Shown here: in pieces, positions 1-64,000 of the stretch
Layout: each line of letters starts with the position of its first letter
Position numbering within the stretch: position 1 is the first letter of the stretch
Origin: a virus
Strand: one strand, 5' to 3'
Virus record (IMG/VR): IMGVR_UViG_3300042888_001055
DNA length: 64,000 bases
The notes under the pieces: generated by a model
Seen by the model: the letters and a program-made list of their open reading frames with translations, nothing else
What the model was told of the DNA's origin: nothing
Database searches by the model: none
Program-made: the position numbers and the translations under genes

Positions 1-353
1 GTATTTTCACCACCTTTGCTTCTAGGGACAATGTGGTCACGACTTAACAGATGATAGTTTGGAAACTGTTCACCGCAATAAGCACATACATGTCTATCAC
101 GACCAAACAATGTTTTATTAGTTAGTGCAACACATGAATGCTTGTATGGATTGAATCCATGACCTTTAATAGCAATAATGCTACTAGCTTCTAGGTAACT
201 TAATGTACCGTCATTTTGTATACCACCACGATATTTAGCTACAATATTACCCATTGACCAAGCGATGGCATCTTTTGCTTTATAGGTAATTGCGTCATCA
301 TTTGATATCCATTGCCGGGGAACTCCCGAGATATCTAGTGCTAGAACAGCCAT
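1..353 (-). CDS. HNH endonuclease (McrA-like), 3'-truncated by window edge; not in ORF track
   Basis: Manual translation from ATG at 353: MAVLALDISGVPRQW...LFGRDRHVCAYCGEQF...LSRDHIVPRSKGGEN; RD-x3-CxYC and DHIVPxSxGG motifs; SD AAGGAG upstream. Confidence 0.9.
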   Translation of the reverse strand, partial: MAVLALDISGVPRQWISNDDAITYKAKDAIAWSMGNIVAKYRGGIQNDGTLSYLEASSIIAIKGHGFNPYKHSCVALTNKTLFGRDRHVCAYCGEQFPNYHLLSRDHIVPRSKGGEN

Positions 354-400
354 AGTGTACTCCTTTTCTGTTATTATCACTATATGTATTTAATGCCTAA

Positions 401-475
401 TGGCGGGTCCTGCAGGAATCGAACCCACATCTCCAAGTTCGAAGCATGGCATTCTATCCATTGAACTAAGGACCC
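401..475 (-). tRNA. tRNA-Arg(TCG)
   Basis: Cloverleaf, anticodon loop CTTCGAA, T-loop GGTTCGATTCC, CCA end; one U-U mismatch in anticodon stem. Confidence 0.9.
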
Positions 476-482
476 TTAATAT

Positions 483-511
483 ATCATAACATAAACTATG
501 TTTGTTGTCAA
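483..511 (-). promoter_or_regulatory. sigma70-type promoter inside tRNA array
   Basis: TTGACA (511-506), 17-nt spacer, TGn-TATGAT (488-483); predicted start right at the 5' end of tRNA-Arg(TCG). Confidence 0.75.
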
Positions 512-515
512 CTAT

Positions 516-602
516 TGGTGCCCCCACTGAGATTCGAACTCAGATTTCCTTTAAGATACTCCCTTTTGAGGAGAGTGACTTTGCCAATTTGTCTATGGGG
601 GC
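516..602 (-). tRNA. tRNA-Leu(CAA)
   Basis: Cloverleaf with long variable arm, loop CTCAAAA, CCA end. Confidence 0.92.
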
Positions 603-607
603 ATGTT

Positions 608-683
608 TGGTGCAACCTTGTGGGATCGAACCACGTTCAACGGTTCTTCAGACCGCCGCTATGACTACATCAGCTAAAGTTGC
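608..683 (-). tRNA. tRNA-Phe(GAA)
   Basis: Anticodon arm GCGGT-CTGAAGA-ACCGT, T-loop, CCA end. Confidence 0.92.
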
Positions 684-694
684 ATAAATATATA

Positions 695-883
695 ATGTCT
701 TATATAAAAAGATTTATCATTCTTTTCCCCACTCCATTGTTTATGATTATGGGGTTTTTTAATCTGTTTCACGTTAATCCACATATGTGCGGTGGACATG
801 ATGGTCAATCATTTGAAATGACTTTAATGTGGTTTGCTATGTCGATTGCACATTGTAGACCATGGCTTGATTATATAGATTAA
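695..883 (+). CDS. small hydrophobic (membrane) protein, antisense to tRNA array
   Basis: MSYIKRFIILFPTPLFMIMGFF...; two hydrophobic stretches; fills the gap between two tRNAs; ATAAATA 4 nt before ATG. Confidence 0.55.
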   Translation: MSYIKRFIILFPTPLFMIMGFFNLFHVNPHMCGGHDGQSFEMTLMWFAMSIAHCRPWLDYID

Positions 884-887
884 TATT

Positions 888-963
888 TGGGGTGAAGGAT
901 GGGACTCGAACCCACAACCAACGGAATCACAATCCGTTGCTCTACCATTGAGCTACCAACACC
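888..963 (-). tRNA. tRNA-His(GTG), copy 1
   Basis: Loop TTGTGAT, G-1/C73, CCA; two U-U mismatches in acceptor stem. Confidence 0.85.
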
Positions 964-971
964 ATAAAAAG

Positions 972-1121
972 ATGGGAGCCTAGCTATCTTATTGTTAATA
1001 AGCCTCGCTAGATTGTCTCGTATAGGCAAGTTTATACACCCATCAATCATACTATAGTGTCATCACAGTTAACCCCACTGTGATTAGATTGACAGGGACT
1101 CGAACCTATCGTCTATCCCAT
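972..1121 (-). ncRNA. candidate structured ncRNA with T-loop-like motif
   Basis: End pairing ATGGGA/TCCCAT; CCTGTCAATC/GATTGATGGG (2 G-U); ATCACAGT/ACTGTGAT; GTATA/TATAC; CTAGC/GCTAG with CTTATT/AATAAG; GGTTCGAGTCC near the 5' end; no CCA end. Confidence 0.55.
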
Positions 1122-1133
1122 AACTTTGTAAAA

Positions 1134-1679
1134 TTAATTTGTTAAATAACAGTTGAATAATTGCAATGCAGTATTCCAATCTACCCATTCATTATTAATT
1201 GTCTTTAATTTTAAATTAACACACCATCTTTCATTTATTTGATTAGTGACATTGTGTGGCACAGCACCTTGAAATAAACAGGTGCCATTAATATTTCTAG
1301 ATTCTATGATTCTTAATTTAGTATTGTTGTATTTTCTTATAGTTGTAAACGGTGTTTTTATTACCTCGCCATTATATCCATCAACAGGTTTATACCAAAA
1401 TACTTTACTATTTGTACCACCAATAACCAAATTCAAATTAGTTTGATCGTACACATCATCGTCATCAATATGTATACGTGAAGGTTCATACGTTGCGGCG
1501 TAATACAGTACAATACAATTAACTATTTTAATTTTTCCCGATGATTCAACTAAGTTGAATAATTCAGGATTTAAAATAATATGTGGATTAATTTTAATTA
1601 TCTGTTTAACACTTGTTAAATCAAATTCCGTGTTAAGAAATGGAATCGGTAAATTTAATTTTTGAAAATTTCTAGACAT
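1134..1679 (-). CDS. cupin/2OG-Fe(II) oxygenase-like protein inserted in tRNA array
   Basis: H-x-D (IHIDD), distal H (VPHNV) and R (RWCV); start reassigned to MSRNFQK, 4 nt after TATAAATA. Confidence 0.7.
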   Translation of the reverse strand: MSRNFQKLNLPIPFLNTEFDLTSVKQIIKINPHIILNPELFNLVESSGKIKIVNCIVLYYAATYEPSRIHIDDDDVYDQTNLNLVIGGTNSKVFWYKPVDGYNGEVIKTPFTTIRKYNNTKLRIIESRNINGTCLFQGAVPHNVTNQINERWCVNLKLKTINNEWVDWNTALQLFNCYLTN

Positions 1680-1736
1680 TTTGTATTTATATACAATTGT
1701 GTTCTGTGGGCAGAACTGATAGTCTATACTATAAAC

Positions 1737-1814
1737 TGGCACCCCCTCAAGGATTTGAACCTCGGAGTGTCGGAATCAAAATCCGATGCCTTAGACCAAC
1801 TTGGCGAAGGGGGT
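1737..1814 (-). tRNA. tRNA-Gln(TTG)
   Basis: TCGGA-TTTTGAT-TCCGA, T-loop, CCA. Confidence 0.92.
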
Positions 1815-1819
1815 ATAAA

Positions 1820-1896
1820 TGGTAGCTTCACTGTGACTCGAACACAGGACCCCCGCCTTATCAAGACGGTGCTCTAACCAACTGAGCTATGAAGCT
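1820..1896 (-). tRNA. tRNA-Ile(GAT)
   Basis: CCGTC-TTGATAA-GGCGG, canonical D/T arms, CCA. Confidence 0.93.
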
Positions 1897-1901
1897 GAAA
1901 C

Positions 1902-1976
1902 TGGTGGATGTAAGTAGATTTGAACTACTGACCTATTCCGTATGAAGGAATTGCACTACCGCTGTGCTATACATCC
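1902..1976 (-). tRNA. tRNA with CAT anticodon (elongator Met or Ile2)
   Basis: ATTCC-TTCATAC-GGAAT; G1-C72 paired and no triple G-C in anticodon stem, so not initiator. Confidence 0.88.
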
Positions 1977-1977
1977 A

Positions 1978-2054
1978 TGGGGTGCTTGATGGGATTCGAA
2001 CCCACGTATATCGGAATCACAATCCGAGGTCTTAACCGCTTGACGACAAGCACC
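1978..2054 (-). tRNA. tRNA-His(GTG), copy 2
   Basis: TCGGA-TTGTGAT-TCCGA, G-1/C73, fully paired acceptor, CCA. Confidence 0.92.
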
Positions 2055-2055
2055 A

Positions 2056-2145
2056 TGGTAGAAACGGTGAGATTTGAACTCACGGACCCTTTCGGACCGA
2101 CAGTTTTCAAGACTGTTGCAATAAACCAAACTCTGCCACGTTTCC
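2056..2145 (-). tRNA. tRNA-Ser(TGA)
   Basis: ACAGT-CTTGAAA-ACTGT, long variable arm, CCA. Confidence 0.92.
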
Positions 2146-2151
2146 ATAATA

Positions 2152-2227
2152 TGGTGGGACCAGGGCGGTTCGAACGCCCGACCAATGGATTAAAAGTCCA
2201 CTGCTCTACCGACTGAGCTATGGTCCC
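2152..2227 (-). tRNA. tRNA-Lys(TTT)
   Basis: GTGGA-CTTTTAA-TCCAT, CCA. Confidence 0.94.
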
Positions 2228-2233
2228 ATATAT

Positions 2234-2310
2234 TGGTGCGACCGGAAGGACTTGAACCTCCGACTCCCTATTTCGTAGACAGGTACTCTAATCCACTGAG
2301 TTACGGTCGC
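2234..2310 (-). tRNA. tRNA-Arg(ACG)
   Basis: CCTGT-CTACGAA-ATAGG, CCA; first tRNA of the array. Confidence 0.93.
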
Positions 2311-2390
2311 ATTCTAAAACACACATAGTACACCCTAGTCAACAGGGTTGCCGCACAGGCCATACTGTTCAACTATGTATGCTTTAGAAT
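2311..2390 (-). ncRNA. 19-bp stem RNA element abutting the first tRNA
   Basis: ATTCTAAAGCATACATAGT...ACTATGTGTGTTTTAGAAT; both deviations are G-U pairs only on the minus strand; inner ACCCT/AGGGT helix. Confidence 0.6.
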
Positions 2391-2535
2391 GCCCAGTATC
2401 ACTACCGGACATGATAGGGTCAATACCCTACCCAGTAGTCTTACTAACATGTTGTCTCCATGCTTTCATATATACTGTCCGCCCATTCTATACATTTAAC
2501 GCTGTATTACGGCTCTCGTTGCCTATTCACGCTAT
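2391..2535 (-). ncRNA. candidate multi-stem RNA in tRNA operon leader
   Basis: CAGTAT/ATACTG closing GCATG/CATGT and ACTACTGG/CCGGTAGT+TAGGGT/ACCCTA; upstream GGC/GCC and ATACA/TGTAT hairpins; no credible ORF. Confidence 0.4.
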
Positions 2536-2539
2536 CTAT

Positions 2540-2707
2540 TCAATCAGTATAAGTTAGTTGGTTAACTTTCTTAGTAGCCTCATGATGGACTTTAGCACGT
2601 TGAAATTTATCCTCTATCAACTGTGCTACTTGCTCCTTAGTCAAAACATGATTGCTAAACCAATCTTGTTTGTTTTCAGAAGTTTTGTATTCTATCTGTT
2701 CATCCAT
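2540..2707 (-). CDS. 55-aa hypothetical protein (below ORF-track cutoff)
   Basis: MDEQIEYKTSENKQDWFSNHVLTKEQVAQLIEDKFQRAKVHHEATKKVNQLTYTD*; GAGG upstream; protein-like charged helical composition. Confidence 0.55.
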   Translation of the reverse strand: MDEQIEYKTSENKQDWFSNHVLTKEQVAQLIEDKFQRAKVHHEATKKVNQLTYTD

Positions 2708-2728
2708 TTATTGTCAAATCCTCTCTGT

Positions 2729-2768
2729 AAAAGCAAAAACCCCTGAGACTTTTTAGTTCCCAGGGGTT
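2729..2768 (-). terminator. intrinsic terminator (attenuator) upstream of tRNA array
   Basis: AACCCCTGGGAACT-AAAA-AGTCTCAGGGGTT (about 13 bp, one bulge) then TTTGCTTTT. Confidence 0.85.
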
Positions 2769-2795
2769 AGATAAATGTGTTATGATGTTAACTTG

Positions 2796-2933
2796 TTACC
2801 TAGTCCCCGGGGTTCTCTCTTGGTTATCATTTGAACCGCGAATACTTGTTGGATATGCTGGTACAAAGGATACACTGGCTAACGTTAGCCACTGTCCGGT
2901 ATGCTTCAGCATGTTACAAGTTTTATTCATCAT
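2796..2933 (-). CDS. putative 45-aa attenuator leader peptide
   Basis: MMNKTCNMLKHTGQWLTLASVSFVPAYPTSIRGSNDNQERTPGTR*; lies between promoter and terminator; last codons plus stop form the antiterminator 5' strand. Confidence 0.65.
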   Translation of the reverse strand: MMNKTCNMLKHTGQWLTLASVSFVPAYPTSIRGSNDNQERTPGTR

Positions 2934-2988
2934 AGTCTCTTATTTAGTCCTGGGTGTAAAAATTACACCTTTTTTCAATTCATGCTGA

Positions 2989-3017
2989 AGTATAGCACAA
3001 GTAGGCATTAATGTCAA
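2989..3017 (-). promoter_or_regulatory. strong sigma70-type promoter of leader/tRNA operon
   Basis: TTGACA (3017-3012), 17-nt spacer, TGc-TATACT (2994-2989), A-tract upstream. Confidence 0.85.
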
Positions 3018-3044
3018 CACTTTTTTCATTTATTTACCCAAAAA

Positions 3045-3632
3045 TTAGTCAAACTTGTTGGTGTCAATATCTACTATAATATGAATGCGATCATCATTGC
3101 TGTTATTTTCTACTCCGTGCAGTTGTCTATTCATTAATTGGCATAGGATTCCTTTCGGCATATGTATCGGCTTATTATCAGCCGGACCTATAAACAATAC
3201 CTGACTATTAGTTGTTATCGGTACATGAAATCTGTGATATCTTTGAAAGTACAATCCAGTGTCTATATGTGGTATAACTCTACCACCCGGTAATAATTTA
3301 ACTACCATAATGCGTCCCAACTCTTTTCCATTAACTACAGAATAGCACCATTCAATCATGCTATTTATTTGAGGGTACATATATCTTACACTACTATCCT
3401 TACATTCAATAATGTCTGATACAGCTTCACGTGTTCTTGGTGTATTTTGTTCTAATTTGTGTGTCCGAAGATGTGTTGTAATAGATGTTGCAAATACCGG
3501 ATCACGTTTTCTAAAATCCGAGATTACAGTGGTAGAATCCCAATTAATATTGTCAATTTCATTTTTAGTAGAATTGAATAATTCTGTTGGCACTGATTCT
3601 ATTAAACGAACATGATTTTCTTTTATAAACAT
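3045..3632 (-). CDS. aspartyl/asparaginyl beta-hydroxylase-like 2OG-Fe(II) oxygenase
   Basis: GRIMVVKLLPGGRVIPHIDTG...RFHVPITTN...LHGVEN...RIHIIVD. Confidence 0.85.
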   Translation of the reverse strand: MFIKENHVRLIESVPTELFNSTKNEIDNINWDSTTVISDFRKRDPVFATSITTHLRTHKLEQNTPRTREAVSDIIECKDSSVRYMYPQINSMIEWCYSVVNGKELGRIMVVKLLPGGRVIPHIDTGLYFQRYHRFHVPITTNSQVLFIGPADNKPIHMPKGILCQLMNRQLHGVENNSNDDRIHIIVDIDTNKFD

Positions 3633-3639
3633 TGAGAAC

Positions 3640-3659
3640 TATTTATATTAATATAAATA
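3640..3659. promoter_or_regulatory. back-to-back T4-like late promoter motifs
   Basis: TATAAATA on minus (3647-3640) and plus (3652-3659) between divergent genes. Confidence 0.65.
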
Positions 3660-3691
3660 CTATATATATTTGTGTACAAAGGAGTTACAAA

Positions 3692-4231
3692 ATGAGCGTA
3701 ATTACATTTTTTGCGGCCGCACCAGAATCTACCGTAAGTCAATCAGTTACTGAGGTTAATTCTATAGATTGGGATGGATCACCCATCGATGGTATTGAAA
3801 TTGATAGTAATGATAACATCAAGGTTATGATGTTGTCACAACTGAACGATCTAGGTGATACTGTTGAAGAAATAAATAATACTGTAATATTTAATCAACT
3901 TACCCCTTTACTTTATCCAGGAATTTATTCTTTAATAGATTGGCTAAAGAGTACAGTCGGAGCATCCTACATTGGAAAAACAAGAATTGTGGCATTATTA
4001 CCGGGAAAAGGTATACCGGATCACATTAATAATAGTTCATATTACTCTAAGTATACCCGATATCATATTCCTCTAGTAACTCATTCTGATGTTAAAATTA
4101 TAGAAACACTCACATCTACAGAAGAAAACATGTTAGTTGGTAACGTTTATACGTTATCTAATACAATAAGCCACAGTTTTAAAAATAATTCTAATATTAC
4201 TAGGATACATCTTATAGTAGATTTGGCATGA
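3692..4231 (+). CDS. AspH-like oxygenase (H-x-N variant)
   Basis: LLPGKGIPDHINN...RYHIPLVT...SHSFKN...RIHLIVD; start reassigned after SD AAGGAG. Confidence 0.75.
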   Translation: MSVITFFAAAPESTVSQSVTEVNSIDWDGSPIDGIEIDSNDNIKVMMLSQLNDLGDTVEEINNTVIFNQLTPLLYPGIYSLIDWLKSTVGASYIGKTRIVALLPGKGIPDHINNSSYYSKYTRYHIPLVTHSDVKIIETLTSTEENMLVGNVYTLSNTISHSFKNNSNITRIHLIVDLA

Positions 4232-4755
4232 AATACAATTTTCTTTTTAAAAAAATACTAGATGTAGATGATAGTGTTTTAGATGTATTAGAGGATTATG
4301 CAATGTCAGTTGAGTATGGGGATAATCTTGGTTTTTATAAGGGTAAAGGAATCAGAACACACATGATAGAAAACGTGTTAAACGTTCAACCGGCAATAGA
4401 AGCACTTTCAAATATTGTTAACCCTAACGGTTATTTAAATTCTTATATTAATATATTGCCAGCAAATCATTATATTTTTGAACATAGTGACGTGGGTGAG
4501 GGAAAATTCTTCAGTGATAATTTAACTATACACAAAATACATATTCCATTAATAACCAATCAATCATCTGGTCATATGTGGAAATGTTTTTATGAAGAAA
4601 ATAAACAGGTTGCCGTTAATTTTGAACGCGGTGCATCATATTTATTCAACAATATTGACATACATTCAGCCGTAAATTTTTCTTCTAGTGAAGATCGATA
4701 TCATTTAATTCTGAGATATCGACAGGATTCTATTGCAGAATCTTTTTACAGTTAA
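4228..4755 (+). CDS. AspH-like 2OG-Fe(II) oxygenase
   Basis: IFEHSD...KIHIPLITN...IHSAVN...RYHLI. Confidence 0.8.
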   Translation: MKYNFLFKKILDVDDSVLDVLEDYAMSVEYGDNLGFYKGKGIRTHMIENVLNVQPAIEALSNIVNPNGYLNSYINILPANHYIFEHSDVGEGKFFSDNLTIHKIHIPLITNQSSGHMWKCFYEENKQVAVNFERGASYLFNNIDIHSAVNFSSSEDRYHLILRYRQDSIAESFYS

Positions 4756-5891
4756 TCTATCAAATTTCCCATATAATAATAACTAGAATCAATAGACGGA
4801 AATTGTCCGTTTTTCATTACTACATTTGTAGTATCTAGTTTATTTAAATAAGAACTCCAATGATATCTCCATCCCTTTTTTATTTTCATAATTTCAGGAT
4901 GTGTTTCTACTATAATATCAAATTGGCTCATATCATCTATTTCTCCTACAATAGGTTTTCTAACTTGAAATTTAGATATATCCCAGTCCGGGTATATTAT
5001 GGGTTTTATTAATTCACTATACTTATCCCATCGTTCTGTATGTCGACCAATCCATTTTGGTTTATATAATAAGTCTTGATATTGCGGATTTCTTTTAAAC
5101 CATAAAAATACTTGATATGCTCTTTCTAATGCAAGTTCAGGAAAGTCAGGAGTCCAGAAAAAATATTCAGTACCATATGGATTAGTTACAGTTGGTGGGA
5201 TAAGTACCATTGGTTTGTCAGGAAAAGTAGTGTATGCCTTATTGTCCTTAGCTAAGAGTACGGGCTTTTCTACTCCATTGATAACTCCGACCTTTTTCCC
5301 ACGTTCTATTAATTTTATTTCTATATCATTATTACTATGTTCCGGATGCTTTAGAATATATGACATAAAATACAATCCTCTATGTGATTGAAATTTGTCA
5401 TCACCGAAACTATTTGCTGTTATGCCATCAAGCCAATCGATTAATTTGATTTCTATTTCCGGATGGTATGTTGATATGTACTCAAGATCAGGTTTAATAA
5501 TATAATCCCATTCTGACAATTGATTTTTAGCTGATGTATCTATTAAATTTGGGTTATGTATTTTTTGATTAATCAAATTAAACGGTTGTTTAACCATTAT
5601 CTGATCAAGTTTGATATTATTTTGTAGAAACGCCTGTAAAATACAATGACTATCACTACCACCGCTATATTGTAAAATTAGATAATCATATGAATCTCGT
5701 AGCATCTGGGCACGTTGTTTATATAATTCTTTAAGAGCCGTTCTACCTAATAGAGATTTATCAAAGTTTCTCCAAATATTATCATAGTAATGCCATTTAA
5801 TGGGTAAACCTGTTTTAGATTTTTCTAAAAAGGCAAGCATTGAATTAGTAATTATTTTATCACCGACAGTATAATGTCCATACTTACTCAC
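4752..5891 (-). CDS. PP-loop (adenine nucleotide alpha-hydrolase) ATPase, unknown substrate
   Basis: LQYSGGSDSH motif; paralogous EYFFWTP segment shared with 11683-12600. Confidence 0.75.
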   Translation of the reverse strand: MSKYGHYTVGDKIITNSMLAFLEKSKTGLPIKWHYYDNIWRNFDKSLLGRTALKELYKQRAQMLRDSYDYLILQYSGGSDSHCILQAFLQNNIKLDQIMVKQPFNLINQKIHNPNLIDTSAKNQLSEWDYIIKPDLEYISTYHPEIEIKLIDWLDGITANSFGDDKFQSHRGLYFMSYILKHPEHSNNDIEIKLIERGKKVGVINGVEKPVLLAKDNKAYTTFPDKPMVLIPPTVTNPYGTEYFFWTPDFPELALERAYQVFLWFKRNPQYQDLLYKPKWIGRHTERWDKYSELIKPIIYPDWDISKFQVRKPIVGEIDDMSQFDIIVETHPEIMKIKKGWRYHWSSYLNKLDTTNVVMKNGQFPSIDSSYYYMGNLID

Positions 5892-6820
5892 TTAAAAATC
5901 CCTTCAAGCCTTTCTTTATTTGCCATCATATTATCAAGTCTTTTATTAATTGCCGGGATAGATAAATCAGAATTATTAAAATATATCTGATTCTGTGTCC
6001 ATATTTCTTTCGCTTCGGGTGTTGACATAATTGTACTTAATTGCAAATTATATTGTGCAATTACTGATTTTGGTGTGCCTGCAGGAACCATTAATGCAAT
6101 TGTACTATCAATAAATGATCCAAATCCTTTAAAGGTTTCTGCCACCGTAGGGATATCCGGTAACTCGTTAAGTCGGTTGTTATTAACTACTGCAATGATT
6201 TTTATACGATCATTCTTATGCAACATTCTAGCTGTACTTCCATTTAATATAGCAAATTCAACGTGTCCACCTGCTATATCAGTGCCCAACTGACCGGCCG
6301 ATTTATAAGGAACTACCGTAACTTGTTTGCTTCCCAAGTTTTCTGCTAGCTCGGTAGTCCAAGCTTTTACAATACCCGACATACTACCCAACGAAATGTT
6401 TTCTCCTGCATCAATTCTTTTTTGGATATCAGAAATAGTAGACGATTTGCTATTTGGAGCCGCTACTACCATAGATACTGCACGGCCAAGACTTATTACC
6501 ATTTCGAAATCCTGTCTTGTGTATGTCTTGTTTGATTTATACAATACATCTGATAGTACAAATGTGCTAGCAAGACCGCATAACATGAATGTGTTATTTT
6601 CACCATGTTGTTTATAATAGTTTGCCGCAATTACTCCGTCAGCGCCAGGTTTACGGTTGAAAATTAAAGTAGTGTCTGGCATTTTCGAAAATAGGTATCG
6701 CATTATATTAGTAGAAGAACCTCCCTCTCCTATAGCTGTAGTTACTGTAATTACTTCAGCCTGTGCTATACCTATTAAGGATAGTAGTATAATAGTAAAT
6801 ATTTTTTTCATGTAAATCAT
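5888..6820 (-). CDS. tripartite tricarboxylate transporter substrate-binding protein (TctC/Bug family)
   Basis: Signal peptide; NRKPGADGVIA, VPYKSAG, DIAGGHV, LPDIPTVAE, PAGTPK motifs. Confidence 0.88.
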   Translation of the reverse strand: MIYMKKIFTIILLSLIGIAQAEVITVTTAIGEGGSSTNIMRYLFSKMPDTTLIFNRKPGADGVIAANYYKQHGENNTFMLCGLASTFVLSDVLYKSNKTYTRQDFEMVISLGRAVSMVVAAPNSKSSTISDIQKRIDAGENISLGSMSGIVKAWTTELAENLGSKQVTVVPYKSAGQLGTDIAGGHVEFAILNGSTARMLHKNDRIKIIAVVNNNRLNELPDIPTVAETFKGFGSFIDSTIALMVPAGTPKSVIAQYNLQLSTIMSTPEAKEIWTQNQIYFNNSDLSIPAINKRLDNMMANKERLEGIFK

Positions 6821-6880
6821 CCATCTATTTATTAAAGGATTTTGTCTACTATAAATATATGTAACATTGAAGTGAGAAAT

Positions 6881-8191
6881 ATGTTTTGTAAAACTATCTG
6901 GAATGGGATTTATATTTTACCGTACGGTGATATTCGGCTGTGTTCTATTGGAAACAATTCCGATGCATCATTAGATATGAATACTGCTAGGGATGAGAAC
7001 GGTGTTGCTATGAATATTCTTACTCATAGCATCAAGGAAATTGTTAATTCTAAAAAACATCTTGAGGTAAGAAAACTAAACATAGATGATCCAACGGCGT
7101 GGAGCCAGCATTGTTCTTGCTGTGAGAATAGGGAAATGGTTACTAAAAATAATGTATTACACCCTAATTCAAGTAGAAGGTTATATTTAAAACAGGTTAT
7201 AAAATCAAACGACATAGTTACTGAATCAAACTGTACAGAAAAAGCCAGCGCAGATGGTAATATCGACTGGTATCCGAGTAGTTTAGATATACGATTTGGA
7301 AATCTATGCAATCAAAAATGCGTAATGTGCAGTCCTATATATAGTAAACTATGGTATGATGAATATACTGAATACTATAAAACCAATCTATTTGGTAGCG
7401 GTACAAATAATAAGAAAATTTCTTTAGTTAAAAATAACAACGGTCAATGGCAACAACCCAAAGAAATGGAATGGTACGAAGATCCAAGGTGGTGGCCAAA
7501 GTTTAAAGAAATGATGCCATATCTACGACACATTTATGTGACCGGGGGTGAGCCAATGATTGTACCATCGCACGATACAATGTTAGATATACTAATAGAG
7601 AATGATTTAGCAAAGAACATAGTACTTGAGTATGATACAAATCTAACTGTCATTAATACAAAATTATTCCATCGTTGGAAACATTTTAATAAGGTGTTGA
7701 TTCGTGTTAGTATGGATGCTATTAAAGAAAAATATAATTTAATTAGGTTTGGAGGTAACTGGGAAAAGTTTGTTGATAATATTGAAAAACTAAAAACATA
7801 TGAAGAAGAATCCGAAGGACGAATTAAGATACAAGCAATCACCTCTTGTTTTCAAATCAGTACAGCATTGAATATTGTAGAATCAGAAGAATGGTGTAAT
7901 ACTATGAAGTTGCCATTTCATATTAGGTTTTTAGATGGCCCTGACAAACATGCTACTATGTCACTACCCATTTCTGCAAAAGAAGAATTAATAGATTTTT
8001 ATTCAAATCATAATACAGAAAAATCAAAACTAATAGTAAATTATCTATCGGAGCACTTATATTCGACACGAGGATCAGTGGACGAGATACATTCATTTAT
8101 TAATTTCATGGATTTCCTTGACAATAGCAGATCAACTAACTGGAGAGAGACTCTTTCGGATATCCACACTTTCCTTGAAAGGCATAAATGA
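6881..8191 (+). CDS. radical SAM protein with N-terminal SPASM/twitch-like Cys cluster
   Basis: CNQKCVMC, TGGEP; N-terminal C...GDIRLC...CSCC; TATAAATA at 6850-6857; start reassigned to MFCK. Confidence 0.9.
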   Translation: MFCKTIWNGIYILPYGDIRLCSIGNNSDASLDMNTARDENGVAMNILTHSIKEIVNSKKHLEVRKLNIDDPTAWSQHCSCCENREMVTKNNVLHPNSSRRLYLKQVIKSNDIVTESNCTEKASADGNIDWYPSSLDIRFGNLCNQKCVMCSPIYSKLWYDEYTEYYKTNLFGSGTNNKKISLVKNNNGQWQQPKEMEWYEDPRWWPKFKEMMPYLRHIYVTGGEPMIVPSHDTMLDILIENDLAKNIVLEYDTNLTVINTKLFHRWKHFNKVLIRVSMDAIKEKYNLIRFGGNWEKFVDNIEKLKTYEEESEGRIKIQAITSCFQISTALNIVESEEWCNTMKLPFHIRFLDGPDKHATMSLPISAKEELIDFYSNHNTEKSKLIVNYLSEHLYSTRGSVDEIHSFINFMDFLDNSRSTNWRETLSDIHTFLERHK

Positions 8192-8775
8192 ATTATATAC
8201 ATTTAGGTAAGGCCCCGCAATCATTTATTGAAAAAATACAAAAATTAATTGAATTAAAGCACGATACCAATGCCACATATGAATGGATAATGTTTGATTA
8301 CGGCATGCAAGAAATATTTAATTCTGTGTTTCCTATCCCTGAACTAAAAATACAATATTTACCTAATAATGTAATAAATCAAAAAGCGTTTTTTTCTAGC
8401 CCATTTAATGGTTTTAGACCACATAAAGATGGTATTGATTGTCAATGCGCTCTTAATATTGCCGTCTCATGTAATAAAGAAGATTGGGTAAGATGGTATG
8501 ATGAAGATTATATTAATAATATTTCAAGCACACATAGAAACAATACAACAGAATCTCATAGACATAGTAGAAACACAGACCTGCATGAATATGAGGATAT
8601 CCCATTTATTGACGAAATGAGACAAAATATAGGTGATGTTTATTTAGTTAATACTAATGTTTATCATAGTTTCAAATGCTATGGACCACTTAATCGTATA
8701 ATTATACAGACTAAGCTTGAAGATAATCCTAATATTGTAGAAGTTTATGAAAATTTAAAATATTATTTTAAATAA
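8188..8775 (+). CDS. cupin/2OG-Fe(II) oxygenase-like protein
   Basis: PHKDG...ALNI...VNTNVYHS...RIII. Confidence 0.7.
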   Translation: MNYIHLGKAPQSFIEKIQKLIELKHDTNATYEWIMFDYGMQEIFNSVFPIPELKIQYLPNNVINQKAFFSSPFNGFRPHKDGIDCQCALNIAVSCNKEDWVRWYDEDYINNISSTHRNNTTESHRHSRNTDLHEYEDIPFIDEMRQNIGDVYLVNTNVYHSFKCYGPLNRIIIQTKLEDNPNIVEVYENLKYYFK

Positions 8776-9631
8776 CTAAATCAATATTTGCCCTATAGAA
8801 ATTGCGAATTTCGCCGGAATTCAGAATAAGTTTACTTCTATTATGAACAAAAGACCAATTATCATAAATTGCTATATCAAACGTGTCCCAAGTGTGATAG
8901 TAGGTACGATTTGGTATTTTTAATAATTCTTTAATATACGTTCCTATTAGAGAACAATCTGGTTGAAGTATATCATCAATTTTTACATTGCATATCCAAG
9001 CATCCTTACATACTCCGGGTATATTATAGAAATTCAATCTTAATGATTTTTCTTTAGTGACAGGATGTTCTTTTATGAAATCAAATTCTTGCAAATCTTG
9101 TAGTGGTTTATGCTCAGGCCCAGATACTTTATACCAACTCTGTTGAATAATTTTAACTCTTGGGATTAGTTTTAAGAGTTCTTCATTCATATCTGTTAAC
9201 GGAAGATTTATATTTAAAAACCCAGTTATACCTGAAATTTCAGGATTTGGATTTTGTGTAATCCAAAGACTACGAAACGGAAACGGGTTCTCTCTCTTAT
9301 TAGGAATATCAGCATGCCATGGCATTGGTTGAACATTAAGTCTAGGAGCATTTATATTATTGAACGGGCTTAATACATAGTCACCCATAGGTGTAGTTAT
9401 TGTTTCAGTTTTTTCTTGACTATATGAATAATCAGTTTTATTCCACATATTACCAAACTGTGAGCAGAACAAGGCATAATCTTCAACTGAAAAATTCATT
9501 TTTTTGAACACAAGTAATTTTCTAGCATATATCAATGATCTCCAAAAAGAAAAATCTTTGTTAAAAAAGTCTTTTGGATTTTCAAATTCTATTGTTGAAC
9601 CCCAAGATTCATGTATGTTCTTTATTTTCAT
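8768..9631 (-). CDS. TauD/TfdA family dioxygenase
   Basis: WHADIP, HPVTKEKSL, HTW...DIAIYDNWSFVHNR; start reassigned to MKIKNI. Confidence 0.88.
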   Translation of the reverse strand: MKIKNIHESWGSTIEFENPKDFFNKDFSFWRSLIYARKLLVFKKMNFSVEDYALFCSQFGNMWNKTDYSYSQEKTETITTPMGDYVLSPFNNINAPRLNVQPMPWHADIPNKRENPFPFRSLWITQNPNPEISGITGFLNINLPLTDMNEELLKLIPRVKIIQQSWYKVSGPEHKPLQDLQEFDFIKEHPVTKEKSLRLNFYNIPGVCKDAWICNVKIDDILQPDCSLIGTYIKELLKIPNRTYYHTWDTFDIAIYDNWSFVHNRSKLILNSGEIRNFYRANIDLVI

Positions 9632-9661
9632 ATTGGTTATTTTATATAGATAAATATCCAT

Positions 9662-10282
9662 ATGCATATATTAAATTCGCACAGTGACATATGTTATCCT
9701 ATTACACTGACTACAAACCTTAATAATTTAAATGAGTCAATATCAACACTATTTATTAGATTGGGTATTAGCAAAGAATTATTCTTTAAAGATTTAGAGA
9801 AAGCTTTGATAATTACACTAAATCTGTCTCATTTACCAACTTTGCAAGGAGCTGATAGGTGGAAAAAACATGCAGGAAATCACCCATCGGTTAAAGCTGA
9901 ATCAGTTTCTGAGATTGATTTTACACAGTTTCTTACTGAGATGGATGATCTTTATATTAAAAAAGTAATAGATGATATATTCACATACCATGAACTTAAA
10001 TTTGGAAAGAAATTTCAAGGTAGGTGTCAATTGATTGCTAGTCGAGCACCTCAATGTTATAAAATACATAGAGATTTACATACTACCCATAGATATCATA
10101 TACCGTTAGAAACTGATGAAAGATTTTTATGGTTATTTGAAGATGATAATAAGGATATTACATTACTTCATATGCCAGCTGACGGTAGAATATGGTATCT
10201 AAATCCAGTAACTGCTAAACATACAGTGATTCACGTAGGCTCATCAATTCGTTTTCATATTCTATTAACTAGCAGTGTTTAG
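9662..10282 (+). CDS. AspH-like 2OG-Fe(II) oxygenase
   Basis: YKIHRD...RYHIPLET...ADGRIW...KHTVIH...RFHI. Confidence 0.78.
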   Translation: MHILNSHSDICYPITLTTNLNNLNESISTLFIRLGISKELFFKDLEKALIITLNLSHLPTLQGADRWKKHAGNHPSVKAESVSEIDFTQFLTEMDDLYIKKVIDDIFTYHELKFGKKFQGRCQLIASRAPQCYKIHRDLHTTHRYHIPLETDERFLWLFEDDNKDITLLHMPADGRIWYLNPVTAKHTVIHVGSSIRFHILLTSSV

Positions 10283-10293
10283 TAGCAACTAAG

Positions 10294-11085
10294 TTATTTT
10301 AAGAAAGGTAGAAAAATTCTGCAAGGATCAAATTCCCACCATTTGCCACTAATATTAGTTCCGAAGTCATATGACTTAGGGTCATGATGATGATTATTAT
10401 GCCAACCTTGTCCCCATCCTAAATAGCCTAAAACAAAATTATTCTGACTCATATCGGTGGTGTCAAAATTTCGATATCCAATTATAGATTTCCAATGTCC
10501 AAACAAATTAGTAAGATTGTCTTGAACCAGTGTAATTGCAATGGGTAGACATAATAATGACAAACTCAATTTCCAATTGATCAATGCAACCAATATTGGT
10601 ATTCCCCATAATATTTTAAATTGATTATTATGAAACCAAATGTGATTCTCTTTACGTAACAGATTGGCTGCATATCGCATGTTTATAGGATTAGCTTCAG
10701 TAATCTTAGTTGTCCACGTGAATACTGAATGAATTTTGCCGTGTATTGGACTATGCAAATCTTTAGGAGTGTCACTGTATCTATGATGATACCCTCTATG
10801 AATTGCTACCCAAGAAATACTTGATCCTTCACCACTAAGTATTCCAAAAAACAATATAAGATTTTCTTTCCATTTTGGAAGATTTGGATGAGTGTTGTGT
10901 GAAAAAATTCTATGGAATCCTACTGCTACTCCTAGACCGGCAATACATACCCAGCCCAAGAATGTAAACCAAAGATACCATAATGGTATAGCACTATTAA
11001 TAAACAATATAATAGTAAATATACCTAATGTTATAAATGGTATAAAGCTGAACCAGGAATATCTAGAAATATTTTTGAACATCAT
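10294..11085 (-). CDS. membrane fatty-acid desaturase (delta-9 acyl-CoA/lipid type)
   Basis: Three His boxes HRIFSH, HRGYHH, HNNHH; DLHSP; WWEFDP; transmembrane segments. Confidence 0.93.
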   Translation of the reverse strand: MMFKNISRYSWFSFIPFITLGIFTIILFINSAIPLWYLWFTFLGWVCIAGLGVAVGFHRIFSHNTHPNLPKWKENLILFFGILSGEGSSISWVAIHRGYHHRYSDTPKDLHSPIHGKIHSVFTWTTKITEANPINMRYAANLLRKENHIWFHNNQFKILWGIPILVALINWKLSLSLLCLPIAITLVQDNLTNLFGHWKSIIGYRNFDTTDMSQNNFVLGYLGWGQGWHNNHHHDPKSYDFGTNISGKWWEFDPCRIFLPFLK

Positions 11086-11089
11086 GTAT

Positions 11090-11686
11090 TTATAATCTTC
11101 CTGCGTTTGACCAATTAGTGCGATATGCGTTTTTTAAAAATGTGCAACGAACTACAGTATCAATTGGTATCAAAGTACGATTATATAATATTTGCCAATG
11201 TAAATTATACTTGCATTGATGTTTTAAAGGTATCATATACTCATCGAAATAATCATATCTTTCATTAGCCCATTCACTGAAGGTAAATCTTCTTAATAAC
11301 TTTGCATGTTTAGCAGACCATAATGTATAAAACTTTAATCTACCTCGTTCTTCATTGTGCTTGATTGCAGTATCTAGTAATAATTGTGCTACTTTTTTAT
11401 CCCCTGAGTTTTTTATGTGTGTTCCGTACCAACTAGCATCATCTGTTGATTCATAGAATCCTATCAAACCCTGAACTATACCTCCGTCATCTATAGCACC
11501 ATAGGCATGATAATTATTCAAATCTGACAAATATGTGTCGCTGAATGCAGTATGATAATATTCTACATAGTCTTGGTCAGTAGCAACAAAATAATTACTG
11601 TGAACCATGGAGCCCATATATTTTTTCTTTTCAAAAAGTCTACGTACACCTAATATATTAGATGAATCTAATTTAACAATTTTCAT
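11090..11686 (-). CDS. GNAT-like hypothetical protein
   Basis: AYGAIDDGGIVQGLIGF beta pattern and VAQLLLDTAI helix resemble GNAT motif A. Confidence 0.45.
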   Translation of the reverse strand: MKIVKLDSSNILGVRRLFEKKKYMGSMVHSNYFVATDQDYVEYYHTAFSDTYLSDLNNYHAYGAIDDGGIVQGLIGFYESTDDASWYGTHIKNSGDKKVAQLLLDTAIKHNEERGRLKFYTLWSAKHAKLLRRFTFSEWANERYDYFDEYMIPLKHQCKYNLHWQILYNRTLIPIDTVVRCTFLKNAYRTNWSNAGRL

Positions 11687-12600
11687 TCATTACCTTTTAA
11701 CATATTAATAACTTTATTAAATTCTATTCCATCAACATTTGATTCTAATCTCATTATTTGTTCATATGTTAGCTGTCTATACGCTTCAAAATTAAAACCC
11801 AATAATTTTTCAAATCCATGTGTCTTTTTACGAACTCTAATTTCAGGTACTAGCTTTTTTAATATAGTATTTTTGCTACTTACTGATGATAGTTTATAAT
11901 TATATTTGGTAGATACTAAATTAACAATATCAGGATCTTCTAAATAATAGAGTAACAATTCAGGAGTATAACTAAAATATTCATTAACCAATGGTATACC
12001 AAATTTTAAACTAAAACGCATTGCACTAGCATCTTCATTCTCACGTATACAGTAAAACCAAGTACTTGGATCAGTATTGATATTTCTTTTTAAAAATACT
12101 TCCCCACCCATTACTGCCGGCATTCCTATTTTTTTAATAGAATGATATACCATTAAATATGTAATCTGTGTACATTGCAATTCTCTACCAAACTCACTAG
12201 CCTCACCGCTGTATAGAAAATCTTTTACATCAAAATCTATGATGTTCAACTCTAAATCTAATTCTGTAGCTAAATCAATTGCTTCATTCACATCAAAAAT
12301 ATTATAGTCATCTTTAAATTTAATGACAAAACATTTGGGTTTTATACCAATATCTACAAAGTTTCTAGCAACAATTTCGCTATCTGTTCCGCCACTGAGA
12401 AACAATGCAATATCCGATTTGTAGTCTTGGTAAATCAAATCAGCCGTTCTATGTAATTCTTGCTTATAATTACTTTTTTTATAATGATCCTTATCAATTG
12501 ATCCCAAAAAAATCTTGTAACGCTGTATTGGTGAGGTTCTGTATCCAAACTCTACCCCATCAATTGAATATTTTAAATGATTTTGATGAGTAAAATACAT
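11683..12600 (-). CDS. PP-loop ATPase (asparagine-synthetase C-domain-like)
   Basis: ALFLSGGTDSE; C-terminal RKKTHGFE. Confidence 0.78.
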   Translation of the reverse strand: MYFTHQNHLKYSIDGVEFGYRTSPIQRYKIFLGSIDKDHYKKSNYKQELHRTADLIYQDYKSDIALFLSGGTDSEIVARNFVDIGIKPKCFVIKFKDDYNIFDVNEAIDLATELDLELNIIDFDVKDFLYSGEASEFGRELQCTQITYLMVYHSIKKIGMPAVMGGEVFLKRNINTDPSTWFYCIRENEDASAMRFSLKFGIPLVNEYFSYTPELLLYYLEDPDIVNLVSTKYNYKLSSVSSKNTILKKLVPEIRVRKKTHGFEKLLGFNFEAYRQLTYEQIMRLESNVDGIEFNKVINMLKGNE

Positions 12601-12621
12601 AGTATGTTATTTAGCAGTGAA

Positions 12622-13212
12622 TTAGTCTGAGTATATTTTAACAACATCTTCAAAGTTTGGATTACCTGCAAATCTAATACTCATTAAGTATCTATAGTTT
12701 TTGTTTAACTTATTATCTATTCTATGCCAAACATCTGTATTAACTATAGATGGTGTTTCAATCAAACATCGGTGTGCCGGTGTGTACACACCGGCTGGTG
12801 TGTCTTCTATTCTATATGATGAATGATTTTTTTCAATTGTTGTTAATCTTACATTAGTGTATCCGGAAACAACTTTAAATTCATCAAATATATTTTCAAA
12901 CCAATCCATAAATCCCTCATCACAATTAAGTAATGGTATATTTAATGCAGCTTTTCTATCAATGCCATCACGATGAACCATGCCGGTTGATTCCGGGGTA
13001 ATAGCAAATATTTGAAATACTACCGGTTTTATTTTTAAACCAGCAAGCATCCAATCGGGAAAGTTATTTAGTTGTCTGTATATGATAGTATGACCGTCGC
13101 CGGTTTTTTCAGATAATATTTTTGCCCGATCATTATTAATAAATTGATTACCATATTCTTTTAATCTAAGAAAAAAGTCATTCCATTCTAAATGTGTTAC
13201 TACATTATTCAT
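12622..13212 (-). CDS. cupin/2OG-Fe(II) oxygenase-like protein
   Basis: VHRDG...ALNIP...VNTDVWHRIDN...RYLMSIRF. Confidence 0.72.
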   Translation of the reverse strand: MNNVVTHLEWNDFFLRLKEYGNQFINNDRAKILSEKTGDGHTIIYRQLNNFPDWMLAGLKIKPVVFQIFAITPESTGMVHRDGIDRKAALNIPLLNCDEGFMDWFENIFDEFKVVSGYTNVRLTTIEKNHSSYRIEDTPAGVYTPAHRCLIETPSIVNTDVWHRIDNKLNKNYRYLMSIRFAGNPNFEDVVKIYSD

Positions 13213-13808
13213 TTTTTAATATCCAATATAGAAACTATACGAGGTTGTTCTACATTCATTTCTTCATAATCAACCCCGTGACTTAAATTACCATCATCAA
13301 ACATAAAAGAATTATCCATTCCTTCTTCCCATTTCTTTTTATCTCCCTCAATGTTAAATGTAAATCCGGGATTTGTTTGAAAACATATATGGGCTCGCCA
13401 AGCATGATTACTAACTCCATAATGATATGATAAGTTTGCTTTGGGATATGCAATATTAAAGAAACATTGTTCCAGTGTGTCATCAAACGTGTTTATAAAA
13501 TCCTGCCATCTTATCAATTTGTTATACACTTCAGGATATCTATTTTTAAATGGGTATCTATATAAACCATGTGTATCTGTCCATCTTGTTAATCTTAATT
13601 CATTTACATCTAATAAAGTTTTAGTAAGCTTAAATGCAACAACATCAATTCTACCATCATATAATAATTCTCCGGTGTTTCGTATGTATTTAGGTTTATC
13701 TGCCTTATTCATAGGCATCACGTGTTCAATAAATTCTGATTTTAACTCATCGTAATGAGTTGTATAATAATCAGCTATTTTTCCAATAAAAGGTAAAAAA
13801 TGTGTCAT
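13209..13808 (-). CDS. AspH/LpxO-like hydroxylase (H-x-G type)
   Basis: LSYHYGV...WRAHIC...WEEG...FDD...SHGV...RIVSILD. Confidence 0.8.
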   Translation of the reverse strand: MTHFLPFIGKIADYYTTHYDELKSEFIEHVMPMNKADKPKYIRNTGELLYDGRIDVVAFKLTKTLLDVNELRLTRWTDTHGLYRYPFKNRYPEVYNKLIRWQDFINTFDDTLEQCFFNIAYPKANLSYHYGVSNHAWRAHICFQTNPGFTFNIEGDKKKWEEGMDNSFMFDDGNLSHGVDYEEMNVEQPRIVSILDIKK

Positions 13809-13840
13809 TATTATTTCAATAAAAATTAATCTCTAGGGTG

Positions 13841-14434
13841 CTATATCTCATCTTTATACCTGATCATCTTATTTAATATATCAAACTTAGTACCAAATCC
13901 ATATGTAATAAGATATCTAGGTATATCTAGTTTACCCTCGACTGCATGAATTTGATTAGTATTTAATAAGTACCCAAACCCTTCTTCAACTATATAGGAA
14001 CTATGATTATTTTCAAAGTTTTCATAAACACCGTCATTACTTATTTTAGTGATTGCTGTAGAACTATTTTTAATCCCTATATTAATACATGAGTATCTCC
14101 CGGCTTCATCTCTATGAGGTATAATATTACCTAAGGTACGTATTAAATGAACTCTTTCTATAGTAGGTGGAGAATTATTTGGGAGAACAGTGGTCAATAC
14201 TTCTATCACTTTGTTAACCATTTGAGATAATATCGGGTGCTTAAATGTATGCCGAGTAAATGCAATTGATCCTATTATAGATCCTTCATTTCTATATTCC
14301 ATCCAGCACGGGTAGTCGGGTATTACAAAATCTCCACCATATTTATGAATAACAGTTTCTAGTTTTTCTGCTTCATCAACATATATTTGAAAATCGTTTG
14401 GATTAATTAATTTACCTAGAGGTATAATGTTCAT
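13841..14434 (-). CDS. cupin/2OG-Fe(II) oxygenase-like protein
   Basis: IPHRDE...CINI...LNTNQIHAV...RYLITY. Confidence 0.72.
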   Translation of the reverse strand: MNIIPLGKLINPNDFQIYVDEAEKLETVIHKYGGDFVIPDYPCWMEYRNEGSIIGSIAFTRHTFKHPILSQMVNKVIEVLTTVLPNNSPPTIERVHLIRTLGNIIPHRDEAGRYSCINIGIKNSSTAITKISNDGVYENFENNHSSYIVEEGFGYLLNTNQIHAVEGKLDIPRYLITYGFGTKFDILNKMIRYKDEI

Positions 14435-14970
14435 TTTTGATACTCTGCCACGTATTGTTCTGTATAGTAGATTGTTTTCTTTCCAATTGGTTTAAAATTT
14501 CGATATATGTCAGGCCAATCATTAAATAATCCACCTGCTTTACCTTGTTCCACTCTAACAAACCATTCGTAAATCTTTTTATTGTATTCATTACATGTAA
14601 ACCATATATGTTTGTAATCTTTTACTTCTGCTAAGGCTAATGGTAGAATATTATTAGCTATATGATAGTTCATTCTAAACTTGGGTATAGTATACATACG
14701 TGTTAACATTAATGCAATATTATTGTCTAAATCATATTCATTCCATCCTGCACTAGCAATATAATTACCATCTTCCTCTATAATATAGTATTTACCCTGC
14801 CCTAATTTATATCTTCCGGACTTTAATGTATTAAACAAATTACCCGGAGTACTTTCATAATCCGGGTGATAGTTAGTAACATAACTTTCTTTATCAATGT
14901 GTGATAAACCTTGTTTTAATAAAGTTATTACACGTTGATTATTTAGGCCATGTATTTCATGCACGATCAT
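14431..14970 (-). CDS. GNAT-like acetyltransferase
   Basis: YYIIEEDGNYIASAGW...LTRMYTIPKFR...WFTCNEYN. Confidence 0.6.
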   Translation of the reverse strand: MIVHEIHGLNNQRVITLLKQGLSHIDKESYVTNYHPDYESTPGNLFNTLKSGRYKLGQGKYYIIEEDGNYIASAGWNEYDLDNNIALMLTRMYTIPKFRMNYHIANNILPLALAEVKDYKHIWFTCNEYNKKIYEWFVRVEQGKAGGLFNDWPDIYRNFKPIGKKTIYYTEQYVAEYQK

Positions 14971-15099
14971 TTATAATGTTTCGTAGTCTACTTTAAAACC
15001 ACCGCACTCTGGACAAGGAAAATCTTCTGGTAGATCATCCCATTTACCTTCTGTTTCTTCATCGTGAACATGTCCACAAATTACACATACATGATCCAT
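14971..15099 (-). CDS. rubredoxin (42 aa, not in ORF track)
   Basis: MDHVCVICGHVHDEETEGKWDDLPEDFPCPECGGFKVDYETL*; CxxC...W..LPED..CPxC. Confidence 0.9.
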   Translation of the reverse strand: MDHVCVICGHVHDEETEGKWDDLPEDFPCPECGGFKVDYETL

Positions 15100-15563
15100 T
15101 ATTCTGCTCCCTTTGTTAATTCATCTAATTTAGCTTGATATGCTTCAGCATGGCGCTTCTCTACTTTAGCAAGAGCCGCAAAACGTTTTTCAGCTTTCTT
15201 TAGTATTTCTTGGAACTCACTAGCATGACGCTGTGATTCTTCAATCTGATGTTGTGCTTCTTTGGCTGCACCTAGATTACCTTCAAATTCAGCAATCTCA
15301 CGGAACTCTGGGTACATAATCTGATACTCATAAGTCTCACCCTCAATAGCCATCTCTAAACATTGTTTAGTATCTGGTTTCTTAATAAGTAATTCTAAAT
15401 GACCCCATGCATGTAATAATTCTTGGTCTGCTGTATGCTCAAAATGTTTTGCAATATCTTCATGCCCCTCAGCACGTGCAATTTTTGCAAAATATTTATA
15501 TTTTACATGTGCCTGGCTTTCACCGGCTAGTGCCCCTTGTAGGCTAGTTATAGTTTCTGACAT
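15099..15563 (-). CDS. rubrerythrin-family protein
   Basis: AGESQA..KY..FA..AR.EG, E-xx-H, GETYE...MYP, E-xx-H diiron motifs. Confidence 0.92.
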   Translation of the reverse strand: MSETITSLQGALAGESQAHVKYKYFAKIARAEGHEDIAKHFEHTADQELLHAWGHLELLIKKPDTKQCLEMAIEGETYEYQIMYPEFREIAEFEGNLGAAKEAQHQIEESQRHASEFQEILKKAEKRFAALAKVEKRHAEAYQAKLDELTKGAE

Positions 15564-15584
15564 AGTTTCTCCTTTGTGTGTATA

Positions 15585-15887
15585 TCATTCATCAGATGGT
15601 ATTAAACCATTACTGTGTTTATCTGTTGTTTTTTCAACATCCTGAAACAAACGTTTCTCTTGTGCTGTTAATGTATCTTTATGTGATCTGCGTGGGTTAC
15701 CGCATAAGGGACATTGTGGGTTACCACAATCCATAACATGATGTTTAGCTAACCGATGTGGTTCTTTTATTACTTTATCTTTGTTAGATAATCCGTGTGC
15801 TTTTGCTATCTTAACTTGTTTCTTAACTGCTAGTTCGTCACGATGACGGCGTTGTGAGTTTAAAAATTTTGCTAATTCATTGGCCAT
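15585..15887 (-). CDS. hypothetical protein with Cys motif
   Basis: CGNPQCPLCGNPRR; overlaps iscU stop. Confidence 0.75.
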   Translation of the reverse strand: MANELAKFLNSQRRHRDELAVKKQVKIAKAHGLSNKDKVIKEPHRLAKHHVMDCGNPQCPLCGNPRRSHKDTLTAQEKRLFQDVEKTTDKHSNGLIPSDE

Positions 15888-16266
15888 TATATCTCTTTCT
15901 ATAATCTTCTACTGCGGCTTTGATGGCGTCTTCGGCGAGGATACTGCAGTGGATTTTGACTGGGGGGAGGCTGAGTTCGTCGGCAATATGGGAGTTTTTA
16001 ATGGATGTTGCTTCATCCAATGTTTTACCCTTGACCCAGTCTGTGACAAGACTTGAAGAAGCAATTGCCGACCCACACCCATATGTTTTAAATTTGGCAT
16101 CTGTTATAATTCCTGTTTCTTTATTTACTTTAATTTGTAATTTCATTACATCACCGCATGCAGGTGCGCCAACCATACCAGTACCAATACCAGTATCACT
16201 CTTATCAAAAGATCCGACATTCCTGGGATTTTCATAGTGGTCAATAACTTGTGCGCTATAAGCCAT
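15877..16266 (-). CDS. iscU: Fe-S cluster scaffold IscU
   Basis: DHYENPRNVG, GAPACGDVM, FKTYGCGSAIAS, LPPVKIHCS. Confidence 0.97.
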   Translation of the reverse strand: MAYSAQVIDHYENPRNVGSFDKSDTGIGTGMVGAPACGDVMKLQIKVNKETGIITDAKFKTYGCGSAIASSSLVTDWVKGKTLDEATSIKNSHIADELSLPPVKIHCSILAEDAIKAAVEDYRKRYNGQ

Positions 16267-16269
16267 ATA

Positions 16270-16386
16270 TTAATCCTTTTTGAACATAGTCAAAATCTTT
16301 GCTTGTATATTCTTTGCAAACTGAGGCTGCGGGAAATTCCAACCAATAAATGCACCTAGTGCTAACCAAAATAACGTTTCTAACAT
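16270..16386 (-). CDS. 38-aa membrane peptide (not in ORF track)
   Basis: MLETLFWLALGAFIGWNFPQPQFAKNIQAKILTMFKKD*; SD AAGGAG; CTAAATA upstream. Confidence 0.7.
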   Translation of the reverse strand: MLETLFWLALGAFIGWNFPQPQFAKNIQAKILTMFKKD

Positions 16387-16414
16387 AATATATTCTCCTT
16401 GTATGTTATTGTAT

Positions 16415-16975
16415 TTAGTCGTTAGGATCATCTATTACAATCCAACCTAATTTTAACAAATCTTCTCGTATTTCAACTGTTACAACACTTTCTGGAACAA
16501 ACTTCTTACATTGTATGTAATATTCTTGTTGTTCTTTAGTTAATGCTTGATATTCATCATCATCTAGTATCTTAGTATCTCTGATACCAGAGCAATACCA
16601 ATCAATGTAGTCACCCTTCTCTTGCATATCAGCAACAATACCACCAGCATGTCTCCAACTACAACTCCACTTTTTCTCAGTTAGTATGGGCCATACATCA
16701 TTTTTAGTAAAATCATTGTTACACATGGAAGCATAAAGATGTTGAGCATAAACATCATCAGCCTTAGTTTTATCAATTATCCATTGAGTACTACGTAAGT
16801 CATACTCCATGTTGTCTTTTTGCCACTCAGGATCTACTATGTTGGCTTCATCTTGTTCTTTGGCTGTTTTCCACATGTTAATGTAAGTTTCAGGAAGTTC
16901 TTTACCATCTTCTTCTGCACGTTTCTTTGCACCTTCAAGTTGGAATGTATGACGGTTTGGACTACTACTTATCAT
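16415..16975 (-). CDS. hypothetical phage protein
   Basis: 186-aa ORF in operon; WSCSWR and YIDWYCSG motifs. Confidence 0.8.
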   Translation of the reverse strand: MISSSPNRHTFQLEGAKKRAEEDGKELPETYINMWKTAKEQDEANIVDPEWQKDNMEYDLRSTQWIIDKTKADDVYAQHLYASMCNNDFTKNDVWPILTEKKWSCSWRHAGGIVADMQEKGDYIDWYCSGIRDTKILDDDEYQALTKEQQEYYIQCKKFVPESVVTVEIREDLLKLGWIVIDDPND

Positions 16976-17441
16976 CTTCTACCTCTATCCAAGTGTGATC
17001 GCCTAACCATTTAACTCTACAAATATATTCGTACTGTTCAGGGGCAGTACCCGACCAATCATTGGGTCCATGAATACTTAATCTAGTAAACTGTTTCAAT
17101 GTATCAAACAACAACCAATAGATATTACCATTTGCCAATTGAAAATCGTATTTTGCGGCATGAATCATATCAGTCAAATCTAATCTATGTTTAATCTGTT
17201 CTGCTTGTTTCTGTAATACAGTTACTAGTTCCATGATTCTATCATATTCTTGTTTAGCATGTAGTCTAGCAACATTAAGCATAATATCTTTATGCTTCTC
17301 TACAGGAACTAAATCAAACTTGGGTCCACTACTTTCTGTGGGATAAGGTGTTACATTACGATTAAAGAAATGTATCAATGATCCACTAGTGGTGGAATCA
17401 TAACTGCTAACACCATTTGCTGAATTTGGTTTGTCTGACAT
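16965..17441 (-). CDS. hypothetical protein (DUF2452-like)
   Basis: Coiled coil followed by GNIYWL...LSIHGPNDW...D.TW; family assignment from memory. Confidence 0.6.
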   Translation of the reverse strand: MSDKPNSANGVSSYDSTTSGSLIHFFNRNVTPYPTESSGPKFDLVPVEKHKDIMLNVARLHAKQEYDRIMELVTVLQKQAEQIKHRLDLTDMIHAAKYDFQLANGNIYWLLFDTLKQFTRLSIHGPNDWSGTAPEQYEYICRVKWLGDHTWIEVEDDK

Positions 17442-17447
17442 TAGATA

Positions 17448-18041
17448 TTATATATCATTTTCTGATTTAACTGTAATCTTTTGGGTAGGCTTTTTAGCCT
17501 TACTATAGAATATGTGATTGCCAATCTTTGCTACTTGTTTATAAGGCCATAATGGATCTACACTTAAATTGTGAAAAAATAATGTTGATTTTGGCACTAC
17601 ATCAGTATACGCATCATGTGCTAGTACATCATATGCTACCTGTTCTGCTTGTTTATATCTTGCGCTGTTTTTATTGGGATCATTTTTCCCCTCACATACC
17701 CAACTAAACTGACATAGTTTTACCTTTTGCATTTCATCGTCTATAATTTTATCTACATATGATGCTTGATATATTACAGCGCAGGGATCTTTGCCAAATC
17801 CATGTGCTATTCTATTCATTACCACACGTGCTACTGCCGCTTGCCCATTTAATGATTCACCACCTGCTTCATAAAATATATTCTTGGCCATACATGTTAA
17901 TTGCTTTGGATCTACCGTTTTTGCAACTTTGGGTTCTTCTACAGGTTTAGGTTCTGTTGATGTTGTCAATTGGTCAAACGTTAGAACCACTGTTATAAGT
18001 ATTAATACTATTAAAATTTTAATAGGTTGGATTAAATTCAT
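17448..18041 (-). CDS. SleB/Hydrolase_2 cell-wall hydrolase with N-terminal anchor
   Basis: CMAKNIFYEAGGE, AVARVVMNR, CQFSW, IGNHIFY. Confidence 0.92.
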   Translation of the reverse strand: MNLIQPIKILIVLILITVVLTFDQLTTSTEPKPVEEPKVAKTVDPKQLTCMAKNIFYEAGGESLNGQAAVARVVMNRIAHGFGKDPCAVIYQASYVDKIIDDEMQKVKLCQFSWVCEGKNDPNKNSARYKQAEQVAYDVLAHDAYTDVVPKSTLFFHNLSVDPLWPYKQVAKIGNHIFYSKAKKPTQKITVKSENDI

Positions 18042-18077
18042 AATTTATCCTTTCTGCTTATTTCTAAGCTATGAAAT

Positions 18078-19658
18078 TTAGATGTTATCCCAGCAGTCGC
18101 AATTGCAACGAATTACTTCGTCTATTGCTTCTGGTACGGAATATGTTGCAGGTAACAGTATATCAGATGCATATATTACTGATAACTGAGGTGGTATTAG
18201 ATTACGATACCTTGATCCTGCAAAACTGCCCGGCTCAACTGCTTCGCCGGTGTCTATTGCTACACCGTCACTATAATAACGGTCATCAACTGGATCATAA
18301 TATCCTAGAGGAGTAGGTGATCCAATTTCGGTTGCTAATGTTGCTGGAATACTACCACCCAACGTTCCATTAGCTATTAACTCTGACTCTTGTTGTTTAG
18401 TTAATTTGTTATCTATGTTGTTGTCTACTGGTATACCCGCTTCTTGCAATCTAGCTTGATTGCGAGATTCACGTAACATTGCTACCAGACTTTGTCCGCC
18501 CACTGTATTGTAATTAGCAATAGCTTCTAATGTTTGTGAATACATATGTGGCTGTGTAAATGTAGCATAACGAGGTATAGTATCTACGAAAGCATACTGT
18601 GTTGCAGGAAATGTTGCTATTGTTGGTTCTCTTAAGTTATCCGGAGAACTATTGGGTACTCTAATTGACATACCTGTAAAAATTGCACGTTGTTCAGTTG
18701 ACAGTATTGTTCCAGTTAACTCCCAATTAGTAATTAATCGTTGTGCAGTTGCTGGATTATTATTTTTAATTGATAGTATCTCTGCATTGGCAGCATCAAT
18801 GTAACCTTGAACAATCGTATTATCAAAACTTGAACCGCCCGGGGGATATGCAATTGATATCGTAGGAACGGATGAAGTTGTTCCAGCTGTAAAGTTCAAT
18901 GCAGTAACTTTACCAAAATTTGTAATGTCAGTGTCATCGGTTCCTATAGTAGCAGTAACAGTAGCGCCGTTAACTGTAACTACAGGTGCGGCTGCCCCCT
19001 CACGTCCATATCCACCACCTGGATCAGTAAGTGTTACACCTGTAGTAGTGTATGTGCTTATACCATCATATGTATATTGTATTGATGCGGTAGCACGTTC
19101 CCATGTTACTGCTAGATATAATTGCTTATAAATGTTAAGTAGTGTACTTGTTTGTAAATTCTTTGTTAGTCCGTCAATATCTATACCAAGATAAGGTAAT
19201 CCACTCATACATCCTAAGAAATTACTCATAGTATATGTACCATACGGACCATTACCCAATGCAATTAATGCTAATCCTTGACTTGCTAGTGTAGTATCAG
19301 TTGGAACATTAGTGCCATTAACGTTCAAATTTTTAATTGTTTCTAAACTATTAACTACTTGTGCAAACTTTTCAATTGGTACACTAGAAATGTTTTTAAT
19401 CTGTTGCATTGACACACTAAAGCAACCGGCAGCTTTAGCAATATCAGGTGGTAATATACCATCTAAATATGCACCAAACCCTTGTGGTATAGCTTGTATT
19501 GTTAATATATTAGATTGAGTACCTTCAGGCGTAATCTGTTCTGTACTAGATTGAGCAACATTTGTATTAGGACTAGTAGTTTCATATGCATTACTAGCAG
19601 GAGCATCCATATCATTGCGCTCTGATACTACTCTAAGATTTTGAAAGAAGCCAGCCAT
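18078..19658 (-). CDS. hypothetical protein, probably virion/baseplate
   Basis: 526 aa; GVTLTDPGGGY motif typical of phage structural proteins; C-terminal CNCDCW; near PAAR. Confidence 0.6.
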   Translation of the reverse strand: MAGFFQNLRVVSERNDMDAPASNAYETTSPNTNVAQSSTEQITPEGTQSNILTIQAIPQGFGAYLDGILPPDIAKAAGCFSVSMQQIKNISSVPIEKFAQVVNSLETIKNLNVNGTNVPTDTTLASQGLALIALGNGPYGTYTMSNFLGCMSGLPYLGIDIDGLTKNLQTSTLLNIYKQLYLAVTWERATASIQYTYDGISTYTTTGVTLTDPGGGYGREGAAAPVVTVNGATVTATIGTDDTDITNFGKVTALNFTAGTTSSVPTISIAYPPGGSSFDNTIVQGYIDAANAEILSIKNNNPATAQRLITNWELTGTILSTEQRAIFTGMSIRVPNSSPDNLREPTIATFPATQYAFVDTIPRYATFTQPHMYSQTLEAIANYNTVGGQSLVAMLRESRNQARLQEAGIPVDNNIDNKLTKQQESELIANGTLGGSIPATLATEIGSPTPLGYYDPVDDRYYSDGVAIDTGEAVEPGSFAGSRYRNLIPPQLSVIYASDILLPATYSVPEAIDEVIRCNCDCWDNI

Positions 19659-19663
19659 TATAA

Positions 19664-20785
19664 TTAACTCCCTATACCGGTAGCTGATGTACCACCTAAA
19701 GCACGACCAACTGATTGACTAGTTGCTGTAGGTGATCTTAACTGACTATTCAACCCATCATTCACGTATATAGGATAATATATTTTACTATTAGCTGGTC
19801 CACCTACTGTATTATAAACCGGAACTGTTAATGATGCATAACTATTAGGGAACAACTTTATTGGACTTAATAAATCAGCTAATGATTCTAAACCAGCTGT
19901 CTTGCAATTCAATGATACTAACACATCTTTCAAATCTTGTCCTAATATAATACCAAATGCCCCGTATATTTTACGTTCTTGTTCTTTGGTTACTGATGAT
20001 ATATTACCCAGCATTTGTTCTAACTCTGTTACAGTAATGTTACTTGCAATTAATGCAAGACTTACTGAAGAAGTAATACAATTGTTTTTCTGTAATGTAG
20101 ATAACAAGTTACTAGGTAAACCAAATGTTGCAATAGTTTGTAAATTTATCGCTTTGCCACTAGCAAGTAAATCTTGTCCAAATACAGTAGTTGCTACACT
20201 TACACCGGCAATATCACCTGTTATTAAATCGTTCATATTACTATATGTACCATCTAAAAATTCTTGTGAGTTATTTACTGCTAATATAGCATCATTACTA
20301 GATTCAATAAAACTATAAGATGACATAAAGCCTGATAAAAAGTCTTTGTATGCTCCACTATCGGCTGATAGTCCACTATTGTAATTAAATTCATTATATC
20401 CTTGTAATGCAAACAATCTTACATAACCCCAACGTGTTACTTCATTTGTATATGTATAGTTACTGGCCCAGTTAGGATATCCAGTCCAATCAAATGTTGA
20501 TGGTGGACTATTACCTAATGCAGGAATACTACTTGCCCCAATAGATATTAAATTATTATAGGTTGTACTATTAACTTGTCCTCTACCGTACGCATCATTA
20601 ATTGAATATGTAAGTAATCTTAAACAAGTTTCATTAACAATTTTACCTAATTGAGTAGCAGATGTTACACTGGTACTAGAGCCTGTAAAGGTTATCATAA
20701 TAGGATTAATATTAAATCCAATATTTTGTAATAGTGAACTTAATGTATTAACACCTAACGGGCTTTGTTTTCCTGTATCGCTCAT
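19664..20785 (-). CDS. hypothetical protein, probably virion/baseplate
   Basis: 373 aa, coupled (4-nt overlap) to PAAR gene. Confidence 0.6.
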   Translation of the reverse strand: MSDTGKQSPLGVNTLSSLLQNIGFNINPIMITFTGSSTSVTSATQLGKIVNETCLRLLTYSINDAYGRGQVNSTTYNNLISIGASSIPALGNSPPSTFDWTGYPNWASNYTYTNEVTRWGYVRLFALQGYNEFNYNSGLSADSGAYKDFLSGFMSSYSFIESSNDAILAVNNSQEFLDGTYSNMNDLITGDIAGVSVATTVFGQDLLASGKAINLQTIATFGLPSNLLSTLQKNNCITSSVSLALIASNITVTELEQMLGNISSVTKEQERKIYGAFGIILGQDLKDVLVSLNCKTAGLESLADLLSPIKLFPNSYASLTVPVYNTVGGPANSKIYYPIYVNDGLNSQLRSPTATSQSVGRALGGTSATGIGS

Positions 20786-21066
20786 GGAACAAAAACGTCA
20801 GGACTACCTTGTACGATACTATGACCGCAACTGTTTCCTGACCCTACTCTGAGTACTGGCACACCTTCACAAAACACAGTTGGACTACCATCTGTAGTTG
20901 TTGCCGCTTTATGAGGTGGATGGGGTTTTCTAGCCCAAGGAGCGTGTGGGGTAATCTGACTAACATGTAGCCCTACTTTAATTCCATTAGCAAATACAGT
21001 ATCGGCACCACGCATTATTGCGCCACCTTCTTGATTTGTATCACCTACACGACTTAGTTTTGCCAT
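20782..21066 (-). CDS. PAAR-domain spike tip protein
   Basis: LSRVGD, VFANG, H...H, GSPTVFCEG.PVLRVG...CGH...GSPDVF; start reassigned to MAKLSR. Confidence 0.9.
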   Translation of the reverse strand: MAKLSRVGDTNQEGGAIMRGADTVFANGIKVGLHVSQITPHAPWARKPHPPHKAATTTDGSPTVFCEGVPVLRVGSGNSCGHSIVQGSPDVFVP

Positions 21067-21067
21067 T

Positions 21068-21373
21068 TTATCCCAATACAATTTTTTTACTAGGTACCTT
21101 AATGCCAGTTGTTGCTTCTAGGTACTTGTCTTTGATGTTATCATCTGTCTCTGCATACATTGCAACACTAGTAGTATTTAGCTTAAATTCACCCTTCGGA
21201 TTTGCGGTAAAGATACTTGGAATCATTTGCATACCCTGTTGACTTGGTGCAATAGATACTGGTTCTTCAATCTGAATAAACTCACTACCTGCTTGAATTA
21301 CTTTTGCAATTAATTCCTCGCCGGAATTAAGCTTAAATGTGTACACTGTGTTTGGTTGTATTGATATTTGCAT
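21068..21373 (-). CDS. hypothetical protein (Sm-like beta fold suspected)
   Basis: FKLNSGEELIAKV...TTGIKVP, a pattern seen in T4-like phage small proteins. Confidence 0.65.
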   Translation of the reverse strand: MQISIQPNTVYTFKLNSGEELIAKVIQAGSEFIQIEEPVSIAPSQQGMQMIPSIFTANPKGEFKLNTTSVAMYAETDDNIKDKYLEATTGIKVPSKKIVLG

Positions 21374-21603
21374 TACGCTGCCTTTGTTAAAAATTGTTTA
21401 AGTTCATTGAATCCACCGATTAATTGTCCATCAATTATAATCTGTGGTACTGTTCTAGCTGATGGAATTTCTTCTAATAGTTCTTCTTTTGTATATCCGT
21501 CTCCGATTTTCTTTTCTTCAAACGGTATCTCTCGTTGACCCAACAATGCTTTTGCTTGATCGCAGTAGGGACAATGGTACTTTGACCAAATAATTGCCTT
21601 CAT
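21373..21603 (-). CDS. glutaredoxin
   Basis: CPYC, RTVPQI, IGGF; SD AAGGAG before MKAIIW. Confidence 0.95.
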   Translation of the reverse strand: MKAIIWSKYHCPYCDQAKALLGQREIPFEEKKIGDGYTKEELLEEIPSARTVPQIIIDGQLIGGFNELKQFLTKAA

Positions 21604-21613
21604 TTTATTCTCC

Positions 21614-22714
21614 TTAAATATTTGGTAAGTCATCATAGTCTAATGATTCACTCATTACTCCTATAACGTAGTTTGTTGATTCAGTTTCCTGCAATGCAGA
21701 TTGTTTCTTACTTGTGTCACTATGTTTATTGAACCAAGGAATAGGTGTACTCTTTGGCGATGGACTATTATATCGTATGCCAATTTCTTTTAATGCACCT
21801 ACGGCCGTATAATCTACAAAGTCTTTTAATACTGTTGCATTTAATCCAATAACAGGGCCCATCTTAAATAGATAATCAGCCCAGTCTTTTTCTTCTTTAA
21901 TAACATCTAGGTATAGTTGATAGACTTCAACTTCGGATTCTGATTTAACTTGTGCAAAACGACTATCTTCTTTTACAACTTGATTAATAAGGTAAGCAGT
22001 CCAGCCTTTATGTAACAATTCATCTTGGAGAATTAAACTGATAATGTTACCATTACCAATAAAGATTTTGTTCTCAACCATTGCTAAACTAGTAGCAAAT
22101 GATACCATAAATCTAAATGCTTCCAATGCGTAACTAGCATGTAATGCCATGTAAATTGCTTTGATGTGTTCTTTCTCGTTTACATCTTGCCCTAACTCTT
22201 TGCGACAGTTAACTTTATGTAGTTCATCATAGTAAAGACCCACACTACTTGCCATGTCAACAATCTCTTTTGTATCATGTATTGTATTGAATACATCTTT
22301 GGGTACATTATATATGTTACGAATGATGTGACTGTATGACCTACTATGAATATTTGATTCAAAAAATCCCCAATTAAACATCAATGCTTCTAGTTCAGGT
22401 AAGGATACTACCGGAGTAAACACTTGAGTTGGACCTCTACCCTGTAAACTATCTAGTGCTGTTTGACGTAACAGATTACTAGTAAAGATATGTTTAACCG
22501 CATCTGATGCATCTTTGAAATCATTGGCATCTTTGGTTAATGAAATCTCTTCTGGAACCCAGAAGAAACCACGTGCCGTTGTTTCAAAGTCTGCAATCTT
22601 TTTATATTTCACCTCCTCAAACCTTTGAATGGTTACGGGACCTTCCGGGTCCAAAAACATTTTTCTATTCAAATAATCTGTCTTAGTGTGTAAGTTGTAT
22701 TGTTGTTTTGACAT
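21614..22714 (-). CDS. nrdB: ribonucleotide reductase class Ia beta subunit
   Basis: FFWVPEEI, LDSLQGR, E-xx-HSRSY, LEAFRF, DELLH, QETE..NY. Confidence 0.96.
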   Translation of the reverse strand: MSKQQYNLHTKTDYLNRKMFLDPEGPVTIQRFEEVKYKKIADFETTARGFFWVPEEISLTKDANDFKDASDAVKHIFTSNLLRQTALDSLQGRGPTQVFTPVVSLPELEALMFNWGFFESNIHSRSYSHIIRNIYNVPKDVFNTIHDTKEIVDMASSVGLYYDELHKVNCRKELGQDVNEKEHIKAIYMALHASYALEAFRFMVSFATSLAMVENKIFIGNGNIISLILQDELLHKGWTAYLINQVVKEDSRFAQVKSESEVEVYQLYLDVIKEEKDWADYLFKMGPVIGLNATVLKDFVDYTAVGALKEIGIRYNSPSPKSTPIPWFNKHSDTSKKQSALQETESTNYVIGVMSESLDYDDLPNI

Positions 22715-22723
22715 TGTTTTTCC

Positions 22724-25042
22724 TTAAAGCTTACAAGCTTCGCAATCTTCTTCATCCATATCATTAAAGCCACTTGGCAAATCTAATACAGTTTCATCTT
22801 GACTCTTACTACCTGCTTTGTTAATCAAGCTATAGTAGAATGTTTTTAATCCCCACACATGTGCCTGCATCAAGTTCTTAGCAATCAATGTTGTTGGGAC
22901 TTTTCTCTCAGGGAAATGTGCTGGATTATAAAACGTATTAGTACTTATGCTTTGATCAACATAGGCTGCAATCACAGCCGCTGTCTTTAAGTACCCGTCA
23001 CAATCTTTTTGATCCCACATCAATTGATATTTGTTTTTCAACTTATGATATTCTGGGACAACTTGTACAAAACTTCCTGCTTTACTTTCTTTAACTGAAA
23101 TTAAACTCATTGGCATTTCAATACCATTAGTGCTATTGATAACTACACTACTAGATTCTACAGGAGCCACTGCCATTTGTGTAGCATTACGGACACCATG
23201 ACTACGCATCATAGCACGTAATCCTTCCCAATTCAATTCAGGTTCAAAGTTTGTTAATTCATTAACACCTTTAGCACGTAACTCCCAGGGAAATATACCT
23301 TGACCATAACGTGTTTTATCACTATGTTCACATCGTCCACGTTCTTGTGCTAGTTCTACACTTGCTTCAGTTAAGTAGAAGGATAAGTGTTCCATCCACG
23401 TCTTGACTTCAGCCAATGCGTCTTTTTCTCCGTACTTGAGACTTCGCTTGGCGTGCCAGTAGGCAAGATTAGTGATTCCAATTCCAAGAGGTCTGATTTC
23501 ATCGTTTGATAATTTAGATTGAATGGATAGAAAGTCTTGATAGTCAAGAATGTTATTGAGGCTACGATGCAGTATGCGACAAGCACGGCGCATATCTTCT
23601 GGGTTACGGAACGCACCCCAATTAATACTGCCCAATGTGCAAAGAGCGATACGACCATCGCTGTCATCCAGACGTTTAAAGGATTTAGTAGGTAAAAGAA
23701 TTTCACAGCATAAGTTACTCTGGTAAATTGTATGATATTCAGGATCAAATGGTCCCTGTTTCATTACGTTATCAACGAACACTAAGTAAATACGACCTGT
23801 ATCTGTTCGTTCTTTTAATATGCCTGACTTGAATACTTCTTCAGCCGACATTGTTTTCTTTCTCAGGTCTTTACGTTTTTCATATTTAACGTATAATTCT
23901 TCAAACAATTCTGTATTACTATAGAATGCTTGATAAAGATCAGGTACTTCGTTTGGATCAAAGAATGTTATTTGTTCTTTGTTTTTGAATCTTCTCCAGA
24001 AGAATGCGCTAAGAACAACCCCATAGTCCATGAACCTGACTCTAGTTTCGTCTGTTCCTTGATTGTTTTTAAGTACGATAAGATCATCAAACTGATGATG
24101 CCATATAGGATAGAATACAGTAGCACTTGCATTGCGAATACCTCCTTGACTGCAACTACGTAAATCGCCGAACCATTTCTTTAAGAATGGTATCATGCCG
24201 GTGTGCATAATCTCGCCACCACGAATAGGACTACCTAATGGTCGTAGTCGTCCTATTTCTAAACCAATGCCAGCACGTTTGCTAGCATACTTTGCCATCA
24301 TTTCTCCGCTAGCAAATATACTGTCCAGATCATCGTCACTGCGGATAAGTACGCAACTACTAAACTGTTTAGTAGGAGTCCCAAGACCAGCGAGAACAGG
24401 AGTAGCAAGAGTGAACAAGCCATCACTGGCTGCATTATAATATTCTTTAATATAACGCATGCGGGCACTATTAGGTTCTTCATTATGAAAGACTGTAGCG
24501 GCTGCAACCATGTATCTAACTTGAGGTGTTTCATATGTTTGTTTTGTTGATCTATTTTTTACTAGATATTTTTCAATCAATTGTTCAATGGCGGCATAAC
24601 TATATTGTTCGTCCTTAGAATGGTCAAGCATGTCGTCCATCTTGTTCCAATCTTCTTCACTGTACCATTCTAGTAGCTCTGGAGTATATAATCCTGTAGC
24701 AACATTAGTTACTACAATATCATAAAGACGGGGAGGCTCATAGTTACCATACACATCTTTACGTAGCATTGATAATCTTTGTTTACCTGCTACATATTGA
24801 TAGTTTGTATGACCTACGTCTGGATTGTTTTCTACATCTATTAAGTCTACAACCGCACGTAACGTAATTCCATCAATTTCTGTAGTTGAAATTCCATCAT
24901 AGAAGTGTAATTGACTTTTAATCTCTACCATTGAAGGGCTAACATCAGCTATTCCTACACATATCTTTGCCACTTGCGCTTGCCATTTTTCTAACATTAA
25001 TGGTTCTTTTGTCCCATTTCTCTTAGTGACGTATATTTTCAT
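22724..25042 (-). CDS. nrdA: ribonucleotide reductase class Ia alpha subunit
   Basis: N-terminal ATP cone (VTKRNG), QFSSCVL, SNLCCEI, LCTL, KTFYY, C-terminal CEAC. Confidence 0.97.
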   Translation of the reverse strand: MKIYVTKRNGTKEPLMLEKWQAQVAKICVGIADVSPSMVEIKSQLHFYDGISTTEIDGITLRAVVDLIDVENNPDVGHTNYQYVAGKQRLSMLRKDVYGNYEPPRLYDIVVTNVATGLYTPELLEWYSEEDWNKMDDMLDHSKDEQYSYAAIEQLIEKYLVKNRSTKQTYETPQVRYMVAAATVFHNEEPNSARMRYIKEYYNAASDGLFTLATPVLAGLGTPTKQFSSCVLIRSDDDLDSIFASGEMMAKYASKRAGIGLEIGRLRPLGSPIRGGEIMHTGMIPFLKKWFGDLRSCSQGGIRNASATVFYPIWHHQFDDLIVLKNNQGTDETRVRFMDYGVVLSAFFWRRFKNKEQITFFDPNEVPDLYQAFYSNTELFEELYVKYEKRKDLRKKTMSAEEVFKSGILKERTDTGRIYLVFVDNVMKQGPFDPEYHTIYQSNLCCEILLPTKSFKRLDDSDGRIALCTLGSINWGAFRNPEDMRRACRILHRSLNNILDYQDFLSIQSKLSNDEIRPLGIGITNLAYWHAKRSLKYGEKDALAEVKTWMEHLSFYLTEASVELAQERGRCEHSDKTRYGQGIFPWELRAKGVNELTNFEPELNWEGLRAMMRSHGVRNATQMAVAPVESSSVVINSTNGIEMPMSLISVKESKAGSFVQVVPEYHKLKNKYQLMWDQKDCDGYLKTAAVIAAYVDQSISTNTFYNPAHFPERKVPTTLIAKNLMQAHVWGLKTFYYSLINKAGSKSQDETVLDLPSGFNDMDEEDCEACKL

Positions 25043-25044
25043 TT

Positions 25045-25482
25045 TTACCCTATCTTATTATTAATTGTTGTTATATCTAATTTGCTTACTATATTAAATT
25101 CTTGTAGATTATTACTTATCACCGTATCAGGCCAGTAATTAAGTATATATTTTGCGTTGTCTACCAATACTAATGGTACTTCATTGCTATCAATGTCCTT
25201 AGCCAAAACGTATTCTATGTCAGTAATATTCATTAATAATAGAGTATAACACATTCCTAGACCTCTTGCAAGTGGACAATAGGTGTTTTCTACCAAAAGT
25301 TCCCAAGGACCAGGCCAATTGGGTAAATCAGTTGGGTGAAGATAGTGATTGATTAATGGCGCACATTGCCACCATTTATCTATTTCCACACATTGTTGAC
25401 TTAAATCAAAGTTTTTGATTTGATTGCGTAAATTATACCAAGATTGTAATCTATTGTCGTAAGACGATTGAAATGTATTCAT
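25045..25482 (-). CDS. hypothetical protein
   Basis: 145 aa; WPGPWELL...YC motif; directly upstream of nrdA. Confidence 0.75.
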   Translation of the reverse strand: MNTFQSSYDNRLQSWYNLRNQIKNFDLSQQCVEIDKWWQCAPLINHYLHPTDLPNWPGPWELLVENTYCPLARGLGMCYTLLLMNITDIEYVLAKDIDSNEVPLVLVDNAKYILNYWPDTVISNNLQEFNIVSKLDITTINNKIG

Positions 25483-25527
25483 TAGATAACTACTTATCTA
25501 AAATTAAAAGATAGCTAACTTTGTTAC

Positions 25528-25824
25528 TTAAAAGAAAGAAGAAAAGTTACCTTGTACTACAGACGGTGCTGTAAAGTTCCATCCATTATTGTTACCAAGA
25601 TCAGTAGAAGTTAAATTAGAAAAGAAAGCAGATGATACATTACTATCTTGTATGCTTAAGTAATTTACGTTAGCTGTGCCTGTAGGTTTAGTCAATGTAA
25701 ATTGAGTACCCGAAACAGAGCTATTAATAGTTACAGGTGCACCGGATTCTCCTGTCATAGTGAAGTTAGTAATTGTAGTAGTAGAACCTGCTTCAAAGGT
25801 AATAGTTGTTGCGTATTGTGTCAT
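25528..25824 (-). CDS. small beta-rich protein resembling a detached C-terminal cap of the upstream fibre head
   Basis: TITFEAGSTTTITNFTMTG...YLSIQDSN...GNNNGWNF...GNFSSFF; own SD AAGGA. Confidence 0.7.
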   Translation of the reverse strand: MTQYATTITFEAGSTTTITNFTMTGESGAPVTINSSVSGTQFTLTKPTGTANVNYLSIQDSNVSSAFFSNLTSTDLGNNNGWNFTAPSVVQGNFSSFF

Positions 25825-25835
25825 GGGTTATTCCT

Positions 25836-28800
25836 TTAGAATATATCACCTGTATTTGTTGATGGGAATGCCCTACCACTACCCCATATAATACGTACTA
25901 TTCCACCGCCACCGGTACCGCCGGCTGCTGATTGATATTGGAATGCGCCACCGCCGCCACCGCCGCCACCATAGTTACCACCATTAGCTCCGGGTAATAC
26001 AGCTTGGAATTGAAACGGTGAGCCTGTTCCGCCTTGTGTGCCTTGAGAGCTAGGTGAAACATATGAGCCACCGCCACCACCTGTTATAAGTGCGTTAGAT
26101 CCAGGAGCACCATTTGTGCCTTGACCAAATGAACCTACACCGCCACCACCAGCTCCGGCTGATGCATAAGATCCATTACTAACACCGGCTGTAGCACCAC
26201 CACCGCCACCACCGCCACCTGATCCTGCGCCGGGTTCAGGTCCTAGTGTGCCTGAACCAGAGAATCCTGCGCCAGCACCGCCGTTGCCTGCGTAACCGCC
26301 TGCGCCACCACCACCTGATGCACCTGAACCCCAGCCACCACCAGTACCACCTATACCGCCATTGCCACCACCATCGCCCACGTATGTTCCACCGGCTCTA
26401 TTCTGATATCCCATCATACCACCGCCACCTTTAACAGTTGCAGGACTGACAAAATAACTATCGCCCCCTGCTAAGTTGCTAGTGCCGCCTGCTCCTGCAA
26501 CAACAGTATATGATTGTCCTGGTGTGACAGCTATGTTGTTTTTCCAACCTAATCCACCGCCACCGCCACCATCACCATTGTGATATGCTCCAGGGGGACC
26601 GTAACCAGCATAATCTCCTCCTCCGCCGCCTCCGATACATACTACACAGACATTCAATACACCAGCAGGTACTACCCATGAATACGTACCCGGAGTAGTA
26701 AATGCTGCTTGGAATAAGTCGTTATTTATCATGTTAGGACTTATTTGAATATCTTGGAACGTATTAGAACCAGTAATAGTTAAAGCACCTACACCTTCTT
26801 GTATCAAAGTACCATATGTGCCTCCGCCACCAGCAAATGTTTTTACATCAGGATTATACATGTTTATATTGTACCCAGAGCCAGTGAATCCAGCTCCCGA
26901 AGTTACTGTCCAAGCATAACCAACTGTAATTGTACCACCCGTACCTGTTATAGACCTAGATCCAGTGCCAGTTGAACTTACATAACCCAACGTTAATGTT
27001 CTTGCATTTAAATTTAAGTTACCTTCATTTAATGCATAGGTACAACTACTTATTAATGTCAAATTAGCTGACAGTACTAAATTGCCGCCCGTCTGTGTAA
27101 ATGTAGTTAATGTGCTAAGATTTCCAGTATCATATGTAAATGTACCACCTGTTAAATTTAAGCTAGTAGATGTTACTGATGCGTTGGCACCAAATGTTAA
27201 ATCTGCGCCTGTACTAAATGAAGAAGATGCTACAGTACCAACATTTAATAATGTACCAGTTGTAGAGCTAAAGGCACCTGAACATGTTAATGTATAATTA
27301 GCAAAATCTATTGTACCTGTAGTTTGTGTAAAAGTACTACATGTTAAATTACTACCTAATGTAGTTGTTCCCGGTGAGTTAGTAACAACGGCTGCTATAG
27401 TTTTTCCGTTACTAGTAACTGTACCTGTACCACGCATAGTAATTGATAATCCAGTATATGTTCCACTACTAGATAATGTTAATCCATTAAGATTTAGTGA
27501 GGTGGTTGCTAAAGTAAATGCAGTAGTACCAAAACTTAAATTATTAAAATAACTACCAGATGTAAGTGTTGCAATTGCAGTGCCTGTACCAGTTAGTGTT
27601 AAACTAGGTGCATTTGAATATGAACCGCCTGTAGTACCAAATGTAAATGTTCTAGTAACATTAGCTTCTGCAGTAAATCCGCCAGTACCAGTCACGGTAC
27701 AATTAGTAGCATTTGCCATGTTAAGAACAGTTTGTCCTGCTGTAGAATGTGCTAATACAATATTACCAGTGCCAAAATCAATTGAGCGGGCAGTACTATT
27801 AGTTGAACTGAATATACCTGTTGTTAAATTAACACTGGTTAGTATTAAATTACCAGCATTGAATGTATATGTTCCGGTCGCAGTCATTGCATATGCTTTT
27901 GCAAATGTTACAGTACCGGCATTATGAGTAAAAGTAGGGGTAGCAGTAAATGTACCATCTGTAAAAGTAAATGATCCTGAATCAATCACAAAACTTGTAC
28001 TTGCTGTTAGTGTTCCACTAGTTAACTCAAATGTTGCACCTAATGTAAATGTAGTGCAACTAAGAGTACCTATATTAGAATATATACCGGATGTGAAAGT
28101 AATGGTCCCTGTACTTGTTAAACTATTAGTAGCAAAGTTTATATCACCAGATGTTTGTGTTAATGATGAGCATCCGCCCGAACCAGTAAAAGTACTTGTA
28201 CCGGAATGATTAATTGTTAATGGACCAATTGTTTTACCACCAAGATTAATGTTTCCTGTACCTAGTATATTAAAAGTTAAAAGATTGGTACTACTAAGAC
28301 CACCCGATAGATATAAAGTATTACAATTTAAAGTAGTAGATGTTCCTATAGCAAAACTTGTACTACCAAAGTCTAAGATATTAAACCAACTTCCACTAGC
28401 CAATGATATTACACCACTCGTACCAGTAATAGTCAAATTGAGTGCAGTAGTAGAAGAACCACCGCCGCCGTTGGCCATAGTAACAGTACGTGATCTATCT
28501 GCGGGTACAGTAAATCCACCGGTACCAGTATATGTAAAGTTAGTAATATTAGACATATTTATTACATTACTACCACTAGTGCTATAATATGCATTAATTA
28601 TACCAGTACCAAAATTAATAGTACGTACATTACTATTATTAGAACTAAATATACCTACGGATAAAGTAAACCCATCAACTGTTAGTGTACCTGAACTAAA
28701 TGAATAAGTAGACAACGTATTCATAGAATATGATTTTAGAAAGGTAACCGTACCTGCAGTATGTGTGAAAGTTGTAAAAGTTGTACCTAACGAGCCTGAT

Positions 28801-31800
28801 GCACCTAAAGTAAAGCTTCCTGAATTAATTACAATAGATGTAGTAGGATTTAAACTACCGCTGTTGACAGTAACACTGGTATCGTTGTTTACAGTGAAAG
28901 TAGTACATGCGGTAGTACCAAAATTAATTAAACTTCCTCCATTGACTGTAATTGCACCAGTTGTATTAAATATATAACCATTAAAATTTAATGTAGTATT
29001 AGCTATATGAGTGTATGGTTGAGCAGTATAGAAGTCCGCTTGTAATGTAATTGATGCACCTGTTGCTAGGTATAAATTATTAATAAGTTTTCCACTATTA
29101 CTATTAGAAATGGTACCAGTACCATACATAGTAACATTAAAACTAGTAAATATTGGTCCAGTACCTAACTCTAATACTCTAACATAAGGACCGGCACCAC
29201 CGGCTATAGGATCTCCAGTTGTACCTATAAAGCTTAATGTATCAAGCCAACTACCTGCACTTATAGTTGGATCATTCGTTCCTGCATTAAAATACAGTTT
29301 GATAGCATTAGAAGCAGATCCACCGCTACTATTACCAAAACTAACAGTACCGGTAGCGGCTTGTGTGCCTTTAAACCCCCCTGTACCTGTCCATGTAAAA
29401 TTAGTAGCATCACTCATACTAATACTACCCTGTGTAGTTATAATGTATGATGTACCAAAATTAATACTTCTAACTAAATTAGAACTTGAGCTAAATGACC
29501 CAACTGTTAAATCTGCATTTAAGACTAATCCACAAGGATTAGATGTTGCAAAAGTACAAGTAGCGGACATTACAGTAGAACTTGTTATTGTAATATCACC
29601 ACTAGTAGTTGGATTAATATTTAAAGAGCTAAATGTTCTGCCATTACCTGATATTGTTCCACCTGAGTCTACTATATTAAAACTCATAGCACTATGTGTA
29701 GCACTAGTACCTAGATTTAATGACCTAATATTTAAGTTTGTGCCTGTAATAGTAGCAGTAGATCCAGTAGTATCAATTGTATTAAACCAACTACCTGCTG
29801 AAATATCAGGTGAACTTGAACTACCAGTTAACACTAGTTTTGGGGCATTAGCGATTGAGGCACCTCCACCATTACCAAAAGTTATAACTCTAACTCGGTC
29901 AGTTTGTACAGTAAATCCACCGGTACCAGTATATGTAAAGTTAGTAATATTAGACATATCTAGTACCGTTAGTCCAGAAGTCAGTGGATAGGTTAAATTA
30001 ACAGTTCCAGTACCAAATAATATAGATCGGGTATTTGTATTATTAGACGAAAAAGATGGTGTAGATAGTGTAATATCAGTTATATCTAATACACCTGTAT
30101 TAAATAAATATTTACCATTTGAACTACCACTTAGCATAGTATATGATTTTCTTAAAATCATAGTACCTGCATTTTGTGTGATCAATGGAACCGAACCTAA
30201 AGTGCCGCCGGCTCCGGCAGCTAAAGTAAAAGATCCGGAATTGAGTGTGAAAGTACCAGAGGTAGAATTAAAAGTTATACTGCCGTTATCCAATACATAA
30301 TTTGGACCAGTATGTACATAATTGTAACAAGCGATGGTGCCGCTATTTAAAGTTAATGTACCACCGGTATACGTAAACGTACCTGTTGGTAATGAGCATG
30401 TTAAAGTAAACCCTGCTAAATCTAATGTGTTGGCTGCATGAGTATATAATGTAACTGCTAATGCGCTAGTTAACGTTACTGTGCCGCCACTTGGTGCAGT
30501 AAAAGTATATAATTGTTTACCACTACCACTGACAGTACTAGTAGCACCGTAAAAATCTATTTGCAATCCTGTATAAGCTGTAGTAGCGCCAGCTGTACTA
30601 GATAAAATTACTGAATTTGCATATACTGATGATACTGAAGGGGCTGTAGCACCTACTGGTATAGTATTTTCTGAGCAATTTAATGTTTTAAACCAGCTAC
30701 CACCTGACAATGATATCCTTCTAGATGCTGAACCTGAACCTGTTATAAACATATTAATTGCGTTATCAGCAGAGCCACCTGCACTATTACCATAACTAAC
30801 AGTCTGACTGGCAGATGCATTGGGACAAATTCCACCTGTACCACTCCAAGTAAAATTTCTAACATCCGACATATTAAATCCGCCGGATGTTGAAACAATG
30901 TTAGTAGTTCCAAAATTTATACTGCGAACCAATGTACTAGAGGAATTGAACGTACCAGTGGTAAGAGTATATCCATTAAGTACTATTATAGAAGGGTTAG
31001 AAGTACCAAATGTAGTAGTACCACTAACAATTATATTACTAACAAGAGTACTAGTTCCATTGGATTGTATATCTAAAGTATTGATAGTTCTAGTACCCAT
31101 ATTTAAAGTACCGGTACCTCTTACATTAACAGTAAGTGGATATGTACTTGTACTGCTACCTAATATTATACTGTTAACATTATATGTTGCAGATGCGGGT
31201 GTAGATGAAGTACCTCCTAAATCTAGCATATTAAACCAACTACCACTACTAATACCATATACACTACTACCACTAGTTAAATATAAATTAGGAGCATTGG
31301 CTGAACTCATTCCGCCACCATTACCAAAACTAAATAGTCTAGTACGTGACATTACTGAACGGAATCCACCGGTACCTGTCCATGAAAAATTAGTCCCGTT
31401 TCCCATTTCAATATTAGTATTACTATTCGATGAAAATGCTACATCAATATACCCTGAACCAAATAATATCGCACGTGTATTTGAATTACTAGAATTAAAT
31501 TTACCAGTTGATATTGTGAAACTAGCTAAATCTAATGTACCACTAGTGAATTCTATAGTACCTGCTACTTTAACATTCAATGCGCTTCCTAATGTCCAAG
31601 TACCTACGCCAGTAAATGTTAATGTATCGCAGTTCAATGTAATACCATTAGTAGTTACTGTATTAGTAGTACTTGAATTAAATGTCAGTGTACCTGTACC
31701 ACTCCAAGTAGTACTACTTAATGACATACTGCCATATACTGTAAGTGCACCTGTTCCTGAAAACGTAGTGCTACTAGTTACAGTCATGTTCCTACAAACA

Positions 31801-31958
31801 CCACCAGATAAAGTTACTGTACCACCAGATGGGAAAAATACATCATCAGCACTTGTAGGGGCACTGGCACCACCCGCACCACCTGAAGTAGCACTCCAAC
31901 GTGTAGTGGTACTTGTATTCCAAGTTCCACTGCCGCCTATCCAATATCTGTCTGCCAT
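25836..31958 (-). CDS. 2040-aa beta-helix-like virion/adhesin protein with C-terminal Gly-rich domain
   Basis: MADRYWIGGSGTW start; repeated SSN-x-RSINFGT...MSN.TNFT.TGTGGF...SWFN units; FTTPGTYSW.VPAGV...GG.VRIIWG Gly-rich module. Confidence 0.8.
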   Translation of the reverse strand: MADRYWIGGSGTWNTSTTTRWSATSGGAGGASAPTSADDVFFPSGGTVTLSGGVCRNMTVTSSTTFSGTGALTVYGSMSLSSTTWSGTGTLTFNSSTTNTVTTNGITLNCDTLTFTGVGTWTLGSALNVKVAGTIEFTSGTLDLASFTISTGKFNSSNSNTRAILFGSGYIDVAFSSNSNTNIEMGNGTNFSWTGTGGFRSVMSRTRLFSFGNGGGMSSANAPNLYLTSGSSVYGISSGSWFNMLDLGGTSSTPASATYNVNSIILGSSTSTYPLTVNVRGTGTLNMGTRTINTLDIQSNGTSTLVSNIIVSGTTTFGTSNPSIIVLNGYTLTTGTFNSSSTLVRSINFGTTNIVSTSGGFNMSDVRNFTWSGTGGICPNASASQTVSYGNSAGGSADNAINMFITGSGSASRRISLSGGSWFKTLNCSENTIPVGATAPSVSSVYANSVILSSTAGATTAYTGLQIDFYGATSTVSGSGKQLYTFTAPSGGTVTLTSALAVTLYTHAANTLDLAGFTLTCSLPTGTFTYTGGTLTLNSGTIACYNYVHTGPNYVLDNGSITFNSTSGTFTLNSGSFTLAAGAGGTLGSVPLITQNAGTMILRKSYTMLSGSSNGKYLFNTGVLDITDITLSTPSFSSNNTNTRSILFGTGTVNLTYPLTSGLTVLDMSNITNFTYTGTGGFTVQTDRVRVITFGNGGGASIANAPKLVLTGSSSSPDISAGSWFNTIDTTGSTATITGTNLNIRSLNLGTSATHSAMSFNIVDSGGTISGNGRTFSSLNINPTTSGDITITSSTVMSATCTFATSNPCGLVLNADLTVGSFSSSSNLVRSINFGTSYIITTQGSISMSDATNFTWTGTGGFKGTQAATGTVSFGNSSGGSASNAIKLYFNAGTNDPTISAGSWLDTLSFIGTTGDPIAGGAGPYVRVLELGTGPIFTSFNVTMYGTGTISNSNSGKLINNLYLATGASITLQADFYTAQPYTHIANTTLNFNGYIFNTTGAITVNGGSLINFGTTACTTFTVNNDTSVTVNSGSLNPTTSIVINSGSFTLGASGSLGTTFTTFTHTAGTVTFLKSYSMNTLSTYSFSSGTLTVDGFTLSVGIFSSNNSNVRTINFGTGIINAYYSTSGSNVINMSNITNFTYTGTGGFTVPADRSRTVTMANGGGGSSTTALNLTITGTSGVISLASGSWFNILDFGSTSFAIGTSTTLNCNTLYLSGGLSSTNLLTFNILGTGNINLGGKTIGPLTINHSGTSTFTGSGGCSSLTQTSGDINFATNSLTSTGTITFTSGIYSNIGTLSCTTFTLGATFELTSGTLTASTSFVIDSGSFTFTDGTFTATPTFTHNAGTVTFAKAYAMTATGTYTFNAGNLILTSVNLTTGIFSSTNSTARSIDFGTGNIVLAHSTAGQTVLNMANATNCTVTGTGGFTAEANVTRTFTFGTTGGSYSNAPSLTLTGTGTAIATLTSGSYFNNLSFGTTAFTLATTSLNLNGLTLSSSGTYTGLSITMRGTGTVTSNGKTIAAVVTNSPGTTTLGSNLTCSTFTQTTGTIDFANYTLTCSGAFSSTTGTLLNVGTVASSSFSTGADLTFGANASVTSTSLNLTGGTFTYDTGNLSTLTTFTQTGGNLVLSANLTLISSCTYALNEGNLNLNARTLTLGYVSSTGTGSRSITGTGGTITVGYAWTVTSGAGFTGSGYNINMYNPDVKTFAGGGGTYGTLIQEGVGALTITGSNTFQDIQISPNMINNDLFQAAFTTPGTYSWVVPAGVLNVCVVCIGGGGGGDYAGYGPPGAYHNGDGGGGGGLGWKNNIAVTPGQSYTVVAGAGGTSNLAGGDSYFVSPATVKGGGGMMGYQNRAGGTYVGDGGGNGGIGGTGGGWGSGASGGGGAGGYAGNGGAGAGFSGSGTLGPEPGAGSGGGGGGGGATAGVSNGSYASAGAGGGGVGSFGQGTNGAPGSNALITGGGGGSYVSPSSQGTQGGTGSPFQFQAVLPGANGGNYGGGGGGGGAFQYQSAAGGTGGGGIVRIIWGSGRAFPSTNTGDIF

Positions 31959-31975
31959 ATTTTATTCTTTAATTA

Positions 31976-32182
31976 TTAAGGATTTTCGTCTGTAGGCACA
32001 GCATTAATCATATCATGCCAAGCAGTATATCTCTCTAGTTTAATTGCTTCAATTGTTTCAATTGATGTATTAGCATACTCTTCCTGAGTCATCCATATAG
32101 CATCTCTGTAAATTTGAGTACCTTCACCTTTTGTGAAGATTACTTGTACTTGTCCATTAATTTGATTTATAGTATCTTCCAT
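31976..32182 (-). CDS. small hypothetical protein (possible fibre chaperone/adapter)
   Basis: 68 aa, SD AAGGA, between fibre and head genes. Confidence 0.7.
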   Translation of the reverse strand: MEDTINQINGQVQVIFTKGEGTQIYRDAIWMTQEEYANTSIETIEAIKLERYTAWHDMINAVPTDENP

Positions 32183-32196
32183 GTATTATTCCTTAA

Positions 32197-35100
32197 TTAA
32201 AATCCAAAGTTCTTAGAAATTACATTCCATTTTGATTGCGTTGAATTATAAATAAATCCCACGTAATCATATTTACTACTTCCAGATGATGTTGAAGGTA
32301 AATTCAAATCCGTTGATCCGTTAAATACTGCATTCCAACTAAATGTTTGTACATTAGTAGATTGTAATCTAAACATAAGTTTTTGTCCTTGATATGGTGT
32401 GCCTGATGGTGCTGCAATAGTTAATGTACCGGCCGTTTGTGTATTAGTTTGAATAGCTAGATCAGTAATATCCGCATTGATAGTAACTGTCGTACCGTCT
32501 GCAATAGTGTCAATTCTAGGTTTTATAGCAGCTGAAACTCCACTACTGCTTACAGTAACAACGTTTGCAACACCAGCAACACCCATTGTAATATTACCAT
32601 CAACTGTGGCAATATTAACATTACTTGTACCATTACTAATAGATGCACCACCACCACCGCCACCACCTGATGCAATCCAACTTAATCCACCTGCGCCATT
32701 TGTGCTTAATACATAACCATTAGTACCGCCGGTGATAACAACATTTCCTACAGCACCTAAATTACTTTGCCCAGTTACATTTAATGTACCTGTAATATTT
32801 GCACCAGTAGTTGTTACAACTAATACATTTGCGGTTCCGCCTACACTTGTAGTTACGTTACCGCCTGATGTAGCTATATCGACAATGCTGGTACCATTAC
32901 TAATAGATGCACCACCACCACCGCCACCACCTGATGCAATCCAACTTAATCCACCTGCGCCATTTGTGCTTAATACATAACCATTAGTACCGCCGGTAAT
33001 TATTACATTAGCATTAGAACCTAAATTAGCAGTACTAGTAACAACAAAGTTATTAGCTGTTAATGTTGTTGTTGTTTTATTAAAAGTAAGACCGGCATTT
33101 CCGCCAAAAGCACTAGAATCATTAAATTGTACTTGAGTATCAGTTCCACCGGGTGATCCTCCACCTCCTGATTGTGCTACCCAACTTAATGTACTAGATC
33201 CATCTGTACTTAGTACATAGCCATTAGTACCACCTGATATATGTAAATTAGCTACTGCACCCAATGTTACATTAGCTGTAGTTGTAAAATCAACTACACC
33301 AGTTACATTGCTTACTGTTAATCCAGTCAATGATCCAACACTTGTAATGTTACCTTGTGCATTTCCTGTTACAAAACCAGAAAAGTTGGCATTAGCTACA
33401 TTACCTGTAACATTACCACCTGCTACACTATTAGCAGTTCCAACTGTTATGTTCGCAACATTTGCGTCGGTTACAACAATGTTACCATTCATGCCTCCAT
33501 GAATAGAACATTGATATTTGTAATTACCTACTATGCCATATGGAACCTTCCAGTACAATGTTCCTGCTATTTGTCCTTGGGCTGATGTAGTAGTTAATAC
33601 CGTTCCTGCAGTATCAACATATTCTAAACCAGTACTATAATTTGCGCCACCACTTGTTTGAATTAAGAACGGATGACCCGATACATTCAAATTAAATGCT
33701 AATGTTTGACCACTAGTAATGTATATTGCAGGATTGAGTGTAGCGCCATATTGGTCAAATAGATATCCACTTGCTCCACTAGCAGTGACATTTAGTCGTG
33801 TTGTTGCTTGTAGATATAATTCGTCTGTAGTCAATCCGGCGGTACTAAAAGTTGTAATGTTACCAAAAGTTAATGCACTTAATTGACTGCCGTTACCAGT
33901 AAAGAAGTTAGCTGTTACTAGATTGCCTAAGTTAGCATTACCGCTTGTAGTATTACCAGTTACATCTAAACTAGTTAATGAACCAACTGAAGTTATGTTT
34001 GGTTGAGCATTTGTATATACAGTACCAGAAATTAATGCGTTAGCTACTTGACCAGTGATGTTACTAGCTGTTATATTACTTAAGTTATTACCAGCTCCAC
34101 TAAAGAAATTAGCTATTGCTAGATTACCTAAATTAGCATTACCAGCAGATATATTACCAGTAGCAATAAATGTATTAGCACTGATAACATTTGCGTTAGT
34201 GATGTTACCACCTGAACCATTACCGGCAATGATATTACCTGCACTTAGATTACCGGTTATGTTTGCTGTGCCTGATATGTTTGCACCAGTTCCAGTAACT
34301 ATCATAGTTGTATTACCAACAGCAGTTAAATTGATATTTCCATTTGCAGCCGGTATGTTTACATTACTATTGCCGTTACTAATACTTGCTCCACCACCTC
34401 CACCGCCTGATTGAGCTACCCAACTTAATGTGCCTGCACCATCTGTACTTAGTACGTATGCGTTTGTACCGCCACTGATATGTAAGTTACCAACAGCACC
34501 CAATGTTACGTTTGCTGTGGTTGTAAAATCAACTACACCAGTTACATTGCTTACTGTTAACCCAGTTAATGAGCCAACACTTGTAATGTTTGGTTGAGCA
34601 TTTGTATATACAGTACTTGATATTAGTGCATTGGGTACTTGTCCTGATACATTACCACCTTGTATATTGCTTAAATTATTACCACTACCAGTAAAGAAGT
34701 TAGCTGTTACTGTATTACCTAATTGTGCGTTACCAGAACGAATGTTAGCTAAGGTATCATAAGTTACTACTTCTGATGATATACTTACATTAGACCCAAA
34801 TGCTATTTCTGCATTACTTATATCCCAACCCATCCATGCAATCTTTGCGCTTGTATCATAGTAGTTTAATGCAGTACCAACATCTTTGCCACTATTAGCT
34901 ACTGGGGCAGCTCCATTTGGTCCTGTTTGTAAATTAATGATTGGATCACTGATAGATAATGTAGTTGAATTTATGTACGTTAGTGTACCATTAACAGTTA
35001 AATTACCACCAAATACACCGTTTCCTGATACTGATATATCTGTTAATGTCCCTACACTTGTTATGTTTGGTTGAGCATTTGTATATATTGTGCCTGACAC

Positions 35101-35877
35101 TAATGCGTTAGCTACTTGACCAGAGATATTAGCAGCCTGAATATTACTTAGATTATTACCGCTACCTGCAAAATAATTAGCTGTAGCTAGATTACCTAAA
35201 TTAGCATTACTGGCTGTGATATTACCGCTAGCAATAAATGTATTAGCACTGATAACATTTGCATTAGTGATGTTGCCACCAGAGCCATTACCGGCAATAA
35301 TATTTCCTGCAGTTAAATTACCTGTTACATTAGCTGTACCTGATATGTTAGCACCAGTTCCAGTGATAACAACTACGTTGGCATTACCAATAGCACTAAA
35401 GTTTATATTGCCATTTGCAGACGGAATATTTACATTACTATTGCCGTTACTAATACTTGCTCCGCCACCTCCACCGCCTGATTGAGCTACCCAAGATAGA
35501 GTACCTGCACCATCTGTACTTAGTACGTATGCGTTTGTACCACCACTAATATGTAGATTACCTACTGCTCCCAATGTAACATTAGCAGTAGTTGTAAAAT
35601 CAACTACACCAGTTGCGTTACTTACTGTTAATCCTGTTAATGATCCAGTTGAAGTGATATTTGGTTGAGCATTTGTATATACAGTACCAGCAACTGTTGC
35701 ATTAGATACTTGACCAGTAACATTACCACCTGTTATATTGCTTAAGTTATTACCGGCTCCACTAAAGAAATTAGCTATTGCTAGATTACCTAGATTAGCG
35801 TTATCTGTGGCAATATTGGCAAAGGTATAGTTAGCAGTGGTGTCTAGGTTAAACGGTTGTAACTTTGTAATTGCCAT
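32197..35877 (-). CDS. fibre shaft protein (Asn/Gly/Thr repeats) with one cupredoxin-like domain
   Basis: Repeats AQPNITSVG, NLGNL..ANFF.G.G, YVLSTDG.G.LSW, SISNGNSNV; HPF...CSIHGGM. Confidence 0.82.
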   Translation of the reverse strand: MAITKLQPFNLDTTANYTFANIATDNANLGNLAIANFFSGAGNNLSNITGGNVTGQVSNATVAGTVYTNAQPNITSTGSLTGLTVSNATGVVDFTTTANVTLGAVGNLHISGGTNAYVLSTDGAGTLSWVAQSGGGGGGASISNGNSNVNIPSANGNINFSAIGNANVVVITGTGANISGTANVTGNLTAGNIIAGNGSGGNITNANVISANTFIASGNITASNANLGNLATANYFAGSGNNLSNIQAANISGQVANALVSGTIYTNAQPNITSVGTLTDISVSGNGVFGGNLTVNGTLTYINSTTLSISDPIINLQTGPNGAAPVANSGKDVGTALNYYDTSAKIAWMGWDISNAEIAFGSNVSISSEVVTYDTLANIRSGNAQLGNTVTANFFTGSGNNLSNIQGGNVSGQVPNALISSTVYTNAQPNITSVGSLTGLTVSNVTGVVDFTTTANVTLGAVGNLHISGGTNAYVLSTDGAGTLSWVAQSGGGGGGASISNGNSNVNIPAANGNINLTAVGNTTMIVTGTGANISGTANITGNLSAGNIIAGNGSGGNITNANVISANTFIATGNISAGNANLGNLAIANFFSGAGNNLSNITASNITGQVANALISGTVYTNAQPNITSVGSLTSLDVTGNTTSGNANLGNLVTANFFTGNGSQLSALTFGNITTFSTAGLTTDELYLQATTRLNVTASGASGYLFDQYGATLNPAIYITSGQTLAFNLNVSGHPFLIQTSGGANYSTGLEYVDTAGTVLTTTSAQGQIAGTLYWKVPYGIVGNYKYQCSIHGGMNGNIVVTDANVANITVGTANSVAGGNVTGNVANANFSGFVTGNAQGNITSVGSLTGLTVSNVTGVVDFTTTANVTLGAVANLHISGGTNGYVLSTDGSSTLSWVAQSGGGGSPGGTDTQVQFNDSSAFGGNAGLTFNKTTTTLTANNFVVTSTANLGSNANVIITGGTNGYVLSTNGAGGLSWIASGGGGGGGASISNGTSIVDIATSGGNVTTSVGGTANVLVVTTTGANITGTLNVTGQSNLGAVGNVVITGGTNGYVLSTNGAGGLSWIASGGGGGGGASISNGTSNVNIATVDGNITMGVAGVANVVTVSSSGVSAAIKPRIDTIADGTTVTINADITDLAIQTNTQTAGTLTIAAPSGTPYQGQKLMFRLQSTNVQTFSWNAVFNGSTDLNLPSTSSGSSKYDYVGFIYNSTQSKWNVISKNFGF
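32627..32997. repeat. exact 107-bp direct repeat (32627-32733 and 32891-32997) within fibre gene
   Basis: Base-by-base identical copies encoding TGGTNGYVLSTNGAGGLSWIASGGGGGGGASISNGT. Confidence 0.9.
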
Positions 35878-35941
35878 GTAGTAAATCTCTTATATGTTAG
35901 TCTATCTATGTATTTAATCCAATTTGACTACTAACATGTTA

Positions 35942-36298
35942 CTAAGGTGTGATAATTTCAACCCAAGATGTTGTATCTTCATCCCAACTGTACATTTTAC
36001 CGTCATCTGGCATTGGTGTAGGGGCTTCGTATAAGCATGTATCTTCATTTAATACCCAACTGTTAAATGGTTGTGGTGGTATAAATGCATCTCTAGTACT
36101 ATCATATGTGTAACCTATACCAGCATAATTTTTACGTAATGGTGTGCCACCTTGTGTATGTACACCACCAGATGTATTATAGCTTGTTTGAATCCAGCTG
36201 TTTGGATCTCCAAATAGACCAGTATCTACTACATCCTGTTCTATTACGATTACTTGTGTTACGATGTTATTTTCATCTATTTGTGCGAAGTGACTCAT
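35942..36298 (-). CDS. small phage protein typically found beside Gly-rich fibre genes
   Basis: MSHFAQIDENNIV...WIQTSYN...RKNYAGIGYTYD..RDAFIPPQPF.SW; start reassigned after SD AAGGA. Confidence 0.8.
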   Translation of the reverse strand: MSHFAQIDENNIVTQVIVIEQDVVDTGLFGDPNSWIQTSYNTSGGVHTQGGTPLRKNYAGIGYTYDSTRDAFIPPQPFNSWVLNEDTCLYEAPTPMPDDGKMYSWDEDTTSWVEIITP

Positions 36299-36326
36299 TT
36301 TTATTTCCTTTAAGTTATTTATTTGT

Positions 36327-39062
36327 TTAATTGATTGGGAACGCAGTTGTTGGTGGAGTAAAGTTAGCAGTATAACGTGCATAACCTTTTGTAATGCGGA
36401 AATCATTAATATATCCTGTCATCGCATAACTTGTACCCGGAGTTGAATAGAACAAAGCAAGATATGCAAGTGCAGTTGTTACATTTTGTGAATCGGCTAT
36501 TGAACTACCCGAAGTTGGCAAGATTCCATTTACATATACCTTGACAGTACCGGCTGATCTAACCAATGCTAAATATGTCCATGTGTTGGCAGTTATAGTA
36601 GATGAAGTGTTTGTAAAAGTATTACCAGCGTAATATTGAATTACCCCTGCTGAGGTTACACCAATTGCATAACCCGCATTAGTTCCCGCTATAGCAGTCG
36701 CATTGATATGAAAGAAACCTTGTGCGTAAGTTGGGCTTGTTGCGTAGAACCATCCTTCAATTGTAAAATCTCCAGTTCCCATTCCTAAACTAGTAGAGAT
36801 GGGTGTTACCAACCAATCACCAGTACCATCAAAGTACATACTGCTTCCACCAAATTGACTTTGTGTAGTAGAAATCTGTGCATTACCAACTGTTTCTAAA
36901 TTGTTCATCATTGCATTGTCAATGATACCAGCATTTGTCATATTAAGCAATAATGCGGTATTTGTTACTGCTGTTACTGGCTGTGATGGTGGTACAAAGT
37001 TACTGGTGTAGACTGCTGTACCTCTAACAAAACGATAGTTAGAAATATTACCAAACCAATCAGGACTAGTACCGTCTTGAGTTCTACCTATCTCAAACAT
37101 ATTAAATGTAGTAAAAGGTATACTTGAGGCAGCAGATGACGAATTTACTGTAATGTCTATCACACCATTTACATATACATAAAATACCCCTGCATTTCTA
37201 ACCAAAGCAACATGCGTCCATGCATTGGGGGTTATAGTAGCCGCACCTTCAGAACCACTGCCTCCAAGCTCTGCACTGCCATTAGCTAGTAGGTACAAAT
37301 TTATTCTGTTTGCCCCATTTGATAACCTAAACATTAATCTATTAGAACCATATCCCGCTGAAGGATAGTAAATACAAATTCCTCTACCGTATTGACTACC
37401 AGCATAACCATTATTATATACCCAGCATTCTATAGTAAAGTCTGCCGCATTTGTTGCTAGTGCTAATGCAGAATTTGCGGCAGTAACTAAATAATCCCCT
37501 ACTCCATCAAAATACCCTGACCCACCAATTGTATTTGATGTGTAACCATTAGTTGTTGCAGTAGTAAAACCGAATGGGTTTTGTTGTGTTGGGCGACTAT
37601 TGCCAACAGCAGTAATTGCAAAGTTGTTTGTGCTATTGTCAATGAATGTGGGTGATTGGCAGGTCAACAATGATGTGTTTGTGATTGCAGTAAGTGGTGA
37701 TGTGGGGACAGTAATTGTTGTTGAGGTTGGGTCGTAAACATTAGAGCCAACAACCAATCTTGCGTTGGAAATATATCCAATCCAATTTCTTGAAACTATT
37801 CCACCTGTGTATCCTATAGCGGCAGAAGTTGTATAACTATATGTATCTGATACTGTTCCTGTACTTGATCTAACACCATTGAAAAATACTGTTGCTACGT
37901 TGCTTGAATTTCTTACAAAAGCAACATGGTTCCAAGTATTTGCGGATATTGTTGAAACAGTATAATTATCAGCCGCTACGCCATATCTGTCAAAAGAAAA
38001 AGTTGTAGAGTTATTAAGGTTACAATTTAATCCACCAGCAATAGCACTACCCGGCCCAATGAAAGACGATATTCCGCTAAAAGAACCTGTGTAATAAAAC
38101 CAACATTCAAACGTCATTGCTCCTGTACCTACTGTAGTACCGGACCAAGTCAAATAATCTCCCGTACCATCAAAATAACCACTATAACTAGTTGGAGTTA
38201 TTGATGATGGACTGAATGGACTAAATCTTTGTACACTTACATCACCAAACTTGGTAACAGTAAAGTTGTTTATACTATCATCAATTAATCTATTGTCAGC
38301 GCAGGTTAATAAACTTGTGTTAGTAATAGGTGTTAATGGTGTTGTCGGTGGAGTAAATGCCGATGTATATACTGCAGTACCTTTTATATATCTTAGATTA
38401 GAAATATATCCATAGAAAAAATTGGTGCCTGTATGTGTATATCTACCTATTGTAGGTATCAATGTTGTGTCATTAAAATTAGTGGTGTTGGCTGTCGCGG
38501 TTCCGGCAATACCATTAAGATATACTGTCACCGATCCACTGATTCTAACGACTGCAAAATGATTCCATGTACCAACTGTCCAATTATTGGCTCCACTAGA
38601 GATAACAGAACCCCCTCCGCTGGATGTACCAACAAAATTAATAGCGCCGTTGGATACAAAAATTACAAAGTAGTTAGTGCCGGACACTGCTTGACCATAA
38701 ACTATACCACCGGCTGCAGACATCAAATCAGTAGCGTTAAACCAACCTTCAACCGTAAAGTCACCAGTACCCGGTGCAAAAGCAGAGCTAGCAGGAACAG
38801 TTAAATAATCACTACCATCAAAGTAGTTACTCCAGTTACCACCATAAGGACTAAACGTACCTTGCGTAGTATTACCATTACGAGTGATAGCAAAGTTATT
38901 TGTACTACCATCTGTAAATGTATTATTTTGTGCACCGTTAGTTCCATTGCCTGGTAACAATAATGTATTGTACATGAAGTATGGATCATTTGCGGCTGCC
39001 GTGCTAGCGCCTACAATTGTTATTCCACCACCTGATATTGTTAATCCTGTTAATATTGCCAT
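36327..39062 (-). CDS. LamG/concanavalin-A-like repeat protein (4 domains)
   Basis: Four YFDG.GDYL...FT.E.W...W.H.A.VR...GYI...R units. Confidence 0.88.
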   Translation of the reverse strand: MAILTGLTISGGGITIVGASTAAANDPYFMYNTLLLPGNGTNGAQNNTFTDGSTNNFAITRNGNTTQGTFSPYGGNWSNYFDGSDYLTVPASSAFAPGTGDFTVEGWFNATDLMSAAGGIVYGQAVSGTNYFVIFVSNGAINFVGTSSGGGSVISSGANNWTVGTWNHFAVVRISGSVTVYLNGIAGTATANTTNFNDTTLIPTIGRYTHTGTNFFYGYISNLRYIKGTAVYTSAFTPPTTPLTPITNTSLLTCADNRLIDDSINNFTVTKFGDVSVQRFSPFSPSSITPTSYSGYFDGTGDYLTWSGTTVGTGAMTFECWFYYTGSFSGISSFIGPGSAIAGGLNCNLNNSTTFSFDRYGVAADNYTVSTISANTWNHVAFVRNSSNVATVFFNGVRSSTGTVSDTYSYTTSAAIGYTGGIVSRNWIGYISNARLVVGSNVYDPTSTTITVPTSPLTAITNTSLLTCQSPTFIDNSTNNFAITAVGNSRPTQQNPFGFTTATTNGYTSNTIGGSGYFDGVGDYLVTAANSALALATNAADFTIECWVYNNGYAGSQYGRGICIYYPSAGYGSNRLMFRLSNGANRINLYLLANGSAELGGSGSEGAATITPNAWTHVALVRNAGVFYVYVNGVIDITVNSSSAASSIPFTTFNMFEIGRTQDGTSPDWFGNISNYRFVRGTAVYTSNFVPPSQPVTAVTNTALLLNMTNAGIIDNAMMNNLETVGNAQISTTQSQFGGSSMYFDGTGDWLVTPISTSLGMGTGDFTIEGWFYATSPTYAQGFFHINATAIAGTNAGYAIGVTSAGVIQYYAGNTFTNTSSTITANTWTYLALVRSAGTVKVYVNGILPTSGSSIADSQNVTTALAYLALFYSTPGTSYAMTGYINDFRITKGYARYTANFTPPTTAFPIN

Positions 39063-39070
39063 AATTTACC

Positions 39071-40000
39071 TTAAAACGTTATTGAACCTGAACTGGTCCA
39101 TTGATATACTCTATATCCACCTGCAGTGGTTATTGTTGGACTACCTGTTGTACTTGCAGCGGCAGCATATGTGTCAGCATAGCGAATGATTACGATACCA
39201 GAACCTCCGTTACCAGCTAAGCCCGTACCATGTGAACCACCTCCACCTCCACCGGTATTTACTGTGCCTGAGGCAGCAAAGCGATTAACGCCATTAGCAG
39301 AACTACTACCGGCACCACCTCCACCATTGCCACCGTCACCACCTGTTTGCCCAGCTAAAGCGAGGCTATTTCCACCTCCACCTCCACCACCGGAGTAATA
39401 AGTTGATGTCCCGGTAATACTAGACGCAGATCCAATACCTCCTGCGCCGCCGCCTCCTGTACCTAGATTCATAGAATTTTGACCAACCGCGCCAGCACCA
39501 CCACCACCACCGCCGGCATACCCAACACCACTTTGAGCTGTACCTATTCCGCCATTGTTTCCTTGTCCTACTGTACCATTTCCACCAGAACCATTTTCTC
39601 CACTATTACCACCAGCGGCTCCGCCACCACCAGAACCACCTGAATTTCCAGTGCTAGCTCCAGAGGCTGCACCGGATCCACCACCTCCACCTACTGTGTT
39701 GGTTACTCCTGTTAGAGATGATAATGTTCCGTTACTCCCGAGTGTAGATGTTGAACCACTTGCGCCGGCACCTCCTGAACCTACTGTTACCGTATAAGGG
39801 GTGCCGGATGATATACTAGATAATGTTCCTGTAAGATATCCCCCAGCACCACCGCCACCCCCGCCGCCGTTAGGATTATTACCTCCACCACCGGCGCCGG
39901 CAACTACTAGATATTCTACTGACGGAGTAACTGCTGGACCATCACTACCTGCGATAGACCATCCTCCCGTTATTGTTACGCCTGAAAAAGTTAATGCCAT
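39071..40000 (-). CDS. Gly-rich domain virion protein
   Basis: VEYLVVAGAGGGG...GGSGIVIIRY...RVYQWTSSGSITF; start reassigned to MALTFSG. Confidence 0.82.
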   Translation of the reverse strand: MALTFSGVTITGGWSIAGSDGPAVTPSVEYLVVAGAGGGGNNPNGGGGGGGAGGYLTGTLSSISSGTPYTVTVGSGGAGASGSTSTLGSNGTLSSLTGVTNTVGGGGGSGAASGASTGNSGGSGGGGAAGGNSGENGSGGNGTVGQGNNGGIGTAQSGVGYAGGGGGGAGAVGQNSMNLGTGGGGAGGIGSASSITGTSTYYSGGGGGGGNSLALAGQTGGDGGNGGGGAGSSSANGVNRFAASGTVNTGGGGGGSHGTGLAGNGGSGIVIIRYADTYAAAASTTGSPTITTAGGYRVYQWTSSGSITF

Positions 40001-40019
40001 TGTGTGTTTTATCCTATAC

Positions 40020-40898
40020 TTAGAATGTGATTGACCCTGAACTGGTCCATACGTAAACTCTATATCCACCTGCAACTGTTATTGTCGGAGATCCAGTAGT
40101 AGCTGTTGCAGCCACATATGCATCTGAATAGCGAATGATTACAATGCCGGAACCTCCGGTACCCCCAATAGCAGCCGGGTATCCAGAGCCACCACCACCG
40201 CCACCGGTATTTACTGTGCCAAAAGATGCGTTACCTGACAAAGCACCGTTGCCGCCTCCACCACTACCACCATTACCAGCGGTTCCGCCATTTGACCCTG
40301 CGCCACCGCCACCTGCATATTGAGTAGCAGTTCCTGATATACTAGATGCGGTACCTGCGCCGCCGACACCACCTTGTCCCAAAACAGCAGTACCGCCTGA
40401 ATTAGTTGAGCCACCTCCACCACCGGCTGCACTACTACTACCACTACCTCCTGATTGTCCCTCTGGAGGTGAATAAGAGCCAGAGTTACCTGATCCAGGT
40501 GAAGAACTATTTCTACCTGTTCCTCCACCTGAGCCACCACTTACACCTGCTTCCCCTAAATCGTATCCACCTCGGCCACCACCGGTTGCTGTTATTGCGC
40601 CAAAAACACTATTAGATCCATTAACTCCAGGACTTGTTTGATTTCCCCCGCCCCCACCTGCGCCGACGGTGACTGTAATTGGTGTGCCAATTGTAATAGC
40701 AAGCCCTGTATTAGTTCTATATCCACCGGCTCCACCTCCACCACCAATTTGTCCACCACCGCCACCGCCGCCAGCAACGACCAAATATTCAACCGAGGAA
40801 AGCGCCAGTAATGGCCAGTTTGATCCCATTAAATTATTACGTACATCCGTTAGTGACCACAGACCACTAGCACCAACCGGAGATGGAAATTGAGCCAT
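40020..40898 (-). CDS. Gly-rich domain virion protein (paralog)
   Basis: ASGLWSL N-terminal motif; VEYLVVAGGGGGG...GGSGIVIIRY. Confidence 0.82.
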   Translation of the reverse strand: MAQFPSPVGASGLWSLTDVRNNLMGSNWPLLALSSVEYLVVAGGGGGGGQIGGGGGAGGYRTNTGLAITIGTPITVTVGAGGGGGNQTSPGVNGSNSVFGAITATGGGRGGYDLGEAGVSGGSGGGTGRNSSSPGSGNSGSYSPPEGQSGGSGSSSAAGGGGGSTNSGGTAVLGQGGVGGAGTASSISGTATQYAGGGGAGSNGGTAGNGGSGGGGNGALSGNASFGTVNTGGGGGGSGYPAAIGGTGGSGIVIIRYSDAYVAATATTGSPTITVAGGYRVYVWTSSGSITF

Positions 40899-40899
40899 T

Positions 40900-41271
40900 T
40901 TAACTTATATCCTCATAACTACATGTAACAATAAGAGTATTTGCAGTGCCTGCAGATGCTCCTAAACTATTATTTTCCTCCAAATAATATTGTGTATTTT
41001 TTTGTATAACTGTTACTGTTCCACCAGACGGTATTGTAACATTTCCTGCAATCGCAAATGCTGTACCACCAACGTTGGCTGCGTTATACCAAGCTACAGT
41101 TACGGAGGCTGTATTAGCTCCGTAATTAGCTACATTTAATGTGTTTACTTTTAAGCATTTGCCACTACCAGCCGCATTGTTTAATACCGTAGTTGCGCTT
41201 GTACTTGTTAGGTTTGCACCCGTTGTTTTACCATTGATTGTTGTTGCACTGATTATGTTTGGTGCTGCCAT
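40900..41271 (-). CDS. small beta-sandwich virion adapter-like protein
   Basis: MAAPNII...YYLEENNSL...CSYEDIS; start 2 nt after the fibre gene stop. Confidence 0.75.
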   Translation of the reverse strand: MAAPNIISATTINGKTTGANLTSTSATTVLNNAAGSGKCLKVNTLNVANYGANTASVTVAWYNAANVGGTAFAIAGNVTIPSGGTVTVIQKNTQYYLEENNSLGASAGTANTLIVTCSYEDIS

Positions 41272-41272
41272 G

Positions 41273-44146
41273 TTATCCTCCGAATATTAATGAATAGCCT
41301 ACTGCGGCAGCTGATGATGCTCCACCAGCGGTTAAATTGATTGTTGTTACTTCTATGTAACTACCATTTGCCGGAGCACTACTGAATGTTATATTAGCGT
41401 TAGCCAATGTATAATCTGTTCGTAATACTGTTGCTCCGTTATAGTTAACACTAGTTTGATTTATGCCAATTGGCGTAGTGCTTAAAGTAAATATTGTTTG
41501 TACACCGTTTCCAGTAAAGTTGTCTACAGTTACGTTTGCCGCATTACCACCACTTTGTGCTACCCAATCTAAGTTTCCTGCACCATCTGTCTGTAATACA
41601 TAATTAGCAGTACCACCTGTAATAATTACGTTACCAACTGCACCCAAATTACTTTGTCCAGTAACATTTAATGTACCGGCTACATTAACTCCTGTGCCTG
41701 TTACTACAACTACGTTAGCATTACCCACAGCACTAAAGTTAATATTGCCATTTGCAGCCGGAATGTTTACATTACTATTGCCGTTACTGATACTAGCACC
41801 GCCTCCACCACCTGATTGTGCTACCCAACTTAATGTACCTGATCCATCTGTACTTAGTACATAACCATTAGTACCACCTGATATATGTAAATTACCTACT
41901 GAACCTAAGGTGACATTAGCTGTGGTTGTAAAGTCAACTATACCAGTTGCATTGCTTACTGTTAACCCAGTTAAACTACCAACTGAAGTTATGTTTGGTT
42001 GTGCATTAGTTGTTAGTGTACCTGTAAAATAATTAGCACTTACTAAATTACCACCAGTAATGCTTCCCCCAGATCCAGCACCAGCTGTAATATTACCCGC
42101 AACTAAATTACCAGTTACATTGGCTGTACCGCTAATGTTAGCACCTGTACCAGTTATAACTACTACGTTAGCATTACCCACTGCACTAAAGTTTATATTG
42201 CCATTAGCTACTGGAATACTGACATTACTATTGCCGTTACTGATATTACTTGTAGAACCACTAATAACAGTAGACCAAGTTAATGTACCGGATCCATCTG
42301 TCTGTAAATATTGACCATTTGATCCACCTGCTATGTGTAGGTTAGCTACAGCACCAAGAGTAACGTTAGCTGTTGTTGTAAAATCAACTATACCGGTTGC
42401 GTTACTTACGGTTAATCCTGTTAATGAACCAACTGAAGTTATGTTTGGTTGTGCATTTGTTGTTACGGTACCCGCAGTCGTTGCTGAATTGGCAGTTCCA
42501 TAAAAGTTACCAATGAAATAATTAGCTGTTGCTAGATTACCTAAATTAGCATTAGCACCTGTAATATTACCTGTAACAGTTAAACTGGTTAATGAACCAA
42601 CACTTGTTATGTTAGGTTGTGCATTAGTTGTTAGTGTACCGGTAATATAATTAGCAGATAATAAGTTACCACCAGTGATACTACCACCAGAGCCAGCACC
42701 AGCTGTAATATTACCGGCAGATAGATTACCTGTTACATTAGCTGTACCTGATATGTTTGCTCCGGTTCCAGTTATAACTACTACGTTAGCATTACCTACA
42801 GCACTAAAGTTAATATTGCCATTGGCACTTGGTATATTTACATTACTATTACCATTAGATAAACCTGCTGTTGTAATACCAGTTAAATATATACCATTAC
42901 CAGTAAAGAAATTAGCTGATACATTGTTACCTAAACTAGCATTACCAGAACGAATGTTAGCTAATTCAGTGAATGTAACTACCTCTGAGGAGATACCAAC
43001 ATTACTACCAAATGCTATTTCTGCATTACTTATATCCCATCCCATCCAGGCTATCTTTGCGCTTGTATCATAATAATTAAGAGCAGTACCAACATCTTTA
43101 CCGGTATTAGCAACTGGTGCAGCGCCATTTGGTCCTGTTTGTAAGTTAATGATTGGATCACTAATAGATAAGGTAGTTGAATTAATATATGTTAATGTGC
43201 CATTAACTGTTAAATTTCCACCAAAAACGCCATTACCTGATATTGATAAATCTGTTAATGTACCAACACTTGTAATGTTTGGTTGAGCATTGGTGTATAC
43301 CGTACCGGATACTAATGCATTGCTTACTTGACCGGATACATTAGCACCAGCTACACTATTAGCGGTTGTAGCAAAAGATACTGCGCCGGTTACATTACTA
43401 CCTTGAATATTACTTAAATTATTGCCTGCTCCACTGAAGAAATTAGCTATAGCTAGATTACCTAAATCAGCGTTACCTGCAGTTATATTACCACTAGCAA
43501 TAAATGTATTGGCTGATATAACATTCGCATTAGTGATATTACCACCGGAGCCATTACCTGCAATGATATTACCAGCAGATAGATTACCTGTGACATTAGC
43601 TGTACCTGATATGTTTGCACCAGTACCGGTAATTACCATTACAGTATTACCAACAGCAGTAAAATTTATATTGCCATTAGCTGACGGAATATTGACATTA
43701 CTATTGCCGTTACTGATACTAGCACCGCCTCCGCCACCTGATTGAGCTACCCAACTTAATGTACCAGATCCATCTGTTTGTAGCACATAGCCATTAGTTC
43801 CACCGGTTATATGTACATTAGCTACTGGTCCTAATGCTACATTACTTGCACCAGTTAAGTCAGCAGTACCAGTAGAAGTTATACCAGTTAGTGTACCAAC
43901 TGAAGTAATATTTGGTTGAGCATTAGTATATACAGTACCGGATACTAATGCGTTACCTACTTGTCCAGAAACATTACTACCTGCTATATTGCTTAAGTTA
44001 TTACCAGAGCCACTGAAGAAATTAGCTGTTGCTGTATTGCCAAGATCAGCGTTTAATGAAGATAGGTTACCCGTAGCAGTTACGTTATTGAACGTAAAGT
44101 CACCTGTTGTGTCTATGATGTACGGTTCTATCTTTATTAAAGCCAT
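41273..44146 (-). CDS. fibre shaft protein
   Basis: Same repeat set; C-terminal DNFTGNGVQT...ITFSSAP domain and GYSLIFGG tail. Confidence 0.82.
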   Translation of the reverse strand: MALIKIEPYIIDTTGDFTFNNVTATGNLSSLNADLGNTATANFFSGSGNNLSNIAGSNVSGQVGNALVSGTVYTNAQPNITSVGTLTGITSTGTADLTGASNVALGPVANVHITGGTNGYVLQTDGSGTLSWVAQSGGGGGASISNGNSNVNIPSANGNINFTAVGNTVMVITGTGANISGTANVTGNLSAGNIIAGNGSGGNITNANVISANTFIASGNITAGNADLGNLAIANFFSGAGNNLSNIQGSNVTGAVSFATTANSVAGANVSGQVSNALVSGTVYTNAQPNITSVGTLTDLSISGNGVFGGNLTVNGTLTYINSTTLSISDPIINLQTGPNGAAPVANTGKDVGTALNYYDTSAKIAWMGWDISNAEIAFGSNVGISSEVVTFTELANIRSGNASLGNNVSANFFTGNGIYLTGITTAGLSNGNSNVNIPSANGNINFSAVGNANVVVITGTGANISGTANVTGNLSAGNITAGAGSGGSITGGNLLSANYITGTLTTNAQPNITSVGSLTSLTVTGNITGANANLGNLATANYFIGNFYGTANSATTAGTVTTNAQPNITSVGSLTGLTVSNATGIVDFTTTANVTLGAVANLHIAGGSNGQYLQTDGSGTLTWSTVISGSTSNISNGNSNVSIPVANGNINFSAVGNANVVVITGTGANISGTANVTGNLVAGNITAGAGSGGSITGGNLVSANYFTGTLTTNAQPNITSVGSLTGLTVSNATGIVDFTTTANVTLGSVGNLHISGGTNGYVLSTDGSGTLSWVAQSGGGGGASISNGNSNVNIPAANGNINFSAVGNANVVVVTGTGVNVAGTLNVTGQSNLGAVGNVIITGGTANYVLQTDGAGNLDWVAQSGGNAANVTVDNFTGNGVQTIFTLSTTPIGINQTSVNYNGATVLRTDYTLANANITFSSAPANGSYIEVTTINLTAGGASSAAAVGYSLIFGG

Positions 44147-44180
44147 TTGTTATCCTGTTATACTATATTTAGTCTTTTTA

Positions 44181-47100
44181 TTAATAGATCGGGAATGCAC
44201 TTGTTGGGGCGGTGAAGTTACTTGTATAACGTGCATAACCTTTTGTTATTCTTAGATCGTCTATGTATCCTTGCCAATAATTTGAAAGAGAACCGCCATT
44301 AATATTAAAGCACCCAATTGTCAAGGGACAATCTTCGTCAGCGGTCCAATTAGTTGCAGTTGTAGCTACAGAAACACCATTTACATAAAATGTAGTACTA
44401 GTTGTACTACTTCTAACCAATGCAATATGCGTCCATGTATTTGCTGAAATAGATGTTGTCCCGCTTGTCAGAGTAATTCCGTTACCTATTTGAACAAACA
44501 AAACTCCAGACCTTAGTTCAATTTCATAGTTTGCGCCAGCACCCCAACTATATACCGCGCAAATAATGGTTCTATCACCGGAAGTAGTAGTTGGATATAT
44601 CCAACATTCAACCGTAAAGTTAGATGTTAAAAATTTAGATAAATTATTTACATTTAATGTTGGCGAAAATAAATAATCCCCCGTACCATCAAAACTTACA
44701 CTACTTCCGCCAAACTTAGTTACTGTCGTACTTAATTGTGCATCAGCAACAGTTTCCATGTTTGTCATCATTGCGGCATCATATACACCAGCACTGGTCA
44801 TATTAGTTAATAAACTTGTATTTTGTATTGCGGTTAATGGCTGAGCCGGTGGTACAAAGTTACTGGTGTATAGTGCTGTACTTTTAACTACACGGAAATC
44901 ACTAATATACCCTTGAAAATATGAAGTGCCGTCTCCGCCTATTAAATTAGTAGTTGTAAAAGAATACGCAGTAGAACCTGTAGATCCAGATTGAACTCCA
45001 TTAATAAATATTTTTAATGTACTCCCGGATCTTGTTAATGCAACATGACTCCATGTATTTAATGTTGGTAAGGCGGCATCCGTTATATGCCAAGCGAGTC
45101 CTTGTATAGCAACACCTAAATTTGCATTAGCTCCATATTTACTTAGCTGGACTGCTCCTGTTGATCCCGAAGATATAGGCGCATTAGTTGCCCATGCTAG
45201 AGGATATACCCAACATTCTATTGTAAAATCAGCCGGAAATGCTAACGCACTATTGCTAGGTGCAGTTAAGTAATCACCAGTGCCATCAAAATAACCACTA
45301 CCGCCAATTGTACTTACCGTATAGCCATTTGTAGTTGCACTTGTAAAACCGAATGGATTTTGTTGTGTTGGTTGACTATTACCTGAGGCAGTAATTGCAA
45401 ATGCGTTTGTGGAATTATCAATGAATGTAGGTGATTGGCAAGTTAATAAACTTGTACCGGATACTGCTGTTAATGGAGTTGTACTTGGTGTAAAGGTTGA
45501 AGTATATACTGCAGTACCTTTTACTATACGTACATTTGAAATGTAACCGGTTACATATCCTTGAGGACTATTAGGATACGAGATACTAATACCAAGTAAA
45601 GTTCTTTCAATATTATTTGTTCCAGATCCCGAACCAACTGAGACACCGTTTTTATATAAAGTTACTGTTCCTGAACTACGAACGGCTGCAACATGAACCC
45701 ATGTATTTACCGATAAATTTACAGAGTCATACAAATCAAAGTTACCCGAACCGGTACCATTTCCCAAACCAATATGTAATTTACCGGCATTGCCTCCAGC
45801 ACCAGTGCCAAGAATAAATCCTTGGCCGCCACCAGTATTAAATGTACTGACAAATCCTACTTCTCCGCCGGGCGAAGAAGGAAGATATACCCAGCATTCA
45901 ACTGTAAAGTCACCAGTAGCAAATGCATATTCAGAACTAGCAGTAGGAGTTAAATAATCCCCGGTACCATCAAAATAACCACTATAACTTGTTGGGGTTA
46001 CTATTGATGGATTGAATGGACTAAAACGCTGTACTGAAACATCACCGTTCTTTGTGATGGTAAAGTTGTTTACACTATTATCAATCAATCTATTACTTTG
46101 GCAGGTTAATAGTACAGTGTTTGTAATTGCTGTTAGAGGTGTGGTTGGGACTGTATATGTTGTACCAGAATAAAGTGCAGTTCCTTTTACATATCGTACA
46201 TTACTAATATAGCCATTTAAGAAATACTGATTTGCACCGTTCGCATAATAACGCCCAATAATAAATGCGTCTGTAGCATTCGCTTCAGTAGTACTTGAAA
46301 ATTGACCTACTCTAGTTCCATTTAGATAACAACTACAATTATTTGCTGAAGATCCGGAACGTACCAATGCAACATGAAACCATTGATTTAACGGACACAA
46401 TGTGCCGGAATAATTTGTGTTAATGGCCCATTCTAAGTAACCTGTATTTAGTATATTAATACTAAGTCCAGCAGCACTGGTACTGTTACGCATCCCAGCC
46501 AAACCACCATAATCAGATGCACTTGTTACGTATGCCCAACATTCAAGTGTTAGGTCACCCGTAGTGCTAAACCCTGTAATTGCAGAAGCAGTTAAGGAAT
46601 CACCATTACCATCAAAGTAGTTACTCCAGTTACCACCATAAGGACTAAATGTACCTTGAGTAGTATTACCCGCTCTTGTTACTAAAAAATTATTTGTGCT
46701 ATTGTCTAGGAAAACATTGTTGTTTACTGATTGATTGTTTTGTAATATTAATAAACTTGTATTGGCAATTGCTGTTAATGGCTCAGAGGGCGGTGTGAAT
46801 ATTTGAGTGCCGGTTGTTGTACTGCTTGTTTGATAACCAGCTGGGATTGATCCTTTTATTATACGAAGATCAACCAGGTATCCGTTAAGTGGAGTTCCAC
46901 TATAACCAGTACCAATGGCTAATGTGCTAGTAGATGAAATATTTTGCGATCCGCTGGTTGCGTAACTAGAAAGATTGCCGTTTAAAAATCCACGTATAGT
47001 AGAACCACTTCTAGTATATACTAGATGATGCCATACCTTAGGAGTAATAGATCCTATACTATATGATGTGCTTGCTAAGAATAAACCAGAGCTATTGGTA

Positions 47101-48968
47101 TTTAATGTCCAGTCAAAACCTGATCCATTGTAATCTGATGTTGCACATATCCTATCAAATGTACCTGTACTAATACTATTTGCGTATAACCAAACTTCTA
47201 AAGTGAAATCCCCTGTACCAAATGCAAAGACTGAGTTACCCGGCACACTTAAATAATCACCACTACCATCAAAGTATCCACTACCATAAGTACTATAACT
47301 ACTGTTTGGAGTGAATGGATCAAATGAATTTACTGTGGTATTACCACCAACCGTTACAGTGAATGCATTGGTACTGTTATCTATAAATCTGTTAGATTGG
47401 CAGGTTAATAAACTTGTGTTTGCTATTGCTGTTAGTGGACTTGTGGGTGGAGTAAATGCGGCTGTATAGACTGCCGTACCTTTAACAACACGAACATTAG
47501 AAATATACCCTGTAACATACTCAAAATTACCAGCACCATTTCTGCCAACTGCAACAATTTCAGTTGAATCAGTAATTGCTAAAGCACCCATATCTAAATT
47601 CGGCCCTTTAACACCATCGACATATACATTAACCATTGCACCATTGCGTACGCCTGCAATATGATACCAGCGGTTTGTTGTTGCAACTGTGCCAAAAGTT
47701 GAGAAATACACTGTTCCACCATAACCTACTCCAACTATTGGGTATGATGAACCATTTAATCCAAGTACAAAACTCATTGAACCTTGATTACCACCGGCAT
47801 CACATGTACCAATAAAAATTTGTTGAGATACACTTTGTAAATATACCCAACATTCTATTGTAAAATCGCCCGCACCCATAGTAAAGGCAACATTATCCGG
47901 AACACTTATATAATCCCCAGTACCATCAAAGTAATTACTATAATAACCGGGAGTATACGGATTAAAACTATTTGGCCTTGTATCACCAAAAATACTTACA
48001 TTAAAGTTATTCGTACTTGCATCATCTACAAATGTTGTACTTGCACCGGGTATCAATAATGTATTATACTCAAAGTACGGATCATTGGCAACAGTAATAC
48101 TCCAATTGATAGTTCTTACTGCACTACGATTTGTTGTTGCGGCCGTAGCGGTTAGTAATGTACTACTATCAGCAATAACAGTTGGTGTACCAGATATGTT
48201 TGCACCAGTTAATGATAATCCAGTTGGTAGTGCATTAGCACTATAACTAACTGCATAACCAGCGGCATCAGTAGCACTTAATGCTACATTAGAAATAGCA
48301 CTATCCACCGCACTAGTATATGTTGTATTATTTGCTGGACTAACCCAAGTAACAGCATCAACATTGATTGTTAAACTAAAACTTCTTGTACTATCTTGTA
48401 ATTGTGCATCGGTTGCTTGTATCGTAAATGAATATGTTGTACTACTACTATCTACTGGAGCTGTACCAGTTATAACACCATTGGCATATAATGTAGAACC
48501 AGTTGGTAATGAACCAGAAAATAATGAATAAGTTATTGGAGCATCACCACTAGCAACAACAGTATTTGATATACTGGTTGTCTCATAATAACTACCTAAT
48601 GATCCAGCACTTGTTGTCCAAGTTGGTAACACACTATAGATGATACCAGGAATAAATATTGCCGTACCACCATCACTATTTACTACATATATTGTATATG
48701 TACCTGCACTCTTTGCAGGGCTTGTAAAAGTCAATTGATTTGGGTTAACATAAGTTACTACTGCTACTGCATTACCATCAAATGTAATAGTTGCGCCAGC
48801 TAAAAAGCCAGTACCGTTTATTTGTACAGTTTGTCCACCTGCTGGGTCTAATGCCGTATCATCTAAGCCACCAACACTATATCCAGAGATAGTTGGGGGT
48901 AAAGGTTTTAGTGCGTTAATGACACTTACGCTAGTTACAAGGTCATTTACAACTGAGGTTATACTCAT
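44181..48968 (-). CDS. IPT/Ig-domain plus 6 LamG-like domain protein
   Basis: GGQTVQINGTGF (IPT/TIG), SGSLPTG/LPTGLSL (Ig-like), six FDG.GD units. Confidence 0.88.
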   Translation of the reverse strand: MSITSVVNDLVTSVSVINALKPLPPTISGYSVGGLDDTALDPAGGQTVQINGTGFLAGATITFDGNAVAVVTYVNPNQLTFTSPAKSAGTYTIYVVNSDGGTAIFIPGIIYSVLPTWTTSAGSLGSYYETTSISNTVVASGDAPITYSLFSGSLPTGSTLYANGVITGTAPVDSSSTTYSFTIQATDAQLQDSTRSFSLTINVDAVTWVSPANNTTYTSAVDSAISNVALSATDAAGYAVSYSANALPTGLSLTGANISGTPTVIADSSTLLTATAATTNRSAVRTINWSITVANDPYFEYNTLLIPGASTTFVDDASTNNFNVSIFGDTRPNSFNPYTPGYYSNYFDGTGDYISVPDNVAFTMGAGDFTIECWVYLQSVSQQIFIGTCDAGGNQGSMSFVLGLNGSSYPIVGVGYGGTVYFSTFGTVATTNRWYHIAGVRNGAMVNVYVDGVKGPNLDMGALAITDSTEIVAVGRNGAGNFEYVTGYISNVRVVKGTAVYTAAFTPPTSPLTAIANTSLLTCQSNRFIDNSTNAFTVTVGGNTTVNSFDPFTPNSSYSTYGSGYFDGSGDYLSVPGNSVFAFGTGDFTLEVWLYANSISTGTFDRICATSDYNGSGFDWTLNTNSSGLFLASTSYSIGSITPKVWHHLVYTRSGSTIRGFLNGNLSSYATSGSQNISSTSTLAIGTGYSGTPLNGYLVDLRIIKGSIPAGYQTSSTTTGTQIFTPPSEPLTAIANTSLLILQNNQSVNNNVFLDNSTNNFLVTRAGNTTQGTFSPYGGNWSNYFDGNGDSLTASAITGFSTTGDLTLECWAYVTSASDYGGLAGMRNSTSAAGLSINILNTGYLEWAINTNYSGTLCPLNQWFHVALVRSGSSANNCSCYLNGTRVGQFSSTTEANATDAFIIGRYYANGANQYFLNGYISNVRYVKGTALYSGTTYTVPTTPLTAITNTVLLTCQSNRLIDNSVNNFTITKNGDVSVQRFSPFNPSIVTPTSYSGYFDGTGDYLTPTASSEYAFATGDFTVECWVYLPSSPGGEVGFVSTFNTGGGQGFILGTGAGGNAGKLHIGLGNGTGSGNFDLYDSVNLSVNTWVHVAAVRSSGTVTLYKNGVSVGSGSGTNNIERTLLGISISYPNSPQGYVTGYISNVRIVKGTAVYTSTFTPSTTPLTAVSGTSLLTCQSPTFIDNSTNAFAITASGNSQPTQQNPFGFTSATTNGYTVSTIGGSGYFDGTGDYLTAPSNSALAFPADFTIECWVYPLAWATNAPISSGSTGAVQLSKYGANANLGVAIQGLAWHITDAALPTLNTWSHVALTRSGSTLKIFINGVQSGSTGSTAYSFTTTNLIGGDGTSYFQGYISDFRVVKSTALYTSNFVPPAQPLTAIQNTSLLTNMTSAGVYDAAMMTNMETVADAQLSTTVTKFGGSSVSFDGTGDYLFSPTLNVNNLSKFLTSNFTVECWIYPTTTSGDRTIICAVYSWGAGANYEIELRSGVLFVQIGNGITLTSGTTSISANTWTHIALVRSSTTSTTFYVNGVSVATTATNWTADEDCPLTIGCFNINGGSLSNYWQGYIDDLRITKGYARYTSNFTAPTSAFPIY

Positions 48969-49294
48969 GTCAACTCTGATCCAAATAAGTTAAAACTAAC
49001 TGTAGTTGTATTAGCTCTTACTGTAACAACATCGGTTGTTGCTAATGTAATACCAATAGTCATTGTAATACTATCATTGGCATTTACGTTAGTGTCATAT
49101 GATATGTACTGTGCTGTTGCAATTGAGGCGCCAGCTGGTCGTACTGCAACACGAAATGTTGCGGCACTTGCTGCCTGATTACAAATTACAATTGTACTAC
49201 ATACTGCTGAAGTTGATGCTGGTACTGTATATAAATCTATATTTGTATTTGCTGCCGGGTTACTTTGCCCTAAAACTTTATATGTGATTGCCAT
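48965..49294 (-). CDS. small beta-sandwich virion adapter-like protein
   Basis: MAITYKVLGQSNP...LYTVPA...GITL...SFNLFGSE. Confidence 0.78.
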   Translation of the reverse strand: MAITYKVLGQSNPAANTNIDLYTVPASTSAVCSTIVICNQAASAATFRVAVRPAGASIATAQYISYDTNVNANDSITMTIGITLATTDVVTVRANTTTVSFNLFGSELT

Positions 49295-49303
49295 GTTATT
49301 TCC

Positions 49304-52300
49304 TTATGCTCCCATTAACAAGAATGGGCTTATTAAATCTTGTGCTGTAATTCCACCACCCCCAGCATTTCCAGCAGTAAATGTTGTTACTTCAATAGGT
49401 GCTGTGTTTGGCGGAGCAGAACTAAATGTGATTACATTACCCGTTAATGAATATACTGTCCTTGGTTGGAATGTACCTGCTATACTAACTAAGGTAGCGT
49501 TAGCATTTGCTGGTGTAGATGTTAATGTGTACGCTGTTTGTACACCATTACCAGTAAAATTATCTACGCCAATACTTGTTCCAGATGCGGCTGCCCAAGT
49601 TAAATTACCTGAACCGTCTGTACTTAATACAAATGTATTTGAACCGCCGGTTATATGCAAGTTACTTACATTACCTAAACTAACGTTAGCACCACTAAGT
49701 GCTATGTTACCAGTGATATTTGCATAGCCACTAATGTTTGCCCCTGTACCAGTAATAGTCATTACATTAGCATTACCAACTGCACTAAAGTTTATGTTTC
49801 CATTTACTGATGGAATGTTAACATTACTATTGCCGTTACTTATGTTAGATCCGCCACCGCCGCCACCTGATTGTGCTACCCAAGATAGAGCACCGGATCC
49901 ATCTGTACTTAGTACATAACCATTAGTACCGCCTGTAATAACAACATTACCTACTGCACCTAAATTACTTTGCCCAGTAACATTTAATGTACCTGATATA
50001 TTTGCACCTGTACCAGTTATAACTACTACATTAGCATTTCCAACAGCACTAAAGTTAATATTGCCATTTGCAGCCGGTATGTTTACATTACTATTGCCGT
50101 TACTTATGTTGGATCCGCTACCACCACCTGATTGTGCTACCCAAGATAGAGCACCAGATCCATCTGTACTTAATACATAACCATTAGTACCACCACTGAT
50201 ATGTAAATTACCAACAGCGCCTAATGTTACATTAGCTGTAGTTGTAAAGTCAACTACACCAGTTGCATTACTTACTGTTAAACCAATTAATGAACCAGTA
50301 CTAGTTATATTTGGTTGTGCGTTTGTGTATACAGTACCTGAAATTAATGAGTTACTCACTTGTCCAGAAACATTACCGCCTGCTACTGCATTAGCTGTAG
50401 TAGCAAATGTTGCTAATCCAACTGTTATGTTCGCAACATTGGCGTCGGTTACAACAATATTACCATTCATGCCTCCGTGAATAGAGCATTGATATTTGTA
50501 ATTACCTACTATACCATATGGAATTTTCCAATATAGTGTTCCTGCTATTTGACCTTGGGCTGATGTAGTAGTTGATACTGTTCCTGTAGTTGTAACATGT
50601 TCTAAACCAACACTATAGTTTGCACCACCACTTGTTTGAATTAAGAATGGGTGTCCTGATACATTCAAATTAAATGCTAATGTTTGACCACTAGTAACAT
50701 ATATCGCAGGATTGATAGTAGCACCATATTGATCAAATAGATATCCAGATGTTCCGCTAGCAGTGACATTTAGTCGTGTTGTGGCTTGTAGATACAACTC
50801 ATCTGTCGTTAATCCAGCTGTATTGAATGTTGTAATATTACCAAACGTTAATGCACTCAATGCACTACCATCACCAGTAAAGAAATTAGCTGTTACTAGA
50901 TTACCTAAATTAGCATTACCGGCACTAATATTACCACTAGCAATAAATGTATTTGCACTAATTACATTTGCATTAGTGATGTTACCACCAGAACCATTAC
51001 CTGCAATAATATTACCGGCAGATAAATTACCTGTAACATTAGCGGTACCACTAATGTTTGCACCTGTACCAGTTATTACCATTACATTAGCATTACCAAC
51101 TGCACTAAAGTTAATATTGCCATTGGCGACTGGAATGTTTACATTACTATTGCCGTTACTTATGTTAGATCCGCCACCGCCGCCACCTGATTGTGCTACC
51201 CAACTTAGTGTACCTGAACCGTCTGTACTTAGTACATATGCGTTTGTACCACCACTGATATGTAGATTACCAACAGCACCCAAAGTAACATTAGCTGTAG
51301 TTGTAAAATCAACTACACCAGTTGCATTACTTACAGTTAATCCTGTTAATGAACCAACACTTGTTATATTTGGTTGAGCATTAGTTGTTACAGTACCGGC
51401 AGTTGCAACATTTAAGTTAGCAACTTGTGTTGTACTTGTTACTGTGAACGGCGCTGTACCTGTTGTAACGTTACTTACTAGTATACTAGCTGTAACATTT
51501 CCACTTACTGCTAAACTTGTTAATGTACCAACACTAGTAATGTTTGGTTGTGCGTTTGTATATACTGTGCCGGCTATTAATGCGTTAGCTACTTGACCAG
51601 TAACATTACCAGCTGATATATTACTTAAGTTATTACCGGCCCCACTAAAGAAATTAGCTATAGCTAAATTACCTAAATTAGCATTACCGGCAGTAACATT
51701 ACCACTAGCAATAAATGTATTGGCTGATATGACGTTAGCGTTAATAATATTGCCACCAGCACCATTACCTGTAATGATGTTAGTTGTAGTAAGATTACCT
51801 GTAATATTAGCACCAGTGCCGGTAACAACTAATATATTGGCATTGCCTTCAGCACTAAAGTTTATATTACCGTTAGCTAATGGGATATTTACATTACTAT
51901 TTCCGTTTGATATACTAGCTGTAGTAACACCTGTTAATAACGAACCGTTACCTATAAAGTAGTTAGCATTTGCAAGATTACCCAATATTGCATTGCCAGA
52001 ACGAATGTTGGCTAATTCGGTGAATGTTACTACTTCACTTGAAATACCAACATTAGACCCAAATGCTATTTCTGCATTACTTATATCCCAACCCATCCAA
52101 GCAATTTTTGCACTTGTATCGTAATAATTTAATGCGGTACCAACATCTTTACCTGTATTAGCAACCGGGGCGGCACCATTTGGTCCTGTTTGTAAATTAA
52201 TGATTGGGTCACTAATTGATAATGTAGTTGAGTTGATATATGTTAGTGTACCGTTAACTGTTAAATTACCACCAAACACACCATTACCTGATACCGATAC

Positions 52301-53536
52301 ATCTGTTAATGTGCCTAAACTTGTTATGTTTGGTTGTGCATTAGTATATACTGTTCCGGAAATTAATGCATTGCTTACTTGACCGGATACATTAGCAGCC
52401 TGAATATTACTTAAGTTATTACCGGCTCCACTAAAGAAATTAGCAGTAACTAGATTACCTAAATTAGCATTACCACCTGTAATATTACCAGTTACCGATA
52501 GACTAGTTAATGTACCTACACTTGTAATGTTTGGTTGTGCATTTGTATATACTGTACCAGAAACTACACTGTTACCTACTTGAATATTTGCAACATTTGC
52601 ATCAGTTACAACGATATTACCATTCATGCCTCCATGAACAGAGCATTGATATTTGTAATTACCCGTTATGCCATACGGAACTTTCCAATATAGTGTCCCT
52701 GCTATTTGTCCTTGTGCTGCCGAAGCAGTTAATACCGTGCCCGTAGTATCAACATATTCTAAACCAGTACTATAATTTGCTCCACCGCTTGTTTGAATTA
52801 AGAATGGATGACCTGATACATTTAAATTAAATGCTAATGTTTGGCCGCTAGTAATGTATATTGCAGGATTTAGCGTGGCGCCATATTGATCAAATAGATA
52901 TCCAGAAGCTCCACTAGCAGTAACATTTAGCCGTGTTGTACCTTGTAGATATAGTTGATCAGTGGTTAATCCAGCAGTGCTAAAAGTTGTAATATTGCCA
53001 AAAGTTAACGCACTCAATTCACTGCCGTTACCACTAAAGAAATTAGCTGTTGCTAAGTTACCTAAATTAGCATTGCCAGAAGTTATATTACCTGTACCAG
53101 TAATTTCCCCACTACCAAAATCTAAGTTACCAACTGTTGCGTTTCCTGATATATTTAATGTACCGGCTATATTAGCCCCTGTACCAGTAACTACCATAGT
53201 AGTATTGCCAACAGCACTAAAGTTTATATTACCATTGGCAGTTGGTATATTTACGTTGCTATTACCATTACTAATATTACTTGTACTACCGCCACCGCCT
53301 GATTGAGCAACCCAAGATAGATTACCTGCACCATCTGTTTGTAATACATATCCATTAGTACCGCCGGTAATAATGACATTACCAACAGGGCCTAGATTTG
53401 CTGAATTTGTTAACAAAGTCAGTGAAGTTGTTACAGATAAGTTAGCGACAGTAGCGTTGGCAGAAACGTTCATACCGTTAACTGTATAGTTACCGGATGT
53501 CTCTATTCCTGATGGTTTAATTACTGTCAATGCCAT
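49304..53536 (-). CDS. fibre shaft protein with two cupredoxin-like domains
   Basis: Same repeats; two HPF...C-xx-H-xx-M modules; DNFTGNGVQT domain; SPFLLMGA tail. Confidence 0.82.
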   Translation of the reverse strand: MALTVIKPSGIETSGNYTVNGMNVSANATVANLSVTTSLTLLTNSANLGPVGNVIITGGTNGYVLQTDGAGNLSWVAQSGGGGSTSNISNGNSNVNIPTANGNINFSAVGNTTMVVTGTGANIAGTLNISGNATVGNLDFGSGEITGTGNITSGNANLGNLATANFFSGNGSELSALTFGNITTFSTAGLTTDQLYLQGTTRLNVTASGASGYLFDQYGATLNPAIYITSGQTLAFNLNVSGHPFLIQTSGGANYSTGLEYVDTTGTVLTASAAQGQIAGTLYWKVPYGITGNYKYQCSVHGGMNGNIVVTDANVANIQVGNSVVSGTVYTNAQPNITSVGTLTSLSVTGNITGGNANLGNLVTANFFSGAGNNLSNIQAANVSGQVSNALISGTVYTNAQPNITSLGTLTDVSVSGNGVFGGNLTVNGTLTYINSTTLSISDPIINLQTGPNGAAPVANTGKDVGTALNYYDTSAKIAWMGWDISNAEIAFGSNVGISSEVVTFTELANIRSGNAILGNLANANYFIGNGSLLTGVTTASISNGNSNVNIPLANGNINFSAEGNANILVVTGTGANITGNLTTTNIITGNGAGGNIINANVISANTFIASGNVTAGNANLGNLAIANFFSGAGNNLSNISAGNVTGQVANALIAGTVYTNAQPNITSVGTLTSLAVSGNVTASILVSNVTTGTAPFTVTSTTQVANLNVATAGTVTTNAQPNITSVGSLTGLTVSNATGVVDFTTTANVTLGAVGNLHISGGTNAYVLSTDGSGTLSWVAQSGGGGGGSNISNGNSNVNIPVANGNINFSAVGNANVMVITGTGANISGTANVTGNLSAGNIIAGNGSGGNITNANVISANTFIASGNISAGNANLGNLVTANFFTGDGSALSALTFGNITTFNTAGLTTDELYLQATTRLNVTASGTSGYLFDQYGATINPAIYVTSGQTLAFNLNVSGHPFLIQTSGGANYSVGLEHVTTTGTVSTTTSAQGQIAGTLYWKIPYGIVGNYKYQCSIHGGMNGNIVVTDANVANITVGLATFATTANAVAGGNVSGQVSNSLISGTVYTNAQPNITSTGSLIGLTVSNATGVVDFTTTANVTLGAVGNLHISGGTNGYVLSTDGSGALSWVAQSGGGSGSNISNGNSNVNIPAANGNINFSAVGNANVVVITGTGANISGTLNVTGQSNLGAVGNVVITGGTNGYVLSTDGSGALSWVAQSGGGGGGSNISNGNSNVNIPSVNGNINFSAVGNANVMTITGTGANISGYANITGNIALSGANVSLGNVSNLHITGGSNTFVLSTDGSGNLTWAAASGTSIGVDNFTGNGVQTAYTLTSTPANANATLVSIAGTFQPRTVYSLTGNVITFSSAPPNTAPIEVTTFTAGNAGGGGITAQDLISPFLLMGA

Positions 53537-53569
53537 TATATCTTGTCCTTATTATGTATTTAGTTCTTA

Positions 53570-56500
53570 TTAAAAGATCGGGAATGCACTTGTTGCTGGT
53601 GTGAAGTTACTTGTATAACGTGCATAACCTTTTGTTATTCTTAAATCGTCTAGGTAACCATACAATGGAGCTGAAGATACGTCAGACATAATACCAACAA
53701 ATAATGATTGTGTTGTTCCTGAATAAGTGAAACTGTCAGAAATAGTTGTACCAACTATTGTTCCATTAACAAAAAATCTTCCAGTGGAACCTGTTCTACA
53801 ATATGTTACATGTGTCCAAGTGTTAATAGGTATCGCAACAGTTGTGCTACTAGCTTTATTTCCAGAAGTTGAATTAAAATACAATGTATATGGTCCAGTA
53901 CCATTTAAATAAAATCCCCAAGGGCCAGTACCGGTAGAATTATTATAACCAAAACTAGCAATAGTTTGATTACCTGTTCCTGCAGCCGATGTTAAATATA
54001 TCCATGTTTCTACAGTGAAGTCACCAGGCAATGAATATGCAGGATTGTATGGTGCTTTTAAATAGTCGCCCGTACCATCAAAACTCATACTGCTTCCGCC
54101 AAACTTACTTACTGCTGTACTTAGTTTTGCATCACCGACAGTTTCCATGTTATTCATCATTGCGGCATCGTATATACCAGCACTGGTCATATTGTTTAGT
54201 AATACTGTATTTTGCACTGCTAATAGTGGAGCTGCGGATGGTACAAAGTTACTTGTGTATAGCGCAGTACCGTTTACTACACGAACATCGGCAATATTTC
54301 CAGTCATAACATAATTTGAACCTTGACTACCAATAGTTGTACTTGTTATACCTAAATTATATGCTGTTGAATTTGTTTGAGTAGTACCTTGCTGTACTCC
54401 ATCAACAAATATTTTCATACTTGTACCGCTTCTTGATATTGCTACATGCTGCCATGCGTTTAATGTTTTTGAAGTTGCAGGTTGATAATCCCATGCGACC
54501 CCAGCCCGACCCCAGCCATATCCACCGGTAGAAGGTGCATATCCAAAAAATAATCCGTTTGTTCCGCTAGCACTAATAATAAACCAATCAGTTGTTAATT
54601 GTGCTGGGTATACCCAAGCTTCAATTGTAAAATTGCCTGTACCAAAATTAAATGCCGCATTTGTAGGAATAGTCAAATAATCCCCGGTACCATCAAAGTA
54701 ACCACTACCGCCGATTGTACTTACCGTATAGCCATTTGTTAATGCACTAGTAACACCGAATGGATTTTGTTGTGTTGGTTGACTATTACCAACAGCAGTA
54801 ATCGTAAAGTTGTTAGTACTGTTATCTATAAATGTTGGTGATTGTAATGTTAATAAACTTGTACCAGATATTGCTGTTAATGGACTTGTTGGAACTGTTA
54901 TAGTTGATTGTGTTGGATCATATACAGCCGTTCCAACAACAATTCTAAAATTACTAATATATCCCGTGTAGTAATTAGTTAAGTGAGCGCCAATTCGAAG
55001 TATTTCAGTATATGAATTAGTATTTACAACGACCCCTGTAGACGACCTAATGCCATTAACAAATACAGTAGTAGAGGATCCGCTTCTAACCCATACTATA
55101 TGGTTCCAAGTATTTAATGAAATTGTCGAAACAGTAAAGGTAGTAGTTCCTGTACTATCTTGTATAGTAACGGTTGTAGAACTTGCAATTCTTCCAACTA
55201 ATCTTCCGCCGACACTGTTTGTTGTTCCAAACACATACATATCTGCGGTCAAGGTAGTTGTAGCATATACCCAACACTCTATAGTAAATGAGCCTGTTGT
55301 AATATTAGTTGCAGGGCTTGTTGCTAATAGTAAGTAATCTCCTGTACCATCAAAATAACCACTATAACTTGTTGGGGTTACTATTGATGGATTGAATGGA
55401 CTGAAACGTTGTACTGAAACATCGCCGTTCTTTGTGAGAGTAAAGTTGTTTATACTGTCATCAACTAATCTATTGTCCGCACAGGTTAATAGTTGTGTGT
55501 TAGTGATAGGTGTTAATGGTGTGGTGCTTGGGGTAAACGCACTTGTATAAAGTGCAGTTGTGTTATTAATACGAATGTTTGACAAATATCCTGTTATAAA
55601 TGAGCTTCCACTAGAATATGCTCCGATTCCAAGTGCCTGAGTGTAATTAAAATTAGCAGATGTTTGAGATGCAGTGAGCGCACCATTTATAAAAAATCTA
55701 ACGGTACTACCAGACCTTGAGACAGCAAAATTAACCCATTGATTTGTTACCGCACTTGAATTGCCGTTTAAAAAAGAACTTCCATCGTATGCGCCAAATC
55801 CACGCTGATATCCATATTCAATATACCAACCAGCTGAGCCATTCCCGCCAACCAAAACACCAAATTGAGAGGTAGAGAGTAAATATACCCAGCCTTCAAT
55901 AGTAAAGTCTCCGCTAAAGTTTGATATTGACGCAGATGATGGAGTTGTCAAATAATCACCAGTACCATCAAAGTAGTTACTCCAATTACCACCATAAGGA
56001 CTAAATGTACCTTGAGTAGTATTACCGTTGCGAGTTACAAAAAAGTTATTTGTACTGTTATCTAAGAATACATTATTGTTTACTGATTGATTGTTTTGTA
56101 ATGTTAATAAACTTGTATTTGCTATTGCGGTTAGTGGAGCTGAGGGTGGTGTGAATGTTGTTGTGTAAACTGCGGTGCCTTTTACTACACGAACATCGGT
56201 TATATAACCATTAAAATAACGATAACCAGATTCAAATGGAAATGCTCCAATCGTTAAACCAATTGATGAATTTGTTATTGCACCCACACTTGCAAAACCG
56301 CCCGGATTTAGCAAAGTTCCATTAAGAAATGCGTATCCGACCCCAGACGACACTGTCATGGCAACGTGATACCAAGTATTTAATAAAGTAGTTGATGTAT
56401 AATCATAAAATTTTTCCGTAGAAGTTGATCCAGTGGTATTAAAATAAAATCTAAAGACTGTAGCACTTATTCTTCTGACACCAAAACCTTGGGCCCATGA

Positions 56501-58411
56501 TCCATCAGTGTAATAATACCCTTTAAATATCAAACCACCATCAGAATTTGATTGTGAAAAAAACCAAAATTCTACAGTATAATCTCCCGATCCCATTTCA
56601 AATGCCGCATTGTCAGGAATACTCAAGTTGCTACTGCTGCCATCAAAGTATCCACTACCATATGTACTATAACTACTGTTTGGCACGAACGGATCAAATG
56701 AACTTATTGAAGTATTACCATTAACTGTTATAGCAAAGTTGTTTGTACTGTTATCTATAAATCTATTAGATTGGCAGGTTAATAATTGTGTGCCAGATAT
56801 TGCAGTTAATGGTGTTGTAGGTGGAGTGAAGGCTGATGTATAAACTGCTGTTCCTTTAACCATTCTAAAATTAGATAAATATCCTAAATACGGATATGTG
56901 CTACCATCTGAATTAATACCTATATACACCGATCCAGTAGTACAAGTATAATTAGTGCTATCAGTATAGTTAGACCCTGATTGTGTTCCATTGATATAAA
57001 ACTTGGTAGTACCCGATGATCTAACCAAAGCCACATGGATCCAAGTGTTTGTTGTTATTGCGCCGGCGGCTGTAGTATTTCTTGCATTACCATTTTGACC
57101 CAAGTTATACAAAGTTCCCGCAGAATCAACCCATAAAATTAATCTGCCAACACTATTGCCATCCACAACATCTAAAATTTGCCTATAACTTACTAAAGAT
57201 GTTTGATAAACCCAAAATTCAACAGTAAAGTTTTCGGAACCCATACCAAGTGAAGTGTTATTTGGTACTGTTAAGTAATCACCAGTACCATCAAAATAAT
57301 TACTATAATAGCCCGGTGTATATGGATTAAAACTATTTGGCTTTGTATCACCATTAATAGTTACCGCAAAGTTATTTGTACTAGCATCATCTACAAACGT
57401 TGTACTTGCTCCCGGTATCAATAATGTATTATACTCAAAGTATACATCATTGGCTACACTGATAACCCAATTGATAGTTATAGATGATAACTCACTTGTA
57501 GTATTTGCTGTTGCTGTTAACAATGAACTACTATTTGCTTCTACAGTAGGTGTTCCTGATATGTTTGCACCAGTTAAACTTAATCCAGTTGGTAGTGCAT
57601 TAGCAGTGTATGTAATTCCCGAACCAACAGCACTAGTTGCACTTAATACTACATTAGATATAGCACTGTTAGTTGCACTGGTATATGTTGTTCCATTAGC
57701 TGGACTAACCCATGTTACTACATCAGGGGTAATAGTTAAACTAAAACTACGATTAGTATCTTGTAGTTCCGCATCTGTTGCTCTAACAGTAAATGTGTAT
57801 GTTGTAGGGCTTGATAACAACTCACTTGTACCAGTAATTGTTCCATTACTATTAAAAGTTGCACCAGGTGGTATTGATCCACTAAACAAACTATATGTTA
57901 TTGGTGCATCACCTGTTGCAGTAACTGTTTGATTAAAACTAGCAGTTTCATAAACATTTCCCAAACTACCAGCGGCTGTTGTCCATGTTGGTACACCACT
58001 ATACTGAATACCCGGGATAGCAATCGCAGTTCCACCATCTGTGTTTATAACATACAATACATAACTACCTGCACTGTTAGCTGGACTTGTAAATGTAATA
58101 GTTGTAGAACTTACAACTGATACTACACCCACTGCACTACCATTAATCAACACACTTGCGCCAACCAAGAATCCACTACCAGTTAGTGTAATAGTTTGTC
58201 CACCTGCAGGATCGGCTGCAGTGTCATCTCCTGGATATCCTATAGTAGATACTTTTGGAGTGATAATTGTTGCTCCAGTAACTGTAACGTTACCTAATAT
58301 TAAATCATTTTGAACAAAAGCATTACCAAATTGATTAGATGTATTACCTAAACTAGTATTAGCCGGTGGGTTAAAAATATTTTGATTTTTTAACTGATAG
58401 TAATCTGCCAT
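53570..58411 (-). CDS. IPT/Ig-domain plus 6 LamG-like domain protein (paralog of 44181-48968)
   Basis: Same domain order and linkers as 44181-48968. Confidence 0.88.
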   Translation of the reverse strand: MADYYQLKNQNIFNPPANTSLGNTSNQFGNAFVQNDLILGNVTVTGATIITPKVSTIGYPGDDTAADPAGGQTITLTGSGFLVGASVLINGSAVGVVSVVSSTTITFTSPANSAGSYVLYVINTDGGTAIAIPGIQYSGVPTWTTAAGSLGNVYETASFNQTVTATGDAPITYSLFSGSIPPGATFNSNGTITGTSELLSSPTTYTFTVRATDAELQDTNRSFSLTITPDVVTWVSPANGTTYTSATNSAISNVVLSATSAVGSGITYTANALPTGLSLTGANISGTPTVEANSSSLLTATANTTSELSSITINWVISVANDVYFEYNTLLIPGASTTFVDDASTNNFAVTINGDTKPNSFNPYTPGYYSNYFDGTGDYLTVPNNTSLGMGSENFTVEFWVYQTSLVSYRQILDVVDGNSVGRLILWVDSAGTLYNLGQNGNARNTTAAGAITTNTWIHVALVRSSGTTKFYINGTQSGSNYTDSTNYTCTTGSVYIGINSDGSTYPYLGYLSNFRMVKGTAVYTSAFTPPTTPLTAISGTQLLTCQSNRFIDNSTNNFAITVNGNTSISSFDPFVPNSSYSTYGSGYFDGSSSNLSIPDNAAFEMGSGDYTVEFWFFSQSNSDGGLIFKGYYYTDGSWAQGFGVRRISATVFRFYFNTTGSTSTEKFYDYTSTTLLNTWYHVAMTVSSGVGYAFLNGTLLNPGGFASVGAITNSSIGLTIGAFPFESGYRYFNGYITDVRVVKGTAVYTTTFTPPSAPLTAIANTSLLTLQNNQSVNNNVFLDNSTNNFFVTRNGNTTQGTFSPYGGNWSNYFDGTGDYLTTPSSASISNFSGDFTIEGWVYLLSTSQFGVLVGGNGSAGWYIEYGYQRGFGAYDGSSFLNGNSSAVTNQWVNFAVSRSGSTVRFFINGALTASQTSANFNYTQALGIGAYSSGSSFITGYLSNIRINNTTALYTSAFTPSTTPLTPITNTQLLTCADNRLVDDSINNFTLTKNGDVSVQRFSPFNPSIVTPTSYSGYFDGTGDYLLLATSPATNITTGSFTIECWVYATTTLTADMYVFGTTNSVGGRLVGRIASSTTVTIQDSTGTTTFTVSTISLNTWNHIVWVRSGSSTTVFVNGIRSSTGVVVNTNSYTEILRIGAHLTNYYTGYISNFRIVVGTAVYDPTQSTITVPTSPLTAISGTSLLTLQSPTFIDNSTNNFTITAVGNSQPTQQNPFGVTSALTNGYTVSTIGGSGYFDGTGDYLTIPTNAAFNFGTGNFTIEAWVYPAQLTTDWFIISASGTNGLFFGYAPSTGGYGWGRAGVAWDYQPATSKTLNAWQHVAISRSGTSMKIFVDGVQQGTTQTNSTAYNLGITSTTIGSQGSNYVMTGNIADVRVVNGTALYTSNFVPSAAPLLAVQNTVLLNNMTSAGIYDAAMMNNMETVGDAKLSTAVSKFGGSSMSFDGTGDYLKAPYNPAYSLPGDFTVETWIYLTSAAGTGNQTIASFGYNNSTGTGPWGFYLNGTGPYTLYFNSTSGNKASSTTVAIPINTWTHVTYCRTGSTGRFFVNGTIVGTTISDSFTYSGTTQSLFVGIMSDVSSAPLYGYLDDLRITKGYARYTSNFTPATSAFPIF

Positions 58412-58421
58412 GTTTTATACC

Positions 58422-59438
58422 TTAAACGTTTGTTAATATCCAACCTTGGGCAGCATTATAATATACCAATGTAAATGCTGAACGGTTAGTTGTTACTGTC
58501 ATATCTGACGCTGTTCCTTGAATGTTACCACCATTTCTTCCAACTGTAATTGCATGTACACTTGCATTGCCAGTACCATCAATGATACCAACTTCAGTAC
58601 CTAATGACGGGCTACCCGGAAGTGTAACTGTTATATTAGAAGTATTGGTGTTAACTATATATTTTGTGTTTGCTGATGCTGAGGTGTTTGCTGTAATTTC
58701 TACATATGTGTAACCAGCTGCTCCATTGCCGCCGCCTCCACTACCCAAATTAAATGTCATTACTTCAATAGCGGCGCCACTAACTGGTGCACTACTTAAC
58801 GTAACGTTTGCTCCGGCAACAGTATATGCTGAATGTAATTGACTTACACCATCAATATTGATAATTGTATAATCTTCTGATGTTGGTGAGGTAGTTAGTG
58901 TAAATACTGTTTGTACTCCATTGCCAGTGAATGTGTCAATTACTATATTAGATCCGGCTGTTGCTGCCGATATCCAACTTAGTGCACCAGCACCGTCGGT
59001 ACTTAATACATATCCGTTAGCACCGCCGGTAATTACTACATTACCAACAGCACCCAAATTAGTTTGTCCGGTAATATTCAATGTGCCTGATACATTAACA
59101 CCGGTACCGGTAATTACTGCTACATTGGCATTCCCGGCAGAACTAAAATTTATATTGCCATTAACTGCTGGGATATTTACATTACTTGTACCATTAGATA
59201 TACCAGCAATGCTACCACCCTGACTAGCCCAAGATAGATTTCCAGTACCATCAGTTTGTAATACATAACCATTAGTGCCGCCAGTAATTTTTACATTACC
59301 AACATCACCTAGATTTGCTAAACTTGTGACACTAATATTTCCAATAAAGTAATTTGCCTGCACGTTTGCATTAGCAGAATGCAATGATATATTTCCGGTC
59401 GTGAGGCCGTTCTTTACGTTAAAATATTTAAATGACAC
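58422..59438 (-). CDS. short fibre/connector protein
   Basis: GTG start; KYFNVK N-terminus, DTFTGNGVQT domain, C-terminal TVTLP.SP..G...FTLVY...GW domain. Confidence 0.78.
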   Translation of the reverse strand: MSFKYFNVKNGLTTGNISLHSANANVQANYFIGNISVTSLANLGDVGNVKITGGTNGYVLQTDGTGNLSWASQGGSIAGISNGTSNVNIPAVNGNINFSSAGNANVAVITGTGVNVSGTLNITGQTNLGAVGNVVITGGANGYVLSTDGAGALSWISAATAGSNIVIDTFTGNGVQTVFTLTTSPTSEDYTIINIDGVSQLHSAYTVAGANVTLSSAPVSGAAIEVMTFNLGSGGGGNGAAGYTYVEITANTSASANTKYIVNTNTSNITVTLPGSPSLGTEVGIIDGTGNASVHAITVGRNGGNIQGTASDMTVTTNRSAFTLVYYNAAQGWILTNV

Positions 59439-59472
59439 AGTTCCATATTCCCTGTTTTACGAATTGTATTAT

Positions 59473-59500
59473 ATTTATCCCCCATTTAAGGGGGATAAAT
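59473..59500. other. perfect 11-bp hairpin overlapping a late-promoter-like motif
   Basis: ATTTATCCCCC-ATTTAA-GGGGGATAAAT; ATAAATA on minus at 59478-59472; no U-tract on minus strand. Confidence 0.6.
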
Positions 59501-59504
59501 TTGA

Positions 59505-62500
59505 TTAAGTTTTGATGTACGTACTAACTAAATTGACTTTTAAGTTTGCACTAGCTCCAGTCGCATACACCGATACATTTCCGGATACTCCGTTAATATT
59601 ACTTGATAATTCAATAATATCAGCAGTGTTATTACTACAAATGCTACCATAAATTGTAATATAAGCTGTAGTACCGTCATGTATCAATAGTGTTTCTACT
59701 GATTGGAATCCATCATCACCTGATGCACTAATAATATATTTCGCTGTTCTAAATGTACCTGGGGCAAATTGATCAACAACTGTATTAGTAGTTACTACTA
59801 CATTTGAACGATTACTTGTTAATCCACCGTTAAGAGCAACATAGTTAGCAGTTAAGTTACCAAAAGTAGTTGCACCTGTTACTATTAATGTACCTACATT
59901 AGCAGTACCAGCAGTGCTTATGTTACCACCAGATATATTACCAGTAACATTAGCTATACCACTAATGCTTATATTACCGCCGGATATGTTACCGGTTACA
60001 TCTAAACTTGTTAATGTACCAACGCTTGTGATATTTGGTTGAGCATTAGTTGTTACTGTGGCCGCTGTACCCGCCGTTGCTACATTTAAGTTAGCAACCT
60101 GAGTAGTAGATGAGACTATGAACGGTGCAGTACCAGTTGCTATTATAGAAGTAAATGTATTAGCAGATATATTATTAACATTACTAATATTACCACCTGA
60201 ACCAGATGTTGTTATATTACCAGCAGTTAAATCCCCAGTAACATTTAATGTGCCTGCTATATTAGCACCGGTACCAGTAATAACAACTACATTGGCATTG
60301 CCAGCAGAGCTAAAGTTTATATTGCCATTAACTGTTGGAATATTTACATTACTTGTTCCGTTACTTATACCTGATGAGTTGACTGAGACAAAAGACAATC
60401 CACCAGAACCATCTGTACTTAATACTTGACCACTTGTTCCACCTGATATATGTAAGTTAGCTACTGCGCCTAATGTAACATTAGCTGTAGTTGTAAAATT
60501 AACTACACCGGTTGCATTGCTTACTGTTAATCCAGTTAAACTGCCAACACTTGTAATATTTGGTTGAGCCGCAGTTGTTAGTGTACCTGTAAAGAAATTA
60601 GCACTTACTAAGTTAGCGCCAGTGATGTTACCGGCAACTAAATTACCAGTGATATTAGCTGTACCAGATATGTTAGCACCAGTACCAGTAACCACCAATG
60701 TAGTGTTACCGGCTGCAGTAATATCAACGTTACCATTAACTGTTGGAATATTTACATTACTAGTTCCGTTACTTATACCTGATGAACTTATTGAGATGAA
60801 TGACAATCCACCTGAACCATTTGTGCTTAGTACTTGACCATTAGTACCGCCGATAATTGTTATATTACCAACTGCCCCTAAATTACTTGTACCAGTAACT
60901 GCCAAAGTCCCTACATTAGCTGCTCCAGCTGTACTTATATTACCACCAGATATATTACCTGTTACAGTTAAACTTGTTAGTGTACCAACTGAAGTAATAT
61001 TTGGTTGAGCCGCAGTTGTTAATGTACCTGTAAAGAAATTAGCACTTACTAAGTTAGCGCCAGTAATGTTACCACCTGAGCCTGCGCCTGTACTGATATT
61101 ACCAGCACTGATGTTACCGGTAACTGTTAAATTACCTAATGTTCCAACACTTGTTAAATTACTAGTAACAATATTTGCATTCAATGCAGTACCGGTTAAG
61201 TTAGCCGCATTAGCAGTAATTGCTGTGTTAGATGCCGCTGTTAGTTGACCTTGTTGATTAACTGTAAATGTTGCTACAGCATCACCACTACCGTATGAAC
61301 CAGAAGTAACTGCTGTATTACTAATACTAAATTCATTGCCAGTTAATGTCAATCCTGTACCAGCTATGTATGAACCAGCTCCAGAGAATTGTACCCAAAT
61401 AATTTGTGTTGTACCAACTGTTATTGGTGTATTTGCAGTAGAAACCCAACCTGTATCTGCATTATATGTACCTTGTTCAACAAAGGTAAATGCTCCTGCC
61501 ATTTCAGTACCAACGTCAAAATCAGTTGAACGTGTTAATATGAAGGGAGCCGCACCTGAACCAACTTGTGTTACTACATAGATACCATTGAATGCGGCTG
61601 ATTGTGTTGTAGTATTAACAAATGCACCAACTTCATTCTTTATCAAAACACGTTCATTGAGAGATGGAGTTGATCCGTCAATACTTAATGCGCCGTTTGA
61701 AGAACTAGTAATTGTTGCTCCAACACCACTTGTTCCATTATTGTATGTGTATCCACTACCAAAAATACTTGTTGTAGTAGCATATACTACTGATGCCTTA
61801 GGATCTAGTCCTTGGGCAACACTATCAACATATGCTTTAGTAGTAGCATCAGTATCATTAACTGGTGTAGCAAGACCTGTAATGTTAAAGCTATTCATAC
61901 TAACATTACCACCAAAACTACCTGTTCCAGTTGCAATCAATACTGCTGTACCCAAGTTACCAACGTTAGCATTACCGGTAACACTTAATACACCGGGTGT
62001 AGTTAAATTACCAACGTTAGCATTGCCACTTACAAGTAATGATGTTAGTGTACCCAAACTAGTAATGTTACCCTGTGCGTTGCCTGTTACTGTGACTGCG
62101 AATGTTGCATTACCAACAGTACCAGTAACATTTGCACCAGCAATATTTGTTAAGCCTGCACCATTACCTGTAAATATACCTGTATTAGCGGTAATGTTAG
62201 CGGCAGTGATGTTTCCATTTACGTCAAGACCAGTTAATGTACCAACACTAGTAATATTAGCTTGTGCGGCACCTGTTACTGCTACTGCTAAACCAGCTGT
62301 TGCTACATTTAAGTTAGCAACCTGTGTTGTTGAAGTAACAACAAACGGTGCTGTGCCAGTAGTTATAATAGAAGTAAATGTATTAGCAGATATATTATTA
62401 GCACCGGTAATGTTACCAGCTGAACCAGCTGTTGTTATATTACCTGCAGTTAAATTTCCAGTAACATCAAAATTACCAGATACATTTGCACCAGTACCAG

Positions 62501-63044
62501 TAACTACTAATGTAGTATTACCGGCTGCTGTAATATTAACGTTACCGTTAACAGCTGGAATATTTACATTACTTGTACCGTTAGCAATTCCTGAGCCTGC
62601 TGAGATTGGTGCCCATACTAACGCACCTGAGCCATTTGTTTGTAGATAATATCCGTTAACACCACCAGTAATAGTAACGTTACCAACATTACCTAAATTA
62701 CTTGTACCAGTAACTACCAGTGTTCCTAAGTTAGCTTCACCTGCAGTACTTATATTGCCACCGGATAAATTACCTGTTACAGTTAAACTTGTTAGTGTAC
62801 CAACACTTGTAATATTTGGCTGAGCATTTGTATAGACTGTGCCGGCAACTAGTGCGTTACCAACTTGTCCAGATACATTTGCACCTGCTATATTACTTAA
62901 GTTATTACCAGCACCAATAAAGAAATTAGCGGTAAGAGCGTTACCCAAATTAGCATTGTTTGCTGTAATATTACCGGTTGTAGCATCTAGTAATATATTA
63001 CCAGTTGTTATACCTTGTTTTACATTAAAATATTTTGTAGTCAT
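59505..63044 (-). CDS. fibre shaft protein
   Basis: KYFNVK N-terminus; DATTKAYVD and RVLIKN...NGIYVV...LTRSTDFD tail-fibre module; C-terminal FRTAKY...LLIHDG..AYITIYG domain. Confidence 0.82.
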   Translation of the reverse strand: MTTKYFNVKQGITTGNILLDATTGNITANNANLGNALTANFFIGAGNNLSNIAGANVSGQVGNALVAGTVYTNAQPNITSVGTLTSLTVTGNLSGGNISTAGEANLGTLVVTGTSNLGNVGNVTITGGVNGYYLQTNGSGALVWAPISAGSGIANGTSNVNIPAVNGNVNITAAGNTTLVVTGTGANVSGNFDVTGNLTAGNITTAGSAGNITGANNISANTFTSIITTGTAPFVVTSTTQVANLNVATAGLAVAVTGAAQANITSVGTLTGLDVNGNITAANITANTGIFTGNGAGLTNIAGANVTGTVGNATFAVTVTGNAQGNITSLGTLTSLLVSGNANVGNLTTPGVLSVTGNANVGNLGTAVLIATGTGSFGGNVSMNSFNITGLATPVNDTDATTKAYVDSVAQGLDPKASVVYATTTSIFGSGYTYNNGTSGVGATITSSSNGALSIDGSTPSLNERVLIKNEVGAFVNTTTQSAAFNGIYVVTQVGSGAAPFILTRSTDFDVGTEMAGAFTFVEQGTYNADTGWVSTANTPITVGTTQIIWVQFSGAGSYIAGTGLTLTGNEFSISNTAVTSGSYGSGDAVATFTVNQQGQLTAASNTAITANAANLTGTALNANIVTSNLTSVGTLGNLTVTGNISAGNISTGAGSGGNITGANLVSANFFTGTLTTAAQPNITSVGTLTSLTVTGNISGGNISTAGAANVGTLAVTGTSNLGAVGNITIIGGTNGQVLSTNGSGGLSFISISSSGISNGTSNVNIPTVNGNVDITAAGNTTLVVTGTGANISGTANITGNLVAGNITGANLVSANFFTGTLTTAAQPNITSVGSLTGLTVSNATGVVNFTTTANVTLGAVANLHISGGTSGQVLSTDGSGGLSFVSVNSSGISNGTSNVNIPTVNGNINFSSAGNANVVVITGTGANIAGTLNVTGDLTAGNITTSGSGGNISNVNNISANTFTSIIATGTAPFIVSSTTQVANLNVATAGTAATVTTNAQPNITSVGTLTSLDVTGNISGGNISISGIANVTGNISGGNISTAGTANVGTLIVTGATTFGNLTANYVALNGGLTSNRSNVVVTTNTVVDQFAPGTFRTAKYIISASGDDGFQSVETLLIHDGTTAYITIYGSICSNNTADIIELSSNINGVSGNVSVYATGASANLKVNLVSTYIKT

Positions 63045-63055
63045 TTTTGATCCTT

Positions 63056-64000
63056 TTAATCTGCTACGTAAACGCCCAATAAATTCACCGTTGTGTTAGC
63101 TGAGCCAGTTGTGGCTAGCAACCTAACATTTCCGGAAATTACATTCGTTGACAATGCTATAATATCGAACCCTACAGTAGATAAACTACCATATATAGTT
63201 ACATAACTATTAGCACTATCGTGTATCAATAATACTTCAACAGCTTGATATCCGTCATCACTGTTGACTCTCATTGTGTATTTAGCTGACCTGTATTTAA
63301 TGACCGGAAAGCTATCAATTACTGTATTTGTTGTAACAGCTATTGGTGTTCTGTTACTATAGATATCACTGACTTTTAAGTTTGTTATTGTTGCTGTATC
63401 ATTAACAATCAAATTACCTCGGGCAGTTACATTTCCTGTAGTACTTCCCATTGAAATATTAGCTATTAGACCAAAATTAATATTACCAATTGCTGTAGTA
63501 AAAATACCAGCATCACCGCCACTAACAGCTACTGTACCAGTACTTAATGTTAATAACCCGGCAGTTGACGATATATTTCCAGTAATACTAGCATTGCCAC
63601 TAGCAATAATATCACCCGTCACATCAACATTAGTTCTATTAATAGTTGCTACTATATTAGCTGTACCAGAACCGCCTACTATGAATTTTACTGCGCTAGG
63701 AATTTTACTAGTTCCTATAACTAAATTACCACCACGTACATATAGATATCCGTCATCTGGCGTTAGTGCATTACCTAAACTATTTGTTTGAGTACCGTCC
63801 CATGCACTACCTGTAATACCCATATTGATATAGTTGTTTACACTATTACCATTATCTGAGGTTAATGCAATGTCAGTACTAGATGTTGCTCCGGTATTGA
63901 TATTTTGAAAATTTATCTGTGACGCACTATTTAAGTTACTAGTAAATTGTACTATAGTGTTTGGAACAGCAGTAAAACCAGTAACACCTGCCTGCAATGC
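63056..64000 (-). CDS. fibre-related protein, 5'-truncated by window edge
   Basis: C-terminal YRSAKY...LLIHDS..SYVTIYG domain paralogous to that of 59505-63044. Confidence 0.78.
   Translation of the reverse strand, partial: ALQAGVTGFTAVPNTIVQFTSNLNSASQINFQNINTGATSSTDIALTSDNGNSVNNYINMGITGSAWDGTQTNSLGNALTPDDGYLYVRGGNLVIGTSKIPSAVKFIVGGSGTANIVATINRTNVDVTGDIIASGNASITGNISSTAGLLTLSTGTVAVSGGDAGIFTTAIGNINFGLIANISMGSTTGNVTARGNLIVNDTATITNLKVSDIYSNRTPIAVTTNTVIDSFPVIKYRSAKYTMRVNSDDGYQAVEVLLIHDSANSYVTIYGSLSTVGFDIIALSTNVISGNVRLLATTGSANTTVNLLGVYVAD

Follow-up and report, generated by a model that had tools for sequence, protein, structure and literature searches.

Enterobacterial amino-acid attenuators (the trpL, hisL, leuL, thrL, pheL and ilv leaders) and the pheST attenuator combine a short ORF, a terminator and an antiterminator that excludes it. 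In these classical attenuators, the position of the ribosome sets whether the antiterminator forms, stalling is relieved by what the downstream genes produce, and the terminated trp leader RNA also hides its own ribosome-binding site. T-box RNAs carry a terminator/antiterminator switch in the 5´ leader as well, one that works without translation, by direct binding of uncharged tRNA. The tRNA arrays of phages are usually seen as codon-usage aids or as substitutes for host tRNAs destroyed by defence nucleases. The tRNA cluster of phage T4 is co-transcribed with the stable RNAs species 1 and 2 (rnaC/rnaD), and we know of no leader-peptide attenuator for it. A further group of leaders is formed by the upstream ORFs (uORFs) of the translation-stress attenuators of mycobacterial whiB7, Bacillus subtilis vmlR, mef/mel and Escherichia coli toiL-topAI; we know of none of this type that is complete for the 20 amino acids or that precedes tRNA genes. 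According to the reports on whiB7 (10.1101/2023.06.02.543512), vmlR (PMC9226507), mef/mel (PMC4335068) and toiL-topAI (PMC12121999), stalling on these uORFs, from any of several causes, keeps transcription from ending early and switches on a response to impaired translation.

The locus described here lies in a 64,000-nt stretch of DNA (the window) from a 137-kb IMG/VR virus record, which derives from a giant phage given that CheckV puts its completeness at 40%. A preliminary description, made from the letters of the window, had proposed a "pan-codon" ribosome-sensing attenuator that gates the phage tRNA operon. This proposal is partly supported by the analysis that follows: the anatomy, the conservation and the position hold up, whereas sole gating and completeness at the level of codons do not. 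That a ribosome-mediated transcription attenuator stands at the 5´ head of the tRNA array is a reading that we regard as evenly balanced between right and wrong. The features of the locus, in the order of transcription, are:

2989-3017, minus strand: promoter P1, with TTGACA at 3017-3012, a 17-nt spacer and TATACT at 2994-2989 (11/12 in the promoter scan)
2952-2970, minus strand: 5´-terminal stem-loop of the leader transcript, its pairing kept and its sequence variable
2942-2953, minus strand: 5´ leader motif CCAGGACUAAAU, invariant, 16-20 nt before the AUG
2796-2933, minus strand: leader ORF of 45 codons plus TAA, with all 20 amino acids
2835-2855, minus strand: YPTSIRG block (codons 27-33), the sole strongly constrained part of the leader peptide
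2759-2811, minus strand: antiterminator hairpin in three tiers, from the predicted fold and covariation
2729-2768, minus strand: intrinsic terminator T1, with a stem of 2768-2758 and 2748-2738 and a U-tract at 2739-2729
2781-2934, minus strand: long-range closure of the AUG region with the 3´ UTR, from the whole-transcript minimum free energy (MFE) fold and the RNAalifold consensus
2689-2717, minus strand: promoter P2, TTGACA-17-TAGAAT (11/12 in the scan), 11 nt past the U-tract and overlapping the start of orf55
2540-2707, minus strand: orf55, a small ORF of 55 codons whose ATG lies within the P2 spacer
2311-2539, minus strand: conserved structured spacer RNA of 229 nt adjoining the first tRNA, with compensatory changes and without an Rfam match
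401-2310, minus strand: tRNA array, 11 tRNAs in the window, the first being Arg-ACG (ARAGORN, Rfam)

P1 (TTGACA-17-TATACT), the 45-codon ORF and the intrinsic terminator are all present where the preliminary description had placed them. The -10 element of P1 is extended by a TG at 2997-2996, and TTGAC-N17-TATAnT precedes the leader in nearly all related loci inspected. The leader ORF starts ~50 nt after the inferred P1 transcription start, and T1 has nine core pairs, one of them G-U, with a 9-nt loop and the U-tract. The order of terminator and tRNA array had likewise been given correctly, but the array does not follow directly: the first tRNA, Arg-ACG at 2310, is 419 nt downstream, with P2, orf55 and the structured spacer in between, and the array itself runs on past the start of the window. 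The 5´-terminal stem-loop is formed by different stems at the same place in relatives and is missing in loci L004/L007, L024, L034, L035 and L051. When read on the plus strand, this stem-loop resembles a terminator.

Related loci were collected from IMG/VR with two independent DNA patterns, one for the 3´ part and one for the 5´ leader, which returned 32 and 57 viral contigs, respectively. Complete leader ORFs were present in 56 IMG/VR loci (41 unique ORF sequences), and folds were computed for 44 unique family sequences. A profile search of 1.84 billion protein representatives added 30 more distant clusters, with 27-76% pairwise identity, and DNA was retrieved for five distant members (L062, L063, L064, L065 and L066). 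The leader family thus assembled numbers >60 distinct sequences from uncultured freshwater-type giant phages, large enough for comparative tests to be possible already. No match to the locus was found among GenBank phages by blastn (801 nt) or by tblastn with the leader peptide, no related viral loci were found with an AspH-like neighbour protein as query, and nothing in 2311-3017 matched Rfam at a permissive threshold (E up to 5). Full-text literature searches turned up the translation-stress uORF attenuators and the classical amino-acid attenuators named above but nothing on phage tRNA arrays being controlled by a leader peptide, and the preliminary description had been aware of no such case.

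The position of the leader is constant among these relatives. A same-strand tRNA array follows in 43/43 loci with at least 669 nt of downstream sequence, starting 339-1,537 nt after the stop codon, and no tRNA was found upstream of the leader in any locus (up to 13 kb examined). The distant members occupy the same position ahead of tRNA arrays, and one 524-kb contig carries two leader copies, each ahead of its own array; the arrays of relatives hold 22-35 tRNAs. The nearest upstream genes, by comparison, fall into 24 unrelated similarity clusters in 52 loci and lie in either orientation. Given the constant position, the tRNAs downstream only and the unrelated upstream genes, the leader unit marks the 5´ boundary of a tRNA module.

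The end of the leader ORF competes with T1 for the 5´ arm of the terminator. The outer helix of the antiterminator (2811-2805 with 2765-2759) pairs CCCGGGG with the CCCUGGG of the terminator, the middle helix (2802-2796 with 2774-2768) includes the stop codon, and an inner helix joins 2792-2789 with 2782-2779. The pairing of 2811-2796 with 2774-2759 that had been noted before comprises 12 Watson-Crick and two G-U pairs with a 2x2 internal loop. ViennaRNA gives the antiterminator hairpin -20.9 kcal/mol at this locus, compared to -17.5 kcal/mol for the terminator; it is found in all 44 unique family sequences, with a mean of -19.1 compared to -16.3 kcal/mol for T1. Since the two hairpins share 2768-2759, and the competitor is both universal among these sequences and covarying, the mutual exclusivity put forward in the preliminary description is borne out.

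Covariation was observed for both hairpins. In the unadjusted MAFFT alignment, 89.8% of the antiterminator cells are paired compared to 22-56% for slid controls, two pairs of the middle helix show double-sided exchanges (G-C/A-U and A-U/G-C), and the stop codon lies within that helix in all IMG/VR family members. For T1, 98.1% of the cells are paired, with compensatory changes from C-G to A-U and from A-U to U-A. The 56 IMG/VR loci and four of the distant members (L062, L064, L065 and L066) carry P1, the leader ORF and T1 together with the stop-codon hairpin; in L062 the terminator stem is a different one and the ORF end has changed to match, and L064 has CCCAGG with CCUGGG in place of the outer helix. 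Upstream of related tRNA arrays, where the preliminary description had suggested looking, the short ORF and both hairpins are therefore conserved and both hairpins covary. Its further expectation that the antiterminator pairing would recur in homologues holds for 44/44 unique sequences and fails for the distant L063, which keeps P1, the ORF and the terminator without the stop-codon hairpin. One further candidate element is a possible segment "1:2" helix between codons 31-33 and CCCGGGG, which is predicted by RNAalifold but is short, bulged and almost without covariation, and which does not appear in the ribosome-free nascent MFE fold of the window sequence.

Folding of the nascent RNA to just before the 3´ arm of T1, with a 28-nt mask in place of a ribosome, agreed with the earlier suggestion that a ribosome at the stop codon would mask the antiterminator, a prediction about geometry rather than function. 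The antiterminator was in the MFE structure without a ribosome and with a ribosome at codon 11, 27, 32 or 35, and was lost only with the ribosome at the stop codon. Across the family, the ribosome-free nascent MFE structure has the T1 5´ arm paired to the ORF end in 27/44 sequences and elsewhere in 17/44; in all eight of the latter that were inspected, the arm pairs with the CCAGGACUAAAU motif. This motif nearly repeats the sequence of the ORF-end strand, can pair by complementarity with both the 3´ UTR and the T1 5´ arm, and is kept in the distant members L062, L063, L065 and L066. Being invariant, it did not track the changed terminator of L062, and its pairing with the T1 arm is thus without covariation support. 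For the full-length RNA, T1 is part of the MFE structure in 38/44 sequences, the start codon being bound to the 3´ UTR, and the terminator state is favored by ~8.5 kcal/mol, these folds all being thermodynamic, with kinetics outside their scope. In the terminated RNA, the AUG would be hidden by a closure that pairs 2934-2928 and 2921-2916 with 2787-2781 and 2796-2791, respectively; this closure is part of the RNAalifold consensus, and all changes on its 3´ side are wobble-compatible.

Taken as an attenuator, the locus would work as follows. Host RNA polymerase would start at P1 and make the 45-codon leader, whose last five codons and stop codon would form the 5´ strand of the antiterminator and hold the 5´ arm of T1. 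If a ribosome reached the stop codon while the polymerase was within ~50 nt, this strand would melt, T1 would form, and the leader RNA, once released, would close up and bury its start codon. With a late or absent ribosome, the antiterminator would persist and the polymerase would read on; long-range pairing of the CCAGGACUAAAU motif with the T1 arm could serve the same end. Read-through would yield the only RNA encoding orf55 and would add to transcription of the spacer and the tRNAs. The input would be a shortage of any aminoacyl-tRNA or a general failure of translation.

The geometry of this arrangement is that of the trp/his-type attenuators, as the preliminary description had stated: a short ORF near the promoter, an intrinsic terminator and an alternative structure that excludes it, with the antiterminator predicted to lie under the footprint of the ribosome. 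It differs from these attenuators in that the leader has no run of a single amino acid and holds all 20, in that the stop codon is inside the antiterminator rather than ahead of segment 2, and in that the ribosome-free default, as folded, appears to be read-through rather than superattenuation. The downstream genes are also different, being phage tRNAs, with a second promoter after the terminator. With the whiB7, vmlR, mef/mel and toiL systems the locus shares a short upstream ORF and, as proposed here, the prevention of premature termination by stalling, whereas those systems control bacterial resistance or stress genes and some of them use Rho. A terminator/antiterminator switch in a 5´ leader linked to tRNA charging is also the hallmark of the T-box, but a T-box riboswitch was rejected given that Rfam covariance models, at E up to 5, matched nothing in 2311-3017; neither a specifier loop nor a T-box bulge can be made out.

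P2 bears directly on what the switch could control. This near-consensus promoter is kept ~10 nt after the U-tract in most lineages and is also found in four loci without orf55; no comparable promoter lies between T1 and the first tRNA in L062 and L064. orf55 is present in 42 loci with a pN/pS of 0.60, and in each of them the ATG lies 10 nt past the point where the P2 -35 element begins. The P2 -10 element is held as xTA-NAA-Txx while the orf55 residues encoded there vary (I/V/L, E/Q/K and Y/S/L), indicating that P2 is under selection of its own. Because the orf55 ATG lies within P2, the whole of orf55 can be encoded only by read-through RNA from P1, and since orf55 is conserved, read-through of T1 must occur. 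By the same arrangement, P2 provides the tRNAs of most lineages with a promoter outside the control of T1. The earlier claim that the attenuator gates the tRNA operon consequently fails for most lineages, where P2 is conserved; dependence on read-through would apply only to orf55 and to the tRNAs of L062 and L064. Judged from these sequences, the switch would in most lineages add to tRNA transcription rather than solely gate the tRNAs.

The leader frame is open in 56/56 IMG/VR loci, at 44-48 codons, and spans 43-56 codons when the 30 distant representatives are included. Indels are in frame, with two C-terminal exceptions, a compensated frame shift and an isolate frameshift (L048). An antisense frame of 68 codons (2782-2988, plus strand) was considered and rejected; it is open in 26/41 unique relatives and interrupted in 15/41, whereas the sense frame is always open, and since the two frames share wobble positions, the sense frame is the conserved one. 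As had been noted earlier, there is no good Shine-Dalgarno (SD) sequence close to the AUG: none was found at 5-10 nt, compared to ~40% of the long ORFs of this phage that have one, and the only AGGA lies in the CCAGGACUAAAU motif. The open frame, the in-frame indels and the lack of conservation of the antisense frame together favor the interpretation that the leader ORF is translated. A palindromic hairpin internal to the ORF (2886-2873) was also rejected, being not conserved, with the sequence there following the protein.

The composition of the leader is unusual. Its 45 codons comprise 36 distinct codons and all 20 amino acids, with no run of any one amino acid and without TTG and CGA codons, in agreement with the preliminary counts. 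The 1,202 45-codon windows drawn from the long ORFs of the 64-kb window averaged 24.5 distinct codons (sd 3.3), and not one had as many as 36, so that the codon diversity of the leader is outside the random range, as had been supposed; all 20 amino acids were present in 0.7% of these windows. For stop-free shuffles of the bases of the ORF itself, the probability was 0.026 for at least 36 codons, 0.03 for 20 amino acids and 0.003 for both. Given the peptide, 36 distinct codons have P = 0.0016 under the synonymous usage of the phage and P = 0.11 under uniform choice. The number is thus not unusual under uniform choice, and the maintained property is amino-acid completeness rather than codon completeness; the "pan-codon" claim should be made of amino acids, codon diversity beyond them being unsupported. 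The 19 tRNAs of the record, itself a fragment, can read 56-67% of the leader codons compared to 54-61% for phage genes.

Completeness recurs in relatives, with all 20 amino acids held by 38/41 close unique ORFs and by 22/30 distant representatives. For the latter, shuffling within alignment columns gave an expectation of 6.4 complete sequences of 30 (sd 2.0, maximum 14 in 5,000), and a tree-aware simulation (inferred tree, independent sites, site-specific frequencies, complete root) gave 6.5-8.9 (sd ~3, maximum 18 in 400), both subject to short alignments, uncertain gap placement and a crude substitution model. For D, E, Q and V only, which were chosen as being without anchoring at conserved columns, 26/30 sequences are complete compared to 16.7 expected (sd 3.6, P = 0.007). 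His and Cys are found at different positions in different lineages, and for each of the amino acids the variation in count is much smaller than the mean. From these alignments, the composition of the leader peptide appears to be kept more than its sequence.

With a leader kept by selection such that every amino acid occurs at least once, overall decoding capacity would be the most likely input to the attenuator, and a gauge of this kind agrees with the full amino-acid set, with the weak constraint over most of the peptide and with the constant location ahead of tRNA arrays. We tentatively suggest a further reading, in which the leader acts as a gauge that serves once and reports on the cell's entire decoding capacity, its two antiterminator strands, the CCAGGACUAAAU motif (-20 to -9) and the near-copy at the ORF end, being redundant; we consider this reading rather unlikely. 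An initiating ribosome would cover the CCAGGACUAAAU motif and a terminating ribosome the ORF-end strand, such that termination would require ribosomes both to keep initiating and to pass all 20 amino acids in time. A failure of either, for example upon attack by host anticodon nucleases or other tRNA-targeting defences, would let the polymerase into orf55 and the tRNAs, and the phage would thereby switch its counter-measure on only when attacked. More generally, a leader-peptide switch ahead of the array that is kept complete for the amino acids would, if true, be a new kind of feedback device, in which the trp/his logic covers all aminoacyl-tRNAs instead of one and acts on the tRNA genes themselves, and a compact natural sensor of global translation capacity of ~290 nt.

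The conservation of the peptide can also be read differently. The pN/pS of the leader is 0.08 in codons 27-33 (YPTSIRG) and 0.66-0.77 elsewhere, and C6, H11, W15 and F23 are conserved as amino acids with synonymous variation present. An ordinary monocistronic early gene encoding a 45-residue protein that acts in trans, perhaps in tRNA metabolism or host takeover, would account for these conserved residues, for the consensus promoter and good terminator that the ORF has to itself, and for the placing of P2 directly after T1, by which the tRNAs are separately promoted. The hairpins would then tune mRNA stability and limit translation, hiding of the AUG by a closure being a common way to do so for small genes, and the adjacency to tRNAs would reflect the shared ancestry of a conserved module. 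We consider this explanation unlikely, as it leaves unexplained a conserved, covarying hairpin that holds exactly the 5´ arm of T1 together with the stop codon, the drift of the peptide (pN/pS ~0.7) with its composition complete, and the need of orf55 for read-through. It also does not account for the C-terminal nucleotide motif CCCGGGGA, which is kept while the frame across it differs by clade (PGTR or RGTE), pointing to a constraint at the RNA level, and no Pfam or PHROG match was found for the 45-residue leader peptide.

The YPTSIRG block is not predicted by a pure codon gauge, given its strong constraint, and may represent a site of arrest or pacing, or else belong to a functional peptide. 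It is nearly invariant in the distant representatives, even at 27-46% identity, and is the sole strongly constrained block, 24-40 nt before the antiterminator strand. An attenuator could be run by programmed nascent-peptide arrest at this block, like the SecM, TnaC and Erm leaders, with the overall tRNA supply not being what drives it: arrest at codons 27-34 would free the ORF-end strand and lead to read-through, with a factor or small molecule setting the duration, and a ribosome placed at the block does leave the antiterminator intact in the predicted fold. Such an arrest would leave the maintained set of 20 amino acids unaccounted for, however, and no known arrest motif matches YPTSIRG. Several synonymous sites within the block are also invariant, so part of the constraint may act on the RNA, and RNAalifold pairs codons 31-33 with the CCCGGGG strand. 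We regard programmed arrest as quite unlikely to be what drives the switch.

The leader RNA could itself be the product, as a stable, possibly dual-function small RNA of ~250 nt made by constitutive termination at T1 and acting in trans, for which rnTrpL of Sinorhizobium, a leader RNA that acts in trans, is a model. In line with such a role, the whole leader transcript, with an MFE of -72.3 kcal/mol, is far more stable than its shuffled versions (z = -4.58), a stem-loop stands at its 5´ end and a 5´-3´ helix closes it, and the nucleotide conservation of the CCAGGACUAAAU motif and the 3´ UTR is above that of neighbouring genes. A small RNA would not predict that the frame stays open, and indels in frame, across 56 loci and the 30 distant representatives, nor would it give the terminator arm a reason to pair in a second way; the hairpin within the ORF (2886-2873) lacks conservation, and no Rfam match was obtained. 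As the main function we think this very improbable, and it is compatible with an attenuator rather than opposed to it. A type I toxin-like (hok-like) cassette, with a toxic peptide and an mRNA kept inactive by 5´-3´ fold-back, would suit the sequestration of the start codon by the 3´ UTR and the terminator-like hairpin on the opposite strand at 2952-2970, but is scarcely credible for a peptide that has a polar C-terminus and no hydrophobic stretch of transmembrane length, with an opposite-strand hairpin missing in several relatives, no conserved antisense promoter seen and a constant position before tRNA arrays left unexplained.

Between the putative attenuator and the tRNAs, orf55 gave only sub-threshold matches to Pfam and PHROGs, and the spacer that follows it (2539-2311) has no Rfam match. 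RNAalifold pairs in this spacer carry double-sided compensatory changes in 12/50 cases. A tRNA array accompanied by an additional structured, ORF-free RNA is reminiscent of the T4 tRNA cluster, a likeness by description only.

Between orf55, a 55-codon ORF, and tRNA-Arg, the first gene of the tRNA array, we noted a conserved structured RNA, preceded by the overlapping orf55 and promoter P2, which lies downstream of the intrinsic terminator (T1) that follows the leader ORF:

2540-2717 (-), P2 and orf55, overlapping, with the orf55 ATG within the P2 spacer
2311-2539 (-), multi-helix spacer RNA between orf55 and tRNA-Arg

A long closing stem of the spacer RNA adjoins the 5´ end of the tRNA, and the RNA also carries a variable insert. 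Double-sided compensatory changes were observed at 12 of the 50 alifold pairs; a search of Rfam gave no match. By analogy with species 1 and 2 RNAs of phage T4, the spacer may be a processed stable RNA.

The placement of the orf55 start codon inside the promoter was found in each of the 42 loci that carry orf55, and the P2 -10 hexamer is kept as xTA-NAA-Txx despite varying orf55 residues. The orf55 product, which has no family match in Pfam or PHROGs, is 48-55 aa long, charged and helical, with the motif W..H.L[TS].EQ...LI.

Two further elements flank P1, the promoter of the leader ORF:

2952-2970, stem-loop directly 3´ of the P1 start site, in the window and related loci
about 3035-3045 (-), motif TTTGGGTAAA, 8-25 nt 5´ of the -35 element of P1

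Across the related loci, pairing in the stem-loop is kept while its sequence is clade-specific, and a few loci lack it; its plus-strand sequence looks like an intrinsic terminator with a T-run after it. The motif recurs at this spacing in many loci that have unrelated genes upstream, and may be a regulator site or an UP-like site.

The gene neighbourhood of the window, which is not shared by the leader loci of its relatives, includes:

1134-1742, 202-aa ORF without a match, within the tRNA array
3045-4755, three AspH-like (PF05118) cupin paralogs, directly upstream of P1
4752-5891, PP-loop-like protein, near P1
6842-8191, radical-SAM-like protein, near P1

ARAGORN detected 19 tRNAs on the whole viral record, all on a single strand, compared with 22-35 per relative. 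Given these counts, and since the record starts within the tRNA array, the tRNA repertoire of the phage is incomplete on this record.

HNH-endonuclease-like ORFs are inserted at various positions in the tRNA module, lying between T1 and the first tRNA in three related loci (L013, L035 and L056), and as a result the first tRNA is >1 kb past the leader in some loci. The window has a similar ORF:

3-380 (-), HNH-endonuclease-like ORF at the low end of the tRNA array

On one very large contig (524,565 bp) from a phage, the leader-terminator-P2-orf55-tRNA head is present in two copies (L007 and L016), which have diverged and are each followed by their own tRNA array.
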